From the NCBI GenBank assembly GCA_963832165.1, contig CAWHTE010000011.1, positions 288,001 through 352,000 of the forward strand: a stretch of DNA of 64,000 nt, written 5' to 3'. This document shows, piece after piece, positions 1 to 64,000 of this stretch; the first letter of the stretch is position 1; every line of letters starts with the position of its first letter. The notes under the pieces were generated by a model. That model was not told the DNA's origin. It saw only the letters and a list, made by a program, of their open reading frames with translations, and did no database searches. Both the position numbers and the translations under genes were made by a program. Source of the DNA: an uncultured delta proteobacterium (GTDB lineage Bacteria; Myxococcota_A; UBA9160; SMWR01).

Positions 1-1215
1 TTCCGCCGCCGCTGGGACGCCGCGGGCTTCCACCCCGATCAGCTGAAGTCGCTCGACGACCTCTGGCGCGCGCCGCGCTATCGCGTCGACGATCTGCGCA
101 AGAGCATCGAGGAGCACCCGCCGCTCGGCGACTATCAGGGCGCCTCGCTCGAGCGCGCGGCCGAGGAGCCGCTGCGCATCTTCATGTCCGGCGCGACGAC
201 CGGGTCGCCGAGGCCGACTCTGTACACGCAGTGGGACCGCGAGGCCGGCGCGATCCTGATGGCGCGCGCTCTCTACCTGCAGGGCGTACGCCCGGGCGAC
301 GTGGTGGTGAACGCGTGGGCCTACTCGACCCACAACGGTGCGTTCGCGTTCGACGAGGCGCTGCACAAGTGGCTCGGCTGCGTGGTGATCACGACCGGCA
401 CGGGCAACGTCACGAGCAGCCGGCGGCAGGTGGAGCTCGCGCACCAGTACCGCGCCACCGCGATCCTCACGACCGGCGACTATCTGCTGCACCTCGCCGA
501 GGTGGCGCGCGAGATGGGCCTCGACCCGAAGAAGGACTTCAACCTGAAGGCACTGCCGAACATCGGCGACCGCGCGGCGCTCGAGGAGACCTGGGGGGTC
601 CCGAACTACCAGTCCTACGGCTTTCACGAGGTCCAGTGGGTGTCGGTGGAGTGCCCCGCGCGTCAGGGGCTCCACATCTTCGAGGACGCATTCGTGGTGC
701 AGATCGTCGATCCGGAGTCCGACTCTCCCGTTCCGGACGGCGAGCCGGGCTGTCTCTGCGTCACCGAGATCTACAAGACCGGGAGTCCGCAGTTCCGCTA
801 CGACATCCAGGACCTCTCGTTCCTGTACCCGCGCGAGCAATGCGCGTGCGGGAGCTGGCTGCGGCGCATGGGGCCGTTCGCGGGCCGCGCCGACAACATG
901 GTGAAGCTGCGCGGCGTGAACGTGTGGCCCGAGGCGATCGGCGAGATTGCGCTGGCCGATCCCGCGTTCGAGCGCGACTACTTCGTGCGCGCGCTGCGTG
1001 AGGGGAACCGCGACGAGATGGTCGTGCACGTGGTGACGCGCGCGTCGACCGAGCGCCACGCGGCGCTGCGCGCTGCGGCCGAGGAGCGCCTCAAGGAGCG
1101 CCTCGGCGTTCGGATTTCCGTCGAGCTCGCCGGCCCCGGCGAGCTCGACGCCTGGACGGAGCTGCATACCTCTCCGAAGCCGAAGCGCTTCCGCGACGAG
1201 CGCGGAAAGATCTAG
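1..1215 (+). CDS. Phenylacetate-CoA ligase-like (PaaK/AMP-binding family) protein, 5' truncated by window edge
   Basis: SGATTGSP adenylation loop, YGFHE, GRADNMVKLRGVNVWP motif; frame open to window start. Confidence 0.8.
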   Translation, partial: FRRRWDAAGFHPDQLKSLDDLWRAPRYRVDDLRKSIEEHPPLGDYQGASLERAAEEPLRIFMSGATTGSPRPTLYTQWDREAGAILMARALYLQGVRPGDVVVNAWAYSTHNGAFAFDEALHKWLGCVVITTGTGNVTSSRRQVELAHQYRATAILTTGDYLLHLAEVAREMGLDPKKDFNLKALPNIGDRAALEETWGVPNYQSYGFHEVQWVSVECPARQGLHIFEDAFVVQIVDPESDSPVPDGEPGCLCVTEIYKTGSPQFRYDIQDLSFLYPREQCACGSWLRRMGPFAGRADNMVKLRGVNVWPEAIGEIALADPAFERDYFVRALREGNRDEMVVHVVTRASTERHAALRAAAEERLKERLGVRISVELAGPGELDAWTELHTSPKPKRFRDERGKI

Positions 1216-1217
1216 TC

Positions 1218-2081
1218 ATGGGCGCCGTCGACTACTGGTGCAACGCTTTCACGCCGGAGTACCGCGCGCTCTGGGACGCCGCGATCGGAGAGCAGGATCT
1301 CTCGGTGCGCGTGCGGCGCGACCCGGAGGACAGCTTCGCCGAGCCCGCCGAGTTCCTCGCGCGCATGGACGCGCTCGGCTTCGACACAGTGCTCTTGCCG
1401 TCGGCGGAGGTGTCGCCCGAGGCGGGCCGGTTCGCCTACGAGCGCTATGCGACCCCGCCCGAGCAGCTGAGCAAGTTGGCCGCTGCGCATCCGGGCCGAT
1501 TTGCGGGGCTTTGGACGATCGATCCGAGCGCAGGCCTTCCCGGTGTGCGGCGCGCGGCCGAGATGCTCGCGCAGCCTCACACGATCGGTCTGCTGCTCCA
1601 CACCCATAGCTGGGACCGCGCGTTCGACCACCGCGACCTCTATCCGTTCTACGCGCTCGCGGCCGAGCACGACGTGCCGGTCGTGATGCAGGCGGGCGCG
1701 TCGGGCGGACTGCTCCCGAGCGAGTGCGGTCGGCCGCTCGGAATCGATCGCCCCGCGATCTACTTCGGCGCGGTCCGCTTCGTGCTCTCGCACCTGGGCT
1801 GGCCGTGGACCGGCGAGGCGATCGCGATGGCGCACAAACACGCGAACGTGTACCTCGGCACCGCGGCGTGGCCGCCGCATCGCTGGCCCGCCGAGCTGGT
1901 CGACTTCATCGTGGGAGCGGGGCAGGGCAAGACCGTGTTCGGGACCGGCTTTCCCGTGACCGGCCACCGCAAGGCGCTCGCAAAGCTCGCGGAGCTTCCG
2001 CTCTCCGACGCCGTGCGCGCCGAGCTATGCGGTGGCGCGGCGCGCCGCGCGTTCACGCGTCTTGCGCATCCCGAGGAGTAG
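1218..2081 (+). CDS. Amidohydrolase_2 family protein
   Basis: LYPFYALAAEHDVPVVMQAG, VLSHLGWPW, VFGTGFP motifs. Confidence 0.75.
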   Translation: MGAVDYWCNAFTPEYRALWDAAIGEQDLSVRVRRDPEDSFAEPAEFLARMDALGFDTVLLPSAEVSPEAGRFAYERYATPPEQLSKLAAAHPGRFAGLWTIDPSAGLPGVRRAAEMLAQPHTIGLLLHTHSWDRAFDHRDLYPFYALAAEHDVPVVMQAGASGGLLPSECGRPLGIDRPAIYFGAVRFVLSHLGWPWTGEAIAMAHKHANVYLGTAAWPPHRWPAELVDFIVGAGQGKTVFGTGFPVTGHRKALAKLAELPLSDAVRAELCGGAARRAFTRLAHPEE

Positions 2082-2083
2082 TC

Positions 2084-2488
2084 ATGCCGACCCCCGAGCC
2101 GCCGAGCGTGTTCCACTTCGAGAAGCTGGCGTGGGACGACCCGACCTCTGCACTCGACCCGAACGCGCCCGGCATGCGCGACCTCGCGCGCACGGCGCGT
2201 GCGAGCGGCGCGCGCCGCAAGAAGATCGTGCGCGGCGAGTGTGGCTTTTTCATGAACCGCTCGGTGATGCCTGCGAACTTCCGCGTCCCGCCGCATCACC
2301 ACGACCACGACGAGCTCCTCGTCGTGCTCGCGGGCGGCTGCTCGTTCGACGACGGCCTCGCCGAGCTCGGCCCGGGCGACTCGATCGTGATCCACGCCGA
2401 CACGCACTACGGCTTCACCTGCGGCGGCGAGGGAATGGATTTCCTGACGATCCGTACCGGCGAGGCGCGCGTGACGATCGGCGGTTAA
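2084..2488 (+). CDS. Cupin domain protein
   Basis: PPHHHDHDE...GDSIVIHADTHYG cupin motifs; ATG 2 nt after upstream stop. Confidence 0.75.
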   Translation: MPTPEPPSVFHFEKLAWDDPTSALDPNAPGMRDLARTARASGARRKKIVRGECGFFMNRSVMPANFRVPPHHHDHDELLVVLAGGCSFDDGLAELGPGDSIVIHADTHYGFTCGGEGMDFLTIRTGEARVTIGG

Positions 2489-2514
2489 CGCGAACCGCGA
2501 TGCCTCGAGCCGAG

Positions 2515-3504
2515 CTATTCGGCAGCGTCTCGTCGGATCACGCGTTCGAACTCGTCGAGGGCAAGCGTCTCGTCGAAACGCCCGTCGCGGTCGCGGTCGT
2601 ACTGTTCCTGAACGCGACGGCCGTTCTCGTACACCGCGCGCTTGTCGATGATCGCATCGTTCGCGAAGGACCAGGTCCGCTCCTTGACATTGAATCCCGC
2701 GAACTCGCCCCATTCGTCCCGCGTACCGTCACCGTCGTTGTCGGAAGAGTACGAGCGGGGCCGGCCCTGCTCGTAGTCCTCCCAATGGTCCGCGCCTCCA
2801 TCGAAATTGGTGTCGTACCGCGCCGTTGCGATCTCCTCCGCCTTATTGAGCTCGTTCCAGCGGTCGGGCGATCCGTCCAGGTTCTCATCGTACGAGGACT
2901 CCACCATCACTCCGTCTGCCCCGTAGCGGGCCCATGCATCGGGTCGTCCATCGCGATTTCTGTCCCAGCTCGCCGGTCGACTTGCTTGCGGAGTCGACGC
3001 TTCTGTCTGCGGGGCCGGTTCCTTCCAGTACACCGTCGCAGCGAGCCCTCCGAGAATCACGCCCAGCAGGAAGGACGGCATCCGGCTCGCTCCACGCGAC
3101 GCGCTCTTCGCCTCGTCCTCGTCGTGCGCGACCCGACGCGTGGCGTGTTCACTGGTGATCAGCCCCCGCGCCCGCTCCACATGCTCCGGTGCAACCTGCA
3201 CGCGCATGGAGGGCATGGTGGGCGGCAGCTCGCCCAGGGCTCCCTGGAGCGGCTCCCCGGCAACGTGCGCCGCGATGTCGTCCTGCTCGAGCAGCGACCG
3301 GATCAGGTGCGCCTGGATGCGATCCGACGTCTCGTAGACGGTCTCGAGCTCGCGGTAGGTCGGCCGCGGCTTCGGTGGGGCCTCGCCGTGGCGCAACCGA
3401 CTACCGCAGTGCGAGCAGACCTCGATGGTGTCGAGGAACTCCGCGACGAAACCGGTGCATTCGGCGTTCGGGCAGTGTCTCACGGTCTCGCACAGCCTAA
3501 CCAA
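2515..3504 (-). CDS. Membrane protein: Zn-ribbon-like N-terminus, DUF2007-like domain, one TM helix, DxNxDG repeats
   Basis: CPNAEC...CSHC; AHLIRSLLEQDDI...VQVAPEHVERAR; hydrophobic segment; repeated DRNRDG/DENLDG/DTNFDG. Confidence 0.6.
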   Translation of the reverse strand: MVRLCETVRHCPNAECTGFVAEFLDTIEVCSHCGSRLRHGEAPPKPRPTYRELETVYETSDRIQAHLIRSLLEQDDIAAHVAGEPLQGALGELPPTMPSMRVQVAPEHVERARGLITSEHATRRVAHDEDEAKSASRGASRMPSFLLGVILGGLAATVYWKEPAPQTEASTPQASRPASWDRNRDGRPDAWARYGADGVMVESSYDENLDGSPDRWNELNKAEEIATARYDTNFDGGADHWEDYEQGRPRSYSSDNDGDGTRDEWGEFAGFNVKERTWSFANDAIIDKRAVYENGRRVQEQYDRDRDGRFDETLALDEFERVIRRDAAE

Positions 3505-3512
3505 TCACGGCG

Positions 3513-4584
3513 TCAACCCGCGAGATCGGCGTCGCTGAACTGATAGGCGGTCTTGAGCTCGGCGTCGCGCTTCGCGAGCAGCTTCGCGAGCGCCACCATC
3601 ACGTGGCACTGCTTCACGGTGGCGTCGTCCTGCATCTTGCCTTCGATCATCACGCAGCCGGAGCCATCGCCCATCTGCGAGATCACCTTCTTCGCCCAGA
3701 GCACCTCGTCGACGGGCGGGCTGAACACCTTCTTCGCGATCGCGACCTGCGACGGGTGCAGGCTCCACGCGCCGACGCAGCCGAGCAGGAACGCCGCGCG
3801 GAACTGGTCCTCGCACGCGAGCGGATCGTCGATCGCGCCGAACGGGCCGTAGTAGGGATAGATGCCGTGCGCGGTGCACGCGTCGACCATGCGCGCGAGC
3901 GTGTAGTGCCACGGGTCCTGCTGCGCGGTGACGCGCGGCGCGTCGGCGTTCTTCGGATCCGGGTCGGTGCGCACGAGGTACTGCGGATGACCGCCTCCGA
4001 CGCGCGTGGTCTTCATGCGCCGGCTCGCGGCGAGGTCCGCGGGACCGAACGAGAGACCCTGCATGCGCGGGCTCGCGCCGCAGATCTCCTCGACGTTGAT
4101 CACGCCCTGGTGCGTCTCGAGGATCGCGTGGATCAGGAGCGGCTTCGTGAGCCCGGCCTTCGCCTCGAGCTGCGCGAGCAGCTGGTCGACGTAGTGGATG
4201 TCCCAGGGGCCCTCGACCTTCGGGATCATGATCACGTCGAGCACGTCGCCGATCTCCCCCACCAGGGTCGTGAGGTCGTCGAGCAGCCACGGGCTGTCGA
4301 GCGAGTTGACGCGCGTCCAGAGCTGACAGTCGCCGAAGTCGACCGTGCGGCCGACCTTCGCGAGGCCCTCGCGCGCGGCGACCTTGTTGTCGGTCTGGAT
4401 CGCGTCCTCGAGGTTGCCCAGCAAGCACGTCGCACTGCTTCGCGAGATCCGGGAGCTTGGCGACCATCTTCGGATTCGAGGCGTCGAAGAAGTGGATCAT
4501 GCGCGACGGACGGAACGGGATCTCGCGCAGCGGCGTCGGGGCGCCGATCGCCTTGGGCCGGAAGAAATCCTTGGCGCTGCGCAT
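3513..4584 (-). CDS. mcl: CitE-family CoA-ester lyase, malyl-CoA/(S)-citramalyl-CoA lyase-like (frameshift near 4425)
   Basis: PSRMIHFF N-terminus in one frame; [54 protein letters not shown] in the next. Confidence 0.75.
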
Positions 4585-4586
4585 GG

Positions 4587-4812
4587 TCACCCCTGCTCGT
4601 ACAGCTTGATGACCTGAACCGCACCCGGAGGCGCGGCCTGGATGCACAGGTCGCACAGCGTGCACTCGTCGAGATTCTCCTCGACGATCCTCACGCCGCT
4701 GGTCGTCGCCTCGAAGATGTCGACGGGGCACGCCTCCTCGAGCTTCTTCGCGAGCGCAGCATCGGCCGCGTGAGCTCGGCGAGACGGCGACGTCGATGAA
4801 CAGTCCGGGCAT
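4587..4812 (-). CDS. Small [4Fe-4S] ferredoxin-like protein (frameshift near 4775; missed by ORF track)
   Basis: Manual translation MPGLFIDVAVSP.../AADAALAKKLEEACPVDIF...NLDECTLCDLCIQAAPPGAVQVIKLYEQG*. Confidence 0.7.
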
Positions 4813-5725
4813 CAGCGGGCCTTCGCCGCGTCAGCCGCTTGCGCAGCAGCGCCGGGATCTCCTCGATCCGCTCCGCGACCGAGATCCCGGCTGCCTCCAT
4901 GCGCGCGATCTTCTCGCTCGTCGTGTCTTCCTTGCCCTCGACGATCGTGCCCGCGTGGCCGAAGCGCATGCCCTTCATCTCGTCCATGAAGCGCCCGGCC
5001 ATGAACGCGACGATCGGCAGCCGCGAGCGGTGCTCTGCGACCCACTCGGCGAGCTCGGCTTCCATGCGTCCGCCGGGCTCGGAGTAGATCGCGATCGCGC
5101 GCGTCTCGGGGTCGGCCTCGTAGAGCGGCATCAGCTCGGCGTAGGTCGTGCCCACGATCGCATCGCCGCCGATCGACACACAGGTGGATTGGCCGAGTCC
5201 GGCCGCGGTGAGCGTGCTCGCGATCTCCGTGGTCATGCCGCCCGAGCGCGACATCACGCCGATCGGACCCTTCGAGTAGGCCTGGCGCGTGTTGGCCGCG
5301 GGTCCGCCGACGCCGCCCATCTTCGCCTCGCCCGGCGAGATGATGCCGAGGCAGTTCGGGCCGATGATGCGCGCACCGCGCAGCGCCGCGAGCTCGACCA
5401 TCTGCGCCACTTCCCTGCGCGGAATGTTCTCGGTGACGATCACGATCAGCTTCACGCCGTTCTCGAGCGCTTCGAACGCGGCGTCGCGCACGAAGTTCGG
5501 CGGCACCGAGATGATCGAGCCTTCGACCGCGCCGTGCTTGGCCACCACGTCGCGCACCGAGTCGTAGACGGGCACGCCGTAGATGTCGCGACCCGCGCGG
5601 CCCGGCGTGACGCCGCCGACGATCTTCGCACCGTAGTCCAGGTTTTCGCGCGTGAGATTCACGGCCTCGCGGCCCGTGATGCCCTGCACGATGAAGCGCG
5701 TGTCCTTCGAGATCAGGATCGTCAC
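4812..5725 (-). CDS. ADP-forming acyl-CoA ligase alpha subunit (SucD/MtkB/CcsB family); apparent frameshift at the C-terminus
   Basis: VQGITG, IIGPNCLG, SRSGGMTTE, FGHAG phospho-His motif. Confidence 0.85.
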
Positions 5726-6930
5726 GCGCGGGCTCCGAACGCCGCGACCGCGCGGCCCGCCGCCTCGTACATCGACACGCTGCGGTCGCAGTAGGGCACG
5801 CCGTACTTCGCGAGGATCTTGAAGCCGTCATTCTCCCAGGAGCCCGGGATCCGGAAGATCGCGATCGCCTGCGCGGGATCGCGGCCCATCTCGATGCAAC
5901 CCTTGATCACGCCGCGCGCGACGATGTCCACGCGCGTGTTCGAGACCACGTTCATCATCACGGCGATCTTCTCGACGCCGGGCTTGGCGAGGATCAGCTT
6001 CGTGAGCTCGCATACCTTCTTCACCGACGGGTTGCCGCCGATCTCGCAGTAGTTGGCGGGCTTGCCCCCGTGCACGCGCACGGCGTCGAAGAGCGTGAGC
6101 GACCCGCCGCCCGCGCCGATCACGAGGCCGAGGTTGCCGTCGAACTCCACCACGTTGCCCGCGACGCCGCGGTGATCCGTCTCGTTCACCTTGCGCCCCG
6201 CGATCTCGAACGGGGTCGGGGGGCGCGCCTGGCGCGTCTCTTCCTCGCCGATCCCGAGCTCGGTCAGCAGCGCCGCGTGCTTGCCGCGCGCCTCGGCTTC
6301 GAGGTCGACGTGCCCATCGAGCACGATGAAGCGGCCGTCCTCGAGCTTTGCCAGCGGATTGATCTCGGCGAGCGTGAGGTCGTAGTCGAGGAAGAGCTGG
6401 ATCAGCTCGAACACGATCGGCGTGAGCCGGTTGAGCTCGTTGCCCGTGACGCCGACGGCGCCGACCGCTTCCTTCGCGATGCGCGGCGAGAGCGGCAGGA
6501 TCGTCGAGAAGTGGGTCTTCGAGACGTGGTCGGGGTGCTTCTCGGCGACCTCCTCGATGTCGATCCCGCCCATGTCGCTGAACAGCACGACGGGCTTCTT
6601 CGCGCGCCCGTCCCACGTCACCGATACGAAGTACTCCTGCGCGATCGCCGACTTCTCCTCGACGAGCACCGAGCGCGCGCGTTGACCATTGACGAGGATC
6701 GGCATGATCGCGTCGAAGTGCGCAGCCGCCTCGTCGGGCGAGCTCGCGAACTTCACGGCGCCCGCCTTCATGCGCCCGCCCGAGAGCACCTGGCTCTTGA
6801 GCACGACGGGCGTGCCGATCTCCTCGGCGGCAGCGCGCGCGCCGGCCGCGCTCATCGCGATCCGGCTCTTCGCGAGCGGCAGGCCGCGCTTTGCGAACAG
6901 CGCCTTCGATTCGTATTCGTAGAAACGCAT
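5722..6930 (-). CDS. ADP-forming acyl-CoA ligase beta subunit (SucC/MtkA/CcsA family, ATP-grasp)
   Basis: MRFYEYESK, KSQVLSGGRMKAG, GGIDIEE, EINPL, NYCEIGGNP. Confidence 0.85.
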   Translation of the reverse strand: MRFYEYESKALFAKRGLPLAKSRIAMSAAGARAAAEEIGTPVVLKSQVLSGGRMKAGAVKFASSPDEAAAHFDAIMPILVNGQRARSVLVEEKSAIAQEYFVSVTWDGRAKKPVVLFSDMGGIDIEEVAEKHPDHVSKTHFSTILPLSPRIAKEAVGAVGVTGNELNRLTPIVFELIQLFLDYDLTLAEINPLAKLEDGRFIVLDGHVDLEAEARGKHAALLTELGIGEEETRQARPPTPFEIAGRKVNETDHRGVAGNVVEFDGNLGLVIGAGGGSLTLFDAVRVHGGKPANYCEIGGNPSVKKVCELTKLILAKPGVEKIAVMMNVVSNTRVDIVARGVIKGCIEMGRDPAQAIAIFRIPGSWENDGFKILAKYGVPYCDRSVSMYEAAGRAVAAFGARA

Positions 6931-7031
6931 GGGGGGAGTTCTAAGTATGCGAACGCTAATGCGATTCGGGTCGTGTCGCAAGGCGCGCGCGCTCAAGCGC
7001 GCGCGGCGTCCGGTCGAGTAGCCTCGCGCTC

Positions 7032-7853
7032 ATGGCGTTCCGATCCCGGCTCCCGCTGCTCCTCGTCCTTGCGCTCCTGGCCTGTGCCGGATCGCCCGAC
7101 CGCGCGCCGTACTCGGTGATGGAGGGTGTCCGTTATGCGGGCGCCCACGACGCGCGCGAGGGTGACTTCTATCGCCCCGCCGGCGCCGGTCCGTGGCCCG
7201 CGGTGGTGCTGATCCACGGCGGAAGCTGGCAGCGGGGGTCGCGCGCCTACATGGAGAAGTACGCGCGCCGCTTCGTAGACGCGGGCTACGCCGTCTTCAA
7301 CGTCGACTATCGCCTCGCGCCCGGTCATCGATATCCGGCCCAGCTCGACGACGTACGCGCGGCGTTCGGCTGGCTCCACGCGCATGCGCGCTCACTCGGG
7401 GTCGAGCCGGATCGCATCGCGGTGATGGGTTATTCGGCCGGCGCGCACCTCGCGCTGCTCCTCGGCTTCAGCGACGCCGCAGGCGCGCCGCGGCCGCGCG
7501 CCGTGGTGGCGGGCGCGGCCCCGTCCGATCTGACCGGTTATCCGGACAGTTCCGTGCTCGCCGCGCTGATCGGCGGGACGGGCTTCGAGCTTCCTGATGT
7601 GTACGCCGAGGCGTCGCCGATCTTCCACGTCTCGTCCGACGATCCGCCCGTGCTGCTCTACCACGGAGCGCTCGATTGGATCGTGGACGTGGAGCAGTCG
7701 CGCCGGCTCCAGGCGAAGCTGCACGCCGTGGGCGTCACGGCGGAGCTGTTCGAGGAGCCGTGGGCCGGGCACGGGACCGCGTTCCTGATCGACGCCGACT
7801 CGTTCCGCGCCGCGCTCGCGTTCCTGGCGGAGCAGATGCCGCCAGGTCCCTAG
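7032..7853 (+). CDS. Exported alpha/beta hydrolase (lipoprotein-like signal)
   Basis: LLAC lipobox-like, IHGGSW, GYSAG nucleophile elbow, C-terminal Asp/His. Confidence 0.8.
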   Translation: MAFRSRLPLLLVLALLACAGSPDRAPYSVMEGVRYAGAHDAREGDFYRPAGAGPWPAVVLIHGGSWQRGSRAYMEKYARRFVDAGYAVFNVDYRLAPGHRYPAQLDDVRAAFGWLHAHARSLGVEPDRIAVMGYSAGAHLALLLGFSDAAGAPRPRAVVAGAAPSDLTGYPDSSVLAALIGGTGFELPDVYAEASPIFHVSSDDPPVLLYHGALDWIVDVEQSRRLQAKLHAVGVTAELFEEPWAGHGTAFLIDADSFRAALAFLAEQMPPGP

Positions 7854-8958
7854 GCGTAGTGGCTGCGCCGCTTCACCGCGATCCGGCGCTCGAGCTCGAA
7901 GATCGGCACTTTCTTCCAGCCCGCCGGCGCGTCGGCGCTCGCGGGCGCGCCCTCGGCCTTCGAGAACTTGTGGCCGTAGAGCATCGCTTCGACCACGCCG
8001 AGATCGGGGCGGCCCGGGAAGTCGCGCACCGCGCGGATCTCGGTGGCCGCGAACACCGTGTCGCCCGCGAACAGCGGCGCCGTGTGGCGCCCCGTCGGAT
8101 AGGCGATGTCGCCGAGCGCGTTGTCGCCGACGTCGGGTGACGAGAGCCCGAGGCACAGCGTGAACGGGATGCCGCCGAACACGATCAGCTGGCCACCCAC
8201 GTAGCGCTCCGGGTCCTGGTCGATCATGAACTGGTTGCAGTGCACCTGACTCGTGTTGTCGAGCACCGCAGTGAGATGGATGTGCTCGCTCGTCATCGTG
8301 CGGCCGCGCGAGTGCTCGATGCGCGTGCCGGGCTCGAAGTCTTCGAAGTAGCTGTCGTGGCTCGAGAGGTGGGCCATCGACTTGTAGTCGGTCGACGGGT
8401 CGTAGGCCGGCAGCCAGAGCTCGCACTCGATCGCATCGGGCGCGGCCTCGCCCGGATGCAGCTCGGCCGCGGGGTCGCGCTTGAACACGTCCACTTTGCG
8501 CTGCCACGTCATCACGACTTCTTCCCGAGGGCCCGACGTTCTTGCGCGCGGTGGATTGCACGTGGACGATCCCGAGGTTCGGGATCCTTGCGGTGCGGAA
8601 CCACCGACAGGACCTTCGTCTCGACCTCGATCGTGTCGCCCACGTAGACGGGCGCACCGAAGCGCATGTCGACGTACTCGCGGTTCGTGCGCGCGTTCTC
8701 CGAGACGTCCTCGACGGTCTGGCTGAACGCCACGAGCATCGCGAGTCCGGGCGGCACCACGAGCCCTTCGAACCCGTACGCGCGCGCATAGCGCGCGTTC
8801 TTCGCGAGCGGGTTCGCGGTCATCGCGAACTCGGTGAAGGTCGTGAACAGGCCTTCGGTGATCGTCTTGCCGCCCTTGTGGCGGAACATCTGGCCCGGGC
8901 GGAAATCCTCGAGGAAGTTCCCGGTCAGCTTGCGGATCGTGCGTTGGGTGGAGGTCAC
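7850..8958 (-). CDS. Double-hotdog MaoC dehydratase, mesaconyl-CoA hydratase-like (frameshift(s) near 8520-8590)
   Basis: GNFLEDFRPGQ...SQTVEDVSENA...FGAPVYVGDT; second hotdog YFEDFEPGTRIEHSRGRT...HTAPLFAGDT. Confidence 0.7.
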
Positions 8959-8977
8959 GGGGCTGCCAATCTAGCAG

Positions 8978-9688
8978 CTAGCGGTCCCGGGCCGGACAGT
9001 CGTCGCCGAGAGGGCAACGCAGAACGCGCTGCCCGCGACACGCGAGCGCGCCGAGGCGCTCGAGCGCGGCCTCGACGTCGATCGGCGCGAGGTCGGGCGC
9101 GTGGTGCGCGCACGCCGCGCGCAGCGCCGCGGGCTCGCCCTCGAGGTCTTCGGATTCGGCGAGCAGGCCGAGGTCGATCGCAGCCGCGCGCGCGGACTCG
9201 GCCAAGGGCGCCTCGCGCGCGGCCGACCACACGTCGCGCAGCGGGCGCAGGAAACGCAGCACGGTGGCGCTTCCGAGCCCGGGCGAGAGCGCGGCGAGCT
9301 GGCCTCCCAGCGACTCGAGGCCGTCGGTCGGCGCGGCGAGCGCGTCGAGGTCGCCGCGGTGGCGCTCGCACAGCGACGTCGCGGCGCGACACAGCACGAC
9401 CGCCACCGCTTCGGGTCGAGGCAGGCCTCCCGCGCCCAGCGCCGCGGCCACCCGCGCCGGCCCGGCCGCTGCGAGCGAATCGGGCGCCGGGCCCGGGTCG
9501 CCGGCGAGGTGCGCGAACGCGGTGAGCGCGACCTCCTCTTTCACGCGTTCCGAGAGCAGCCGTGCGAGCACGAGCCAGCCCCAGCGATCGGCCCCGTCCG
9601 CGACGTCGAGACCCGCCCGCGCGGCGGGGTGCGGCCCGAGCTCCTCGTGCGCACGGCGAACGAGCTCACCGACGCGGCTCATAGCCAA
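8978..9688 (-). CDS. Hypothetical protein, possible degenerate HhH/endonuclease III-like fold
   Basis: PGLGSATVLRFLRPLRDVW segment and C-terminal C-x6-C-x5-C; weak similarity only. Confidence 0.35.
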   Translation of the reverse strand: MAMSRVGELVRRAHEELGPHPAARAGLDVADGADRWGWLVLARLLSERVKEEVALTAFAHLAGDPGPAPDSLAAAGPARVAAALGAGGLPRPEAVAVVLCRAATSLCERHRGDLDALAAPTDGLESLGGQLAALSPGLGSATVLRFLRPLRDVWSAAREAPLAESARAAAIDLGLLAESEDLEGEPAALRAACAHHAPDLAPIDVEAALERLGALACRGQRVLRCPLGDDCPARDR

Positions 9689-9749
9689 AGGCCTTCGCCG
9701 CGTGCTACAACGATCGGCCGTTCCCCGTTTTGCCGACAGGACCCACCCA

Positions 9750-10910
9750 ATGCCCCGAGCCTACTCCATTACTGCTGAAGCGATCGCCGCCGAGCGGCAG
9801 CGCGTGAATGACGACCTCAACCAGTTCGACATCGCCAGCGTGATCCGGCTCGACGAGGTCGCACTGCGCAAGCTCGGCCCCAGCGACGTGCGGCTGCGCA
9901 TCCTCGCGGTGTCGGCCGAGCACAACGTCGACCACGCCGCGCTCGCCGACACGATGAACATCGCCGAGGCGCGCGGCGGAAAGATCTATCCGGGCAACAG
10001 CGCGGTGGGCGAGGTGATCGCGGTCGGCGACCAGGTGAAGCGCTTCAAGGCGGGCGACGTCGTCATCACCCACTGCAACGGCGAGCCCGACAACTACGGG
10101 TACCCGCTGCGGATCTGGGCCTACGATCAGCCCGAATCGATCGGCTGGTACGGCGAAGAAGCCGTCGTTGCCGACTGGCAGATCATCCCCGCGCCGCTCG
10201 CTTGCGGTCTGAATCTCTGGGAGATTGCGGCGCTTCCGCTGCGCGCGCCCACCGCCTATCACTTGTGGCGGCGCGCGCTCGGCATCTACCGGCTCAAGGT
10301 CGGGCGCAGCCAGCGCGCCGTGCTCAACGTGCTCGGCTTCGGCGGCGGCGTCTCCGAGCTCTTCCTGATGCTCGCCAAGCACGAGGGCCACCGCGCGATC
10401 TTCTGCTCGGGCAGCCCGGAGCGACGCGCCCACCTCGAGTCGCTCGGGATCGAGCCGATCGACCAGAAGGCGTTCAACCGCTTCACGGGCAAGGACGACG
10501 TCAAGAACTTCAACAAGCACGTGAAGGGGATGACGGGCGGCGAGGGCGTTCAGATCGTGTGCGACATGCTGCGCGGTCCCGTGTACGCGGCGGGACTCGG
10601 CGTGCTCGCGCGCATGGGCGTGAACGTCTCCGCGGGTTGGCAGCTCGACACGGCCTGCAACTACAACTCGGCGAACCTCTCGGTGCGGCAGATCACGGTC
10701 GACCACGTCCACTACGAGACGGTCGAGGCATGCCACGCCGCCACCGAGCTCTACGGCAGCGTGTTCCGCCCCACCGTTCACCGCGAGATCTACAAGTTCG
10801 AGGATCTGCCGCGCGCGATGGCCGAGATGCACGAGAACGTCCAGACTGGCATCCCGATCGTGCGCATCGCGGAAGAGATGCCCGCGTCGGTGCGCCACCT
10901 CGTCCCCTGA
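9750..10910 (+). CDS. MDR-superfamily enoyl-thioester reductase, divergent crotonyl-CoA carboxylase/reductase-like
   Basis: GEVIAVGDQVKRFKAGDVVITHC, RIWAYD, QIIPAP...TAYHLW, GFGGGV; no Zn-ADH GHE motif. Confidence 0.6.
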   Translation: MPRAYSITAEAIAAERQRVNDDLNQFDIASVIRLDEVALRKLGPSDVRLRILAVSAEHNVDHAALADTMNIAEARGGKIYPGNSAVGEVIAVGDQVKRFKAGDVVITHCNGEPDNYGYPLRIWAYDQPESIGWYGEEAVVADWQIIPAPLACGLNLWEIAALPLRAPTAYHLWRRALGIYRLKVGRSQRAVLNVLGFGGGVSELFLMLAKHEGHRAIFCSGSPERRAHLESLGIEPIDQKAFNRFTGKDDVKNFNKHVKGMTGGEGVQIVCDMLRGPVYAAGLGVLARMGVNVSAGWQLDTACNYNSANLSVRQITVDHVHYETVEACHAATELYGSVFRPTVHREIYKFEDLPRAMAEMHENVQTGIPIVRIAEEMPASVRHLVP

Positions 10911-10922
10911 TCGGAGGAGCCG

Positions 10923-12056
10923 ATGATCGCAGGCATTCCGGCCGAGACGGCTGCGGGCGAGCGCCGCGTCGCGCTGACTCCCGACGCGGTGAAGACGCTC
11001 GTGCGCGACGGCATCCAGGTGGCCGTGCAGGCCGGTGCGGGCGACCGCGCGGGCTTCTCCGATTCCGATTACACGAGCGCCGGTGCGCGCGTCTCGCAAG
11101 GCGCGGCCGAGGCGCTCGGTGCCGATCTCGTGCTCAAGGTGGCGGCGCCCAGCGAGGCGGAGATCGCGTCGCTGCGCGAGGGCGCTGCCTACATCGGCTT
11201 CCTGCGCCCGCTCGATGCACCGCTGGTGGCCAAACGGCTCGCGGAGCGGCGCACGACTGCGTTCGCGCTCGAGCTCGTGCCGCGCATTACGCGCGCGCAA
11301 TCGATGGACGCGCTCTCCTCGCAGGCCAACCTGGCCGGCTATCGCGCAGTGCTGCTCGCGGCGCTCTCGCTGCCGCGGATCTTCCCGATGCTCGTCACCG
11401 CGGCGGGCACGATCCAGCCGGCGCGCGTGTTCGTGATCGGCGCGGGCGTCGCGGGTCTGCAGGCGATCGCCACGGCGCGCCGGCTCGGCTCGATCGTGGA
11501 GGCCTACGACACTCGCGCCGTGGTCGCGGAGCAGGTGCAGAGCCTCGGCGCGCGCTTCGTCACGCTCGACATCGACGCGGGCGACGCGCAGGACGCGGGC
11601 GGCTACGCGAAGGCGCAGACCGAGGAGTTCTACCAGAAGCAGCGCGCAGAGCTCGGCAAGAAGCTCAAGAACAGCGACGTCGTGATCACGACCGCGCTCG
11701 TGCCCGGACAGCGCGCGCCGCTGCTCGTCGACGAGGCCGCGGTGCGCGGGCTCAAGAGCGGCTCGGTGATCGTCGACCTCGCCTCCGAGAATGGCGGTAA
11801 CTGCGAGCTCACGGATCCGAACGGCCCCACGATCGCGCACGGCGTGACGATCCTGCCCGGATCCAACCTCGCGAGCGACATTCCCGCCAACGCGAGCCAG
11901 ATGTACGCGAAGAATCTCACCACCTTCGTGAAGCACCTCGCGCCGAAGGGCGAGCTGGTGGTCGACCTCGACGACGAGATCACGCGTGGCTCGATGCTCA
12001 CGAACGCGGGACAGGTCACCAACGACCGCGTGAAGGCGCTGCTCCAGTCCGCCTGA
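10923..12056 (+). CDS. pntAA: NAD(P) transhydrogenase alpha subunit, soluble domain I
   Basis: ERRVALTPD, PRITRAQSMDALSSQANLAGYRAV, GAGVAGLQAI, GGYAK, SQMYAKN. Confidence 0.9.
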   Translation: MIAGIPAETAAGERRVALTPDAVKTLVRDGIQVAVQAGAGDRAGFSDSDYTSAGARVSQGAAEALGADLVLKVAAPSEAEIASLREGAAYIGFLRPLDAPLVAKRLAERRTTAFALELVPRITRAQSMDALSSQANLAGYRAVLLAALSLPRIFPMLVTAAGTIQPARVFVIGAGVAGLQAIATARRLGSIVEAYDTRAVVAEQVQSLGARFVTLDIDAGDAQDAGGYAKAQTEEFYQKQRAELGKKLKNSDVVITTALVPGQRAPLLVDEAAVRGLKSGSVIVDLASENGGNCELTDPNGPTIAHGVTILPGSNLASDIPANASQMYAKNLTTFVKHLAPKGELVVDLDDEITRGSMLTNAGQVTNDRVKALLQSA

Positions 12057-12953
12057 TGCGCGCGCTCGCGCTGGTCCTCGCGCTCGGGTTCGCGGGAGCA
12101 GCTGCCGGCGGCTGCACGCGAAGATTCCCCGCCGAGCACGCCCTCGCTGTGGCGCGCGCTGCGCGCGAACGGCGGCGAGGCGTTCTACCTGATCGGCTCG
12201 GTGCATCTGGGGCGGCGCTCGATGCTGCGCTTCCCGAAGGCGGTGGACGACGCCTACCGCCGGTCCGCTGAGCTCGTGCTCGAGGTCGGCGCCGAGGAGC
12301 TCCAGCCGGACGCCATCGCGCGGCTCACCCAGCGCTATGGGTGGATCGAGCCGCCCGCGACGCTTCACGATCGCGTGTCGCGCCAGACCCTCGACCGGCT
12401 CGCGCGCTATCTCGCGTCGCGCCGCGAGAAGCTCGAGCCCTACCTGAAGATGCGGCCCTGGTTGATCGCGCAGCAGATCGACTCACGCGAGGCGCAGCGC
12501 GCCGGGCTCGACGCGGCGTTCGGGGTCGACCGCCACTTCGCGAGCCGCGCCGCGCGCGAGAAGCCCGTGGTGGGACTCGAGACCGCCGAGTCGCAGATGC
12601 AGATTCTCGCGTGGCTGCCGCGCGCGACGCAGGAAGCGCTGCTCGTCGACACGATCGAGCACGTACGCGATGCGCGCAACAGCAGCGAGGGCGTCGCACG
12701 CGCGTGGGCGCGCGGCGACGACAAGGAGCTGGAGCGGATCGTCTACCGCTCGATGAACGAATCCCCCAAGCTCTCGATCTACTACGAGCGCATGCTGATC
12801 GGCCGCAACGAGAGCATGGCCCAGCGGCTCGCGAGCCTCGCGCGCGACGGCAAGCTGCGCTTCGTGGTGGTCGGCGTTGCGCACATGGTTGGCGAGCGCG
12901 GCATCCCGGTGCTGCTGCGCGACTACGGCTTTCGCGTCGACCGGGTGAGGTGA
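12056..12953 (+). CDS. TraB/GumN family exported protein (frameshift near 12110-12140)
   Basis: Signal peptide, YLIGSVHL, FGVD, VGLETAESQ, RNESM, FVVVGVAHMVG. Confidence 0.75.
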
Positions 12954-12956
12954 TCC

Positions 12957-13670
12957 ATGAAGACGTCCGACGTCGAGCTCGGCTTCCTCGCGCTTCCCGA
13001 CCGCACGCCCGCCCCCGGCGTGGTGATGATCCACGACGTCTGGGGCCTCTCGGATCACACGCGCGACTACGCGACGCGGCTCGCGCGCGAGGGCTTTGCC
13101 GTGCTCGCGATCGATCTGTACCGGCGCGATCGCCCCGAGAAGATCGAGGACCCCGGTCGTTGGATGCGCGCGCTCTCGGATCCCCAGGTGCTCTCCGACC
13201 TGGGGGCAGGCGCGCGCTTCCTCGCATCGCAGTCCGAGACGAACGGCCGCGTCGGCGTGCTCGGCTTCTGCATGGGCGGCATGTATGCGCTCATGGCGGG
13301 CTGCGCCGACCTCGGATTCGCGGCCTCGGTGCCGTTCTACGGCCTCCTGTCGCACGGGCACGGGATCCTGCACGACCCGAACGGGCTCGACCCCGCGACC
13401 AAGCCCCGCGAGCCGATCGCGATGGCTGCGGAGCTGCGCTGCCCGCTGCTCGCGTTCTTCGGCGACCAGGACACCTTCATCCCCGAGAAGGATGTGGAGG
13501 CGCTGCGGCGCGAGCTCGCGCGTGCGCGCGCGAAGTGGGAGCTCGTCGTGGTGCCCGGCGCAGGGCACGCGTTCATGAACGACACGCGGCCCGACGCGTA
13601 TCGCCCAGAGGCGGCGGTGGAAGCGTGGCGCCGCACCGTAGGTTTCTTGCGCGCGCAGCTCGGCGGATTA
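12957..13670 (+). CDS. Dienelactone hydrolase family protein; no stop codon at the expected end (frame runs to 14414)
   Basis: GFCMGG, GDQD, GAGHAFMN, AWRRTVGFL terminal helix. Confidence 0.8.
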
Positions 13671-13694
13671 CGCCCTCGGGCTAATCCGGCCTAC
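13662..13694 (-). repeat. Single GTAG-type REP element
   Basis: Minus strand GTAGGCCGGATTAGCCCGAGGGCGTAATCCGCC; matches arms of the 25576-25659 doublet. Confidence 0.8.
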
Positions 13695-14401
13695 AACGGT
13701 CGCGCGAGCACGAGCGCGAGCGTGCGCTCGCGCGTCGCGAAGCGCGTGACGCTGCACGTCACGGGGATCTCGCGGCCGCGGTTGTCCACGAGCGAGGACT
13801 CGAAGCGGCGCGGCTCGCAGCCCTCGGTCATCGCCTCGAGCTCGGTCCACCACGAGGCCTGTCGTGCGCTCGGTACGAACGCCATCGCGTCGACGCCGAG
13901 CAGCGCATCGCGCGCGATGCCGAGCAGCGCCCCCGCGGCCGGATTCGCATCGACGATCAGGCCCGAATCGGCGTCGAGCGCGAGGAAGCCATCGGCCACG
14001 CGGTCGATTGCGGCGCTCACGGCGCGCCGCTTGGCGTGTGCCGCGCCCTTGGCGCGGCGGACCCCCGTGGACTGGCGCAGCCGCGCGACGAACGCCTGCT
14101 GGAGCGGCCGCAGCGCCGACTCGATCGCATCGCCGTGCGGAGCGCCCGCGGCCGCCGCGGCGCCGATCCAGCCGTCGAGCAGCGCGGAGGCGCGGCGATC
14201 GTGGACGCGCAGGCCCTCGAGCGCGGGCTCGGCGGGCCGCCCGCTCGCGAGCGCGGCCGCCGCGCAGCTCCGGAAGCGCCGCAGCAGCTCGGCCTCCGCG
14301 CTCGCCGGCTGCGGGGCCGCTCTGCCGAGCTGTGCGTTCAGGAGCGATTCGATCTGGACGCGGTGGCGGATCAGGAAGGTGGCGAGGTTCGCTCCGGTCA
14401 C
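13691..14401 (-). CDS. PAS-domain protein without an output domain
   Basis: DGFLALDADSGLIVDANPAAGALLG...GREIPVTCSV. Confidence 0.7.
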   Translation of the reverse strand: MTGANLATFLIRHRVQIESLLNAQLGRAAPQPASAEAELLRRFRSCAAAALASGRPAEPALEGLRVHDRRASALLDGWIGAAAAAGAPHGDAIESALRPLQQAFVARLRQSTGVRRAKGAAHAKRRAVSAAIDRVADGFLALDADSGLIVDANPAAGALLGIARDALLGVDAMAFVPSARQASWWTELEAMTEGCEPRRFESSLVDNRGREIPVTCSVTRFATRERTLALVLARPL

Positions 14402-14471
14402 ACCGGCAATTTAACCCCCGCACCGTTGCCTCGCCTCAACCTTTGCGAGCGATTTGCCGATGCGACCGGAG

Positions 14472-15110
14472 ATGGAAACCGCAGTCGAAAAGCACGTCCT
14501 CATCAGCCACGCCGGACCCGAGGCGTACGCGCCCATGACGCGCGTGATCCTCGCGAAGCTGGGCTACCTGATCCTGCTTCCCGAAGAGCTCGAGTCGATC
14601 GCCGAGCTCATGGACTCGCGCCCGATCGTGCGTCTGCTCGACGAGCGCCAGTTCGCCGACATCCCGGATGACGGCGACGGCATTCCGATCATCCTGCTCA
14701 CGGGCCGCCACGGCGCGACCGGCGCCGACGCGCGGATCGCGGGCGCGGTGAAGCGGCCCGCGGGCATGCACGAGCTCTATCGCCTGATCCAGCAGATCTC
14801 CGAGGACACGCCGCGCTCCACGCCGCGCGTGCCCACGCATCTGTCGGCGCACTGCAAGAGCGATGGCAAGGAATGGGGCTGCACGGTGCTCTCGCTGTCG
14901 GAGAACGGCTGCCTCGTGCGCACCCCGGAGCCGGTCTCGCTCGGTCACCGCCTCCAGCTCAGCTTCGAGCTCCCGCGCTGCGGGCGGATCCAGCTCGAGG
15001 CCGAGGCCGCGTATCAGCTGATCCCCGACATGGGTCTGATCTTCCAGTCCACGCGCCAGAAGGACCGCGAGGCGATCGCGGCGTTCGTGACCAGCGCGCT
15101 CCTGTCGTAG
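14472..15110 (+). CDS. Receiver-like plus PilZ domain protein
   Basis: RSTPR (RxxxR) and SLSENG motifs; MGLIF terminal strand. Confidence 0.7.
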   Translation: METAVEKHVLISHAGPEAYAPMTRVILAKLGYLILLPEELESIAELMDSRPIVRLLDERQFADIPDDGDGIPIILLTGRHGATGADARIAGAVKRPAGMHELYRLIQQISEDTPRSTPRVPTHLSAHCKSDGKEWGCTVLSLSENGCLVRTPEPVSLGHRLQLSFELPRCGRIQLEAEAAYQLIPDMGLIFQSTRQKDREAIAAFVTSALLS

Positions 15111-15115
15111 CTCTC

Positions 15116-15195
15116 GTAGGGCGGGAGAGCGAAAGCGATCCCGCCGTTCCGACCGTTGCAATGGCGGGATCCGCCTTCGGCTCCTCCCGCCCTAC
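15116..15195. repeat. Inverted REP doublet (REPIN-like) between convergent genes
   Basis: GTAGGGCGGGAGAGCGAAAGCGATCCCGCC ... GGCGGGATCCGCCTTCGGCTCCTCCCGCCCTAC. Confidence 0.85.
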
Positions 15196-16418
15196 TAGAA
15201 CTCGAACCCGAAGTCCGCGCGCGCCGTGTGCACCGCGTAGTCGTGGTCGCCGAAGTCCGACTCCCAGCCGATCCGCATCCGGACGATGTCGAGGATCTTC
15301 ACGCCTACCGCCGCGAACGGCGACGCGTACCAGTCGATCGCGGCGTGCGTGCCGAGAAAGTTCGTGAGCGACGCGCCTCCCTCCAGCCAGAGCCGCTCTG
15401 CACCGAGCGGATAGATCGCGAGCTTGGCTCCGTTGCGGGTGATCCACTGATCGAGCTCGGTATCGATCGAGATGTCCTCGATCTCGCCCAGATCGACGCC
15501 GCCGTAGTAGAAGATCGAGTTGGCGATCGTGAACTCCAGGGGACCCGCGTTCAGCCCGAGCGAGTTCACGCCGCCGCCGCCCACCATGTATCCACCCGAG
15601 AGGGTGTCGCGCGACACTCCGCCGCCGGTCTGCACGAGGGGAGTGAGCGACCAGCGGACGGGATTCCCTTCGCCGGGTCGGAGGATCCGGAGTGGGACGG
15701 CGAGCTCGAAACCCGCGTCGTAGATGTCGGCGCTGTCATAGCTGCGGTACTGGCCGATCCCCGTGAGATAGAGGCCCGCGCCGGGATCGGATTCGCCGCC
15801 GATCGTCACCGAGGCGTCGGCTGCCCACAGGTCGTTGAACGGGTCCGAGTCGATTCCGCCGGCGCTCGCATCGGCGTAGATGTCGAAGTAGCCCTCGTGC
15901 TCGTCCTCGCCGCCTTCGGGGTCGTGCGGGCGCAGCGCTCCGAGGCCGTAGCGGTCGAAAGCACCGCGCGCGAACAGCGCCGTGGTGGCGCGCGGGTTGC
16001 CGTCGAGCAGCGCGAGCGGCGTCTGCGAGCTCGTCTCCTCGTAGAACTTCGAGAGCTCGTCCGCGCCGTCGTCCTCGAAGAACTCCTCGATCTGGTCCTC
16101 CACGTCGGAGGGGGTGGTTCCCACGAACGTTCGCGAGAATCCAGTCGACGGAATTCGCACCGCGACGGTCGTCGGCGTGACCGCCTGGAACACGACGGCA
16201 TCGCGGATGCCCAGGTAGTCGAGCGTCGCGGTGGAGGCGAGGGGGAGTCCACTGAACGCCCCTTGCCGAAGGATGAAGTCGTCCACGATCTCTTCGAGAT
16301 CGTGGCCAGCTTCCACCGCGCTGCCCGCTTGCAGGATGAACAATTCGCGCGCGCCCGTGGCCGTCGACAGGCCGAGAACGAGGGCGATGACGGCCGCCGT
16401 GCGAGGCACTAGCGTCAT
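15195..16418 (-). CDS. Putative outer-membrane beta-barrel protein
   Basis: Signal peptide, amphipathic strands, C-terminal DFGFEF. Confidence 0.6.
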   Translation of the reverse strand: MTLVPRTAAVIALVLGLSTATGARELFILQAGSAVEAGHDLEEIVDDFILRQGAFSGLPLASTATLDYLGIRDAVVFQAVTPTTVAVRIPSTGFSRTFVGTTPSDVEDQIEEFFEDDGADELSKFYEETSSQTPLALLDGNPRATTALFARGAFDRYGLGALRPHDPEGGEDEHEGYFDIYADASAGGIDSDPFNDLWAADASVTIGGESDPGAGLYLTGIGQYRSYDSADIYDAGFELAVPLRILRPGEGNPVRWSLTPLVQTGGGVSRDTLSGGYMVGGGGVNSLGLNAGPLEFTIANSIFYYGGVDLGEIEDISIDTELDQWITRNGAKLAIYPLGAERLWLEGGASLTNFLGTHAAIDWYASPFAAVGVKILDIVRMRIGWESDFGDHDYAVHTARADFGFEF

Positions 16419-16481
16419 ACTGGGCTTACCTCTTCGCGGCCGAAATCCAGATTACGCAACTCGCGAGGCCTCGCCACCGTC

Positions 16482-17670
16482 ATGGCTTCCCATCGGGACC
16501 TCGATCTGTTCGCGCCCACTCCCGAGCACGCGCTGCTCGCCGACACGCTCGAGACGTTCGTCGCGCGCGAGGTGGAGCCGCAGGCGGCCGACCACGACCG
16601 CCGCGAGGCCTTCAACCACGCGCTGTTCCGGCGCGCGGGCGAGCTGGGTCTGCTCGGCGTGACGCTGCCCGAGGAGTACGGCGGCGCCGGGCTCGACGCG
16701 GTCGCAGCGGCGCAGGTGTGCGAGGCGCTCTCGACCTCCGATCCGGGGTTCGCGCTCGCGGTGCTCGCACACGCGATCTTGTTTGCGCAGAACGTGAACG
16801 TGAACGGCAACGACGTGCAGCGCAAGCGCGTGCTGCCCAAGGCCGCCTCGGGCGAGTGGATCGGCGGCATGTGCATGACCGAGCCGGGCGTGGGCACCGA
16901 CGTGCTCGCCATGGCGACGCGCGCGCGGCGCGACGGCGGCGACTACGTGCTCGACGGCACCAAGACCTTCATCACCAACGGCGGCGTCGACGATCACACG
17001 CTCGGCGACGCGTTCGTGGTGTACGCGCGCACGGGCGAGCGCGTGATCAGCTCGTTCCTGGTCGAGCGCGGGATGCCGGGGTTCCGACTCGGTCAGAAGT
17101 GGACCGACAAGCTCGGCATGCGCGCGAGCATCACCTCCGAGCTCGTGTTCGACGGCGTGCGCGTTCCGGCCGAGAACCGGCTCGGCGCCGAGGGCGAGGG
17201 CACGCGCGCGATGATGCGCAACCTCGAGATCGAGCGGCTCACGCTCGCAGCGATGTCGGTGGGCATCGCGCGCCGCTGCCTGCGCGTGATGATCGACTAC
17301 GCGAACGAGCGCAAGAGCTTTGGTGTTCCGCTGCGCGAGCACGGGCAGATCCAGCGCTACCTCGCCGAGACGTTCGCGGAGTACCGGGCCGCGAAGACGC
17401 TCGTCTACGACACCGCGCGCCGGCTCGACCTGGCCTCCACGGGCCAGCGGGTCGACGCCGACGCCGTCGAAGCTGTTCGCGAGCCAGGTCGGCAAGCGCG
17501 CGGCCGACGCCGCGATCCAGGTGCTCGGTGGCTACGGCTACATGGGCGAGTACGTGGTGGCGCGGCTGTGGCGCGACGCCAAGCTGCTCGAGATCGGCGG
17601 TGGGACGATCGAGGCGCACCACAAGAATCTCGCGAAGGACCTCACGCGGGATCCGTCGCAGCTGCGTTAG
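16482..17670 (+). CDS. Acyl-CoA dehydrogenase, isovaleryl-CoA dehydrogenase-like (frameshift near 17470)
   Basis: MTEPGVGTD, GTKTFITNG, KLGMRAS, QVLGGYGY, IGGGTIE. Confidence 0.85.
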
Positions 17671-17684
17671 GCAGGCAGGAGATC

Positions 17685-18578
17685 ATGGAAACGCTTCGCA
17701 CCGAGACGGCGGAGGGCGTGCGCGAGATCGTGCTCTGCCGCGCCGATGCCTACAACACGATCACGCCCGCGCTGCGCGACGAGCTCGCCGCGGCGATCGA
17801 CGCGGCCGACGCGGACCGCGACGTGCGCGTGATCCTGCTGCGCGCCGAGGGGCGCGCGTTCTGCGCGGGCTATGCGCTCGACTGGGGAACGGCCGCGCAA
17901 GCGCGCGAAGCGCGCGCGCAGCGAGGCGAAGCCGAGCGAAGTTCAGAAGGTGGGGCGAGCGAAGCCAAGACCGAGCGCGTCTGGGACTCCGTCGCCGACA
18001 TGCGCATGATCGGGAGCTTCGTCGATACCTACATGAAGCTCTGGTACGCGAAGAAGCCCACGATCGCCGCGGTGCAGGGCTGGTGCATCGGCGGCGGCAC
18101 CGACATGGTGTTGTGTGCGGATCTGATCGTGGCGGGCGAGGGCGCGTCGTTCGGATATCCGCCCTCGCGCGTCTGGGGCACGCCCACCACCGCGATGTGG
18201 GTGTACCGGATGGGTCTCGAGCGCGCGAAGCGCTACCTGCTCACGGGCGACGAGATCCCCGCGCGCACGGCGGCCGAGATCGGGCTCGTGCTCGAGGTGG
18301 TGCCCGACGCAGAGCTCGAAGCGCACGCGCGCGCGCTCGCGCGCCGGATCGCGCGCGTGCCGACCACTCAGCTCGTGATGCTCAAGCTCTTGTGCAACCA
18401 GACGGTGGAGAACATGGGCTTCGCCGCGAGCCGCACGCTCGGAACGCTATTCGACGGGATCGCGCGCCACACCCAGGAAGGTCTCGACTTCGTGCGCCGC
18501 GCCGAGCAGGCGGGCTTCCGCGAGGCCGTGCGCGAGCGCGACGATCCGTTCGGCGACTACGGCAGCCGCCGCCGCTAG
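17685..18578 (+). CDS. Enoyl-CoA hydratase/isomerase (crotonase) with an internal repeat-derived insertion
   Basis: AFCAGY, IAAVQGWCIGGG, YLLTGD; RBS GGAG before ATG. Confidence 0.85.
   Translation: METLRTETAEGVREIVLCRADAYNTITPALRDELAAAIDAADADRDVRVILLRAEGRAFCAGYALDWGTAAQAREARAQRGEAERSSEGGASEAKTERVWDSVADMRMIGSFVDTYMKLWYAKKPTIAAVQGWCIGGGTDMVLCADLIVAGEGASFGYPPSRVWGTPTTAMWVYRMGLERAKRYLLTGDEIPARTAAEIGLVLEVVPDAELEAHARALARRIARVPTTQLVMLKLLCNQTVENMGFAASRTLGTLFDGIARHTQEGLDFVRRAEQAGFREAVRERDDPFGDYGSRRR
17913..17965 (+). repeat. In-frame GAA-hairpin mini-repeat (encodes RAQRGEAERSSEGGASEA)
   Basis: CGCGCAGCGAGGCGAAGCCGAGCGAAGTTC; similar to 31172 and 32137. Confidence 0.75.
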
Positions 18579-18603
18579 GGCGGACTCCACGCAGCGCGCG
18601 CGG

Positions 18604-19761
18604 TCAACCGCGATGTCGTCGGCGTCTCCGGTGCGCGGCGGCGAGCAACGCGGCGCCGGCGGCCAGGCCGAGCGGCCCGGGCGGCTCGGGCACCGCCGTG
18701 ATGTTGTCGATGCCGAGCGTCGCCGTGACAGGGATCGGCGTCGGGCCGGGTGTGCTCGGCGCACCATCGTCGTGGCGGATCAGCAGCCGCTCCACGTTCG
18801 CGAGCGACGCTGCGTACGAGTCGGTGCCCAGCACGCGCGTGAGGTCGGCCTCGGCGAGCGAGAAGGTCACGGGAGTCCAGGTATCGTTGGCCGCCAGCGC
18901 GACCGCATTCGTCGAGGTCCACGCCGTGCACGCGGCACCTCCCTGGTCGCATCCGGGCGTGAACAGCACGATCCGGAGGCTGAGCGGATCCGAGCCGGAG
19001 GAGTTCCTCGCGTCGACCTCGATCTGATCGATCTCCTCGGCGAGGTAGTCGCCCGCCCACTGGTCGAGGTTGAAGGTGCCGAGCGGACCCGCGGTCGAGG
19101 TGATGCGCAGAAAGAGGTCGCCCGCGCCCGTCTGCCCGTTCGGTTGATTCGAGGGCGTCGACCCTCCGGCCCAGTTCGCGACGGTGCCACCCTGGAAATC
19201 GTCGATCTGGTCGAGCACGAGCAGCGACGCGTTCACCGGAGCGCTGATGCCGGCGTAGTTGGTCGGCGAGTTCGTGGCCTGCGGGCTGTTGGGCGCGGGC
19301 CCCACACCGCAATCGAGCGAGCCGACCCCGTCCGTCGGAATCGGGACGCTGAAGGTGCAGGTGTCCCAGGTGGAGAAGTCCACCGAGTCGCCGGCAGGGT
19401 TGAAGAAGAATGGAAGCTTGTCGGCAGTGATGATCGCATCGGGCGTCGGCGCTCCCGGCAAGGCCGCGAAGCCCGGCGTCGCGATCAGATAGAACCGGTT
19501 GGCGGTGTTGCCGACCTGAGTCGCCCCGCCGACAACGGTCCAGGAGAAGCTCTTCGCGTTGCTGGTGATCGTGCTATTGCTGACACCGGTTTCGCTGGGA
19601 CCACCGGCAGCCTCCTTCAGCTCGACGAACTGGATCGTGCCATCGGCGTTGCTGAAGACTTCGCTGACGTCCCAGGTATGGATGCCGGCGAACGCGGAAG
19701 ACGAGCTCAGGGCTAATAGAAAATGGACTGCGAGCGGAAGGGTGCGTACGGGCTTTGCCAT
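18604..19761 (-). CDS. PEP-CTERM (exosortase-sorted) surface protein
   Basis: Signal peptide; C-terminal VPEP, hydrophobic helix and RRRRR. Confidence 0.8.
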   Translation of the reverse strand: MAKPVRTLPLAVHFLLALSSSSAFAGIHTWDVSEVFSNADGTIQFVELKEAAGGPSETGVSNSTITSNAKSFSWTVVGGATQVGNTANRFYLIATPGFAALPGAPTPDAIITADKLPFFFNPAGDSVDFSTWDTCTFSVPIPTDGVGSLDCGVGPAPNSPQATNSPTNYAGISAPVNASLLVLDQIDDFQGGTVANWAGGSTPSNQPNGQTGAGDLFLRITSTAGPLGTFNLDQWAGDYLAEEIDQIEVDARNSSGSDPLSLRIVLFTPGCDQGGAACTAWTSTNAVALAANDTWTPVTFSLAEADLTRVLGTDSYAASLANVERLLIRHDDGAPSTPGPTPIPVTATLGIDNITAVPEPPGPLGLAAGAALLAAAHRRRRRHRG

Positions 19762-19835
19762 GATCGGCACTCCTCTTGGCTCCGCGGGTGGAGCGGGGAT
19801 CGTTCGGGCCCGGAACGAGTTGGCATTCTATCAGG

Positions 19836-20708
19836 ATGATCACCTCTGCGAACGCCATCTCGAGGTTGGGGCTGCTCGGGCTCGCGATCGCCCTGGGCTG
19901 CGACCGTGAAACGCGTGATACACCGCTTCCGGCGGCGTCCGCGGGGGTAGCGAACCGGGTGGTCTCTTTGTCCCCGCTCGCGACGCGCTTCGTGGCGAGG
20001 ATCGGCGCCGGGGATCGGCTCGTGGCGGCCGACGCGGACTCGCTGCGCCTGCGGGAGCTGGCGGGGCTCCCCGTCGTCGTCGATCTTGCTGGCGCGCTGC
20101 CTCTCGCACCCGATCTGGTGCTGGTTCCGCAGGCCCCGAGCCCAGGGGACCCGGCCGCCGCGGCGCTGCATCGCCGCGGCGCGCGCGTCGCCGAGTTCGC
20201 TCCGCACGATCTCGAGGACGTGATCGCGCTGGTGCGCGACGTCGGAACGGGGCTCGTCGGTGCGACCGAGGCCGAACGCTTCCAGGCGGCCTTCTCGCGT
20301 CCGCTCGCGAGGATCGGCGGCACCTCGGGCGCACCGACGCGGCCGCGCGTAGTCGCCGTGGTGAGCTTCGATCCGCTCGTGATCGCAGGAGGACACAGCT
20401 TCGAGACCGACCTGATCGAGATCGCGGGCGGGACCAGCGTCACGCACCCGGGTGAGGAGCCGCGCCTGGCGATCGCGGCGGATCGCTGGGCCGGGCTGGC
20501 CCCCGATCTGATCCTCGTGATCGGTGCCCCACCCGCGTCGCAGCGCGACGAGCAGGCACTGCGCAACGCGCTGCCGCCGGGTCCCGAGGTCGCGTTCTTC
20601 TCGTTCGATCCGTCGTTCTGGCTCGACGCCTCCGACGAGCCCGCGCGGAGGCTGCGCGCCGTGATCGAGCCGGTCGCCGCGCGCATGGCGCAGCGCGCAT
20701 CGCACTAG
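19836..20708 (+). CDS. Helical-backbone (BtuF-like) ABC substrate-binding lipoprotein
   Basis: ALGC lipobox, RVVSLSP, LAPDLVL, DLIEIAGG. Confidence 0.7.
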   Translation: MITSANAISRLGLLGLAIALGCDRETRDTPLPAASAGVANRVVSLSPLATRFVARIGAGDRLVAADADSLRLRELAGLPVVVDLAGALPLAPDLVLVPQAPSPGDPAAAALHRRGARVAEFAPHDLEDVIALVRDVGTGLVGATEAERFQAAFSRPLARIGGTSGAPTRPRVVAVVSFDPLVIAGGHSFETDLIEIAGGTSVTHPGEEPRLAIAADRWAGLAPDLILVIGAPPASQRDEQALRNALPPGPEVAFFSFDPSFWLDASDEPARRLRAVIEPVAARMAQRASH

Positions 20709-20714
20709 AACGCC

Positions 20715-22094
20715 CTATGCACTTTCCATCGGTCGGAGCTCCGACAGCATCGTCGGCACGAGCTCGGAGACGGTCGGATGAATGTGCATCGCGCGACGGA
20801 TCACCGTCCAAGGCGCCTTCGCGTACATCACGTCGAGAATCGAGTGGATGACCTCGTCGCCGCCGGTGCCGAGGATCGCGGCACCGAGGATGGCATGGGT
20901 CTCGGCATCGACGGCGATCTTCATGAATCCCTGCGTCTCGCCCTTCTCGACCGCGCGTCCGACGCGCGTCATCGGCCGCTTGGCGACGAGCGCTTTGCGG
21001 CCGCTTTTGCGGATCTCTCCCTCGGTCATCCCGGCACGACCGAGCGGCGGATCGACGTACAGCGCGTACGCAGTGATCCGATCGCTGACTCTGCGTGAAT
21101 CGCTCTCGAGCAAGTTGGCGATGACGATCTCGCCGTCGTTGTACGAAGTATGCGTGAACGCGCCCTTGCCGTTGCAGTCGCCGAGCGCCCAGACACCCGG
21201 GACGCTCGTGCGCAGTTGATCGTCGACCACGATGTAGCCGCGCTCGTCGACGGCGACGCCCGCCTCGTCGAGGCCGAGATCGTCGGTGTTGGGGCGCCGG
21301 CCGACGGCGAGCAGCACGTGCGTACCCTGCACTTTCGGCGCACCGTCGGTGCAGTCGACGTTGGCGGCGATCTCGTCGCCGCGCTTTGCGAAGCTGATGC
21401 ACTTCGCGTTCAACCGGACTTGGACGCCCTCGTGCTCGAGGATCTCCCGGATCGCGGTCGAGACGTCTTCGTCCTCGCGACCGATGAGCCGCGGCCCCAT
21501 CTCGATCACCGTCACCTCGGAGCCGAAGCGGCGAAACATCTGCCCGAATTCGAGACCGATGTAGCTGCCGCCGATGACGATCAGGTGCTTCGGCAGGAAG
21601 TCCACCGACATCATCGAGCTATTCGTGAGGAAATCGATCTCGCCGATGCCGGGCATGTCGGGAACGAACGCGCGGCCGCCGACGTTGATGAAGATCTTTT
21701 CGGCGCTCAGGCGCTCTGCGCCGACGCTCAACTCGTGCGCGGACTCGAAGCGCGCGTGGCCTCGATGGACGGTGCAGTTCTCCATGTGGTCGAGCCAGTC
21801 TTCGACGCCGACCCGCGATTGCTTCGAGACCTCATCCTTCCGTGCCTTCACGCTCTTCATGTCGACGCGCACCGAGCCGACATCGACACCATACTCGGCG
21901 GCGCGAGCAGCCATGCGCGCCGCGTACGCGCTCGCCACCATCGTCTTCGTCGGAATGCAGCCGGTGTTGACGCAGGTTCCGCCGAAGACGTTGCGTTCGA
22001 TGACCGCGACCTTCATGCCGGCACCCGCGAGACGAGACGTCACGTAAGGCCCGGCTTGGCCGGTGCCGATGACGATCGCGTCGTAATGGGTCAC
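20715..22094 (-). CDS. Pyridine nucleotide-disulfide oxidoreductase (mercuric-reductase-like)
   Basis: GTGQAG, GGTCVNTGCIPTK, GGSYIG, HPTVSE; no C-terminal Cys-Cys of true MerA. Confidence 0.9.
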   Translation of the reverse strand: MTHYDAIVIGTGQAGPYVTSRLAGAGMKVAVIERNVFGGTCVNTGCIPTKTMVASAYAARMAARAAEYGVDVGSVRVDMKSVKARKDEVSKQSRVGVEDWLDHMENCTVHRGHARFESAHELSVGAERLSAEKIFINVGGRAFVPDMPGIGEIDFLTNSSMMSVDFLPKHLIVIGGSYIGLEFGQMFRRFGSEVTVIEMGPRLIGREDEDVSTAIREILEHEGVQVRLNAKCISFAKRGDEIAANVDCTDGAPKVQGTHVLLAVGRRPNTDDLGLDEAGVAVDERGYIVVDDQLRTSVPGVWALGDCNGKGAFTHTSYNDGEIVIANLLESDSRRVSDRITAYALYVDPPLGRAGMTEGEIRKSGRKALVAKRPMTRVGRAVEKGETQGFMKIAVDAETHAILGAAILGTGGDEVIHSILDVMYAKAPWTVIRRAMHIHPTVSELVPTMLSELRPMESA

Positions 22095-22744
22095 TCCGGC
22101 AGCTCGTTACCCGACTGTTCCGCCACCATGTACGCGGCGTACCAGTCGGGCCAGTTCTCATCCCTTTGACCGCCGGTCCGGGCCTCGTGCTCGCCGTGGG
22201 CATTCGCCGCGCGCCGAAACGCGCTCGCCAGATCGTTCGCCGACGCGAAGCTCGTCGTCGCGGAGTCGATGCGACCGGCGAGCCGCGACGTCACCTCCTG
22301 GAGCAACCAGCCGTTCCCGTCGGGATCACGGAACGAGGCGAAGGAGCGGTAGCTGCCGTGCTCGGGATCCGGACCGCTGACGCGAACGCGCCCGAATAGA
22401 TAGGGCTCGTCGGATCCAGCGCGCACGCCGGCGCTGTGGAACACCTCGCTCACCGTGACGCCGCGACCGAGCAGTTCTTTGCGCGCGGCCTCGAGGTCGG
22501 AGACGACGAGATAGAGGCCCTGCGCCGAGCCCGGTGCCGCCGCAGTCACGTTCTTGCCGAAGATGACCGAGCACCCCGAGCCGGGCGGCGTGAACTGGAT
22601 CACGCGGAAGTCCTTGCCCTCGTCGAAGTCGGCGTCGAGCCTCCATCCGAGGCGCGCGTAGAACTCCTTCGCGCGGTCGACGTCCGACACGGGAATGACC
22701 ACGATCTCGAACTTCATGTCGTTGCTGCCGTTCGTCCTGCTCAT
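22091..22744 (-). CDS. VOC/glyoxalase family protein
   Basis: IPVSDVDRAKEFY, FRDPDGNGWLLQE. Confidence 0.85.
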   Translation of the reverse strand: MSRTNGSNDMKFEIVVIPVSDVDRAKEFYARLGWRLDADFDEGKDFRVIQFTPPGSGCSVIFGKNVTAAAPGSAQGLYLVVSDLEAARKELLGRGVTVSEVFHSAGVRAGSDEPYLFGRVRVSGPDPEHGSYRSFASFRDPDGNGWLLQEVTSRLAGRIDSATTSFASANDLASAFRRAANAHGEHEARTGGQRDENWPDWYAAYMVAEQSGNELPE

Positions 22745-22822
22745 CGCGACCTCCTCGAGTCGTGAGATCCCTCGATATGTCGATCTGTCGGCAGCGAGCT
22801 GTTGGGCCGAAGGCTTCGCTGA

Positions 22823-23278
22823 TCATCCCTCCGAGAGCTTCTTCTTGCGGTCCATCCAGCCGCGCACCATGTCCTTGAAGTGCGCCGGGTTGTAGATGTC
22901 CTCTTCGTAGGACCACTTCAGATTGCCCGCGTACTTGAGCAGCGTGAAGTTGTAGGCCTGGTGCAGGCTGCCGTCGCCCGGGTCGACCATGCGGTTCCAC
23001 ACCTGCGCGATCACCCAGCCCTTCTCCTCATCGATCGTGTACCACTCGATCGGGAAGTACTTCATCTCGCAGTTGATCGGCGCGGACATCGTCGTGCTGA
23101 TCCAGCGCCGGATCGCCTCGCGTCCGCCCATCGTGCCGTAGAGGTGCTCGATGTACGTGGCGTCTTCGGTGAACTGCTCCGACCATTCGTCCCAGTTGCC
23201 GCTCTTGCCAGCTTCGAGCGCCAGGCGCTGATAGTTCTCGAACGCTTCCTCGAGCTCGGCGCGGCTCCACTTGCTCAT
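22823..23278 (-). CDS. NTF2/SnoaL-like protein
   Basis: FTEDATYIEH...GREAIRRW...EEDIYN. Confidence 0.75.
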   Translation of the reverse strand: MSKWSRAELEEAFENYQRLALEAGKSGNWDEWSEQFTEDATYIEHLYGTMGGREAIRRWISTTMSAPINCEMKYFPIEWYTIDEEKGWVIAQVWNRMVDPGDGSLHQAYNFTLLKYAGNLKWSYEEDIYNPAHFKDMVRGWMDRKKKLSEG

Positions 23279-23342
23279 GGCGGTCGTCCTCACGGTGGGG
23301 GTTGGACCGCCACGATACCACGGCGCGCTGGCGCAGCGGTCC

Positions 23343-24533
23343 TCAGCGACCCGTTGCCGGCGCCGGGACGTCGAGCACGATGGCGGTCGACATGCCGCCG
23401 CCCGCGCACATCGCCGCGACACCGGTGCCGCCGCCGCGGCGCCGCAGCTCGTGTACGAGCGTGATCACCATGCGCGCGCCGGTCATCGCGATCGGATGAC
23501 CGAGGCTGCAGCCGCTCCCGAGCACGTTCACCCTCGCGTCGTCGATGCCGAGCACCTTGCACGTGCCGACACACATCGACGCGAACGCCTCGTTGAGCTC
23601 CCAGAGGTCGATGTCGCTGACCTTGAGCCCGGCCCGCGCCAGTGCCTTCGGGATCGCGACGGTCGGCGCGAGGCCCGTGCGTTCGGGGGCCACGCCTGCC
23701 GACGCCCACGCGCGCACGATCGCGAGCGGCTCGAGCCCGTTGGCTTCCGCGGTCGCGTCGTCGGTGATGACCATCGCCGCGGCACCGTCGTTGAGACCCG
23801 AGGAGTTTCCTGCGGTGATGCTGAAGCCCTCGATCTCGGGATGCATCGGCGGGAGCGCGGCCAGCGCGTCGAGCGTCGTTGCGCGGCGCGGATGCTCGTC
23901 GGTGTCGAACGAGGTGGTCGAGCCGTCCGCGCGCTTCACGTCGATCGGTGCGATCTCCTCCTCGAAGCTGCCGTTGTCGATGCCGGCGACGGCGCGTTGG
24001 TGCGAGCGCGCTGCCCACGCGTCCATCTCCTGGCGCGACACGCCGGCCTCGACCGCGGCGTTCCAGCCCACGGTGATCGACATGTCGAGGTTGGGTGCGG
24101 CGGGTGTGTTGCGGTGGCTCGGCGACATCCAGTCCGCCCACTCCTGCGTGCCGCTCTTGCGCCGCATCGAACGCGGCGACGTCGACATGGAGTGGGTCCC
24201 ACCCGCGATGACGACGCGATCCATGCCGGCGCGAATCGAGCCCGCGGCGGTCGTGACCGCGGTCAGGCCGGCCGCACAGTGTCGATTGACGGCCGCGCCC
24301 GGCACGTGTTCGATGCCCGCCTCGATCGCCACGTAGCGGGCGATGTCGCCGCCGCCGTACAGCGTCTCGGCGATCACGATGTCGTCGACCAACGCGGGAT
24401 CGAGTCCGGACCGCCGCAGCGCGGCGACGACCACGTGTTGGGCCAACGCGAACGCGTCGACGTCGACCAGCGTGCCCTTGAAAGCGCGGCCGATCGGCGT
24501 CCGCGCCGTCGAGACGATCACGGCATCAGGCAT
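23343..24533 (-). CDS. Thiolase (acetyl-CoA C-acyltransferase)
   Basis: ARTPIG, NRHCAAG, ELNEAF, GHPIAMTGAR, CAGGG. Confidence 0.9.
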   Translation of the reverse strand: MPDAVIVSTARTPIGRAFKGTLVDVDAFALAQHVVVAALRRSGLDPALVDDIVIAETLYGGGDIARYVAIEAGIEHVPGAAVNRHCAAGLTAVTTAAGSIRAGMDRVVIAGGTHSMSTSPRSMRRKSGTQEWADWMSPSHRNTPAAPNLDMSITVGWNAAVEAGVSRQEMDAWAARSHQRAVAGIDNGSFEEEIAPIDVKRADGSTTSFDTDEHPRRATTLDALAALPPMHPEIEGFSITAGNSSGLNDGAAAMVITDDATAEANGLEPLAIVRAWASAGVAPERTGLAPTVAIPKALARAGLKVSDIDLWELNEAFASMCVGTCKVLGIDDARVNVLGSGCSLGHPIAMTGARMVITLVHELRRRGGGTGVAAMCAGGGMSTAIVLDVPAPATGR

Positions 24534-24691
24534 GGGTCTCTCTTCTCCTTCGATTCCTTCGTGGTCGACACAATGCGACCGGCACGTTGGCATATCCCGC
24601 GACGTTCGACATGCCCCCAGCTTGTTTCAACCTATGCTCGCGCCGTGCGCCAGCCGGGCTCCCGTCGGAGCCCGCGGCTTGGGGGAGACCA

Positions 24692-25567
24692 GTGCAGGTC
24701 GGTGTCATCGGATTGGGCAACATCGGCGGACCCGTGGCCCGCAACCTCGTCGCGGACGGCCACGACGTGGTCGTGTTCGACGTCGACCACGAGCGCTCCG
24801 CGGCCGTCGCAGGCGCGCGTGCGGTTGCGTCCGTCGCCGACGTCGGCGCGGCCAGCGAGGTGACCGTGCTGTCGTTGCCTACGCCCGCGGTCGTGCGCGC
24901 GGTTGCCGAAGAGTGGGCCACGACCGCGGCACCCGACGCGGTGCTCGTCGACCTGTCGACGAACAGCCCCGACGTGGTGCGCGAGCTCGGCGCGCGCCTC
25001 CGGGCGACCGGCCACCACCTGGTCGAGGCGCCACTCACCGGCGGCGCGATCGGTGCGCAGAAGCGGATGCTGTCGTTCATGGTCGGCGGCGATGACCGCG
25101 CGGTCGCTCACGTGAAGCCCGTGCTCGAACCGCTCGGCCGCGCGTTCGTGCACCTGGGGCCGCTCGGGCTCGGCAACACGATGAAGCTCGTGAACAGCCT
25201 CGTCGCCTTCACCACCACGTGGGTGAGTCTCGAGGGACTCTCGCTCGCGGCCAAGTCGGGCATCCCCGTGCCGCGCGCCGTCGAGGTGTTGCGCACCAAC
25301 GGCGTCGCCAACTTCTACCTCGACCGCATGGTCCAGAACATCGACACCCGCAACGGACCGACCCAGTTCGCGCTCGGCCTCGCCGCCAAGGACGCGGGTC
25401 TCATCGTCGAGACGGGCCGCGCGCTCGGCGTGCCCACGCCCGCCGGTGCCGCCGTGATGCAGGTGCTCGTCGGCGCGATCGCCGCCGGCCTCGGCGATCA
25501 CGACTGGGCCGACCTCGTCGTCGCCGCCGAACGCCAAGGCGACGTCGAGCTCCGCTGGAAGAGCTGA
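24692..25567 (+). CDS. beta-Hydroxyacid dehydrogenase (3-hydroxyisobutyrate dehydrogenase family)
   Basis: GLGNIG, DLST, APLTGG, KLVN, KD motifs. Confidence 0.85.
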   Translation: MQVGVIGLGNIGGPVARNLVADGHDVVVFDVDHERSAAVAGARAVASVADVGAASEVTVLSLPTPAVVRAVAEEWATTAAPDAVLVDLSTNSPDVVRELGARLRATGHHLVEAPLTGGAIGAQKRMLSFMVGGDDRAVAHVKPVLEPLGRAFVHLGPLGLGNTMKLVNSLVAFTTTWVSLEGLSLAAKSGIPVPRAVEVLRTNGVANFYLDRMVQNIDTRNGPTQFALGLAAKDAGLIVETGRALGVPTPAGAAVMQVLVGAIAAGLGDHDWADLVVAAERQGDVELRWKS

Positions 25568-25575
25568 CATTTCTT

Positions 25576-25659
25576 GTAGGGCGGATTAGCGAGCGAAGCG
25601 AGCGTAATCCGCGTGCAGCCGCTCGCGGATTACGGGCCTTCGGCCCTAATCCGCCCTAC
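25576..25659. repeat. Inverted REP doublet (REPIN-like) between convergent genes
   Basis: GTAGGGCGGATTAGCGAGCGAAGCGAGCGTAATCCGCG ... CGCGGATTACGGGCCTTCGGCCCTAATCCGCCCTAC. Confidence 0.9.
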
Positions 25660-25678
25660 GAGAACTGACGAGGGCGTG

Positions 25679-26062
25679 TCAGTCGGGGGTGCCGAGGACG
25701 TCGGCGGCCACGCGGAGCGAAGAGACGGCGGCGGGCACGCCCGCGTAGACGGCAACCTGCATCAGCGCCTCGACCAACTCCTCGCGCGTGAGCCCGACGT
25801 TGAGCGCGCCGGCGAGGTGACCGCGCAGCTCCTCGTGGTGGCCGAGCGCGGCGAGCATCGCGCAGGTGATGAGTGACCGGTCGCGCGTGGGCAGCCCCGG
25901 TCGCGTCCAGATCATCCCGAACGCGGTCTGCTGCACATAGTCGAAGAAGTCGGGCGCGAGCCTGGCCGCCGGGAACTTCCCCGCCGGCGCGTTCCGGAGC
26001 GCGGGCCAGAGCTGACCCTGGATCTCCTTGCCCGCGGCTCGCAGATCGTCGTCGGTCGGCAT
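25679..26062 (-). CDS. Carboxymuconolactone decarboxylase family protein
   Basis: IWTRPGL..RDRSLIT...HLAGALNVG...AVYAGVPAA. Confidence 0.85.
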   Translation of the reverse strand: MPTDDDLRAAGKEIQGQLWPALRNAPAGKFPAARLAPDFFDYVQQTAFGMIWTRPGLPTRDRSLITCAMLAALGHHEELRGHLAGALNVGLTREELVEALMQVAVYAGVPAAVSSLRVAADVLGTPD

Positions 26063-26149
26063 GTGAACGCTCCCTTCGTTGGCTCATTCGTGAGCTCTCG
26101 ATTCACTTCTCGCGCGGACTCTCCGACGATACAGTGTGGAGGGCGCACC

Positions 26150-27226
26150 ATGCTCCGTTTGCGCAGAATCGCGTTTCTCGGGTTGGCAGGCATCGCACTA
26201 GCGACCGAGATCGCTTCCGGCGAACCGCTCCATCCAGCCCGAGTTTCGATCGGGCGCCACCTGACGGTGAAGAGCGCGGGACCGAGCGTATGCCCGGCCC
26301 ACAACGTGTTCTTCCCAGGACAGCCGATTCGGATCCATGGCTCCGGTTTCGACCATGGAGCCGTCGTCACCATCTACTTCGGCGTGGGTGATGCCGATGC
26401 CGATCTAGCGGTTCTAGGGTCGGCGACCGCCGATGCTTCGGGTGCTCTCAATGCGACGGTGACCATCCCAGCCGGACTGTCGACGCCAACGCTTGCAATG
26501 ATGGAGGCGCGCGGCCCGACATCCAGAAAAACGCTCTACCTATCCGCGCTGCTGCCGCTTGCCAGCTCGTCGGGTCCGGATGTGGACTCGGACACCGTGC
26601 CCGACGTCTGTGACGACTGTCGGGAAATTGCGAACGCCGGACAGGAAGACGACGACCATGATGGGATCGGAAACGTCTGCGACGCTTGTCCGCTCGATTC
26701 CGTCAATGACAGCGACGGTGATGGGCAGTGTAGAAACACCGACGTTTGTCCATTCAGCGCGGACAACGACGTCGATGGAGACGGGCGCTGCGGTGATGAA
26801 GACAACTGCCCCAAGGTCGCCAACGCAGACCAGAAGGACTGGGACCAGAATGACATCGGGGATGCGTGCCAGAAGGCCCCGACGTGCTCGGACGGAATCG
26901 ACAACGATCGCGATGGACTGAGCGACCATCCATCCGACCCGGGTTGTTCAGACGCCACTGATGGTTCCGAGACCAATCCCGCTCTGCACTGCGATGACGG
27001 CTTCGATAACGATGAGGATGGATGGACGGACTACCGACGAGGTGGCACGGGAGATCCCGGGTGCGGCTCTGGGGGAGATACCGCTGAAGATCCACAGTGC
27101 GACGACGGTATCGACAATGACGGCGACGGTAAGTTCGATTGGGACGGCGACAACCAAGCGTTTGAGGCCGACCCGGAGTGCCACGGCGCGGGCTCTGCCA
27201 CTTCGGAATCGCCACCGGCCCGTTAG
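26150..27226 (+). CDS. Exported protein with thrombospondin type-3-like Ca-binding repeats
   Basis: Signal peptide; DxDxDGxGDxCD and CxDGxDNDxDG repeats. Confidence 0.75.
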   Translation: MLRLRRIAFLGLAGIALATEIASGEPLHPARVSIGRHLTVKSAGPSVCPAHNVFFPGQPIRIHGSGFDHGAVVTIYFGVGDADADLAVLGSATADASGALNATVTIPAGLSTPTLAMMEARGPTSRKTLYLSALLPLASSSGPDVDSDTVPDVCDDCREIANAGQEDDDHDGIGNVCDACPLDSVNDSDGDGQCRNTDVCPFSADNDVDGDGRCGDEDNCPKVANADQKDWDQNDIGDACQKAPTCSDGIDNDRDGLSDHPSDPGCSDATDGSETNPALHCDDGFDNDEDGWTDYRRGGTGDPGCGSGGDTAEDPQCDDGIDNDGDGKFDWDGDNQAFEADPECHGAGSATSESPPAR

Positions 27227-27273
27227 TTGTCTCCGAGCCGGTCCATCACCGCGCGCACGACCCCGGCCACGCT

Positions 27274-28299
27274 CTACTTGCCAGGACCGTCAGCGATCAG
27301 CGCCAGCGCGGCTGCCGGATCCCGGCGGCATTCGAGCAGTGCGCTCAACATGAGCGGCACGACCATCGTGGCGTCCGACTCGATGACGAACATCGGTGTG
27401 TCGGCCGTCAGCTTGTCCCAGGTGATCTTCTCGTTCGGCGTCGCCCCGGAGTACGAGCCGTACGAGGTGGTGGAGTCGGAAATCTGACAGAAATAGGCCC
27501 AGGGACTGACCGGACGCTCGAGATCGTATTTCACCGACGGCACGACGCAGATCGGGAAGTCACCGGCGATGCCGCCGCCGATCTGGAAGAAACCGACACC
27601 GGCTCCCGCGGAGAGCTGCTCGTACGAATCGTAGAACGCGGCCATCGCCTCGATGCCCGACTTGGCGATCGCGGCGCTGCATTCGCCCATCTTGACGTGC
27701 GCCGCGAAGATGTTGCCGAACGTCGAGTCTTCGTAGCCCGGCACCACTATCGGCAGCTGCGCGCGCGCCGCGGCGAGCAGCCAACATTCCTCGGGTTCAC
27801 CCTGGCACAGGGCCGGCTCGATCATCTGCACCAGCTCGTAGAAGTACTCGTGCCAGAAGCGGCGTTCGCCGGTCGCGTTCGCCTGCTTCCACATCGGCAC
27901 GATGTATTTCTCGACCGCGCGGAAGGCCTCGTCCTCGGGGATCGAAGTGTCGGTCACGCGCCGCATCCGATCATTCAGAATGCGCGTGTCGTCGTCTTTG
28001 GTGAAGTAGCGGTAGTCGGGGAAATCCTTGTAGTGGTCGTGCGCGACGAGTCGAAACAGCGATTCCTCCAGGTTGGCGCCGGTCACCGACAAGCCGTGCA
28101 CCAGCCCGGCGCGAATCGCGGGCGCGAGCGTGATTCCGATCTGCGCCGAAGACATCGCTCCGGCCATCGCCCAGAACATCTTGCCGCCGCTCTCGATGTG
28201 GTCCCAGTATGCGAGCAGCGCATTGCGCAACGCGCGCGCGTTGAAGTTGGTGTAGTTGCGCAGAACAAACTCGAGCATGGGAAGGTTCGTCGTGCTCAA
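27274..28299 (-). CDS. Deoxyhypusine synthase-like protein (probable polyamine synthase)
   Basis: [40 protein letters not shown]; start TTG 28299 or ATG 28278. Confidence 0.85.
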
Positions 28300-30330
28300 A
28301 CCAGTTCCTCCGGATCCACGATCGGCAGGGAGCAGGTGGTGCCGTGGCACACGTAGGCGGCGGGCCGCCCGTCGACCGGCCCGCGGCCCGCGAGCCAGCT
28401 CTCCTCGACGCGTGCGGGCGACGTGCCCGGCGCCGCCACCACGACCGCGTCGTCCGGGCCGAGCACACGGCGCGCGCGCGCCGCGAGTGCTCGGGTGGCG
28501 GGGTCGGCCGGATCGCCCGCGATCAGCGCGAGCGATCCGCCGCGCTCCGCGAACAGCGCGGCGCGTGCGAGCGTCGGGAACGCCTCGGGCATGCGCTCGA
28601 GCGCGGGGCCGTTCGTGCGCAGCACGCGCAGCGCGACGTCGCGCAGGTCGTCGCGGCCCGAGATCTGCGCCGCGCGCAGCAGCGCGAGCACGGCGAGCCC
28701 GGTCGAGTGCGGCGTGGCGCCGTCGTGGTCGGAGCGCGGGCGCTGCGCGAGCGGCTCGCCGTCGGAGGGCGTCAGGAAGAGATCGCCCTCGCCCGGCGTC
28801 GAAGAAGCGCGTCGACGATCGCACGGGCGAGATCCAGCGCGCGCGCGAGGAAGCGGTCGCCCGCGCCCGCGCGGTAGAGATCGAGGTCCGCTTCGAGCAG
28901 CGCCGCGTGGTCGTCGAGGAACGCGAGCACGTGCGCGCGCCCCTCGTTCCAGATCCGCAGCAGGCGACGGTCCTCGTCGTGCAGCTGGTCGGCGAGGAAG
29001 TCGGCGGCAGCCGCGGCGTCGGCGAGCATCGCCGCGTCGCCGAGCAGCGAGCCCGCGCGCGCGAGCCCGGAGATGCACAGCGCATTCCACGAGGTGACGC
29101 GCTTGTGGTCGGTGCCGGGCGCGATGCGCGAGCTGCGCGCCGCGAAGAGCTGTCCGCGCTCGCCCGCGAACTCCGAGCGCGGCTTGCGCGCGCGATCCAT
29201 CAGCACCGTGGTGCCGTGCTCGAAGTTGCCGCGCTCGGTGACCGAGTAGGCGTCGCAGAAGGCTTCGGCCGCGCTCGCCGAGCACGGCGCGCTGCCGATG
29301 CGGGCGTCCACACGTAGAAGAGGCCCTCTTCACCCTCGCTGTCGGCGTCCTGGCTCGCATACCAGCCGCCGTCGGGTGCGCGCAGCTCGCGGTGCAGGAA
29401 CATCGCGGTCTCGCGTATGGGCCACACGAGATCCTCGTCGTTCGCGCCGCTGCGCCGCCACGCCTCGGTGTAGGTGCGCAGCAGCTGGCCCTGGTCGTAG
29501 AGCATCTTCTCGAAGTGCGGCACGCACCAGCGCGCGTCCACGCTGTAGCGGTGGAAGCCGCCGCCGAGATGATCGTAGAGGCCACCGCGCGCCATCTCGC
29601 GGCACGTGAGCACGACGTGGTCGAGCGCCTCGCGCGCCTTGTGCGCAGGCAGCACGTCGCCCGCCGCGAGCAGCAGGTCGAGCGACGTCGGAGTGGGGAA
29701 CTTCGGCGCGCCGCCGAATCCGCCGTGCTCGGTGTCGGCGCGCTGGAGCAGGCGCATCGCGCCCTGCGCGGCGACCTGCGCGCCGGGCACGGTGTCGCCC
29801 GCGAGCGGGCGCCGCGCGAGCGCCTCGGTGATCTCGTCGGCGCTGCGCACGACCTCGTCGCGGCGTTCGCGGTACGCCTGCGCGACGCCCGCGAGCACCT
29901 GGCGGAACGCGGGCATGCCATGGCGCGGTTCGGGCGGGTAGTAGGTGCCGCCGTAGAAGGGCCGGCCGTCGGGCGTGCAGAACACGGTGAGCGGCCAGCC
30001 GCCGTGGCCGGTCAGGCCCGTCACCGTGTCCATGTAGATCTGGTCGACGTCGGGCCGTTCCTCGCGATCGACCTTGATGCACACGAACAGCTCGTTCATG
30101 AGCGCCGCGGTGTCCGCGTCCTCGAACGACTCGTGCTCCATCACGTGGCACCAATGGCACGCGCTGTAGCCGATCGAGACGATCAGCGGCCGGTCCTCGC
30201 GCTGTGCGCGCGCGAGCGCCTCGGGGCCCCAGGGATGCCAGTCCACCGGGTTGTACATGTGCTGGCGCAGGTAGGCGCTCGTCTCGGACGCGAGCCGGTT
30301 CGTCGGGCGATCGGTCGGAGGCGCACTCAA
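28296..30330 (-). CDS. Thioredoxin-domain YyaL/SSP411 family protein (frameshifts near 29300 and 28800)
   Basis: [46 protein letters not shown]...CSLP. Confidence 0.85.
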
Positions 30331-30397
30331 GGGGGGCGGAACCTCGCTCGGGGGCGCTTACACTACGCAACCCCTGCATTCCCTGCGAGAGTCGCGC

Positions 30398-31141
30398 TTG
30401 AAGGAGTCGATCGCCAGCGCCGCACAGCGCGCCGCCGCGTATCTGGACGCGCACGGCGATCGGATCACACGCCTGCGCGCGTCCGCGCTGACGGGGCGCG
30501 CGTTCGCATCCGATGTCGTGGCGCAGCTCGCGCCCGAGCCGTCGAACGCGGCCGCGCTGTGCGAGGCGCTCGCGGTGTGCGACGACCTGCGCGCGCTCGG
30601 CGATCCGCGCGTGGCGGAGTGGGCGGAGCCGCTCGCACGCGGTCAGGCGGCGGACGGCGGCTTCGCGCCCGATCTCCCGCTCGAGGCGCGCCTGTTCGAG
30701 ACCGGCATGATCGCGGGGCACCTCGCGAAGACGCGCTACGTGCGTCCCGATCGGCTCGCCGCCGCGGCGGACTTTCTCGCGCAGCACTGGAACCCCGACC
30801 GCGTGCAGGGCGGCTCGTGGTGCGCGATCGCGGCCCACGCGCACTGCTTCGCGAACGTCGACCACGATGCGTCCGACGCCGTGCTGCAGTGGTGCGGGCG
30901 CGAGCTCTCGCGCGCGTTCATCACGCGCGCATTCGATGCCGTGCGCACCGCGCGCGTGCTCGTGTACTGCGACGCGCACGGACTGCCGGGTGCGCAGCTC
31001 GCGCGCGAGGATCTCGTGGTGGCGCTGCTGACCGAGCAGGGCGCGGACGGCGCCTTCCCGACCTGGCAGGGCGAAGGCGCGCGAGACGCGGTCGCATCCA
31101 CGCTCGACGGGCTCGTTGCGCTGGTGCGGCTGGCTGGCTAG
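30398..31141 (+). CDS. Hypothetical protein with prenyltransferase/squalene-cyclase-like QxxDGxF repeats
   Basis: QAADGGF and QGADGAF. Confidence 0.45.
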   Translation: MKESIASAAQRAAAYLDAHGDRITRLRASALTGRAFASDVVAQLAPEPSNAAALCEALAVCDDLRALGDPRVAEWAEPLARGQAADGGFAPDLPLEARLFETGMIAGHLAKTRYVRPDRLAAAADFLAQHWNPDRVQGGSWCAIAAHAHCFANVDHDASDAVLQWCGRELSRAFITRAFDAVRTARVLVYCDAHGLPGAQLAREDLVVALLTEQGADGAFPTWQGEGARDAVASTLDGLVALVRLAG

Positions 31142-31150
31142 CAAGCGGAG

Positions 31151-31224
31151 CGCGCAGCGAGCTGCAAGTTTCGCGCAGCGAGCCGAAGGCGAGCGAAGAC
31201 CATTCGGTGAGCCGAGCGAAGTTC
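31151..31224 (+). repeat. Intergenic cluster of full and partial GAA-hairpin mini-repeats
   Basis: CGCGCAGCGAGC (31151), CGCGCAGCGAGCCGAAGGCGAGCGAAGACCAT (31172), GCCGAGCGAAGTTC (31211). Confidence 0.75.
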
Positions 31225-31243
31225 GATAAGGTAGGTCGCGCGC

Positions 31244-32896
31244 GTGTTGAACCTCGCCTTCCTCCACGAAGCGATCGCGGCAGCGGTGCCCGGGCGCGAT
31301 TGCCTGGTGTTCCGCGATCGGCGCCTGTCGTGGGCCGACGTGACCGATCGCACGCGCCGGCTCGCACACGTGCTGAGGAGCGCGGGCCTCGGCTGCCGGC
31401 GCGAGCGCGCTGCGCTCGAGAACTGGGAGTCGGGCCAGGACCACGTCGCGCTCTACCTGTCCAACGGCAACGAGTATCTCGAGGGCATGCTCGGCGCGTT
31501 CAAGGCGCGCTGCGTGCCCGTGAACGTGAACTACCGCTACGTCGACGAAGAGCTCGTCTACCTGTTCGAGAACGCGCAGGCGCGCGCGGTGATGTTCCAC
31601 GCGCGCTTCGCGCCCACACTCGCGCGGATCCGCGCGCAGCTCACCGACGTGGTGCTGTGGATCCAGGTCGACGACGGATCCGGCACGCCGCTGCTGCCCG
31701 GCGCGCTCGACTACGAGGCCGCGCTCGCGGGCGCGACTCCCATCGCGCCCGAGGCTCTCTCGCCCGACGACCTCTACGTGCTCTACACGGGAGGCACCAC
31801 GGGCATGCCCAAGGGCGTGCTGTGGCGCCAGGAGGACATCTTCCGCGCGGCGCTCTACCCCCGGCCCGACGCGACCTTCGCAGACGTGGTCGCCTACGCG
31901 CAGAAGGGCGACATCCGCTCGCTGCCCGCGCCGCCGTTCATGCACGGCGCAGCACACTGGGTCGCGTTCAACATGTGGTTCGTCGGCGGCACGATCGTGG
32001 TGCAGTCGCACCCGGACCGGCTCGATCCGGTCGACATCTGGTCGACGATCGCGCGCGAGCGCGTGTCCGCGCTCACGATCGTTGGCGACGCGTTCGGGCG
32101 GCCGCTCGTCGACGAGCTGCGCCGCGCCGCAAGTCGCGCGCAGCGAGCCGAAGGCGAGCAAAGGCCATCAGGCTACGACCTGTCGTCGCTGCGCCTGCTC
32201 ACGTCGGGCGGTGCGATCCTCACCGCGTCGCTCAAGCGCGAGCTCCTGGAGCTGTTGCCGGGCGTGCGTCTGCTCGACGCGCTCGGCTCGTCGGAGAGCG
32301 GCGCTCAGGCCAGCCACGCTTCGCTCGATGCGGACAGCGCCGAGACCGGGCACTTCCAGCTCGCGCCCGGAAATCTCGTGCTGCGCGAAGACCTCACGGG
32401 TCCGGTCGCGCCCGGCGGTGGTGAGCAGGGTTGGCTCGCGCGCAGCGGCGCGGTGCCGCTCGGCTACTTCCGCGACGCCGAGAAGACCGCGAAGACCTTC
32501 CCCGTGATCGGCGGCATGCGTTATGCGGTGCCGGGCGACCGCGCGATGCTCGAGGCCGACGGCCGCCTGCGCCTGCTCGGACGCGACTCGGTGACGATCA
32601 ACACGGGCGGCGAGAAGGTGTTCGCGGAGGAGGTCGAGCAGGCGCTCAAGCATCACCCCGCGGTGTACGACGCCGTGGTCGTCGGCACGCCGCACGCGCG
32701 CTGGGGCCAGCAGGTCACCGCGGTGGTGCGGCTGCGCGCGGGTGAATCGCCGTCGGAGGAGGCGCTGCTCGCGGTCGCGCGCGCCCACATCGCCGCGTAC
32801 AAGCTCCCGAAGCGCTTCGTGTTCGTGGACGAGATCCGGCGTTCGCCGAGCGGCAAGGCCGACTATCGCTGGGCGAAGGAAGCGGCGCTGGAGTAG
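31244..32896 (+). CDS. Acyl-CoA synthetase (FadD19-like) with an in-frame mini-repeat
   Basis: YTGGTTGMPKG, GSSE, INTGGEKVFAEEVE, RSPSGKADY. Confidence 0.9.
   Translation: MLNLAFLHEAIAAAVPGRDCLVFRDRRLSWADVTDRTRRLAHVLRSAGLGCRRERAALENWESGQDHVALYLSNGNEYLEGMLGAFKARCVPVNVNYRYVDEELVYLFENAQARAVMFHARFAPTLARIRAQLTDVVLWIQVDDGSGTPLLPGALDYEAALAGATPIAPEALSPDDLYVLYTGGTTGMPKGVLWRQEDIFRAALYPRPDATFADVVAYAQKGDIRSLPAPPFMHGAAHWVAFNMWFVGGTIVVQSHPDRLDPVDIWSTIARERVSALTIVGDAFGRPLVDELRRAASRAQRAEGEQRPSGYDLSSLRLLTSGGAILTASLKRELLELLPGVRLLDALGSSESGAQASHASLDADSAETGHFQLAPGNLVLREDLTGPVAPGGGEQGWLARSGAVPLGYFRDAEKTAKTFPVIGGMRYAVPGDRAMLEADGRLRLLGRDSVTINTGGEKVFAEEVEQALKHHPAVYDAVVVGTPHARWGQQVTAVVRLRAGESPSEEALLAVARAHIAAYKLPKRFVFVDEIRRSPSGKADYRWAKEAALE
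32137..32169 (+). repeat. In-frame GAA-hairpin mini-repeat (encodes RAQRAEGEQRPS)
   Basis: CGCGCAGCGAGCCGAAGGCGAGCAAAGGCCAT; differs from the 31172 copy at two positions. Confidence 0.8.
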
Positions 32897-32903
32897 GGGC
32901 GGA

Positions 32904-33635
32904 TCACAAAGACCGCGCGAGCGCCTCGGAGAGCCGCCGGATCCGCGCTGCATTCGCACCGAGGTCGCCTCGACCCTCGCGCGACTTCGAGCGCATGTCG
33001 ACGATCGCGCCGCTCGGTTGCGGGCGGATCCGGATGACGATGTCGTCGACGAAGCGGAAGATGCGCGAGGTGTCGGTCGCCTCGATCGTGCCCGTGCTCG
33101 GATCGGCCGCGGCGACCTTCCAGCCGAACGTCGCGATCAACGCCTCCACGCGATCGAAGATCTCCTCGGGCGCGCCGGCTACGGCGATCGGCGCGAGATC
33201 GGGATAGGCGGCGCGCTGCTGGCTCGCGAACGCCTCGCCCGGATAGCTCATGTCGCGGCCCTCGTTGGGCCCCTCGTGCAGGAGCGCGGCGAACTGCGGC
33301 GGATCATCGGGATTGGTCGTGATGTCGTTGATCGGGGGCAGGCCCGCGGCCGATCCCGCCGCGAACCCGACACCGGCGAGCACCGCGACGCCGAGCGCAA
33401 CCGCGCCCCAGGCGAGTCCGCGCCCGGCGCGGCCGCGGCCGGCGCGCGTGGTGTAGAGCGCGATGAGGCCGAGCAGCAGACCGAGCAGCCCGAGCAGGCC
33501 GCCCAGCATGAACAGCGGGAACGACATCCGCGACGGCATCGCGCCCATCTTCGTGACGAGCGGCATTCCCGCGAACAGAATCGCCGAGACGGATGCGATC
33601 GCGATCGCGAGCTGGGAGAGGCGCGAGGTGTGCAC
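32904..33635 (-). CDS. DUF1499 family membrane protein
   Basis: PPINDITT..DDPPQF, QRAAYPDL, FRFVDD, RSKSREGRGDLGANAARI. Confidence 0.85.
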   Translation of the reverse strand: MHTSRLSQLAIAIASVSAILFAGMPLVTKMGAMPSRMSFPLFMLGGLLGLLGLLLGLIALYTTRAGRGRAGRGLAWGAVALGVAVLAGVGFAAGSAAGLPPINDITTNPDDPPQFAALLHEGPNEGRDMSYPGEAFASQQRAAYPDLAPIAVAGAPEEIFDRVEALIATFGWKVAAADPSTGTIEATDTSRIFRFVDDIVIRIRPQPSGAIVDMRSKSREGRGDLGANAARIRRLSEALARSL

Positions 33636-33722
33636 GGGGACCTCCCTGAAGCGGCGGCGCAGCATACCACGCGGCCGCGCGGGGAATTGGCCCAGATGCG
33701 CGGCCCGCCGAGAGCTTCTGGC

Positions 33723-34328
33723 TCAATCCGCGCGCAGCATCAGCCGCAGGATCTCGACCGCCTTGTCGAGATCGGGCTTCTCCCCGGCGATCGTGTCGGC
33801 GTACAGGAACGACTCGCCGATCCGCACCAATGCGTACGCCATCGTGTGCGCGTCGACGGGCAGCGAGAGCGCCCCGCTCTTCATCTCCTCCTCGATCAGC
33901 TGCGTGTTCAGCGCGATCGTGCGCGACTGCACGGGCGCCTCCTTCGAGGCGACGATCCGCAGCGCGCGCTCGGGATCGCGCCGGATGAACGCCTGGTACG
34001 GCTTCGACGTCGCGATGTAGCGGAGCCCGCGCGCGGTGGCGTCGACGATCCGGGCGGCGCCCTTCCCCTTGGCTTCGCGCACCGAGCGCTGGAAGGTGTC
34101 CTCGACGAGCGACGCGATCACGTGCGCCGCGAGCAGGTCCGCGTTGCCGGCCCAGCGGTACGCGGTGGCGCGCGAGATCCCGAGCTCGGCGGCGAGCTCC
34201 TCGAGGCCGATCCGCTCGCCCGCCAGGAAGTGCCGGCGCGCCACGGCGCGCAGATCGGCCTCGGTCGCCACGGGGCGCAGGCCAGTAAGCACCGGACGGG
34301 CCTTGGTTTTTCTCTGCCGGGTCGGCAT
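33723..34328 (-). CDS. TetR/QsdR-family transcriptional regulator
   Basis: LAAELGISRATAYRWAGN HTH; AYALVRIGESFLY. Confidence 0.85.
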   Translation of the reverse strand: MPTRQRKTKARPVLTGLRPVATEADLRAVARRHFLAGERIGLEELAAELGISRATAYRWAGNADLLAAHVIASLVEDTFQRSVREAKGKGAARIVDATARGLRYIATSKPYQAFIRRDPERALRIVASKEAPVQSRTIALNTQLIEEEMKSGALSLPVDAHTMAYALVRIGESFLYADTIAGEKPDLDKAVEILRLMLRAD

Positions 34329-34350
34329 GGCGAATTTTTCCCCTTGACGA

Positions 34351-34406
34351 GATGAGACATTTTGTTCGAAAGTCTCACATGAGACAAATATTATAAACGT
34401 CTCATC
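34351..34406. promoter_or_regulatory. Tandem operators TGAGAC-N13-GTCTCA in a divergent promoter
   Basis: Perfect copies at 34353-34377 and 34380-34404 with AT-rich spacers. Confidence 0.8.
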
Positions 34407-34429
34407 ACGAATTCAACCCGGAGGGAGCC

Positions 34430-35806
34430 ATGGACTCGAACGACCGGACTGCCGAACAAGACCGCCCGACCGTGGACCTGACCCGCCGCCGCCTGTTGAT
34501 TGGCGCGGCCGCCGGCGCGCTCAGCGTCCCGCTGTTCCGCGGCGTCGCTGCGGCCGCAAGCGCCGCGCCCGACGGCCTCGTGCGCGAGCCGGCCGGCGGC
34601 GTGGTCTCGGGAGCCTGGGACCCGCGTTTCCGGCGCGTACGTGACCAGTTCGTGCGGAACTTCAGCGAACGCGGCGAAGTGGGCGCAGCCGTATCCGTGA
34701 TCGCCGGGGGACGGCGGGTGATCGACCTCTGGGGCGGCACCGCGCGAGTCGACACGGGTGCGCCGTGGCAGAAGGACACGATCGTCCACGTCTGGTCGTG
34801 CACGAAGGGTGCGACCGCACTGTGCGCGCACATCCTGGCCGCGCGTGGGTTGCTCGATCTCGACGCGCTCGTCACCGACTACTGGCCCGAGTACGGCCAG
34901 AACGGCAAGGGCGGCACGACCGTGGCGATGCTGCTCTCGCACCAGGCCGGCGTGCCCGCGATCCGCGAGCCGCTGCCGCCCGGCGCATTCTACGACACCG
35001 AGTTCATGACCGAGACACTCGCCGCCGAGGCGCCGTTCTGGGAGCCGGGCACGCGCCACGGCTATCACGCGCTCACGTTCGGCTTCCTGGTCGGCGAGCT
35101 CGTGCGGCGCGTCTCCGGCAAGTCGCTCGGAGAGTTCTTCCGCGACGAGATCGCTGACCGCTTCGACATCGACTTCTCGATGGGCCTCGCCGACAGCCAG
35201 GTCGGTCGGCTCGCTCCGATCATTCCCGCCGATCCGCCTGCGCCGCCGTTCCCGAACTACCTGCTCGCGGCACTCACCGACCCGACCTCGATCCAGGCGC
35301 TGATCTTCTTCAACAGCGGCGGCTTCCTGAACCCGGGCGAGGCCGAGTCAGCCGCGGCGCGCGCGCAGACCGAGATCGGCGCGTCGGGAGGATTCACGAA
35401 CGCGCGCGCGCTCGCGCGCATGTACCACCTGCTCGTCGACCCGCGCCTCGCGCTGCCGCTCGTTGGACGCTCGGGGCTCGTGCGCATGTCGCGGGTTCAT
35501 TCGGCAGGCTTCGACCAGTTCGGTCTGATCCATTCACGCTTCGCACTCGGCTACGTGAAGTCGATCGACAACCGGCTCGGTACCCCCGGCAACCAGGACA
35601 GCGACATCGTGTCCGAGGATGCGTTCCATCACTCGGGCTTCGGCGGCTCGATCGGACTCGCCGATCCGCGCGCCGGCTTCTCGCTCGGCTACGTGATGAA
35701 CAAGCAGGGCCAGGGCACGCTGTTCAACCCGCGCGGCCAGAGCCTCGTCGACGCGACCTACCAGTCGCTCGGCTATACGGAGGTGGCGGGCAACTTCGTG
35801 CGCTAG
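34430..35806 (+). CDS. Tat-exported serine hydrolase (beta-lactamase-fold esterase)
   Basis: TRRRLL twin-Arg signal, SCTK, LLSHQAG, HGYH, HSGFGG. Confidence 0.85.
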   Translation: MDSNDRTAEQDRPTVDLTRRRLLIGAAAGALSVPLFRGVAAAASAAPDGLVREPAGGVVSGAWDPRFRRVRDQFVRNFSERGEVGAAVSVIAGGRRVIDLWGGTARVDTGAPWQKDTIVHVWSCTKGATALCAHILAARGLLDLDALVTDYWPEYGQNGKGGTTVAMLLSHQAGVPAIREPLPPGAFYDTEFMTETLAAEAPFWEPGTRHGYHALTFGFLVGELVRRVSGKSLGEFFRDEIADRFDIDFSMGLADSQVGRLAPIIPADPPAPPFPNYLLAALTDPTSIQALIFFNSGGFLNPGEAESAAARAQTEIGASGGFTNARALARMYHLLVDPRLALPLVGRSGLVRMSRVHSAGFDQFGLIHSRFALGYVKSIDNRLGTPGNQDSDIVSEDAFHHSGFGGSIGLADPRAGFSLGYVMNKQGQGTLFNPRGQSLVDATYQSLGYTEVAGNFVR

Positions 35807-36669
35807 CCCTGGCCGGCGCGCGTCGCGCCTGCGACGAGCTCGTAGAGCGGGGAGGGGAGCTCCGGGGCGTCCGCGTCGGCGACGATCAGCCAGCGGCCCG
35901 GTTCATCGTCCGGCTGCCACCACGCGAGCCCCTCGGCCTTGACGTCGGGGCGCAGGCGCGCGATCAGCTGCGGCCGGAGCGCTGTGTCGAAGCACCCGAG
36001 CACGCTGCCCGCGCACGGAGCGTCTTCGTAGGGATCGTCGGTGGCTTCCGCGGCCGCGAGGAAGTGGAGCCCGAGCGCCGGGTGCACCGCGAGGTCCGTG
36101 AGCGTGAGCGGAATGCCGTCGAGGACGGGCAGCGCGACCGCGACGATCGACTGATAAGCGGCCGCGTCCAACGCATCCTCGAGCTTGGAGATCGCAGCCG
36201 ACCCGTCGAGCCACACGAGCGCGCTCGCGCTCCGGCGGCCGACGCCGCGGTGGGCGAGCACCCAGCGGTCGCCGTCGCGCGCCGCACCCTCGATGTTGAT
36301 CGCGCCGAGCTCCGCGCGCAGCCGCGCGTAGAGCGGCGCGAGGTCGAGCGACCGGGCGGAGTCGCGGCGCGGGTCGAATAGCAGGGCGCGTTCCCGGTTC
36401 GGCCGCGAGCCGGAGCCGAAGGCGAGCAGCCGCCCGTCCGGCAGCTCGAGCAGCGCCTCGAGGTCGGGCTTCGCCTTCTTCGCGATCGGCGCCTCCGGCG
36501 CGCCATCCGCTGCCGGCACGTCGGGCAGCCGGCCGCCGTCGAGCCGATACCGGCGCAGCCGCTCGCCGTCGTCGGCGATCACGTGCGCGACGCCGTCGCG
36601 CACGACGAGCCCGCTCGCAGCGCTGACGTCGATGCGAAACCGCTCACGCAGGACGGCGTCGTGCAGCAT
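35803..36669 (-). CDS. Hypothetical beta-propeller-like protein
   Basis: SAASGL, KPDLEA, FGSGS, NIEG, KAEGL repeated motifs. Confidence 0.55.
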   Translation of the reverse strand: MLHDAVLRERFRIDVSAASGLVVRDGVAHVIADDGERLRRYRLDGGRLPDVPAADGAPEAPIAKKAKPDLEALLELPDGRLLAFGSGSRPNRERALLFDPRRDSARSLDLAPLYARLRAELGAINIEGAARDGDRWVLAHRGVGRRSASALVWLDGSAAISKLEDALDAAAYQSIVAVALPVLDGIPLTLTDLAVHPALGLHFLAAAEATDDPYEDAPCAGSVLGCFDTALRPQLIARLRPDVKAEGLAWWQPDDEPGRWLIVADADAPELPSPLYELVAGATRAGQG

Positions 36670-36757
36670 TTACAAAACCACGTTAGCCGCTTATCGATCG
36701 CCGCGGCGGCTAGTTTCCGCGGTAAAGATCGACGCCGGCGCAGCCGACTACTGCGGC

Positions 36758-37504
36758 GTGGAAGAGAGCAGCTACGAGCGATCGGCGCTGGTACTCGATG
36801 GGGACGACCATCGGCTCGCGCAGGCGTCGGCGTCCCTGGCCGTGCTAGGGCACCGGATGCTCTATTCCGATGACCTCGACGAGATGATTCGTCACGCGGC
36901 CGAATACCGCGAGCAGATGGGTGCGCTCCTGCTGCCGGCAGCGCATGCGATGGACTGGTGGCCAACCGTGCGCAAGTGGGTGGTCGAGCCGATCGGGATC
37001 GCGCCCCGCTCGGTGCTTCCCGTGGGCGAGTCGATCGCCGCATCCGATGCCGAGTCGCTCCATTCCGATGGGCTGCGCTGGATGCTCCGCGAGCCGTTCT
37101 CTCCGCAGGAGTTGCGCTTCGCCGTGAGCAAGGTGCTCGCCGAAGCCGACCCGGACGAGCTCCGGATCGAGACCCGGGTTCCCTGTTCGATTCCCGTCGA
37201 GGTGGAGTCGCCGCATCGCACCGTGACGGCTCACCTGACCGATCACTCCACGAGCGGCGCGTTCGTCCAGCTCGCCCATCCTCAGCGCGAAGGAGCGCGG
37301 TTGGTGGTGCGCGCCGAGCTGTGCGGGCGCTCCGTCTCGCTGAACGCGCGCGTGGCCTGGCGCGGCGGTCCGCGCTCACCGAGCTGGCTCGATCGCGGCA
37401 TGGGCGTCGTGTTCGAGCGGCTCGAGATCGAAACGATCGACCTGTTGCTCCGACAGACCGATCGCGTGCTCGATCGGTTTCGCCTGCTCCCGCACGCGAC
37501 CTAA
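36758..37504 (+). CDS. Receiver-like plus PilZ domain protein
   Basis: RIETR (RxxxR), DHSTSG (DxSxxG), GMGVVF; start uncertain. Confidence 0.7.
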   Translation: MEESSYERSALVLDGDDHRLAQASASLAVLGHRMLYSDDLDEMIRHAAEYREQMGALLLPAAHAMDWWPTVRKWVVEPIGIAPRSVLPVGESIAASDAESLHSDGLRWMLREPFSPQELRFAVSKVLAEADPDELRIETRVPCSIPVEVESPHRTVTAHLTDHSTSGAFVQLAHPQREGARLVVRAELCGRSVSLNARVAWRGGPRSPSWLDRGMGVVFERLEIETIDLLLRQTDRVLDRFRLLPHAT

Positions 37505-37565
37505 TCGCTCTCCCCGACATCGCGCCGTTGAAGCGATCACGGGCCGCCTCCATTACTGTTGGCGC

Positions 37566-38339
37566 ATGGATCTCATCCGAAGCGAACGGCGCGGCGCGGT
37601 TGCGCTGCTCACGCTCGACCGCCCGCAGGCGCTGAATGCGCTCGACGCCGCGACGCTCGAGGCACTCGAGGCGCGGGTCGGCGAGGTGGCGCGCGATCCG
37701 GGCGTGCGCGCGCTGGTGCTGACCGGCGAGGGGCGCGCGTTCGCCGCGGGCGCCGACATCGCGGCGATGCGCCCGTTCAGCGCAGCCGATGCCGGCGCGT
37801 TCAGCCGGCTCGGACACCGCGCGTTCGCGGCGTTGGAAGAGCTCGCAATTCCCACGATCGCAGCCGTGAACGGCTATGCGCTCGGCGGCGGCTGCGAGCT
37901 CGCGTGCGCGTGTGACTGGATCTACGCGTCCGCGAAGGCGCGCTTCGGCCAGCCCGAGGTGAACCTCGGCATCCTGCCCGGGTTCGGCGGCACGAGCCGG
38001 CTCGTGCGCCGTGTCGGGATCGCGTGGGCGAAGGAGATCGTGCTCACGGGCGAGCCGATCGACGCCGAGCAGGCGTTGCGGATCGGGCTCGTCAACCGCG
38101 TGTTCGAGCCCGACGCACTCCTGCCCGCGGCGCTCGCGGCGGGCGAGAAGATCGCCGAGAAGGGCCCGCTCGCCGTTGGCGCGGCCAAACGCGTGCTCGG
38201 GCAGGGCCAGGACGCCGATTCGCGCGTCGCGCACGCGCTCGAGCAGGAGGCGTTCGCAGCCGCATTCGCCACCGAGGATCGCGCCGAGGGCATGGCCGCG
38301 TTCCTCGAGAAGCGCGCGCCCGTGTTCAAGGGGCGTTAG
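37566..38339 (+). CDS. Enoyl-CoA hydratase
   Basis: AFAAGADI, GYALGGGCE, GQPEVNLGILPGFGG. Confidence 0.9.
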   Translation: MDLIRSERRGAVALLTLDRPQALNALDAATLEALEARVGEVARDPGVRALVLTGEGRAFAAGADIAAMRPFSAADAGAFSRLGHRAFAALEELAIPTIAAVNGYALGGGCELACACDWIYASAKARFGQPEVNLGILPGFGGTSRLVRRVGIAWAKEIVLTGEPIDAEQALRIGLVNRVFEPDALLPAALAAGEKIAEKGPLAVGAAKRVLGQGQDADSRVAHALEQEAFAAAFATEDRAEGMAAFLEKRAPVFKGR

Positions 38340-38347
38340 GCACGGCG

Positions 38348-39424
38348 ATGAAGTTCGGGATCTTCTTCGAGCTCTCGGTTCCGCGCCCGTTCTCCCCCGA
38401 ACGCGAGCGCGAGGTGATCACCAACGCGCTCGAGCAGGCGCGCCTCGCCGACGCGCTCGGATTCGAGTGCGCATGGGTGGTCGAGCACCACTTCCTCGAG
38501 GAGTACTCGCACTCGTCGGCGCCTGAGCTGTTCCTGACCGCGGTGGCGATGCAGACGCAGCGGATCCGCGTGGGACACGGCGCGGTGGTGTGCGTTCCCG
38601 AGATCAACCACCCGATCCGCGTCGCGGAGCGCGCCGCATTCCTCGACCTCCTCTCGGGCGGGCGGCTCGAGTTCGGCACCGCGCGCTCCTCGACGTGGAC
38701 CGAGATCGGCGGCTTCGAGGCCGATCCCGACGACACCAAGAAGGATTGGGACGAGTACGTGCGCGTGCTGCCGCAGATGTGGATGCAGGAGACGTTCTCG
38801 CACCGCGGCCGCTGCTTCTCGATGCCCGAGCGCGCGATCCTGCCCAAGCCGCTGCAGAAGCCGCACCCGCCGATGTGGGTGACCGTGACGAGTCCGGGCA
38901 CCGAGCTCGACGCCGCGGACCGCGGCCTCGGTTGTCTCGGCGTGGCCACGGCGAGCTATGCCGAGCAGGAGCGCCGCACGCGCGAGTACCACCGGCGGAT
39001 CCAGCTCTGCGAGCCGGTCGGCGGGGCCGTGAACGACCGCGTGGCGATCCTGAACTTCCTCTACTGCCACGAGGACGCCGACGTCGCGGCCGAGCACGGC
39101 CTGCGCTTCCTGGGCACGTTCGGCGTGCTCAATGCGCACCTGCTCTTCACGCGCGAGGTCTACCCGAGCTCCGCCTATCAGTCGCTCGCGAACCTCGCGC
39201 CCGCGCCGTCGCGGACGGGCGGACCCGGCGATCGCCCGGGCGTGCCCGACGGGATCTGCATCGGCGATCCGCGCGGGATCATCTCGGCCGCCAAGCGCTG
39301 GGAATCGATCGGCGTCGATCAGATCAACCTCCTGCTCAACGCCTCCGAGGTGCTCTCGCAGGAGCAGGTGCTCGCGAGCCTGCGCTTGTTCGCCAAGGAA
39401 GTGATGCCGGAGTTCGAATGTTAG
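38348..39424 (+). CDS. LLM-class flavin-dependent oxidoreductase
   Basis: WVVEHHF, HPIRVAE, SGGRLEFG, PKPLQKPHPP. Confidence 0.85.
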   Translation: MKFGIFFELSVPRPFSPEREREVITNALEQARLADALGFECAWVVEHHFLEEYSHSSAPELFLTAVAMQTQRIRVGHGAVVCVPEINHPIRVAERAAFLDLLSGGRLEFGTARSSTWTEIGGFEADPDDTKKDWDEYVRVLPQMWMQETFSHRGRCFSMPERAILPKPLQKPHPPMWVTVTSPGTELDAADRGLGCLGVATASYAEQERRTREYHRRIQLCEPVGGAVNDRVAILNFLYCHEDADVAAEHGLRFLGTFGVLNAHLLFTREVYPSSAYQSLANLAPAPSRTGGPGDRPGVPDGICIGDPRGIISAAKRWESIGVDQINLLLNASEVLSQEQVLASLRLFAKEVMPEFEC

Positions 39425-40158
39425 TCGGAACCGGCGATCCCGAGGCGCTCGCACGCGGCGCGGCCACGCTCGCGGGCTTCGACACTGCGCCCGAGAAGCT
39501 GCTCGGCGTGGAGACGCTCCAGGTCGCCTTCGAGGTCGCCCGTGCGGGTGCGGACGAGCTGTTGCCGCCGGGCCTCCACCCGACGCGCCCGCCCGTCGTG
39601 AGCTGGCTCGTGCAGCGCGTGCCGGAGAGTCCGTGGGGTCCGTTCGCGCTCGCGCAGTGTCGCGTCGAGTGCCGCAGCGGACTGCGCCCGCGCGGGTTCC
39701 TCCGAGGCGGGGTGATCGACAACGACGCAGCTCGCACGGCACTCGCGGCGCGCTGGGGTTATGCGCTGGGCCTGGGCGAGCCTCGCCTCGCGCGCAGCTA
39801 CGACGAGATCCGCGCGAGCGTGCGGCTCGGCGGTGCGTGCGTGCTCGAGCTCGCGCTGCGCGACCCGATGCCGCTGCGCAACACCGACGCCTACTACGTG
39901 GCGAGCGTGCATCTCGCGCACTCGCCGCGCGGGCTGCGGCTCGTGCAGGTCGATCCCGACTTCGACGTCGAGCGCGCCGAGCGCGGACGTCCGCTCATCG
40001 ACCGTTTCGACGCGGAAGCCTGGCGCTGCCCGGGCGTGCGCACGAGCGCGCCCGTCTCGGGCTCGTTCAGCATCGCCGACGTGACGCTGCCCGCGCTGCG
40101 CTACGTGAGCCGCCCCGAGGTGCCCGCGTTCCTGGGGACCGAGCGCGTCGACGGCTGA
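39418..40158 (+). CDS. Acetoacetate decarboxylase-like fold protein
   Basis: LLPPGLHP..., SPWGPF..., RWGY; overlaps the LLM stop. Confidence 0.55.
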   Translation: MLVGTGDPEALARGAATLAGFDTAPEKLLGVETLQVAFEVARAGADELLPPGLHPTRPPVVSWLVQRVPESPWGPFALAQCRVECRSGLRPRGFLRGGVIDNDAARTALAARWGYALGLGEPRLARSYDEIRASVRLGGACVLELALRDPMPLRNTDAYYVASVHLAHSPRGLRLVQVDPDFDVERAERGRPLIDRFDAEAWRCPGVRTSAPVSGSFSIADVTLPALRYVSRPEVPAFLGTERVDG

Positions 40159-40680
40159 AGCACGCCGCGTCTGCGCAGCCGACTGAGGGCGCAGAGCAGC
40201 GCGATTCCGGCTCCGAGCAGCCCGCCGCGCGCGGGCTCGGGCAGATTCGTGGTGTTGCCGCCGTCGGTGAGCGTCGCGAGCAGGGCGTTGGTCACCTGCG
40301 TGACCGTGTCGGCGGAGAACTGGCCCAGGTCGGTGAGCGGCGACCTCCCGTTGCACCACAAGAACGTGCAGTTCGGCATCGAGCCCGACCCGATCCCGAA
40401 CAGCAACGCGATCAGCGGCGCGGGCTGGATCGCGTTCGAGTAGGAGTTGGCCCCGAACTGCGAGGGGTCGTCGGGGTAGCTGTAGGGACCCGGGTCGGTG
40501 TTCGCGGGCATGTCGTTCACCGAAGCGGTGATCCGGCGCACGAGCTCCTTGAAGTCGGGACTTTCGACCGTCGACGCGCCGGACGTCGGCTGCGTGGGAT
40601 CGGTGAATCCCGGCCCGCCGTTGCGGACGATCACGAGGTCGCGGCTCGGCACCGGCCGGCTGATCGCGAGGTCCGCGGGA
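40101..40680 (-). pseudogene. 3' remnant of a PEP-CTERM surface protein
   Basis: Pro/Ser/Thr/Asn-rich frame ending LPEPARGGLLGAGIALLCALSRLRRR; no signal peptide or clear start. Confidence 0.5.
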
Positions 40681-40681
40681 G

Positions 40682-41512
40682 TCAGATCATCGGCACGCCC
40701 TTGCGCTTGCGCCCGCGCGGAAACGCGCGCTCGATCTTCTGCACGTCCAGAGCCGTGAGCTCGAGCTCTGCCGCGGTCGCGTTCTCGAGCGCGTGCTCGG
40801 CGCGCGCGGCCTTCGGGATCGCGAAGACGTGGGGATCGCGGACGAGGAAGCGCAGCGCCACCTGATACGGAGTCGCTCCGTGATCCTGCGCGATCGCGCG
40901 CAGCGTGCGATCGCGCGCGGGAAAGCGCCCGGATCCGAACGGGCTGTAGGCGACCACGGCGATGCCGTGCTGTGCGCAGAACGGGACCACCTCGTGCTCG
41001 ATCGCGCGCTCGCGCAGGTGGTAGAGCACCTGGTTGCACGCGACGCGGCCCGCGCCCGCGATCTTCACGACTTCCGCGAGCTCGTCTGCGGCGAAGTTCG
41101 AGACGCCCCACGCGCGGATCTTTCCCTGCTCGAACAGGTCCTCGAACGCGGCCACCGTGTCCTCGATCGGGTGATCACCGGGCCAGTGCAGCAGATAGAG
41201 ATCGAGGTGATCGGTGCGCAGCCGCGCGAGGCTGCGCTCGCAGGCCGCGATCGTGCCGCGCCGCGAAGCGTTCTCGGGCAGCACCTTCGACGCGAGGAAC
41301 ACCTCGCCGCGGCGACCCGCGATCGCCTCGCCGACGAGCTCCTCCACGTCTCCGTCGCCATACATCTCGGCCGTGTCGATGTGGGTCATGCCCGCATCGA
41401 GTCCGCGCCGCAGGGCCGCGATCGCGTCGCGGCGCTCGTGCTCCATCTCCCAGGTGCCCTGGCCGATCACCGCGACCGGCCGCGTGGTCGAGCCGAACGA
41501 CCGCGACTCCAC
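40682..41512 (-). CDS. Aldo/keto reductase
   Basis: GQGTW, IDTAEMYG, DLYLLHWP, GVSNF, IPKA. Confidence 0.9.
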   Translation of the reverse strand: MESRSFGSTTRPVAVIGQGTWEMEHERRDAIAALRRGLDAGMTHIDTAEMYGDGDVEELVGEAIAGRRGEVFLASKVLPENASRRGTIAACERSLARLRTDHLDLYLLHWPGDHPIEDTVAAFEDLFEQGKIRAWGVSNFAADELAEVVKIAGAGRVACNQVLYHLRERAIEHEVVPFCAQHGIAVVAYSPFGSGRFPARDRTLRAIAQDHGATPYQVALRFLVRDPHVFAIPKAARAEHALENATAAELELTALDVQKIERAFPRGRKRKGVPMI

Positions 41513-41516
41513 GCGG

Positions 41517-42319
41517 TCAGCGCACCTTCTCCGCGACCACGCAGAACACGCGGTGCGGGATCGACAACGGCTCCGGGTAGCGCTGGCCGAGCAGTGCCGC
41601 GACCTCCGCGTCGAACTTCTCGACCGTCGCGTCATCCATGCCGCCCGAGCCGACGCCGTTGCAGGTGCGCAGGCGGCCGCGCCATCCCGCGTGAGTCATC
41701 GCCTGCGCGTGGTCGAAGCAGAACTGCTCGCGCAGGCGGATCGCGGGGTTTGCCGACACCAGGTCGATGAGCCACGGATAGAGCCCGTTGAACCCGGCGA
41801 GCTTCCAGTTGGGGTTCCACTTCACCACGAGCGCTTCACTCTCGCGGGCGAGCTCGCTGTGCTGCGGCAGATAGGTGTAGTTGGCAATCGCGAGCAGGCC
41901 GCCGGGGACCAGCACGCGCGCGCACTCGGCGAGCGCGCGCGCGTGGTCGAACCAGTGCCAGCACGTGCCCGCGGTGACGAGGTCGACGCTCGCATCGGGC
42001 TCGCCGGTCGTCTTCGGCAGGCGCCACTGCGAAGCGGCACGACGCCGGAGAGTCCGCGCGCCTGCGCGAGCTCGCGCGCCGCGCGGATCTGGTTCTCGGA
42101 GATGTCGAGCCCGACCACGCGCGCACCGCGCGCGGCGAGCTCGAGCGCGACCACACCTGGCCCTGTGCCGAGGTCGAGCGCGCGCGCGCCGCGCAGCGCG
42201 CGCAGTGTCTCCAGCCGGTCGTAGAACGCCGGCGGAAAGCCAGGGCGCTGCTGGGCGTAATCATCGCTGCGGCGACCGAAGTCGACCGCACCGCCCACGA
42301 GGTCCCGAATCGTCGCCAT
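41517..42319 (-). CDS. Class I SAM-dependent methyltransferase (frameshifted near 42000-42040)
   Basis: YAQQRPGFP, LDLGTGPG, GLDISENQ; C-terminal half in another frame. Confidence 0.75.
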
Positions 42320-42334
42320 CGCGCGCTCGCGGAC

Positions 42335-42535
42335 CTAATGTCGATCGATGTCGATCGTCTGCTTCGGGCCGCCACTGCTGACCGCGAACATGATGCCGAG
42401 CCCGAGCGCGATGAGTACGCCGATCGCGGTCCAGGTGGCACCGATCTGGGCAAGGATGCCCGCTTGCCAGAGCGCGGCGATGATGCCGATCACCACGACC
42501 AGGTAGCCGATGAAGAAGATGCTCATCCGATTCAT
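42335..42535 (-). CDS. Small two-TM membrane protein
   Basis: Two hydrophobic helices; overlaps the leuD stop. Confidence 0.6.
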   Translation of the reverse strand: MNRMSIFFIGYLVVVIGIIAALWQAGILAQIGATWTAIGVLIALGLGIMFAVSSGGPKQTIDIDRH

Positions 42536-43140
42536 GGCCGGGCCTCACGAAATTCCGATACGTACGCGAGCCGCTCCGCGGTGCGCTCGATCGCGTCACC
42601 CGCGTCGAGCAGCACCGCGGTCGCGTTCCAGCTGCCAGCGAGCAGCTGGTCGCGTGTGCCGTCGGGAATCTGCGCGTCGAAGGTGCCGACGTCGCAGGTC
42701 ACGCTGCGCGCCGCGACGTCGATCGTGAGCTTCTGCGCGGGGCGCGCCTCAACCGCGTTCATGAGCGCGTCGAGATCAGCGAGCTCGAGCACGAGGCAGG
42801 GCAGCCCCAGCGCGGTGCAGTTGCCCGCGAAGATCTCCGCGAACGAGCCGCCTATGAACGCCTCGAAGCCGCGCCGCATGAGCGACTGCGGCGCGTGCTC
42901 GCGCGACGAGCCGCAGCCGAAGTTGCGGCCCACGATCAGGATGTTCGCGCCCGTGAAGCGCTCGTCGTCGAACGCGTGGTCGCCCTTGGCCTGGATGCGG
43001 TCGTCTTCGAACGCGTGCTCGCCGAGCCCATCGAACACGACGCAGCGCAGGAAGCGCGCGGGGATGATCCGATCGGTGTCGATGTCGTCGCCGCGCAGCA
43101 CGCAGCCGCGGCCCGTGACGCGCTCGACCGCTGTAGCCAT
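42532..43140 (-). CDS. leuD: 3-Isopropylmalate dehydratase small subunit
   Basis: [31 protein letters not shown]. Confidence 0.93.
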
Positions 43141-44551
43141 CTAGAGGATCTCCCGCACGTCGGCGACGGCGCCGCGGATCGCGGCCGCAGCGACCATCGC
43201 GGGCGACATGAGCAGCGTGCGCCCGGTCGGCGAGCCCTGGCGCCCCTTGAAGTTGCGGTTGGAGGACGACGCGCACAGCTCGCGCCCGACCAGCTTGTCG
43301 GGGTTCATCGCGAGACACATCGAGCAGCCCGGCTCGCGCCAATCGAAGCCCGCGCTGCGGAAGATCTCGGGCAGACCCTCCTCCTCGGCCTGTCGCTGCG
43401 ACCGCCTGCGAGCCCGGCACCACGAGCGCGCGCACGCCCGGCCGGACCTTGCCCGTGCGCGCGACGCGCGCGGCCTCGCGCAGGTCGCTGATCCGGCCGT
43501 TCGTGCACGAGCCGATGAAGCACACGTCCACGGCGGTGCCGACGAGCGGCTCGCCCGGGCGCAGCATCATGTAGCCGTACGCCTCTTCCGCGGACGCGCG
43601 CTCGTCGTCGGGGAGATCGGACAGGCGCGGCAGCGCCTCGTCGACGGCCACGCTCTGGCCCGGGTTGATGCCCCAGGTCACCGAAGGAGCGAGCCGCGCG
43701 CCGTCGAGCTCGACGCGGTCGGCATAATGCGCGCCGGAATCGGACGCCGTCGACTTCCACCAGCGCGCCGCGCGCTCGAACGCCTCGCCCTTCGGCGCGA
43801 ACTCCCGCCCGCGCAGGTACGCGACCGTGGTGTCGTCGGGATTCACGTAGCCGCAGCGCGCGCCGCCTTCGATCGACATGTTGCAGACGGTCAGGCGCTC
43901 CTCGATCGAGAACGCGTCGATCACGGGGCCCGCGTATTCGTACGCATAACCCACGCCGCCGTTTACGCCGAGCTCGCGGATGATCGAGAGGATCACGTCC
44001 TTGGCGTAGACACCCGCGGCGAGCTTGCCCGTCACCTCGATCCGGCGCGTCTTCGGGCGCACGAGCAGCAGGCATTGCGTGGCGAGCACGTCGCGCACCT
44101 GCGAGGTGCCGATACCGAATGCGACCGCGCCGAATGCGCCGTGCGTGGAGGTGTGGCTGTCGCCGCACGCGATCGTCATGCCGGGCTGGGTGAGGCCGAG
44201 CTCGGGCCCGATCACGTGCACGATCCCCTGGTGGCCCGACGCCGCGTCGAACAGCCGGATGCCGTTGCTGCGCGTGTTCTCTTCGAGCGCGACCATCATC
44301 TCTTCGGCGAGCGCGTCGGCGAGCGGGCGGCGCTGCGTGTGGGTCGGGATGATGTGGTCGACGGTGGCGAACGTGCGCTCGGGGAAGCGCACGGGAAGCT
44401 TCATCTCGCGCAATCCCGCGAAGGCCTGAGGGCTCGTGACCTCGTGGATCAGGTGCAGCCCGATGAACAGCTGCGTCTGGCCGGTCGGAAGCTCGCGCAC
44501 CGTGTGCGCGTCCCAGACCTTGTCGAGCAGGCTCTTGGCGGGGGGGGCCAT
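43141..44551 (-). CDS. leuC: 3-Isopropylmalate dehydratase large subunit (frameshift near 43395)
   Basis: [33 protein letters not shown]; after the shift GCSMC and [10 protein letters not shown]. Confidence 0.92.
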
Positions 44552-44614
44552 CTGGTGACGGTTAGCACAGCGCGCCAGCGCTTCGGCGCTGCCGAATTTC
44601 CTATGCTGCGGCTC

Positions 44615-45280
44615 ATGGATCTCCTCTACACCGCACACATTCCGGCCGGCGACGGCCCGTTCCCGACGGTCTTCCTGCTGCACGGCTGGGGAGCGAGCGC
44701 GCACGATCTGATCGGCCTCGCGCCGATCCTGCACGGCGGGCGCGCGCTCGTGCTGTGTCCGCAGGGGCCGGTCGCTCTACAGCCCGGGCCCGGCATGATC
44801 GGATACGGCTGGTTCCCGCTCGAGCCGGGCCGCCCGCCCGATCCCACGGCGATCCGCATGGCGCAGGGCCTGCTCGAGATCTTCTTGAACGAGGCGTGTC
44901 AGAAGTATCCGGTCGACCCGAGCAAGCTCGTGCTCGCGGGCTTCTCGCAGGGCGGCTTCATGGCCTATCAGATCGCGCTCTCCGATCCCGCGCGCTTCGC
45001 GGGCCTCATGGCGCTCTCGTCGTGGCTGCCCGCCGAGATCGCGGAAATGATCGTGCCGCAGCCCGCGCACGAACGGCTCCAGACGCTCGTGATCCATGGC
45101 TCGAAGGATCCCATGGTGTCGATCGACCGCGCCTACGCCTCGCGCGATGCGCTCTTGCGCCTCCAGGTGCCGACCGTGTTCCGCGAGTACGAGATGGGGC
45201 ACGAGATCCGGCCCGAGGCGCTGCGCGAGATCGTCGGCTGGCTCGAGCAGAAGGTATTCTCGCCAGTCGCATTGGCCTGA
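44615..45280 (+). CDS. Phospholipase/carboxylesterase family hydrolase
   Basis: LHGWG, GFSQG, HGSKD, MGHEI. Confidence 0.85.
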
Positions 45281-45313
45281 TTCCACCGCGCCGGGTTACG
45301 CTGCGCGGCCGGC

Positions 45314-45389
45314 CGGGGTGTAGCTCAGCGGCCAGAGCCTGATCTTTGGGAGGTCAGCGTCGTGGGTTCGAATCCCACCACCCCGACCA
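45314..45389 (+). tRNA. tRNA-Pro (anticodon TGG) with encoded CCA
   Basis: Cloverleaf: CGGGGTG/CACCCCG acceptor, A73, TGATC-TTTGGGA-GGTCA anticodon arm, GTGGG-TTCGAAT-CCCAC T arm. Confidence 0.92.
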
Positions 45390-45408
45390 TCGCTCGATCG
45401 CGCCGGGC

Positions 45409-46245
45409 TCAATGGCCCGCAGCGCGATCCGAGGCGCGAGCGGCTTCGATTCCGTGACTTCGGAGCTTTTCGCGGATCGCGAAGTTGAGCTCGCTCTTGA
45501 GTCGTGCCTCGCCCTGGAGGTACTGGGTGCTCCAGACCTGAAGCGCGAAGTGCAGTCCGTTGCGGAGGTCGAGCAGCTCGACCTCCGGCGGGGGATCGCT
45601 CAGCACGTTCCGATGCTCGGACGCCACCTCGAGCAGCAGCCCGCGCATGACCTCGGTATCCGTGTCCCAATGCACCCTCACGCGCACGATGAAAGCCGTG
45701 AGCTGGCCGGTATGGCTCCAGTTCGTGACGCGCTCGGAGATGAACTGGGAGTTCGGAACGATCACGGCGATGTTCTCCTCGGTCACGATCGTGGTCGCAC
45801 GGGCGCCGATACGTTGGACCTCCCCGCTGATGCTGCCGATATCGACCCGGTCGCCGACCTTGATCGGGCGCTCGATCAGGATGATCAACCCGGAGACGAA
45901 GTTGCTCGTGACGTTCTGCAGCCCGAACCCGAGCCCTACGCCGACGGCCCCCGCCAGCACCGCGAGCGCACTGAGGTCGATGCCGACGGCCTCGAGGATG
46001 AACACCACCCCGATCGTCGCCACCGCATAACGCACCAGGGTGCCCACGGCGAGCTGTACGCCCTTGTCGAGGTGTCGTCGCGCCAATAGCGAATCGACCA
46101 CCCAACGCGTGACCCGCCGGTTGAAGTAGAACAGAACCGTCAGCAGGATCGCGAGAACGATCAGCTTTCCGAACGTGAAGGGCGTGCCCGGAATGCCGAA
46201 GGAGAGAATCTCGCGCGCCTGGAGCGCGACTGTTTCCGGGTCCAT
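45409..46245 (-). CDS. Small-conductance mechanosensitive channel (MscS family)
   Basis: GVGLGFGLQN..NFVSGLIIL.ERPIKVGD, VPNS, VTNW. Confidence 0.9.
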   Translation of the reverse strand: MDPETVALQAREILSFGIPGTPFTFGKLIVLAILLTVLFYFNRRVTRWVVDSLLARRHLDKGVQLAVGTLVRYAVATIGVVFILEAVGIDLSALAVLAGAVGVGLGFGLQNVTSNFVSGLIILIERPIKVGDRVDIGSISGEVQRIGARATTIVTEENIAVIVPNSQFISERVTNWSHTGQLTAFIVRVRVHWDTDTEVMRGLLLEVASEHRNVLSDPPPEVELLDLRNGLHFALQVWSTQYLQGEARLKSELNFAIREKLRSHGIEAARASDRAAGH

Positions 46246-46254
46246 CCGTCCAGA

Positions 46255-47301
46255 CTAGCCGAGATCGTGCTCGCGGTTGCGCTTGAGCTCGCGGTTGTGA
46301 CGTACCGAGTCGAGGAACGCGAGCCCGATGAACGCCGCGCCGATCATCCCGGTGACGCCCTCGGGAACGTGCAGGAGCGTCTTCAGGAACATGATGATGG
46401 CCAGGGAGCCGATCGCGTAGAACGCGCCGTGGGCGAGGTAGCGGTACTCGGTCAGCGCGTCCTTCTCCACGAGCATCAGGGTGAGGCTCCGGACGAACAT
46501 CGCGCCGATCCCGAGCCCGATCGCGATGATGAAGATGTTGCTCGTGAGGGCGAGTGCGCCGATCACGCCGTCGAAGCTGAAGCTCGCGTCGAGGACCTCG
46601 AGATAGAGGAACGATGCGAGACCGGATCGGGCCACCATGCCGTCCACGGCCAGGCGCGGCGAGAGCAACGCGGCGAGGCCGTCGACGGCGATGTACGTCA
46701 CGAGCCCGAACATGCCGGCGACCAGGAACGTGCTGCGATGATCCTCGGGCAGCTGGCTGCCGATCAGCCACAGGAGCACGAGCACGAGCCCGATCTCGAC
46801 CGCTTCGATGCGGCCGAGGCGCGATAGCGGACGCTCGATCACCGCGATCCAGTGCTGGTCCTTCTCGACGTCGAAGAAGTGCTTCAGGCCGACCATGGCG
46901 AGAAACGAGCCGCCGAATGCCGAGACCGGCACCTCGGCACTCGAGAGGTGCTGCGAGTACGCCTCCCCATCGGTGGCCGCCAGGTAGAGCGCCTCGAACG
47001 GACCGATCCACGCGATCAACGCGACGATCACGATGGGGAACACGATCCGCATGCCGAACACGGCGATCGCGATGCCCCAGGTGAGGAAGCGGCGCCGCCA
47101 CACGGGGTCCATCCCGGTGAGCACGGTCGCGTTGACGACTGCGTTGTCGAACGAGAGCGAGATCTCGAGGATGCTCAGCACTGCCACGATGAATACGGTC
47201 GTGACGGTCCCGGCGACCGTTCCCGTGGATTGCCATCCGAGCGCGGCGCCCGCGATCAACCCCACGAGCGTTACCAGGAGGGAGCCACGGAAGTAGCGCA
47301 T
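46255..47301 (-). CDS. DUF475/TerC-like integral membrane protein
   Basis: [31 protein letters not shown]. Confidence 0.88.
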
Positions 47302-47452
47302 CGTGGGCACGGCATTCACCACGGAGCAGAGGGTTGGGACGGGCAGGGTCGAACCGGCCGGCATGGTACACGGCCATTTCCGCGAGCAGACGAGAATTCA
47401 TTTCGCGTATTCTTCTCGGGTGGCGCATCCCCCCCTTCGGCCCGAGGCGCCG

Positions 47453-51064
<3,612 letters not shown>

Positions 51065-51068
<4 letters not shown>

Positions 51069-52069
51069 TCCGCGCCGTGCGTTATGTGAGCGCGGAGGGT
51101 CGCGCCGAGACGCTCGCCCCCGACCAGCTCGAAGCGGCGCTGGCCGAGGGCAAGGATCCGCTCTGGGTCGACTTCGGGCTTCCGAGCCCGGAAGAGACGG
51201 ATCTCTTGACGTCGCTGTTCCACTTCCATCCGCTCGCGATCGCCGACTGCTTCGACCGCCGCCATGCGCCCAAGGCCGAGCAGTATGGCGACACGCTGTT
51301 CCTGATCGTGCACGGACCCGACACCGCGGAGGGCGCGGAGACCGGCTCGCGCATGCTCGCAGCGTTCGTGCGGCCGGAGCTGCTCGTGACGGTGCGCCTG
51401 GTTCCGATGGTCTGGGTCGGCGAGGTGCAGGAGCTCGCGCGCTCGCAGCCGCGCGAGGTGTTCCGCGAAGGCGTGAGCCACGTCTTCTACGCGATCTTCG
51501 ATCGCATGGTGAACCAGTACCTCTCGTTCGTGGAGCGCATCAACGAGCGCATCGATCAGCTCGAGGAGGAGGTGCTCGCGGGCCACTCGGCCGATCTGCT
51601 CCAGCGCGTGCAGGCCACGCGTCAGGACGTGCTGCGGCTGCGCCGGCTCCTCACGCCGCAGCGCAGCGTGGCCGCGCAGCTCGCGCGCGGCGACTTCCCG
51701 CAGATCCCACCGACCGCCCGCTACTTCTTCCGCAACGTCCACGACCATCTCACGCACGTCTACGAGGAGCTCGATCTCGAGCGCGAGGGACTGGCGGCGG
51801 TGCGAGACGCCCACCTCTCGGTGCTGTCGAATCGCATGAACGAGCTCAGCCTCGAGACCAACCGCGTGATGAAGATCCTCGCGATGCTCTCGACGGTGAT
51901 GCTCCCGATCGGGCTCGTGACGGGAATCTTCGGCATGAACTTCGACTTCCTGCCCGGACTGCAGCACCCCTGGGGTCCCGCGCTCTCGGTGGGGCTGATC
52001 GTGATCCTGATCGGCGCGCTCGTGGCGTTCTACCGCTGGGCGGGCTGGCTCGGAGGCGACGGGTCGTGA
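51065..52069 (+). CDS. corA: CorA-family Mg2+/Co2+ transporter
   Basis: [22 protein letters not shown] signature. Confidence 0.88.
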
Positions 52070-52944
52070 CGCGCGTGCTGATCGCCGAGGACAGCCCGAC
52101 CCAGGCGCGCGAGATCCAGTTCCTGCTCGAGGACGCGGCGTTCGAAGTCGAGATCAGCGCGAACGGAGCGCGCGCGCTCGAAGCGATCGAGCGCCGCGCG
52201 CCCGACCTGGTGCTCACCGACCTTCAGATGCCCGAGATGAACGGTCTCGCGCTCGTCGAAGCCGTGCGCAGCCGCTTCGCCTCGGTGCCCGTCGTGCTGA
52301 TGACCGCGCACGGCAGCGAGGACATCGCGGTCGAGGCGCTGCGTCGCGGCGCGGCGAGCTACGTGCCCAAGCGCCGGCTCGACCCCGACCTCGTCCCCAA
52401 GTTGCGCGAGGTCCTGTCGCTCTCGGGGGCGAGCCTCTCCCAGCAGCGGCTGCTGGATTGCCTCATGGAGAGCGAGTCGTGCTTCGAGCTCGACAATGAT
52501 CCGGATCTGATCCCGCCGCTGATCCGCCAGCTCCAGGAGACGATGAAGCAGCTGCATCTGTGCGACGAGACAGGCCAGATCCGCGTCGGCGTCGCGCTGC
52601 AGGAGGCGCTCGTCAACGCGATGCACCACGGCAACCTCGAGCTCGGCTCTGCGGTCGGCGCGGGAAGCCACTCCGTGCAGGAGCTCGCGGCGATGCGGCG
52701 CCAGCAGGCTCCCTATGGGCAGCGGCGTGTGTTCGTGAGCGCGCGCGTCTCGCGCGAGCGGGCGACCTACGTGATCCGCGACGAGGGCCCCGGCTTCGAC
52801 ACGCGCGCGCTCCCCGACCCGCGCGATGCCAAGAACCTCGACGACGCGACCGCGCGGGGGATGTTCCTGATCCGCACGTTCATGGACGAGGTCCGCCACA
52901 ACGAGCGCGGCAACGAGATCCGCCTGGTCAAGCTGCGCGAATAG
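52066..52944 (+). CDS. Response regulator receiver fused to an RsbW-like HATPase domain
   Basis: [41 protein letters not shown]. Confidence 0.85.
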
Positions 52945-52950
52945 CGGATC

Positions 52951-53982
52951 CTAGGCGGAGGCGCGCCGAACGCGCTCGATGATCGCGTCGGCGAACGCGC
53001 GCGTGCCGAGCGTACCGCCCACGTCGCGCGTCTTCGCACCCTCGCGCAGCGCGGAATCGTACGCGCTGCGGATGCGCGCTCCCGTCTCGCGATAGCGCGG
53101 ATCGCGATCCGTGTCGGCGAGGTGGTTCAGCATCATCACTGCGCTCATGAGCAGCGCGAGCGGATTGGCGAGGTCCTGGCCTGCGATGTCGGGTGCGGAG
53201 CCGTGCACGGCCTCGAACACGGCGGCCTCGTCGCCGAAGTTCGCGCCCGGCGTCACGCCGAGTCCGCCGACCAGGCCCGCGCACAGATCGGAGACGACGT
53301 CGCCGTACAGGTTCTCGCACAAGAGCACGTCGAACGCGGAGGGGTCCTGTACGAGCTTCATGCAGCCGGCGTCGATGATCCGCTCGTCGTAGACGACGTC
53401 GCTGCCCGCGAACGCGTCGCGCGCGCAGGCGAGGAAGAGCCCGTCGGTCTTCTTCATGATGTTGGCCTTGTGGAACGCGGTGACGCGCTTGCGGCCGCGG
53501 CTCTTCGCGTAGTCGAGTGCGAAGCGCGCGATCCGGCGGCAAGCGCGCTCGGTCGCCACCTTGAGCGACGTGACCACGCCCTCCGTGATCACGTTCTCGA
53601 TGCCCGAGTAGAGTCCCTCGGTATTCTCGCGCACGATCACGAGGTCGACGCCGTCGAAACGGCTCGCCACGCCGGGCAGGTTGCGCACGGGGCGCACCGC
53701 CGCGTAGAGCTCGAGCTGCTTGCGCAGCGCGACGTTCACCGACGAGAAGCCTTCGCCGATCGGCGTCGTGCACGGGCCCTTCAGCGCGACGCGGTGGCGG
53801 CGGATCGCTTCGCACGTGGCCGCGGGCAGCACCTCGGTGGCTCCGGCCTCGAGCGCAGCGATGCCGGCTTGCTGGCGGTCCCACTCGATCCCCGCTCCGG
53901 CCGCGTCGAGTACGCGCTCCACCGCGTCGCACACCTCGGGGCCGATGCCGTCACCAGGGATCAGTACGCACGTCCGGGCCAC
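52951..53982 (-). CDS. Isocitrate/isopropylmalate dehydrogenase family (NAD-IDH-like)
   Basis: PGDGIGPE, SVNVALR, RENTEG, HKANIMK, NLYGD, HGSAPDIAG. Confidence 0.88.
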   Translation of the reverse strand: MARTCVLIPGDGIGPEVCDAVERVLDAAGAGIEWDRQQAGIAALEAGATEVLPAATCEAIRRHRVALKGPCTTPIGEGFSSVNVALRKQLELYAAVRPVRNLPGVASRFDGVDLVIVRENTEGLYSGIENVITEGVVTSLKVATERACRRIARFALDYAKSRGRKRVTAFHKANIMKKTDGLFLACARDAFAGSDVVYDERIIDAGCMKLVQDPSAFDVLLCENLYGDVVSDLCAGLVGGLGVTPGANFGDEAAVFEAVHGSAPDIAGQDLANPLALLMSAVMMLNHLADTDRDPRYRETGARIRSAYDSALREGAKTRDVGGTLGTRAFADAIIERVRRASA

Positions 53983-54090
53983 GGGGCGATTCCTCGTACG
54001 GTTACGAGGCGAAAGTTAGGTAGGTCGGCGCCCCGATGCGACAGGACTCGGAGCGCCGAGGTACGTCCGCGCGCAGCTGGCTGATCTGAC

Positions 54091-54108
54091 ATCCACGGAT
54101 CCGGGGAA
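54091..54108. promoter_or_regulatory. 18-bp palindrome copy (ATCCAC-GGATCC-GGGGAA)
   Basis: About 80 bp upstream of ftsH; one of five similar sites. Confidence 0.55.
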
Positions 54109-54186
54109 ATCGCGCGTAAAGGGTGCTGAGTCGAGGTGGACTGCCGACTCGGAGAGCTTCAAAACCGCTATCCATAGGGCATTACG

Positions 54187-56131
54187 ATGGCCGACCTGCC
54201 TCCTCGCGATTCGCGGCCCAAGGACTCGAAGCAAGCGATCCCGCGGCCGCGGTCCTGGTGGTTGCTCGCCCTGATCGCCATGTCGGCCAACTATCTGCTG
54301 ATGCGAGCGTGCTTTCCCGAGCCGTCCTCGATCACGCATCCCCTACAGCCTCTTCAAGGCGCAGGTCGCGGCGGGCAACGTCGAGGGTGTCACCAGCCTG
54401 GGCGACTCGATCCAAGGCACCTTCAAGGCGGAGGTCACCTACCCGGCGAAGCCTCTGCCGGCGCCCGAAGTGCCGGAACCGCGCGCGCCAGCATGGTTGC
54501 GGCCCGGTGCGCTCGAGCCACGCACCTCCAAGCGGTTCGAAACCCAGCGGCCGGCCTTCGCCGAGCCGGGTCTCGAAACGCTGCTCGAGGAGAAGGGCGT
54601 GGTCATCCAGGCCCGGGACGAGAGCGGCGGCTCGTGGTTCAAGCTGTTGATCGGATTCGGGCCCACGCTGCTGCTGATCGCCGCCTTCGTGCTGCTCGCG
54701 CGCCGGGCAGCGGCATCCGGCGGGGGCGGGATGTTCAGCCTCGGCCGCAGCCGCGCCAAGCGCTACAGCGAGGAGCAGCCGAAGGTCACCTTCGACGATG
54801 TCGCCGGTATCGACGAAGCCGAGAACGAGATCGTGGAGATCGTCGACTTCCTGAAGAGCCCCGCGAAGTACCAGCGGCTTGGCGGGATGATGCCGAAAGG
54901 CGTGCTGTTGATCGGTGCGCCCGGAACCGGCAAGACGCTGCTGGCGCGCGCGATCGCTGGAGAGGCGGGCGTCCCCTTCTTCAGCCTGAGCGCGTCCGAG
55001 TTCATCGAAATGATCGTCGGCGTCGGCGCGTCGCGCGTGCGCGACTTGTTCCGGCAGGCCCGGGAGGCCGCGCCCTCGATCATCTTCATCGACGAGCTGG
55101 ATGCGATCGGTCGCGCTCGCGGCAGCGGCGCGGGGCTCGGCGGCCACGACGAGCGCGAGCAGACCCTGAACCAGATCCTGACGGAGATGGACGGCTTCGA
55201 CTCTCGCGAAGGCGTCATCGTGCTCGCCGCCACCAACCGGGCCGACGTGCTGGACGCGGCGCTGTTGCGGCCGGGCCGATTCGACCGGCGCGTCGTCGTG
55301 CAGCTGCCCGACCGCGCGGGTCGCGCCGCCATTCTCGAGGTTCACACCCGGCACGTCCCGTTGGCGCCGGACGTCTCCCTCGAGCGCATCGCGGCCGAGA
55401 CACCCGGCCTCGTCGGCGCCGAGCTGCGCAACCTCGTCAACGAGGCGGCGCTGCTGGCGGCGCGCAAGGACACGAGCGCGGTCCGCGCCGAGGACTTTGC
55501 GGAGGCGCTCCAGAAGATCACCCTCGGACCGGTCCGCCACATCCTGCTCAATCCCGCCGATCGCGAGCGCACCGCCTACCACGAGGCGGGCCACGCTCTG
55601 CTCGGGCTGCTCGTGCCCGGCAGTGATCCGGTTCACCGCGTCTCGATCGTGCCGCGCGGCATGTCGCTCGGGGCGACCTGGCAGCTTCCCGTCGACGATC
55701 GGACCAGCTATGGCGAGGACTACCTGAAGGCGCGCATCACCAGCGCCCTCGGCGGCCGGGCGGCCGAGCGGCTCGTCTACGGCGTGGTGACGACGGGCGC
55801 CGAGAACGACCTCCAGCAGGTCACGGAGATCGCCCGCCGGATGGTGCTGCGCTGGGGGATGAGCGAGAAGCTCGGCCCGATCAGCTTCGTCGCGCCGCAG
55901 GACGAGGGCCTGCCGCCGGCCTTCCAGCACCAGCCGTACAGCGAGGCGACCTCAGAGACGATCGACGCCGAGGTCCGCCGCATCGTCGAGGAGTGTCACG
56001 GCGAAGCCGAACGACTGCTGACCGAGCACCGCGAGCAGCTCGAAGCGCTCGCCAAGGCGTTGCTCCAGGCGGAATCTCTCGACGAGCACGAGATCCGAAA
56101 GGCCACCGGCCTGGAAGCAACGCCCGCTTAG
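54187..56131 (+). CDS. ftsH: ATP-dependent zinc metalloprotease FtsH (frameshift near 54340)
   Basis: [28 protein letters not shown]. Confidence 0.92.
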
Positions 56132-56169
56132 GCGCTCGATCGATGTGGGGCTAGCGTCAGCGCCTGGTG

Positions 56170-56334
56170 CTAGTCGATCGCCTCACCGATATCTTCACCC
56201 GCCTCTTCGACCGCGTCACCGGCGTCCTCCGCAGCGTCCTCGACCTTATCTCCGATGGTCTTCTCCCGCTGCGGACATCCCGCCAGCACGCCGATCACAC
56301 CGATCCCCGCCATCACCTTGATCCAGGATCTCAT
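56170..56334 (-). CDS. 54-aa acidic lipoprotein, copy 1 (not in ORF track)
   Basis: MRSWIKVMAGIGVIGVLAGCPQREKTIGDKVEDAAEDAGDAVEEAGEDIGEAID*; LAGC lipobox; AGGAG RBS. Confidence 0.8.
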   Translation of the reverse strand: MRSWIKVMAGIGVIGVLAGCPQREKTIGDKVEDAAEDAGDAVEEAGEDIGEAID

Positions 56335-56466
56335 TTCGTTCTCCTGTTAGGGAGGTAGTTTGCAGCGATGCGGGATCCGCTCATATCGTCGACACCACGG
56401 AGAACGCGGACCAGATGCGAGGATTCTTCGCGATTCGCTGCAATTTCCACGGTGTCGTCGCTTGGT

Positions 56467-56484
56467 ATCCCGAGATCCGGGGAT
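56467..56484. promoter_or_regulatory. 18-bp palindrome copy (ATCCCG-AGATCC-GGGGAT)
   Basis: Intergenic, upstream of lipoprotein copy 1. Confidence 0.6.
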
Positions 56485-56541
56485 ATCGGCCGTCGCGTCC
56501 GGACGCCCGACGGCAAGCGGAGGCGCTCCGCCGCTGCGAAG

Positions 56542-57723
56542 CTAGGGAGCGGGGACCACCGGTTGGGGCGGCGCCTTCTCGTGCGCGAGATCGAGCGCGA
56601 GGCTGAAGACGGGCTTCTTTCCGCGGCCGGTCTCGACGACGTTCACGAGGAGCACGCCGTCCGCCGTCTTCTTTGCCCGATGGAAGTCGAAGACTACGAA
56701 TCCCTTGTGCGCGTGCGCGAACAGCGTGCCGTCGATCGAGGTTACGCCGGTGACGTTCGACGCCGCGCCGCTCACGACCACCAGGCGCGCTTCACTTCCG
56801 CCGTCGATGATCTGGAGGCTGTGGTCGTGACCGCCGACCATCGCGAGCGGCGGATTCTCCGCGAGCACCTTTCCGAGCACCTTCACCATCTCCTCGTAGT
56901 GGGGCTCGATCAGATCCTGCACGGTGTAGGCGCGGTAGTACAGCGATACACCGAGGTCGGTCCAGAATCCACGCGTGAAGCCGCCGTGCGGGCCGCCGGA
57001 GCGGATCGGATGGTGGGCGACGACAACGACGTTCTCAGAGCGGCGCTGCTCGAGCCCGTCGCGCAGGGCAGCGATGAAATCGTCCGTGCTCGCGATGCCC
57101 TCGCAGACCGGGCGCTCTGCCTCCGGCAGCAGCCACCAGTTCAGGTCCAGCGCGAGCACCGTGAGGCCGCCGGCCACCGCCTTACTGGTCCGGAGCAGCT
57201 CCACCGCAACGGGCCCGGGGCAGCCATGCTTGGGCGCAAAGGTGGCCCCGTGTGATTCGACGAACACCTGCTGATTGAGGAGCACGCCGCGGGAGCTGCG
57301 CTGAAACGTCGTCCAACCCCAATCGTGATTGCCCGGAATGAACAGCGCACGCGCGCGCGTCGCGCGGATCTGCTGCAGGAGGATCGCCTCGCCGCGCGCA
57401 CGCGCGCTTCCCGTGTACTGCAATCCGGCCGGGTAGAGATTGTCGCCGAGGAAGACCACCCCGGTGCGCTCGCGGTGCGCGTTGCTCCATTCGCCTAGCA
57501 AAGCGAGCGTGGCGTCGTCGCGGGCCGGTTCGCCAGCATCCCCGATCAGCACCAGGCGATACACCGGCTCGCTCCGGATCTCGTCGGCGTCAACGTGGCC
57601 CTCGTTGCGAAACGGGTCCCGATCGGAGCCGAAATCGATCCCGCGCAGCGGCGCGCGCCAGCACGCCAGGCCCGCGAGCGCGCATCCGGCCGCGGCAATC
57701 GCCATTGCGAATCGCCGCGCCAT
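56542..57723 (-). CDS. Exported calcineurin-like metallophosphoesterase (lipoprotein-like)
   Basis: GLAC signal; IGDAG, FLGDNLY, PGNHD, HHP, GHDH. Confidence 0.85.
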   Translation of the reverse strand: MARRFAMAIAAAGCALAGLACWRAPLRGIDFGSDRDPFRNEGHVDADEIRSEPVYRLVLIGDAGEPARDDATLALLGEWSNAHRERTGVVFLGDNLYPAGLQYTGSARARGEAILLQQIRATRARALFIPGNHDWGWTTFQRSSRGVLLNQQVFVESHGATFAPKHGCPGPVAVELLRTSKAVAGGLTVLALDLNWWLLPEAERPVCEGIASTDDFIAALRDGLEQRRSENVVVVAHHPIRSGGPHGGFTRGFWTDLGVSLYYRAYTVQDLIEPHYEEMVKVLGKVLAENPPLAMVGGHDHSLQIIDGGSEARLVVVSGAASNVTGVTSIDGTLFAHAHKGFVVFDFHRAKKTADGVLLVNVVETGRGKKPVFSLALDLAHEKAPPQPVVPAP

Positions 57724-57953
57724 CCTCAGAACGTCCCGCCGCCCTCGCCGCCGAACTCTCGCCGCATCACGAGTGGGAGCGCTCCGGTCGAGAGGGCGAT
57801 CACGAGCACCTCGCTCACGGAGAACGATCTTGTCACGGCGAAATGCGAGCGGCGCGACATGCCGCCGTTCAACGCGGCGATCCCGGGGGTGCGGCGGACG
57901 CAGCGATCACGACGAACAGCAGCAAGACGGCGCGACTCACGAGCACGGTCGCG

Positions 57954-58907
57954 TCAGCCACGCTGGCCTTCGGCGAGCGCGAGGCCCTCTCGCACCTTCC
58001 GCTTGAGCAGGTCGACGTATGCGGCGCCCTTCTCGTCGCTGTAGCCGCCGGCGCGGAACGCGTCGCGCCATTGCCGGTCGCTGAGCCGATCGAGGCGACG
58101 GCAGGTCCACAGCACGTCATCGACGGTGATGTCGTCGTCGACCCCCGCGTTCAGCAACAGCGGCCGGAAGTGGAGGTCGACACGGTCGCTCTTCACGCTT
58201 CGGATGAAACCCTCCTGCTTGAAGCCTGCGAGGTCATCCTGCGTGCCGAAGAAAATGCGTACGGAGCGGCCGAACGAGTCCCCGAGGTCCTTCACCACGT
58301 AGAGCCGCGCGGGATTGCCACCTTTCGCCTCGTAGATCTTGTTGTTCGACGTCTTGAGATCCCAGGAATTGAGGATCGCCATCATCACGACGAGTCCGCG
58401 CAGCTCGCGCGTGCCGACGAACGGGTTGTCCTGCCAGTCCCACTCGCCGCCCTTCTTCCACTCTTTCTGCTCGAGCCGGAAGCGCGCCTCCGGCTGAGGA
58501 CCGGCCTCGGCACCGCTCGCGATCCGCCACTCGCGCACGTAGTAGACGGGCGGCTGATGGAAGCCGATCGCCCAGAGCAGTCGAGAGGCGGTCACTTCGG
58601 ACTGCGCTTCCGCGCCGAGCTTCGCGTCCCAGATCTGGCCGCTCGGATCCTTGACTTCGAGGTTGGTGCTCACCCCGCTCTCGTCGCGCTTGAGGAACTG
58701 GTATGCGGCGTCTGCGTGCGGGGCGCGTGCGGCCCCTCCCACGCCGTAGAAGAGATCGCGCGCGGGGATGTTCGGATTCGCGTCGACCAATTGCTCGACC
58801 GGCGGCCGATCCGAATCGGGTGAGCGTGACTCGCGCGCGAACAGCTGGCAGGCCATACACGCGAATATGGCGACCATGGTCACACCGCAGGCTACTGATC
58901 GTTGCAT
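57954..58907 (-). CDS. Exported protein-kinase-like fold protein
   Basis: Cys-containing signal peptide; WDAK (beta3 Lys), QSE (alphaC Glu), DLKTSN catalytic loop, DLG. Confidence 0.65.
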   Translation of the reverse strand: MQRSVACGVTMVAIFACMACQLFARESRSPDSDRPPVEQLVDANPNIPARDLFYGVGGAARAPHADAAYQFLKRDESGVSTNLEVKDPSGQIWDAKLGAEAQSEVTASRLLWAIGFHQPPVYYVREWRIASGAEAGPQPEARFRLEQKEWKKGGEWDWQDNPFVGTRELRGLVVMMAILNSWDLKTSNNKIYEAKGGNPARLYVVKDLGDSFGRSVRIFFGTQDDLAGFKQEGFIRSVKSDRVDLHFRPLLLNAGVDDDITVDDVLWTCRRLDRLSDRQWRDAFRAGGYSDEKGAAYVDLLKRKVREGLALAEGQRG

Positions 58908-58990
58908 GGAAGAACCTCCCAGCGATTCTCGCGCAGCAAACGGCGTTAATCCGGCCCGGTCGACACGAATCCTTGTTTCTAGGGCGCGCG

Positions 58991-59008
58991 TTCCCCAGAT
59001 CCGGGGTA
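58991..59008. promoter_or_regulatory. 18-bp palindrome copy (TTCCCC-AGATCC-GGGGTA)
   Basis: In the divergent region upstream of the kinase-like gene. Confidence 0.6.
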
Positions 59009-59087
59009 TCGCCGGAGGGGTGAGCGAGAGATCCTCGCCCCGAATCCGGTATCGACGGGCGGATTGTCGATTCTCGACCCGATCTGC

Positions 59088-59208
59088 GGGGAGATGCAGG
59101 TGGAATCGCTCGGTGCGACCCGGATCGTCCCGGCCGCGAGCTACATGGCTTTCGCCGGCCCCTCGAAGCGCTCGCGATGGGGTGGAGCAGAGGCGGCTCG
59201 AAGCAGAC
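59088..59208 (+). repeat. Direct repeat of the 5' end of the histidine kinase gene (about 60797-60920)
   Basis: Shared GGAATCGCTCGGTG.GACCCGGATCGTCCCGGCC...GGGGTGGAGCAGAGGCGGCTCGAAGCAGAC. Confidence 0.85.
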
Positions 59209-59234
59209 AACTACCCTCCTAACAGGAGTACGGA

Positions 59235-59399
59235 ATGAAATCCTGGATCAAGGTGATGGCGTTTATCGGCGTGATCGGTGTGGTGGCGGGATGTCCGCAG
59301 CGAGAGAACACCATCGGAGATAAGGTCGAGGACGCTGCTGAGGACGCCGGCGACGCGGTCGAAGAGGCGGGTGAAGATCTTGGTGAGGCGATCGACTAA
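59235..59399 (+). CDS. 54-aa acidic lipoprotein, copy 2 (inverted relative to copy 1)
   Basis: MKSWIKVMAFIGVIGVVAGCPQRENTIGDKVEDAAEDAGDAVEEAGEDLGEAID*; AGGAG RBS. Confidence 0.8.
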   Translation: MKSWIKVMAFIGVIGVVAGCPQRENTIGDKVEDAAEDAGDAVEEAGEDLGEAID

Positions 59400-59981
59400 C
59401 GCTGTCAAGCGCGCGGTGGCGTGCGAGCGGCGAGCCCGGTGAGGCCGGCAACGGCGCGGCGGAGATCGGGATAAGTATCGTCGGCCCCCGCTTTGCCGAG
59501 CCGCTCCCGGCGCGCGCTGAATTCGGCGTCCTCCGGCTGCCACAACCCGACGAGACCTTCATGCTCATCGCCGGCGCAGACCCTCCCCATAGCCACGTCC
59601 AGAAGAGCGCCGAGACGATGACGGCCAGACGCCCCGTGTTTCGCAGGGGGCCTGCTGCGCACGATCATCGGCTACCGATTCGTGAGCAGCAAGAACATCG
59701 CCACCACCGATGCGACCACGGTACTGGCGAACACGGCGGCGACGTTGAGGCGGACGATCTGCTTCACAGCCGCCGCGGCAATGACATCATCGTGAAAGCC
59801 TTGATCAACTTCATGGGGGCTGATCCTGGGTTTCGAAATCGGGGATTCATCGATTGCGCGAATGATGAGTTGCGGAGGATGGGCAACTCGTTTCACTGAT
59901 TTCGCGAGGAGTTCGAGGTATAGCGGGTTGACTGCCGCCCGCGAGCCGCCTGGTCGGAAATACCATCCTTTGCGGACAAAC

Positions 59982-60028
59982 ATCCCCAGGAATCGGGATG
60001 GATCTAGGGGATGAACATCCCCAAGATC
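59982..60028. promoter_or_regulatory. Palindrome copy ATCCCC-AGGAAT-CGGGAT followed by inverted half-sites
   Basis: GATCTAGGGGATG-AA-CATCCCCAAGATC lies just downstream. Confidence 0.5.
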
Positions 60029-60173
60029 AAATCGCGGGGCCCTCAAGGAGGACACCCCAGAGGCGCCGACGTTTCGGGAAGCCGTCGTCGCGGCGATCGC
60101 CAACCGCACCGAGAAGGCGCACACGCCTTCGCACACGCCGTCCGTGGACGGCCCAAAAAAGAGAAGTACAACC

Positions 60174-60542
60174 ATGACCAAGAACCTCATCCGAATCTGC
60201 GGCCTGACCTTTCTGAGTGTGTTGCTATTTGCTCCGCATGTACTCGCGCAGGGCGCTGTGGAGGAGAAGACCGAGAAGACCACCACGACTACCACGACCA
60301 CAACGACCACTGGGACCGTCAGTGAGTTCACCCCGGACGGCATCGTGATCAGAACGACGACGTCGTCTGCTCCGGTCACCTATTCGTCCACGAAGACCAC
60401 GACCTACGTCGACGAGAGCGGGAAGCCCGTCGCGGTCGAGACCGTGAAAACCGGCGTTCCGGTGACCGTGTATTACAGCAAGGACGGAGACAAGATGGTG
60501 GCCACCAAGGTCGTCGTGAAAAAGACGACCACGCTTCCGTAA
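60174..60542 (+). CDS. Small exported Thr-rich, beta-rich protein
   Basis: Signal peptide ending VLA; poly-Thr; GTVSEF...VTVYYSKDGDKMVATKV. Confidence 0.7.
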   Translation: MTKNLIRICGLTFLSVLLFAPHVLAQGAVEEKTEKTTTTTTTTTTTGTVSEFTPDGIVIRTTTSSAPVTYSSTKTTTYVDESGKPVAVETVKTGVPVTVYYSKDGDKMVATKVVVKKTTTLP

Positions 60543-60697
60543 AGGCCGCGTAGAGACTCCTCGCGCGGGCGCTCGGCCCGCGCGAAGTGACCCGTCCGTG
60601 CTCTCCGAGCGCGAGAGGGAAGTTCTGCAGCTCCTGACCGAGCTCGAAGGCTGAATCCCCCCGCGACGCCCACGAATCCTCGGCTCCAAACCGCAGA

Positions 60698-60715
60698 ATC
60701 CCCAGATCCGGGGAT
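60698..60715. promoter_or_regulatory. 18-bp palindrome, consensus copy (ATCCCC-AGATCC-GGGGAT)
   Basis: About 95 bp upstream of the histidine kinase start. Confidence 0.65.
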
Positions 60716-60809
60716 GGTCGACGGCGGGGTTGCGGAGAGATCATCGACCCGAAGCTGATCGACGGGGGGGGCGCCGATCCACGACCCGAGGCGCCAGGGG
60801 GAATGCAGG

Positions 60810-61661
60810 ATGGAATCGCTCGGTGTGACCCGGATCGTCCCGGCCCCGAGCTACACGGCTGTCGCCTGCCCCTCCGGGAACGCTCGCGGTGGGGTGGAGC
60901 AGAGGCGGCTCGAAGCAGACCGCGAGCAACTCCTCGAGATCGCTCTGCGCGCGGTTGCCGAGGCGCAAGCGTCGAGTCGCTCCAAGGACGAGTTCCTGGC
61001 AATGCTCGGTCACGAGCTGCGCAACTCGCTGTCGACCGTCCGGAACGCGGTCGCCTGTGTCCGGCTCGACAGCAGACAGTCCGAGCGAGCGCTGGACATC
61101 GCATGGCGGCAGACGGAGCAGCTCGGTCGGCTGGTCGAAGACCTCCTCGACGTCACGCAGATCGCGCAGGGTTGCTTCCGACTGAACCGGCAACGGGTCG
61201 CTCTGATGGAGATCATCGAGCATGCCGTGGAGGCAATGCGCTTTCTCGTCGAGGACCGCGGTCACACGCTGTCTGTGTCGCCGCCACTCGAGCTCGTTCG
61301 CGTCGATGGCGATCCACGGCGCCTCGAGCAGATCGTCGTGAACCTGATCATCAACGCCGCGAAGTACACGGATCGCGGCGGACGCATCGAGCTGCTCGTG
61401 GAGCGCCACGGCGCCGAGGCTGTGGTTCGCGTCCGGGACAGCGGGATCGGGATCTCACCGGACTTGCTGCCGCGGATCTTCGACTTCTATGTCCGGGGCG
61501 AGCGCACACCCGATCACATGCAGGGTGGACTCGGCATCGGCCTCGCAGTGGTGCGAAGCCTGGTTGCGTTGCACGGCGGTCGGGTCGAGGCGCGCAGCGA
61601 GGGGCTCGGAAAGGGTGCGGAGTTCGTAGTGCGTCTACCCGCCGTCCCGACGGCGTCCTGA
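60810..61661 (+). CDS. Cytoplasmic histidine kinase lacking a sensor domain
   Basis: FLAMLGHELRN, NLIINAAKYT, DSGIG, GLGIGL. Confidence 0.85.
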   Translation: MESLGVTRIVPAPSYTAVACPSGNARGGVEQRRLEADREQLLEIALRAVAEAQASSRSKDEFLAMLGHELRNSLSTVRNAVACVRLDSRQSERALDIAWRQTEQLGRLVEDLLDVTQIAQGCFRLNRQRVALMEIIEHAVEAMRFLVEDRGHTLSVSPPLELVRVDGDPRRLEQIVVNLIINAAKYTDRGGRIELLVERHGAEAVVRVRDSGIGISPDLLPRIFDFYVRGERTPDHMQGGLGIGLAVVRSLVALHGGRVEARSEGLGKGAEFVVRLPAVPTAS

Positions 61662-61769
61662 ATCCCGGGAATAAATCGACGATGTCCATTCGTGAAGCGT
61701 CGTCCGTTCTACGGAAGCGGAATCTCGCATCTGCGCCGAGCCGAGCCTCCTGGATGCTGGGCCTCGTGA

Positions 61770-62228
61770 ATGTGTAGTACGGCCCCTTCTCCCCCATTTC
61801 GCGAGCGGACGCAGGATCACGGGTGTCTTCGGGTGCTCGTCGTCGACAACGACCCCGACGCGGCCGACAGCTTGATGATGCTGTTGCGGGTTTTGGGGCA
61901 TCAGGTGCGCGTCGCTCGGGATGGCCCGACCGCCCTTCGGCTCGCTTGCGAGGACGTACCGGATCTGATGCTCGTCGACGTCGGACTTCCTGGCATGGAC
62001 GGATGCGAGCTGGCACGCCGCGCCCGACAGATGCGCGAGACCCGAGAGGTCGTGCTGGTGGCGTTCACCGGCTACGGACGCGACGAAGACCGTCACCGCA
62101 CGCTCGGTTCGGGCTTCGATCTTCACCTGACGAAGCCCGTGGATCCGGAGGACTTGCGGGAGCTACTCGCGCATCCGGCGGCCTTGCGGGAGCTGCTCGC
62201 GCGCCGCACAGGAGCCATCCGTCCCTGA
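61770..62228 (+). CDS. Single-domain response regulator
   Basis: VLVVDND, DVGLPGMDG, TG, HLTKP; start uncertain. Confidence 0.8.
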   Translation: MCSTAPSPPFRERTQDHGCLRVLVVDNDPDAADSLMMLLRVLGHQVRVARDGPTALRLACEDVPDLMLVDVGLPGMDGCELARRARQMRETREVVLVAFTGYGRDEDRHRTLGSGFDLHLTKPVDPEDLRELLAHPAALRELLARRTGAIRP

Positions 62229-62558
62229 CGGCCGGCTTTCGATAGGTCCCGCCGCGGCGGCAGGCTGGCGCTGAGCACCCGAGCCGGCGGTGGGTGCGCC
62301 GACGGTCGCGAATCCTCACTTCTGGTCCACGATCTCCGTGGTGTCGACGATATGAGGCGATCCCACATCGCAGTAGGTTCGAATCGGGAACATCGAACCT
62401 GATAGGAACGGGAGCACTGCCCGGAGCCGAGAACTCAGGGACTGTCGGAGGAGCGAATGCTGTCCGGAGCCGAGAACCGACCCGTGATCACGGCGGCTGG
62501 AGGCGCGAAGGCCGCCGGCGCTGCCGGGGTGGCGCTCGCCAACCCCAAAGGACGCATC

Positions 62559-62774
62559 ATGCCTGAAATCATCGCAGTCATCCTGGTGACGCTTTGGCTT
62601 CTGGGTCTCCTCTCGTCCTACATGATGGGGGGATACGTTCACGTTCTCCTCGGGATTGCCGTCGCAGTGGTGATGGTCCGCGTGATTCATGAGGAAGCGC
62701 TCGAGCCGTCCGATTTCCTCTGTATGCCGGACGACCCGAGAAGCTCTAACCCGAGCGTCACCGAGTGGAAGTGA
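62559..62774 (+). CDS. lmo0937-like small membrane protein
   Basis: IAVILVTLWLLGLLSSYMMGGYVHVLLGIA. Confidence 0.7.
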   Translation: MPEIIAVILVTLWLLGLLSSYMMGGYVHVLLGIAVAVVMVRVIHEEALEPSDFLCMPDDPRSSNPSVTEWK

Positions 62775-62936
62775 ATCGTCGCCCCTTCGGAATCCCCCTG
62801 ACGCCGATCAAGCCTCGGGGGCTCGCTGGGGTGCGGCTCGGCACAGTGGGACGCCAGAGTGGCAGAGCCACCCGGAGGTCGTGCGATGCCTGAGAACCGC
62901 CCCTCGCCGTCATGGCGATTGCGTCGCAAAGAGGAC

Positions 62937-63320
62937 GTGGCATCGACGCAACTTCACGAATCGGCCGACGCGCTGCGCGCCGAGACGCGCGAGATGCATC
63001 GCGCGTTGCGCTCCCTGATCGAGGAGCTCGACGCGGTCGACTGGTACGCGCAGCGTATAGACGCGAGCGACGACGCAGAGCTCGCCGCCGTTCTCGCGCA
63101 CAATCGCGACGAGGAGAAGGAGCACGCGTGCATGGTGCTCGAGTGGATCCGCCGCCACGACGCGAAACTCGACGAGTTCCTGAGGCGGTTCTTGTTCTCG
63201 GACGGCCCGATCGCGAATGACGAAGACGAGAGTGCCAGCGGCAACTCGCGCCGGAGCTCTAGAGAGAATGGGAGCCTGCGCATCGGGAGCCTGCGCGCGG
63301 CAGAAGCGGAGGCGGGATGA
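62937..63320 (+). CDS. Encapsulin-associated ferritin-like protein (EncFtn/Flp) with cargo-loading peptide
   Basis: EELDAVDWY, AHNRDEEKEH, C-terminal GSLRIGSLR; GAGGA RBS before GTG. Confidence 0.9.
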   Translation: MASTQLHESADALRAETREMHRALRSLIEELDAVDWYAQRIDASDDAELAAVLAHNRDEEKEHACMVLEWIRRHDAKLDEFLRRFLFSDGPIANDEDESASGNSRRSSRENGSLRIGSLRAAEAEAG

Positions 63321-64000
63321 TCGGTCTGAACCGCGAGCTCGCGCCGATCAGTGAAGGCGGCTGGGCGCGCATCGAGCAGGAGGCGCGCAACGTCCTGCAT
63401 CTGCACCTCGCCGCGCGGCGTCTCGTCGACTTCGAGGGCCCGCTCGGCTGGGAGCACTCCGCGGTCGATCTCGGGCGCGTGGAGCCGCTCGCGGGCTTCG
63501 AGCGCTCGAGAGCCTCGTTTCGCCGGCGAGTCGTGCGGCCGATGATCGAGTTGCGGGTTCCCTTCGAGCTCGAACGCTCGGAGCTCGAGCGGATCGATCG
63601 CGGCGCGGCGAGCGTCGACCTCGATGCGCTGCGCGACGCCGCGCGAATGTTTGCCGCCGCCGAAGATTCTGCGCTGTTCGACGGTCACGAGGAAGCGGAC
63701 ATCCCCGGGCTGATCAGCGGCGCCGCGAATCCGGGCGTCGCGCTCCCGGCCGACCCGGCCCTGCTGCCCGGCGCCGTGGGCGAAGCGCTCGAACAGCTGC
63801 GCCAGGCGGGCGTCGGCGGCCCGTACGGTGTGGCGCTCGGCCCGACGGCGTTCGCCTCGCTCTCGCGCACTGTCGGCGACGGTGGCTATCCGGTCATGAA
63901 GCACCTCCGGCAGCTGATCGATCGCCCGGTGGTCTGGGCTCCGTCGCTGGCCGGCGGGATCGCGGTGAGCCTGCGCGGCGGCGACTTCAAGCTGATCTGC
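63317..64000 (+). CDS. Family 1 encapsulin shell protein, 3' truncated (not in ORF track)
   Basis: MIGLNRELAPISEGGWARIEQEAR..ARRLVDFEGPLGW..IELRVPFEL..IDRGA..AEDSALFDG..SLRGGDF; ATGA overlap with the cargo gene. Confidence 0.92.
   Translation, partial: MIGLNRELAPISEGGWARIEQEARNVLHLHLAARRLVDFEGPLGWEHSAVDLGRVEPLAGFERSRASFRRRVVRPMIELRVPFELERSELERIDRGAASVDLDALRDAARMFAAAEDSALFDGHEEADIPGLISGAANPGVALPADPALLPGAVGEALEQLRQAGVGGPYGVALGPTAFASLSRTVGDGGYPVMKHLRQLIDRPVVWAPSLAGGIAVSLRGGDFKLIC

Follow-up and report, generated by a model that had tools for sequence, protein, structure and literature searches.

A 64,000-nt stretch of DNA from an uncultured delta proteobacterium (the window) carries the same short palindromic repeat inside two unrelated enzymes and between genes, which raises the question of whether a mobile element adds peptides to proteins in this lineage and, if so, how it moves. 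A first-pass annotation had noted three copies, and all three were present where it placed them, on the forward strand (Table 1). The peptides RAQRGEAER and RAQRAEGEQ were found in the translations of the crotonase and the acyl-CoA synthetase, respectively. The element starts had to be corrected, as the GCAAG tag lies further upstream (17897, 31141/31164, and 32129), and the intergenic copy, given as 31151–31224, proved to be a copy nested inside another copy (31141–31235). The tail of the outer copy ends in a Shine–Dalgarno-like purine run (31228–31235), 8 nt before the GTG at 31244, which would serve as a ribosome-binding site. An Rfam search over 31100–32300 matched nothing. The crotonase is a separate gene, and its apparent fusion to the upstream acyl-CoA dehydrogenase arises only via an extra base near 17469. 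Within the dehydrogenase (16482–17670), this base, probably a sequencing error, shifts the tail and produces an apparent 698-aa fusion with the crotonase. The window also contains two inverted pairs of GTAG-tagged REPs (15116–15195 and 25576–25659), which belong to a family of ~200–250 copies.

Table 1 Copies of the repeat and their host genes in the window
Feature	Position	Strand	Remarks
Host gene, enoyl-CoA hydratase/crotonase family protein	17685..18578	+	ATG 17685
Type A element (with 5′ hairpin) in the crotonase	17897..17965	+	
GCAAG tag of the crotonase element	17897-17901	+
GAA-loop hairpin of the crotonase element	17902-17914	+
Core of the crotonase element	17918-17937	+	Followed by the tail
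Second GAGCGAAG module of the crotonase element	17957-17964	+
Upstream ORF, 247 aa, without Pfam family	30398..31141	+	Its TAG stop ends in the G with which the outer element's tag begins
Two copies at a gene junction, one nested in the other	31141..31235	+	Outer element: 31141-31163 plus 31206-31235
Inner type B unit, 42 nt, within the outer copy's apical loop	31164..31205	+	Core 31175-31194
Host gene, AMP-binding acyl-CoA synthetase, 550 aa	31244..32896	+	Without stop or frameshift
Type B unit, 42 nt, in frame within the acyl-CoA synthetase	32129..32170	+	Adds 14 residues (296-309); core 32140-32159

The copy number was determined in the 5.54-Mb genome under study (G000, 89% complete). The exact 17-nt core GCGAGSCGAAGSCGAGC occurs in 114 copies versus 0.29 expected under an order-5 Markov model, a clear excess over chance of the kind on which the first-pass annotation had made its reading depend. 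Under the same model, GCGCAGCGAGSCGAAGSC occurs in 103 copies versus 0.07 expected, and the reversed control pattern gave 1 match versus 143 for the true pattern. With one substitution allowed and neighbouring matches merged, 171 genome sites were obtained.

The 20-nt pattern was present in 28 of 41 genomes of the order, with 1 (G001) to 337 (G014) copies. Its counts were patchy within one genus, from 1 to 145, and G001, which belongs to the same genus and is 95% complete, carries one copy. In a sample of the phylum, 35 of 301 genomes were positive (30 of the 58 genomes of the class and 5 of the 243 others, counted by hand); three of the five positive genomes outside the class carry 4–26 copies. 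The repeat hardly occurs outside a single class of uncultured Myxococcota-like bacteria. Among the 80 of 119 stretches listed, the named records with the repeat are metagenome-assembled genomes labelled Myxococcota or Deltaproteobacteria, and some otherwise. The plasmid search returned only weak Streptomyces matches (E 0.2–0.8), and the phage search returned no match to the repeat. On viral contigs, the repeat was found in 2 and in 16 stretches in two surveys; in two of these contigs (L121 and L122), the element adjoins one and the same 124-aa ORF, which belongs to no Pfam family. Among sequencing runs, none contained more than 0.13 of the repeat's words, and no RNA run was listed among them.

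Filled and empty sites were compared between the genome under study and a congeneric genome (G004). The repeat moved recently: the 69 G004 sites examined include 63 that are syntenic with G000, where 53 of them were empty, 6 were filled as in G004, and 4 had a copy on the opposite strand. Gain could be told from loss only for the four genes that have many orthologues. These comparisons bear out the proposal that a short mobile repeat lengthens enzyme loops by added peptides. The net inserts of single units vary (about 30–46 nt), and no fixed target duplication was seen; at most, a shared G would count as one (87–90% at position 43). Flanks were altered at the joints of one locus (L257). In the 34 of 59 rows that could be used, empty sites matched GCAAG at 2.4 of 5 positions, compared with 1.3 for random sequence, or at about 2.3 of 5 by hand without six rows in which a host word had been taken as the tag. 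The match is only partial, and a strict GCAAG target was set aside. Copies in REP loops and self-nested copies had prompted a palindrome or hairpin-loop target in general, which was rejected: flank pairing equalled that of shuffles (loop sizes 0–6; 75 and 39 units). No clear replication-strand (replichore) rule emerged at 100-kb bins. At one gene start (L274 versus G000 C1:356067), G000 retains only the first bases of the unit and G004 the whole unit, possibly an in-frame loss of 30 nt in G000.

The anatomy of the element was derived from the flanks of at least 190 matches on the purine-rich strand. The unit is modular and about 42–110 nt long, and consists of the GCAAG tag, a variable 5′ hairpin, a GC-GA-stem-GNA-stem-GA-GC core, and a fading tail; the commonest unit has 42 nt and the long form about 100 nt. 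After the tag, type B has a short linker (the 42-nt unit), type A a GNA-capped hairpin, and type C a longer hairpin as well as a second, downstream hairpin bearing tandem GA mismatches. The core is followed by a further GRAG, and conservation of the tail fades over positions 40–49 (75 units in the genome and 39 in relatives). The 5′ end at GCAAG is sharp and the 3′ tail is non-complementary; terminal inverted repeats are lacking. Copies nest in their own apical loop, as at 31141–31235 and in the filled/empty pair of L257, and 42-nt tandem arrays occur in which later units begin with flank-like bases (L054 and L077). By eye, four copies sit in the loops of GTAG REPs, whose tips in this genome share the GA/GNA design and the same words as the core.

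The compensatory stem change reported in the first-pass annotation was confirmed, and the fold proposed there, with GA/GA pairs and a GNA triloop, is backed by stem covariation. Among 189 anchored genome matches, the core stems were GCC/GGC in 110 and GGC/GCC in 41; among 232 anchored matches in loci of relatives, the numbers were 146 and 79, and unpaired GCC/GCC or GGC/GGC occurred only 4 times. The outer pair was GC/GC in 225 of 230 copies of relatives, with 3 compensatory GT/AC, and the type A 5′ hairpins have 9 distinct paired stems in the genome and 30 in relatives. GA/GA was retained in 131 of 136 copies, and the apical loop was GAA in 99, GCA in 20, GGA in 10, and GTA in 5 (n = 145). 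GCGNAGC mini-hairpins are described in PMC13037366 as very stable in DNA and much weaker in RNA; in these DNA hairpins, the middle base between the fixed G and A is free, as it is in the loop of the repeat. Nearest-neighbour folding reproduced the core structure, and the purine-rich strand was slightly favoured. The energies of the two strands differ little (−2.3 versus −1.9 kcal/mol), and we therefore treat a strand-specific stability of the core hairpin as presumptive.

Both coding copies are true insertions relative to orthologues, adding 14 residues to the acyl-CoA synthetase and 17/18 residues to the crotonase, so that a length difference in orthologues was found as well as the copy excess. 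In the acyl-CoA synthetase, 22 residues separate two fixed motifs versus 8 in 21 of 22 scored orthologues and 10 in the remaining one (24 orthologues were compared, 2 being left unscored). The crotonase loop has 32 residues versus 14–15 in three congeners, a net insert of 54 nt relative to G004 and G006 and of 51 nt relative to G002. This loop spans 14–59 residues among 16 scored close orthologues; the element has entered it independently in G016 and G025, and the crotonase homologue 3njb has a long segment at the same place. Mapping on predicted structures, proposed in the first-pass annotation, was done with AlphaFold models and placed both inserts in low-confidence stretches. In the acyl-CoA synthetase model (pLDDT 88 overall), the insert lies at the end of helix 282–302 and in the loop 303–317, with pLDDT below 50 at 305–308; in the crotonase model, it lies at approximately residues 69–92, with pLDDT 44–52 over 61–100.

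Further hosts were found elsewhere in the genome. The RadA loop has 25 residues versus 9–14 in 26 of 27 orthologues, and by eye G002 RadA holds a decayed antisense copy in the same loop. The corresponding segment of ATP synthase gamma has 48 residues versus 11–19 in 19 of 20 scored orthologues. The insert in this gene (C7:395312–396277; L286) amounts to 35 residues, and G031 (L304) has an independent insert of ~14 residues in the same loop. Chloroplast and cyanobacterial gamma subunits carry an insert of their own in this region, that of the chloroplast being regulatory. Length-variable loops were hit independently in the crotonase (G016 and G025), ATP synthase gamma (G031), LigD (L079 and L190), and RadA (G002). 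Among 19 hosts scanned, a Pfam domain spans the insert in RadA, BirA, PurH, ATP synthase gamma, a second AMP-binding enzyme, a luciferase-like monooxygenase, DUF6607, and DUF3604.

The reading frames of the inserted copies were then compared. The first-pass annotation had proposed a single sense frame for the coding copies; the sense orientation held, and two sense frames were found in use. The 20 read-through copies in the genome are all sense, 12 of the RAQR type and 8 of the RSEP type (2 of the 8 doubtful), with none in the third frame. In relatives, 237 copies, 18 of which passed the coding filter, yielded 13 confirmed rows (two of them one tandem insert), all sense, with 5 of the RAQR type, 8 of the RSEP type, and again none in the third frame. 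Leaving out the two doubtful junction copies and counting the tandem insert once gives 30 sites with none in the third frame, for which the probability is about 5e-6 (by hand) if frames are equal. The commonest unit has no stop in any of the three sense frames. The two kept frames are the most hydrophilic and are charge-balanced, and the excluded frame encodes 6 Arg/Lys and no acidic residue; by eye, the only places where this arginine-rich frame turned up were N-termini, one of them a pseudopilin-type leader (L249 and L274). Another 221 copies, surveyed later, yielded a single weak sense row and one antisense candidate (L501), which is unconfirmed. The frame use is most simply read as the outcome of selection on the protein. 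Junction copies at C3:410528–411895 and C11:174322–175134 make RbfA–TruB and CoA-binding–SUI1 read as single frames, which are either real fusions or single-base errors; both were set aside.

Addition of peptides to enzyme loops holds for the coding copies; as the main location of the family it does not, since most copies lie at gene junctions and not inside domains. Among the 171 sites, those with a coding signal on both sides were sense/sense in 82, antisense/antisense in 19, convergent in 10, and divergent in 12 cases; for the GTAG REP of the same genome (n = 197), the corresponding numbers were 32, 20, 81, and 0. A stop triplet precedes the tag by a few bases in 40 of 162 copies versus a background of 8.6%. 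According to crude gene calls, 13 of 81 co-oriented copies are read through; another 15 lengthen a protein at its C-terminus up to a stop/start overlap, 5 lengthen one at its N-terminus, and 1 looks like a coupled mini-ORF. The tails often supply purine runs and GTG codons ahead of the next gene. The sense bias may arise because copies enter the displaced coding strand or because selection acts on the mRNA.

A mobilising enzyme was sought near the copies and across genomes. No enzyme recurred among 198 and 214 neighbouring ORFs (121 and 128 loci), 78 of which were scanned with Pfam; a single Uma2-family match, ~440 nt from one copy, did not recur, and the genes lying between neighbouring copies were ordinary. 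The low-copy and distant genomes gave no candidate mover. The search in the genome under study covered a sequence that is 89% complete, so an enzyme encoded there may have been missed. Among other candidates, DUF559 and reverse transcriptase gave 0 matches, the 6 IS110 matches have ends unlike the repeat, and the one GIY-YIG match in G000 lies inside a 625-aa frame read as UvrC, with no stand-alone gene; no GIY-YIG gene flanked by the repeat was seen in 20 loci checked. None of the Y1 loci (12 in G000 and 20 fetched, from incomplete genomes) was bracketed by the repeat. A RAYT-like Y1 transposase gene at C4:535459 (L282) is bracketed by inverted GTAG REPs with GA/GA pairs and GNA-triloop tips; G000 and G002 are the only genomes enriched in this REP, which is at control level in nine element-rich genomes. 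A divergent 231-aa Y1/HUH family occurs at 11 loci in G000 (for example, C2:485168–485860; L093), with 56–86% identity within the genome; it gave 5–21 matches in 8 of 41 genomes, and several copies have short flanking palindromes of their own. It was rejected as the mover, being missing from the element-rich genomes G003, G004, G005 (99% complete), G009, G016, G029, and G037 and present in the element-free G015.

The repeat was compared with known systems of small palindromic repeats. The first-pass annotation had named the Rickettsia palindromic elements (RPEs) as its precedent, which is apt for an in-frame repeat and too narrow in range, as intragenic REPs, MIRUs, and SMR-A are precedents too. 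Intragenic GTAG/CGTC REPs are tagged short hairpins, patchy among relatives, some of which add 20–30 residues to known genes, and CGTC families have no dedicated transposase (Di Nocera et al. 2013, PMC3733652). The repeat shares with GTAG/CGTC REPs the short stem-loops, high copy number, patchiness, and partly intragenic location, but lacks their tag at the hairpin foot, its own 5′ tag being GCAAG. REPs usually follow genes and often form head-to-head inverted dimers between convergent ones, a convergent setting held by 10 of 171 copies of the repeat versus 81 of 197 of the genome's true REP; the repeat differs further in its sense copies within operons, modularity, self-nesting, and lack of a repeat-flanked RAYT. 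RPEs, listed at about 105–146 bp, likewise insert in frame into conserved genes and are absent from orthologues, and their mover is unidentified (PMC3733652, PMC3184786); by description, the repeat differs in its units of about 42–110 nt, its 70% GC free-living-type lineage, and the keeping of only two sense frames.

MIRUs are similar in being mobile, 40–100 bp long, in sense orientation at operon gene junctions, and overlapping gene ends (PMC3184786, PMC12548453). Their mini-ORF coupled at −4 was seen in only 1 of 81 co-oriented copies, and their terminal tetranucleotide repeats (PMC3184786), compared by description, in one case by eye (L062) and in none generally. The SMR-A/PATE of Haloquadratum are also transposase-free, make no target duplication, insert into the palindromes of other elements, and have an unexplained mobilisation, but SMR-A have terminal inverted repeats and about 110 bp (PMC3119063), whereas the repeat has no inverted termini and is frequent in genes. 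The fixed length and target-site duplication of a MITE are not matched by the variable net inserts. Hairpin repeats of the Ssn nuclease/SRM (NTS) type likewise are acted on as single-stranded DNA, but their small repeat-flanked GIY-YIG gene (PMC11893778) has no counterpart in G000 or in the 20 loci checked. As the repeat shows neither the REP tag, nor a flanked transposase, nor a regularly coupled mini-ORF, nor inverted termini, it was assigned to none of these systems. Its behaviour is like that of intragenic REPs, RPEs, and MIRUs, and the kind of phenomenon is already known. No earlier description of the family was found in Rfam or in the open-access articles searched, and the family is apparently undescribed.

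We favour, with a probability of about 0.6, a single-stranded DNA element that is moved in trans by a nicking enzyme, the joints being finished by host repair. GNA triloops and tandem GA pairs point to a single-stranded DNA intermediate: the non-coding modular repeat would fold as a DNA hairpin, a strand-nicking enzyme encoded elsewhere would probably copy it to new sites, and host repair may complete imprecise joints at loosely matching targets. Selection would then likely retain only harmless insertions, with purifying selection presumably setting frame and loop choice, and at junctions the tails would donate ribosome-binding sites and GTG starts. That the mover is of the HUH/Y1 type or similar to it, and that GCAAG corresponds to the GTAG tag of REPs, is a tentative suggestion that falls somewhat short of even odds. 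Alternatively, host replication or repair alone might copy the hairpin by template switching or microhomology-guided capture, slippage or unequal crossing-over giving the arrays and nests. The ~30–46-nt net inserts, altered flanks (L257), empty sites partly matching the tag, arrays with flank-like unit starts (L054 and L077), and fading tail would all fit this process, as would the failure to find a mobilising enzyme. We nevertheless consider it unlikely, though it is the main rival: different families, and even another class, share the fixed 5′ tag and the strict fold, which points to a protein that recognises them, and counts differ ~100-fold in one genus though the core repair machinery should be common.

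The preference for the sense strand between co-oriented genes (82 versus 19), unlike that of the GTAG REP (32 versus 20), and the tails with purine-rich runs and GTG starts agree with a domesticated RNA-level signal, such as an mRNA stabiliser, ribosome-binding module, or protein-binding site, selected for host benefit in housekeeping operons. Tandem GA pairs are stable in RNA too, which also counts for such a signal. Set against this are sites that differ between congeners, the single copy in the 95% complete G001, the lack of an Rfam match, and triloops that vary as GNA, a DNA rule, and we judge a host-selected RNA signal improbable. Still less can be said for a GTAG-REP derivative moved by the RAYT at C4:535459. 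The REP tips use the core's words and four copies lie inside REP loops, but nine element-rich genomes have the GTAG REP at control level, the RAYT is flanked by REPs and not by the repeat, and repeat and REP differ in genomic context; as a general mover it is largely refuted, and we hold it highly improbable. An extended form of the single-stranded DNA reading, distinctly unlikely in our estimate, is a class-wide GCAAG-tagged element that an undescribed enzyme inserts into the displaced coding strand of active housekeeping operons, making it a natural linker-scanning mutagen. If so, the same tolerant loops (the crotonase lid, RadA, LigD, and ATP synthase gamma) would be hit repeatedly, one frame would feed loops and another positively charged leader peptides, and new protein segments could be watched as they arise.

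How small palindromic repeats without a transposase of their own (CGTC REPs, RPEs, MIRUs, and SMRs) move is an open question in the literature consulted. Because this family was recently active, offers hundreds of filled and empty sites in many genomes, and keeps a strict fold, its tag, fold, and enzyme could be mapped by comparison; direct tests are restricted by hosts that appear to be uncultured. Together, the frame filter and the repeated hits show, as a natural map, which loops and termini tolerate 13–45 extra residues, including those of ATP synthase and RadA. For annotation, such peptides should be read as repeat-derived and not as functional motifs. The frame filter, the recurrent loop hits, and the missing mover are the points of interest to specialists.

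Further repeat structures were also observed in the genome. A long-tailed subfamily has a variable middle and a conserved CTAG end (G000 C11:597152, C8:69263, and C3:381162; relatives L061, L242, and L250) and often gives the stop codon to an opposite-strand gene. CTAG at both ends of this subfamily can be put down at least partly to stop codons. At C1:560600–561050 (− strand), four tandem 114/120-nt units precede a tRNA gene; the beginning of each unit resembles the 5′ end of the tRNA, and each contains a variant core of the repeat. A different repeat, a few hundred bases long and bearing GAA-capped hairpins, is present as inverted pairs at about ten loci (C3:249k, 443k, and 448k; C4:651k; C5:353k).
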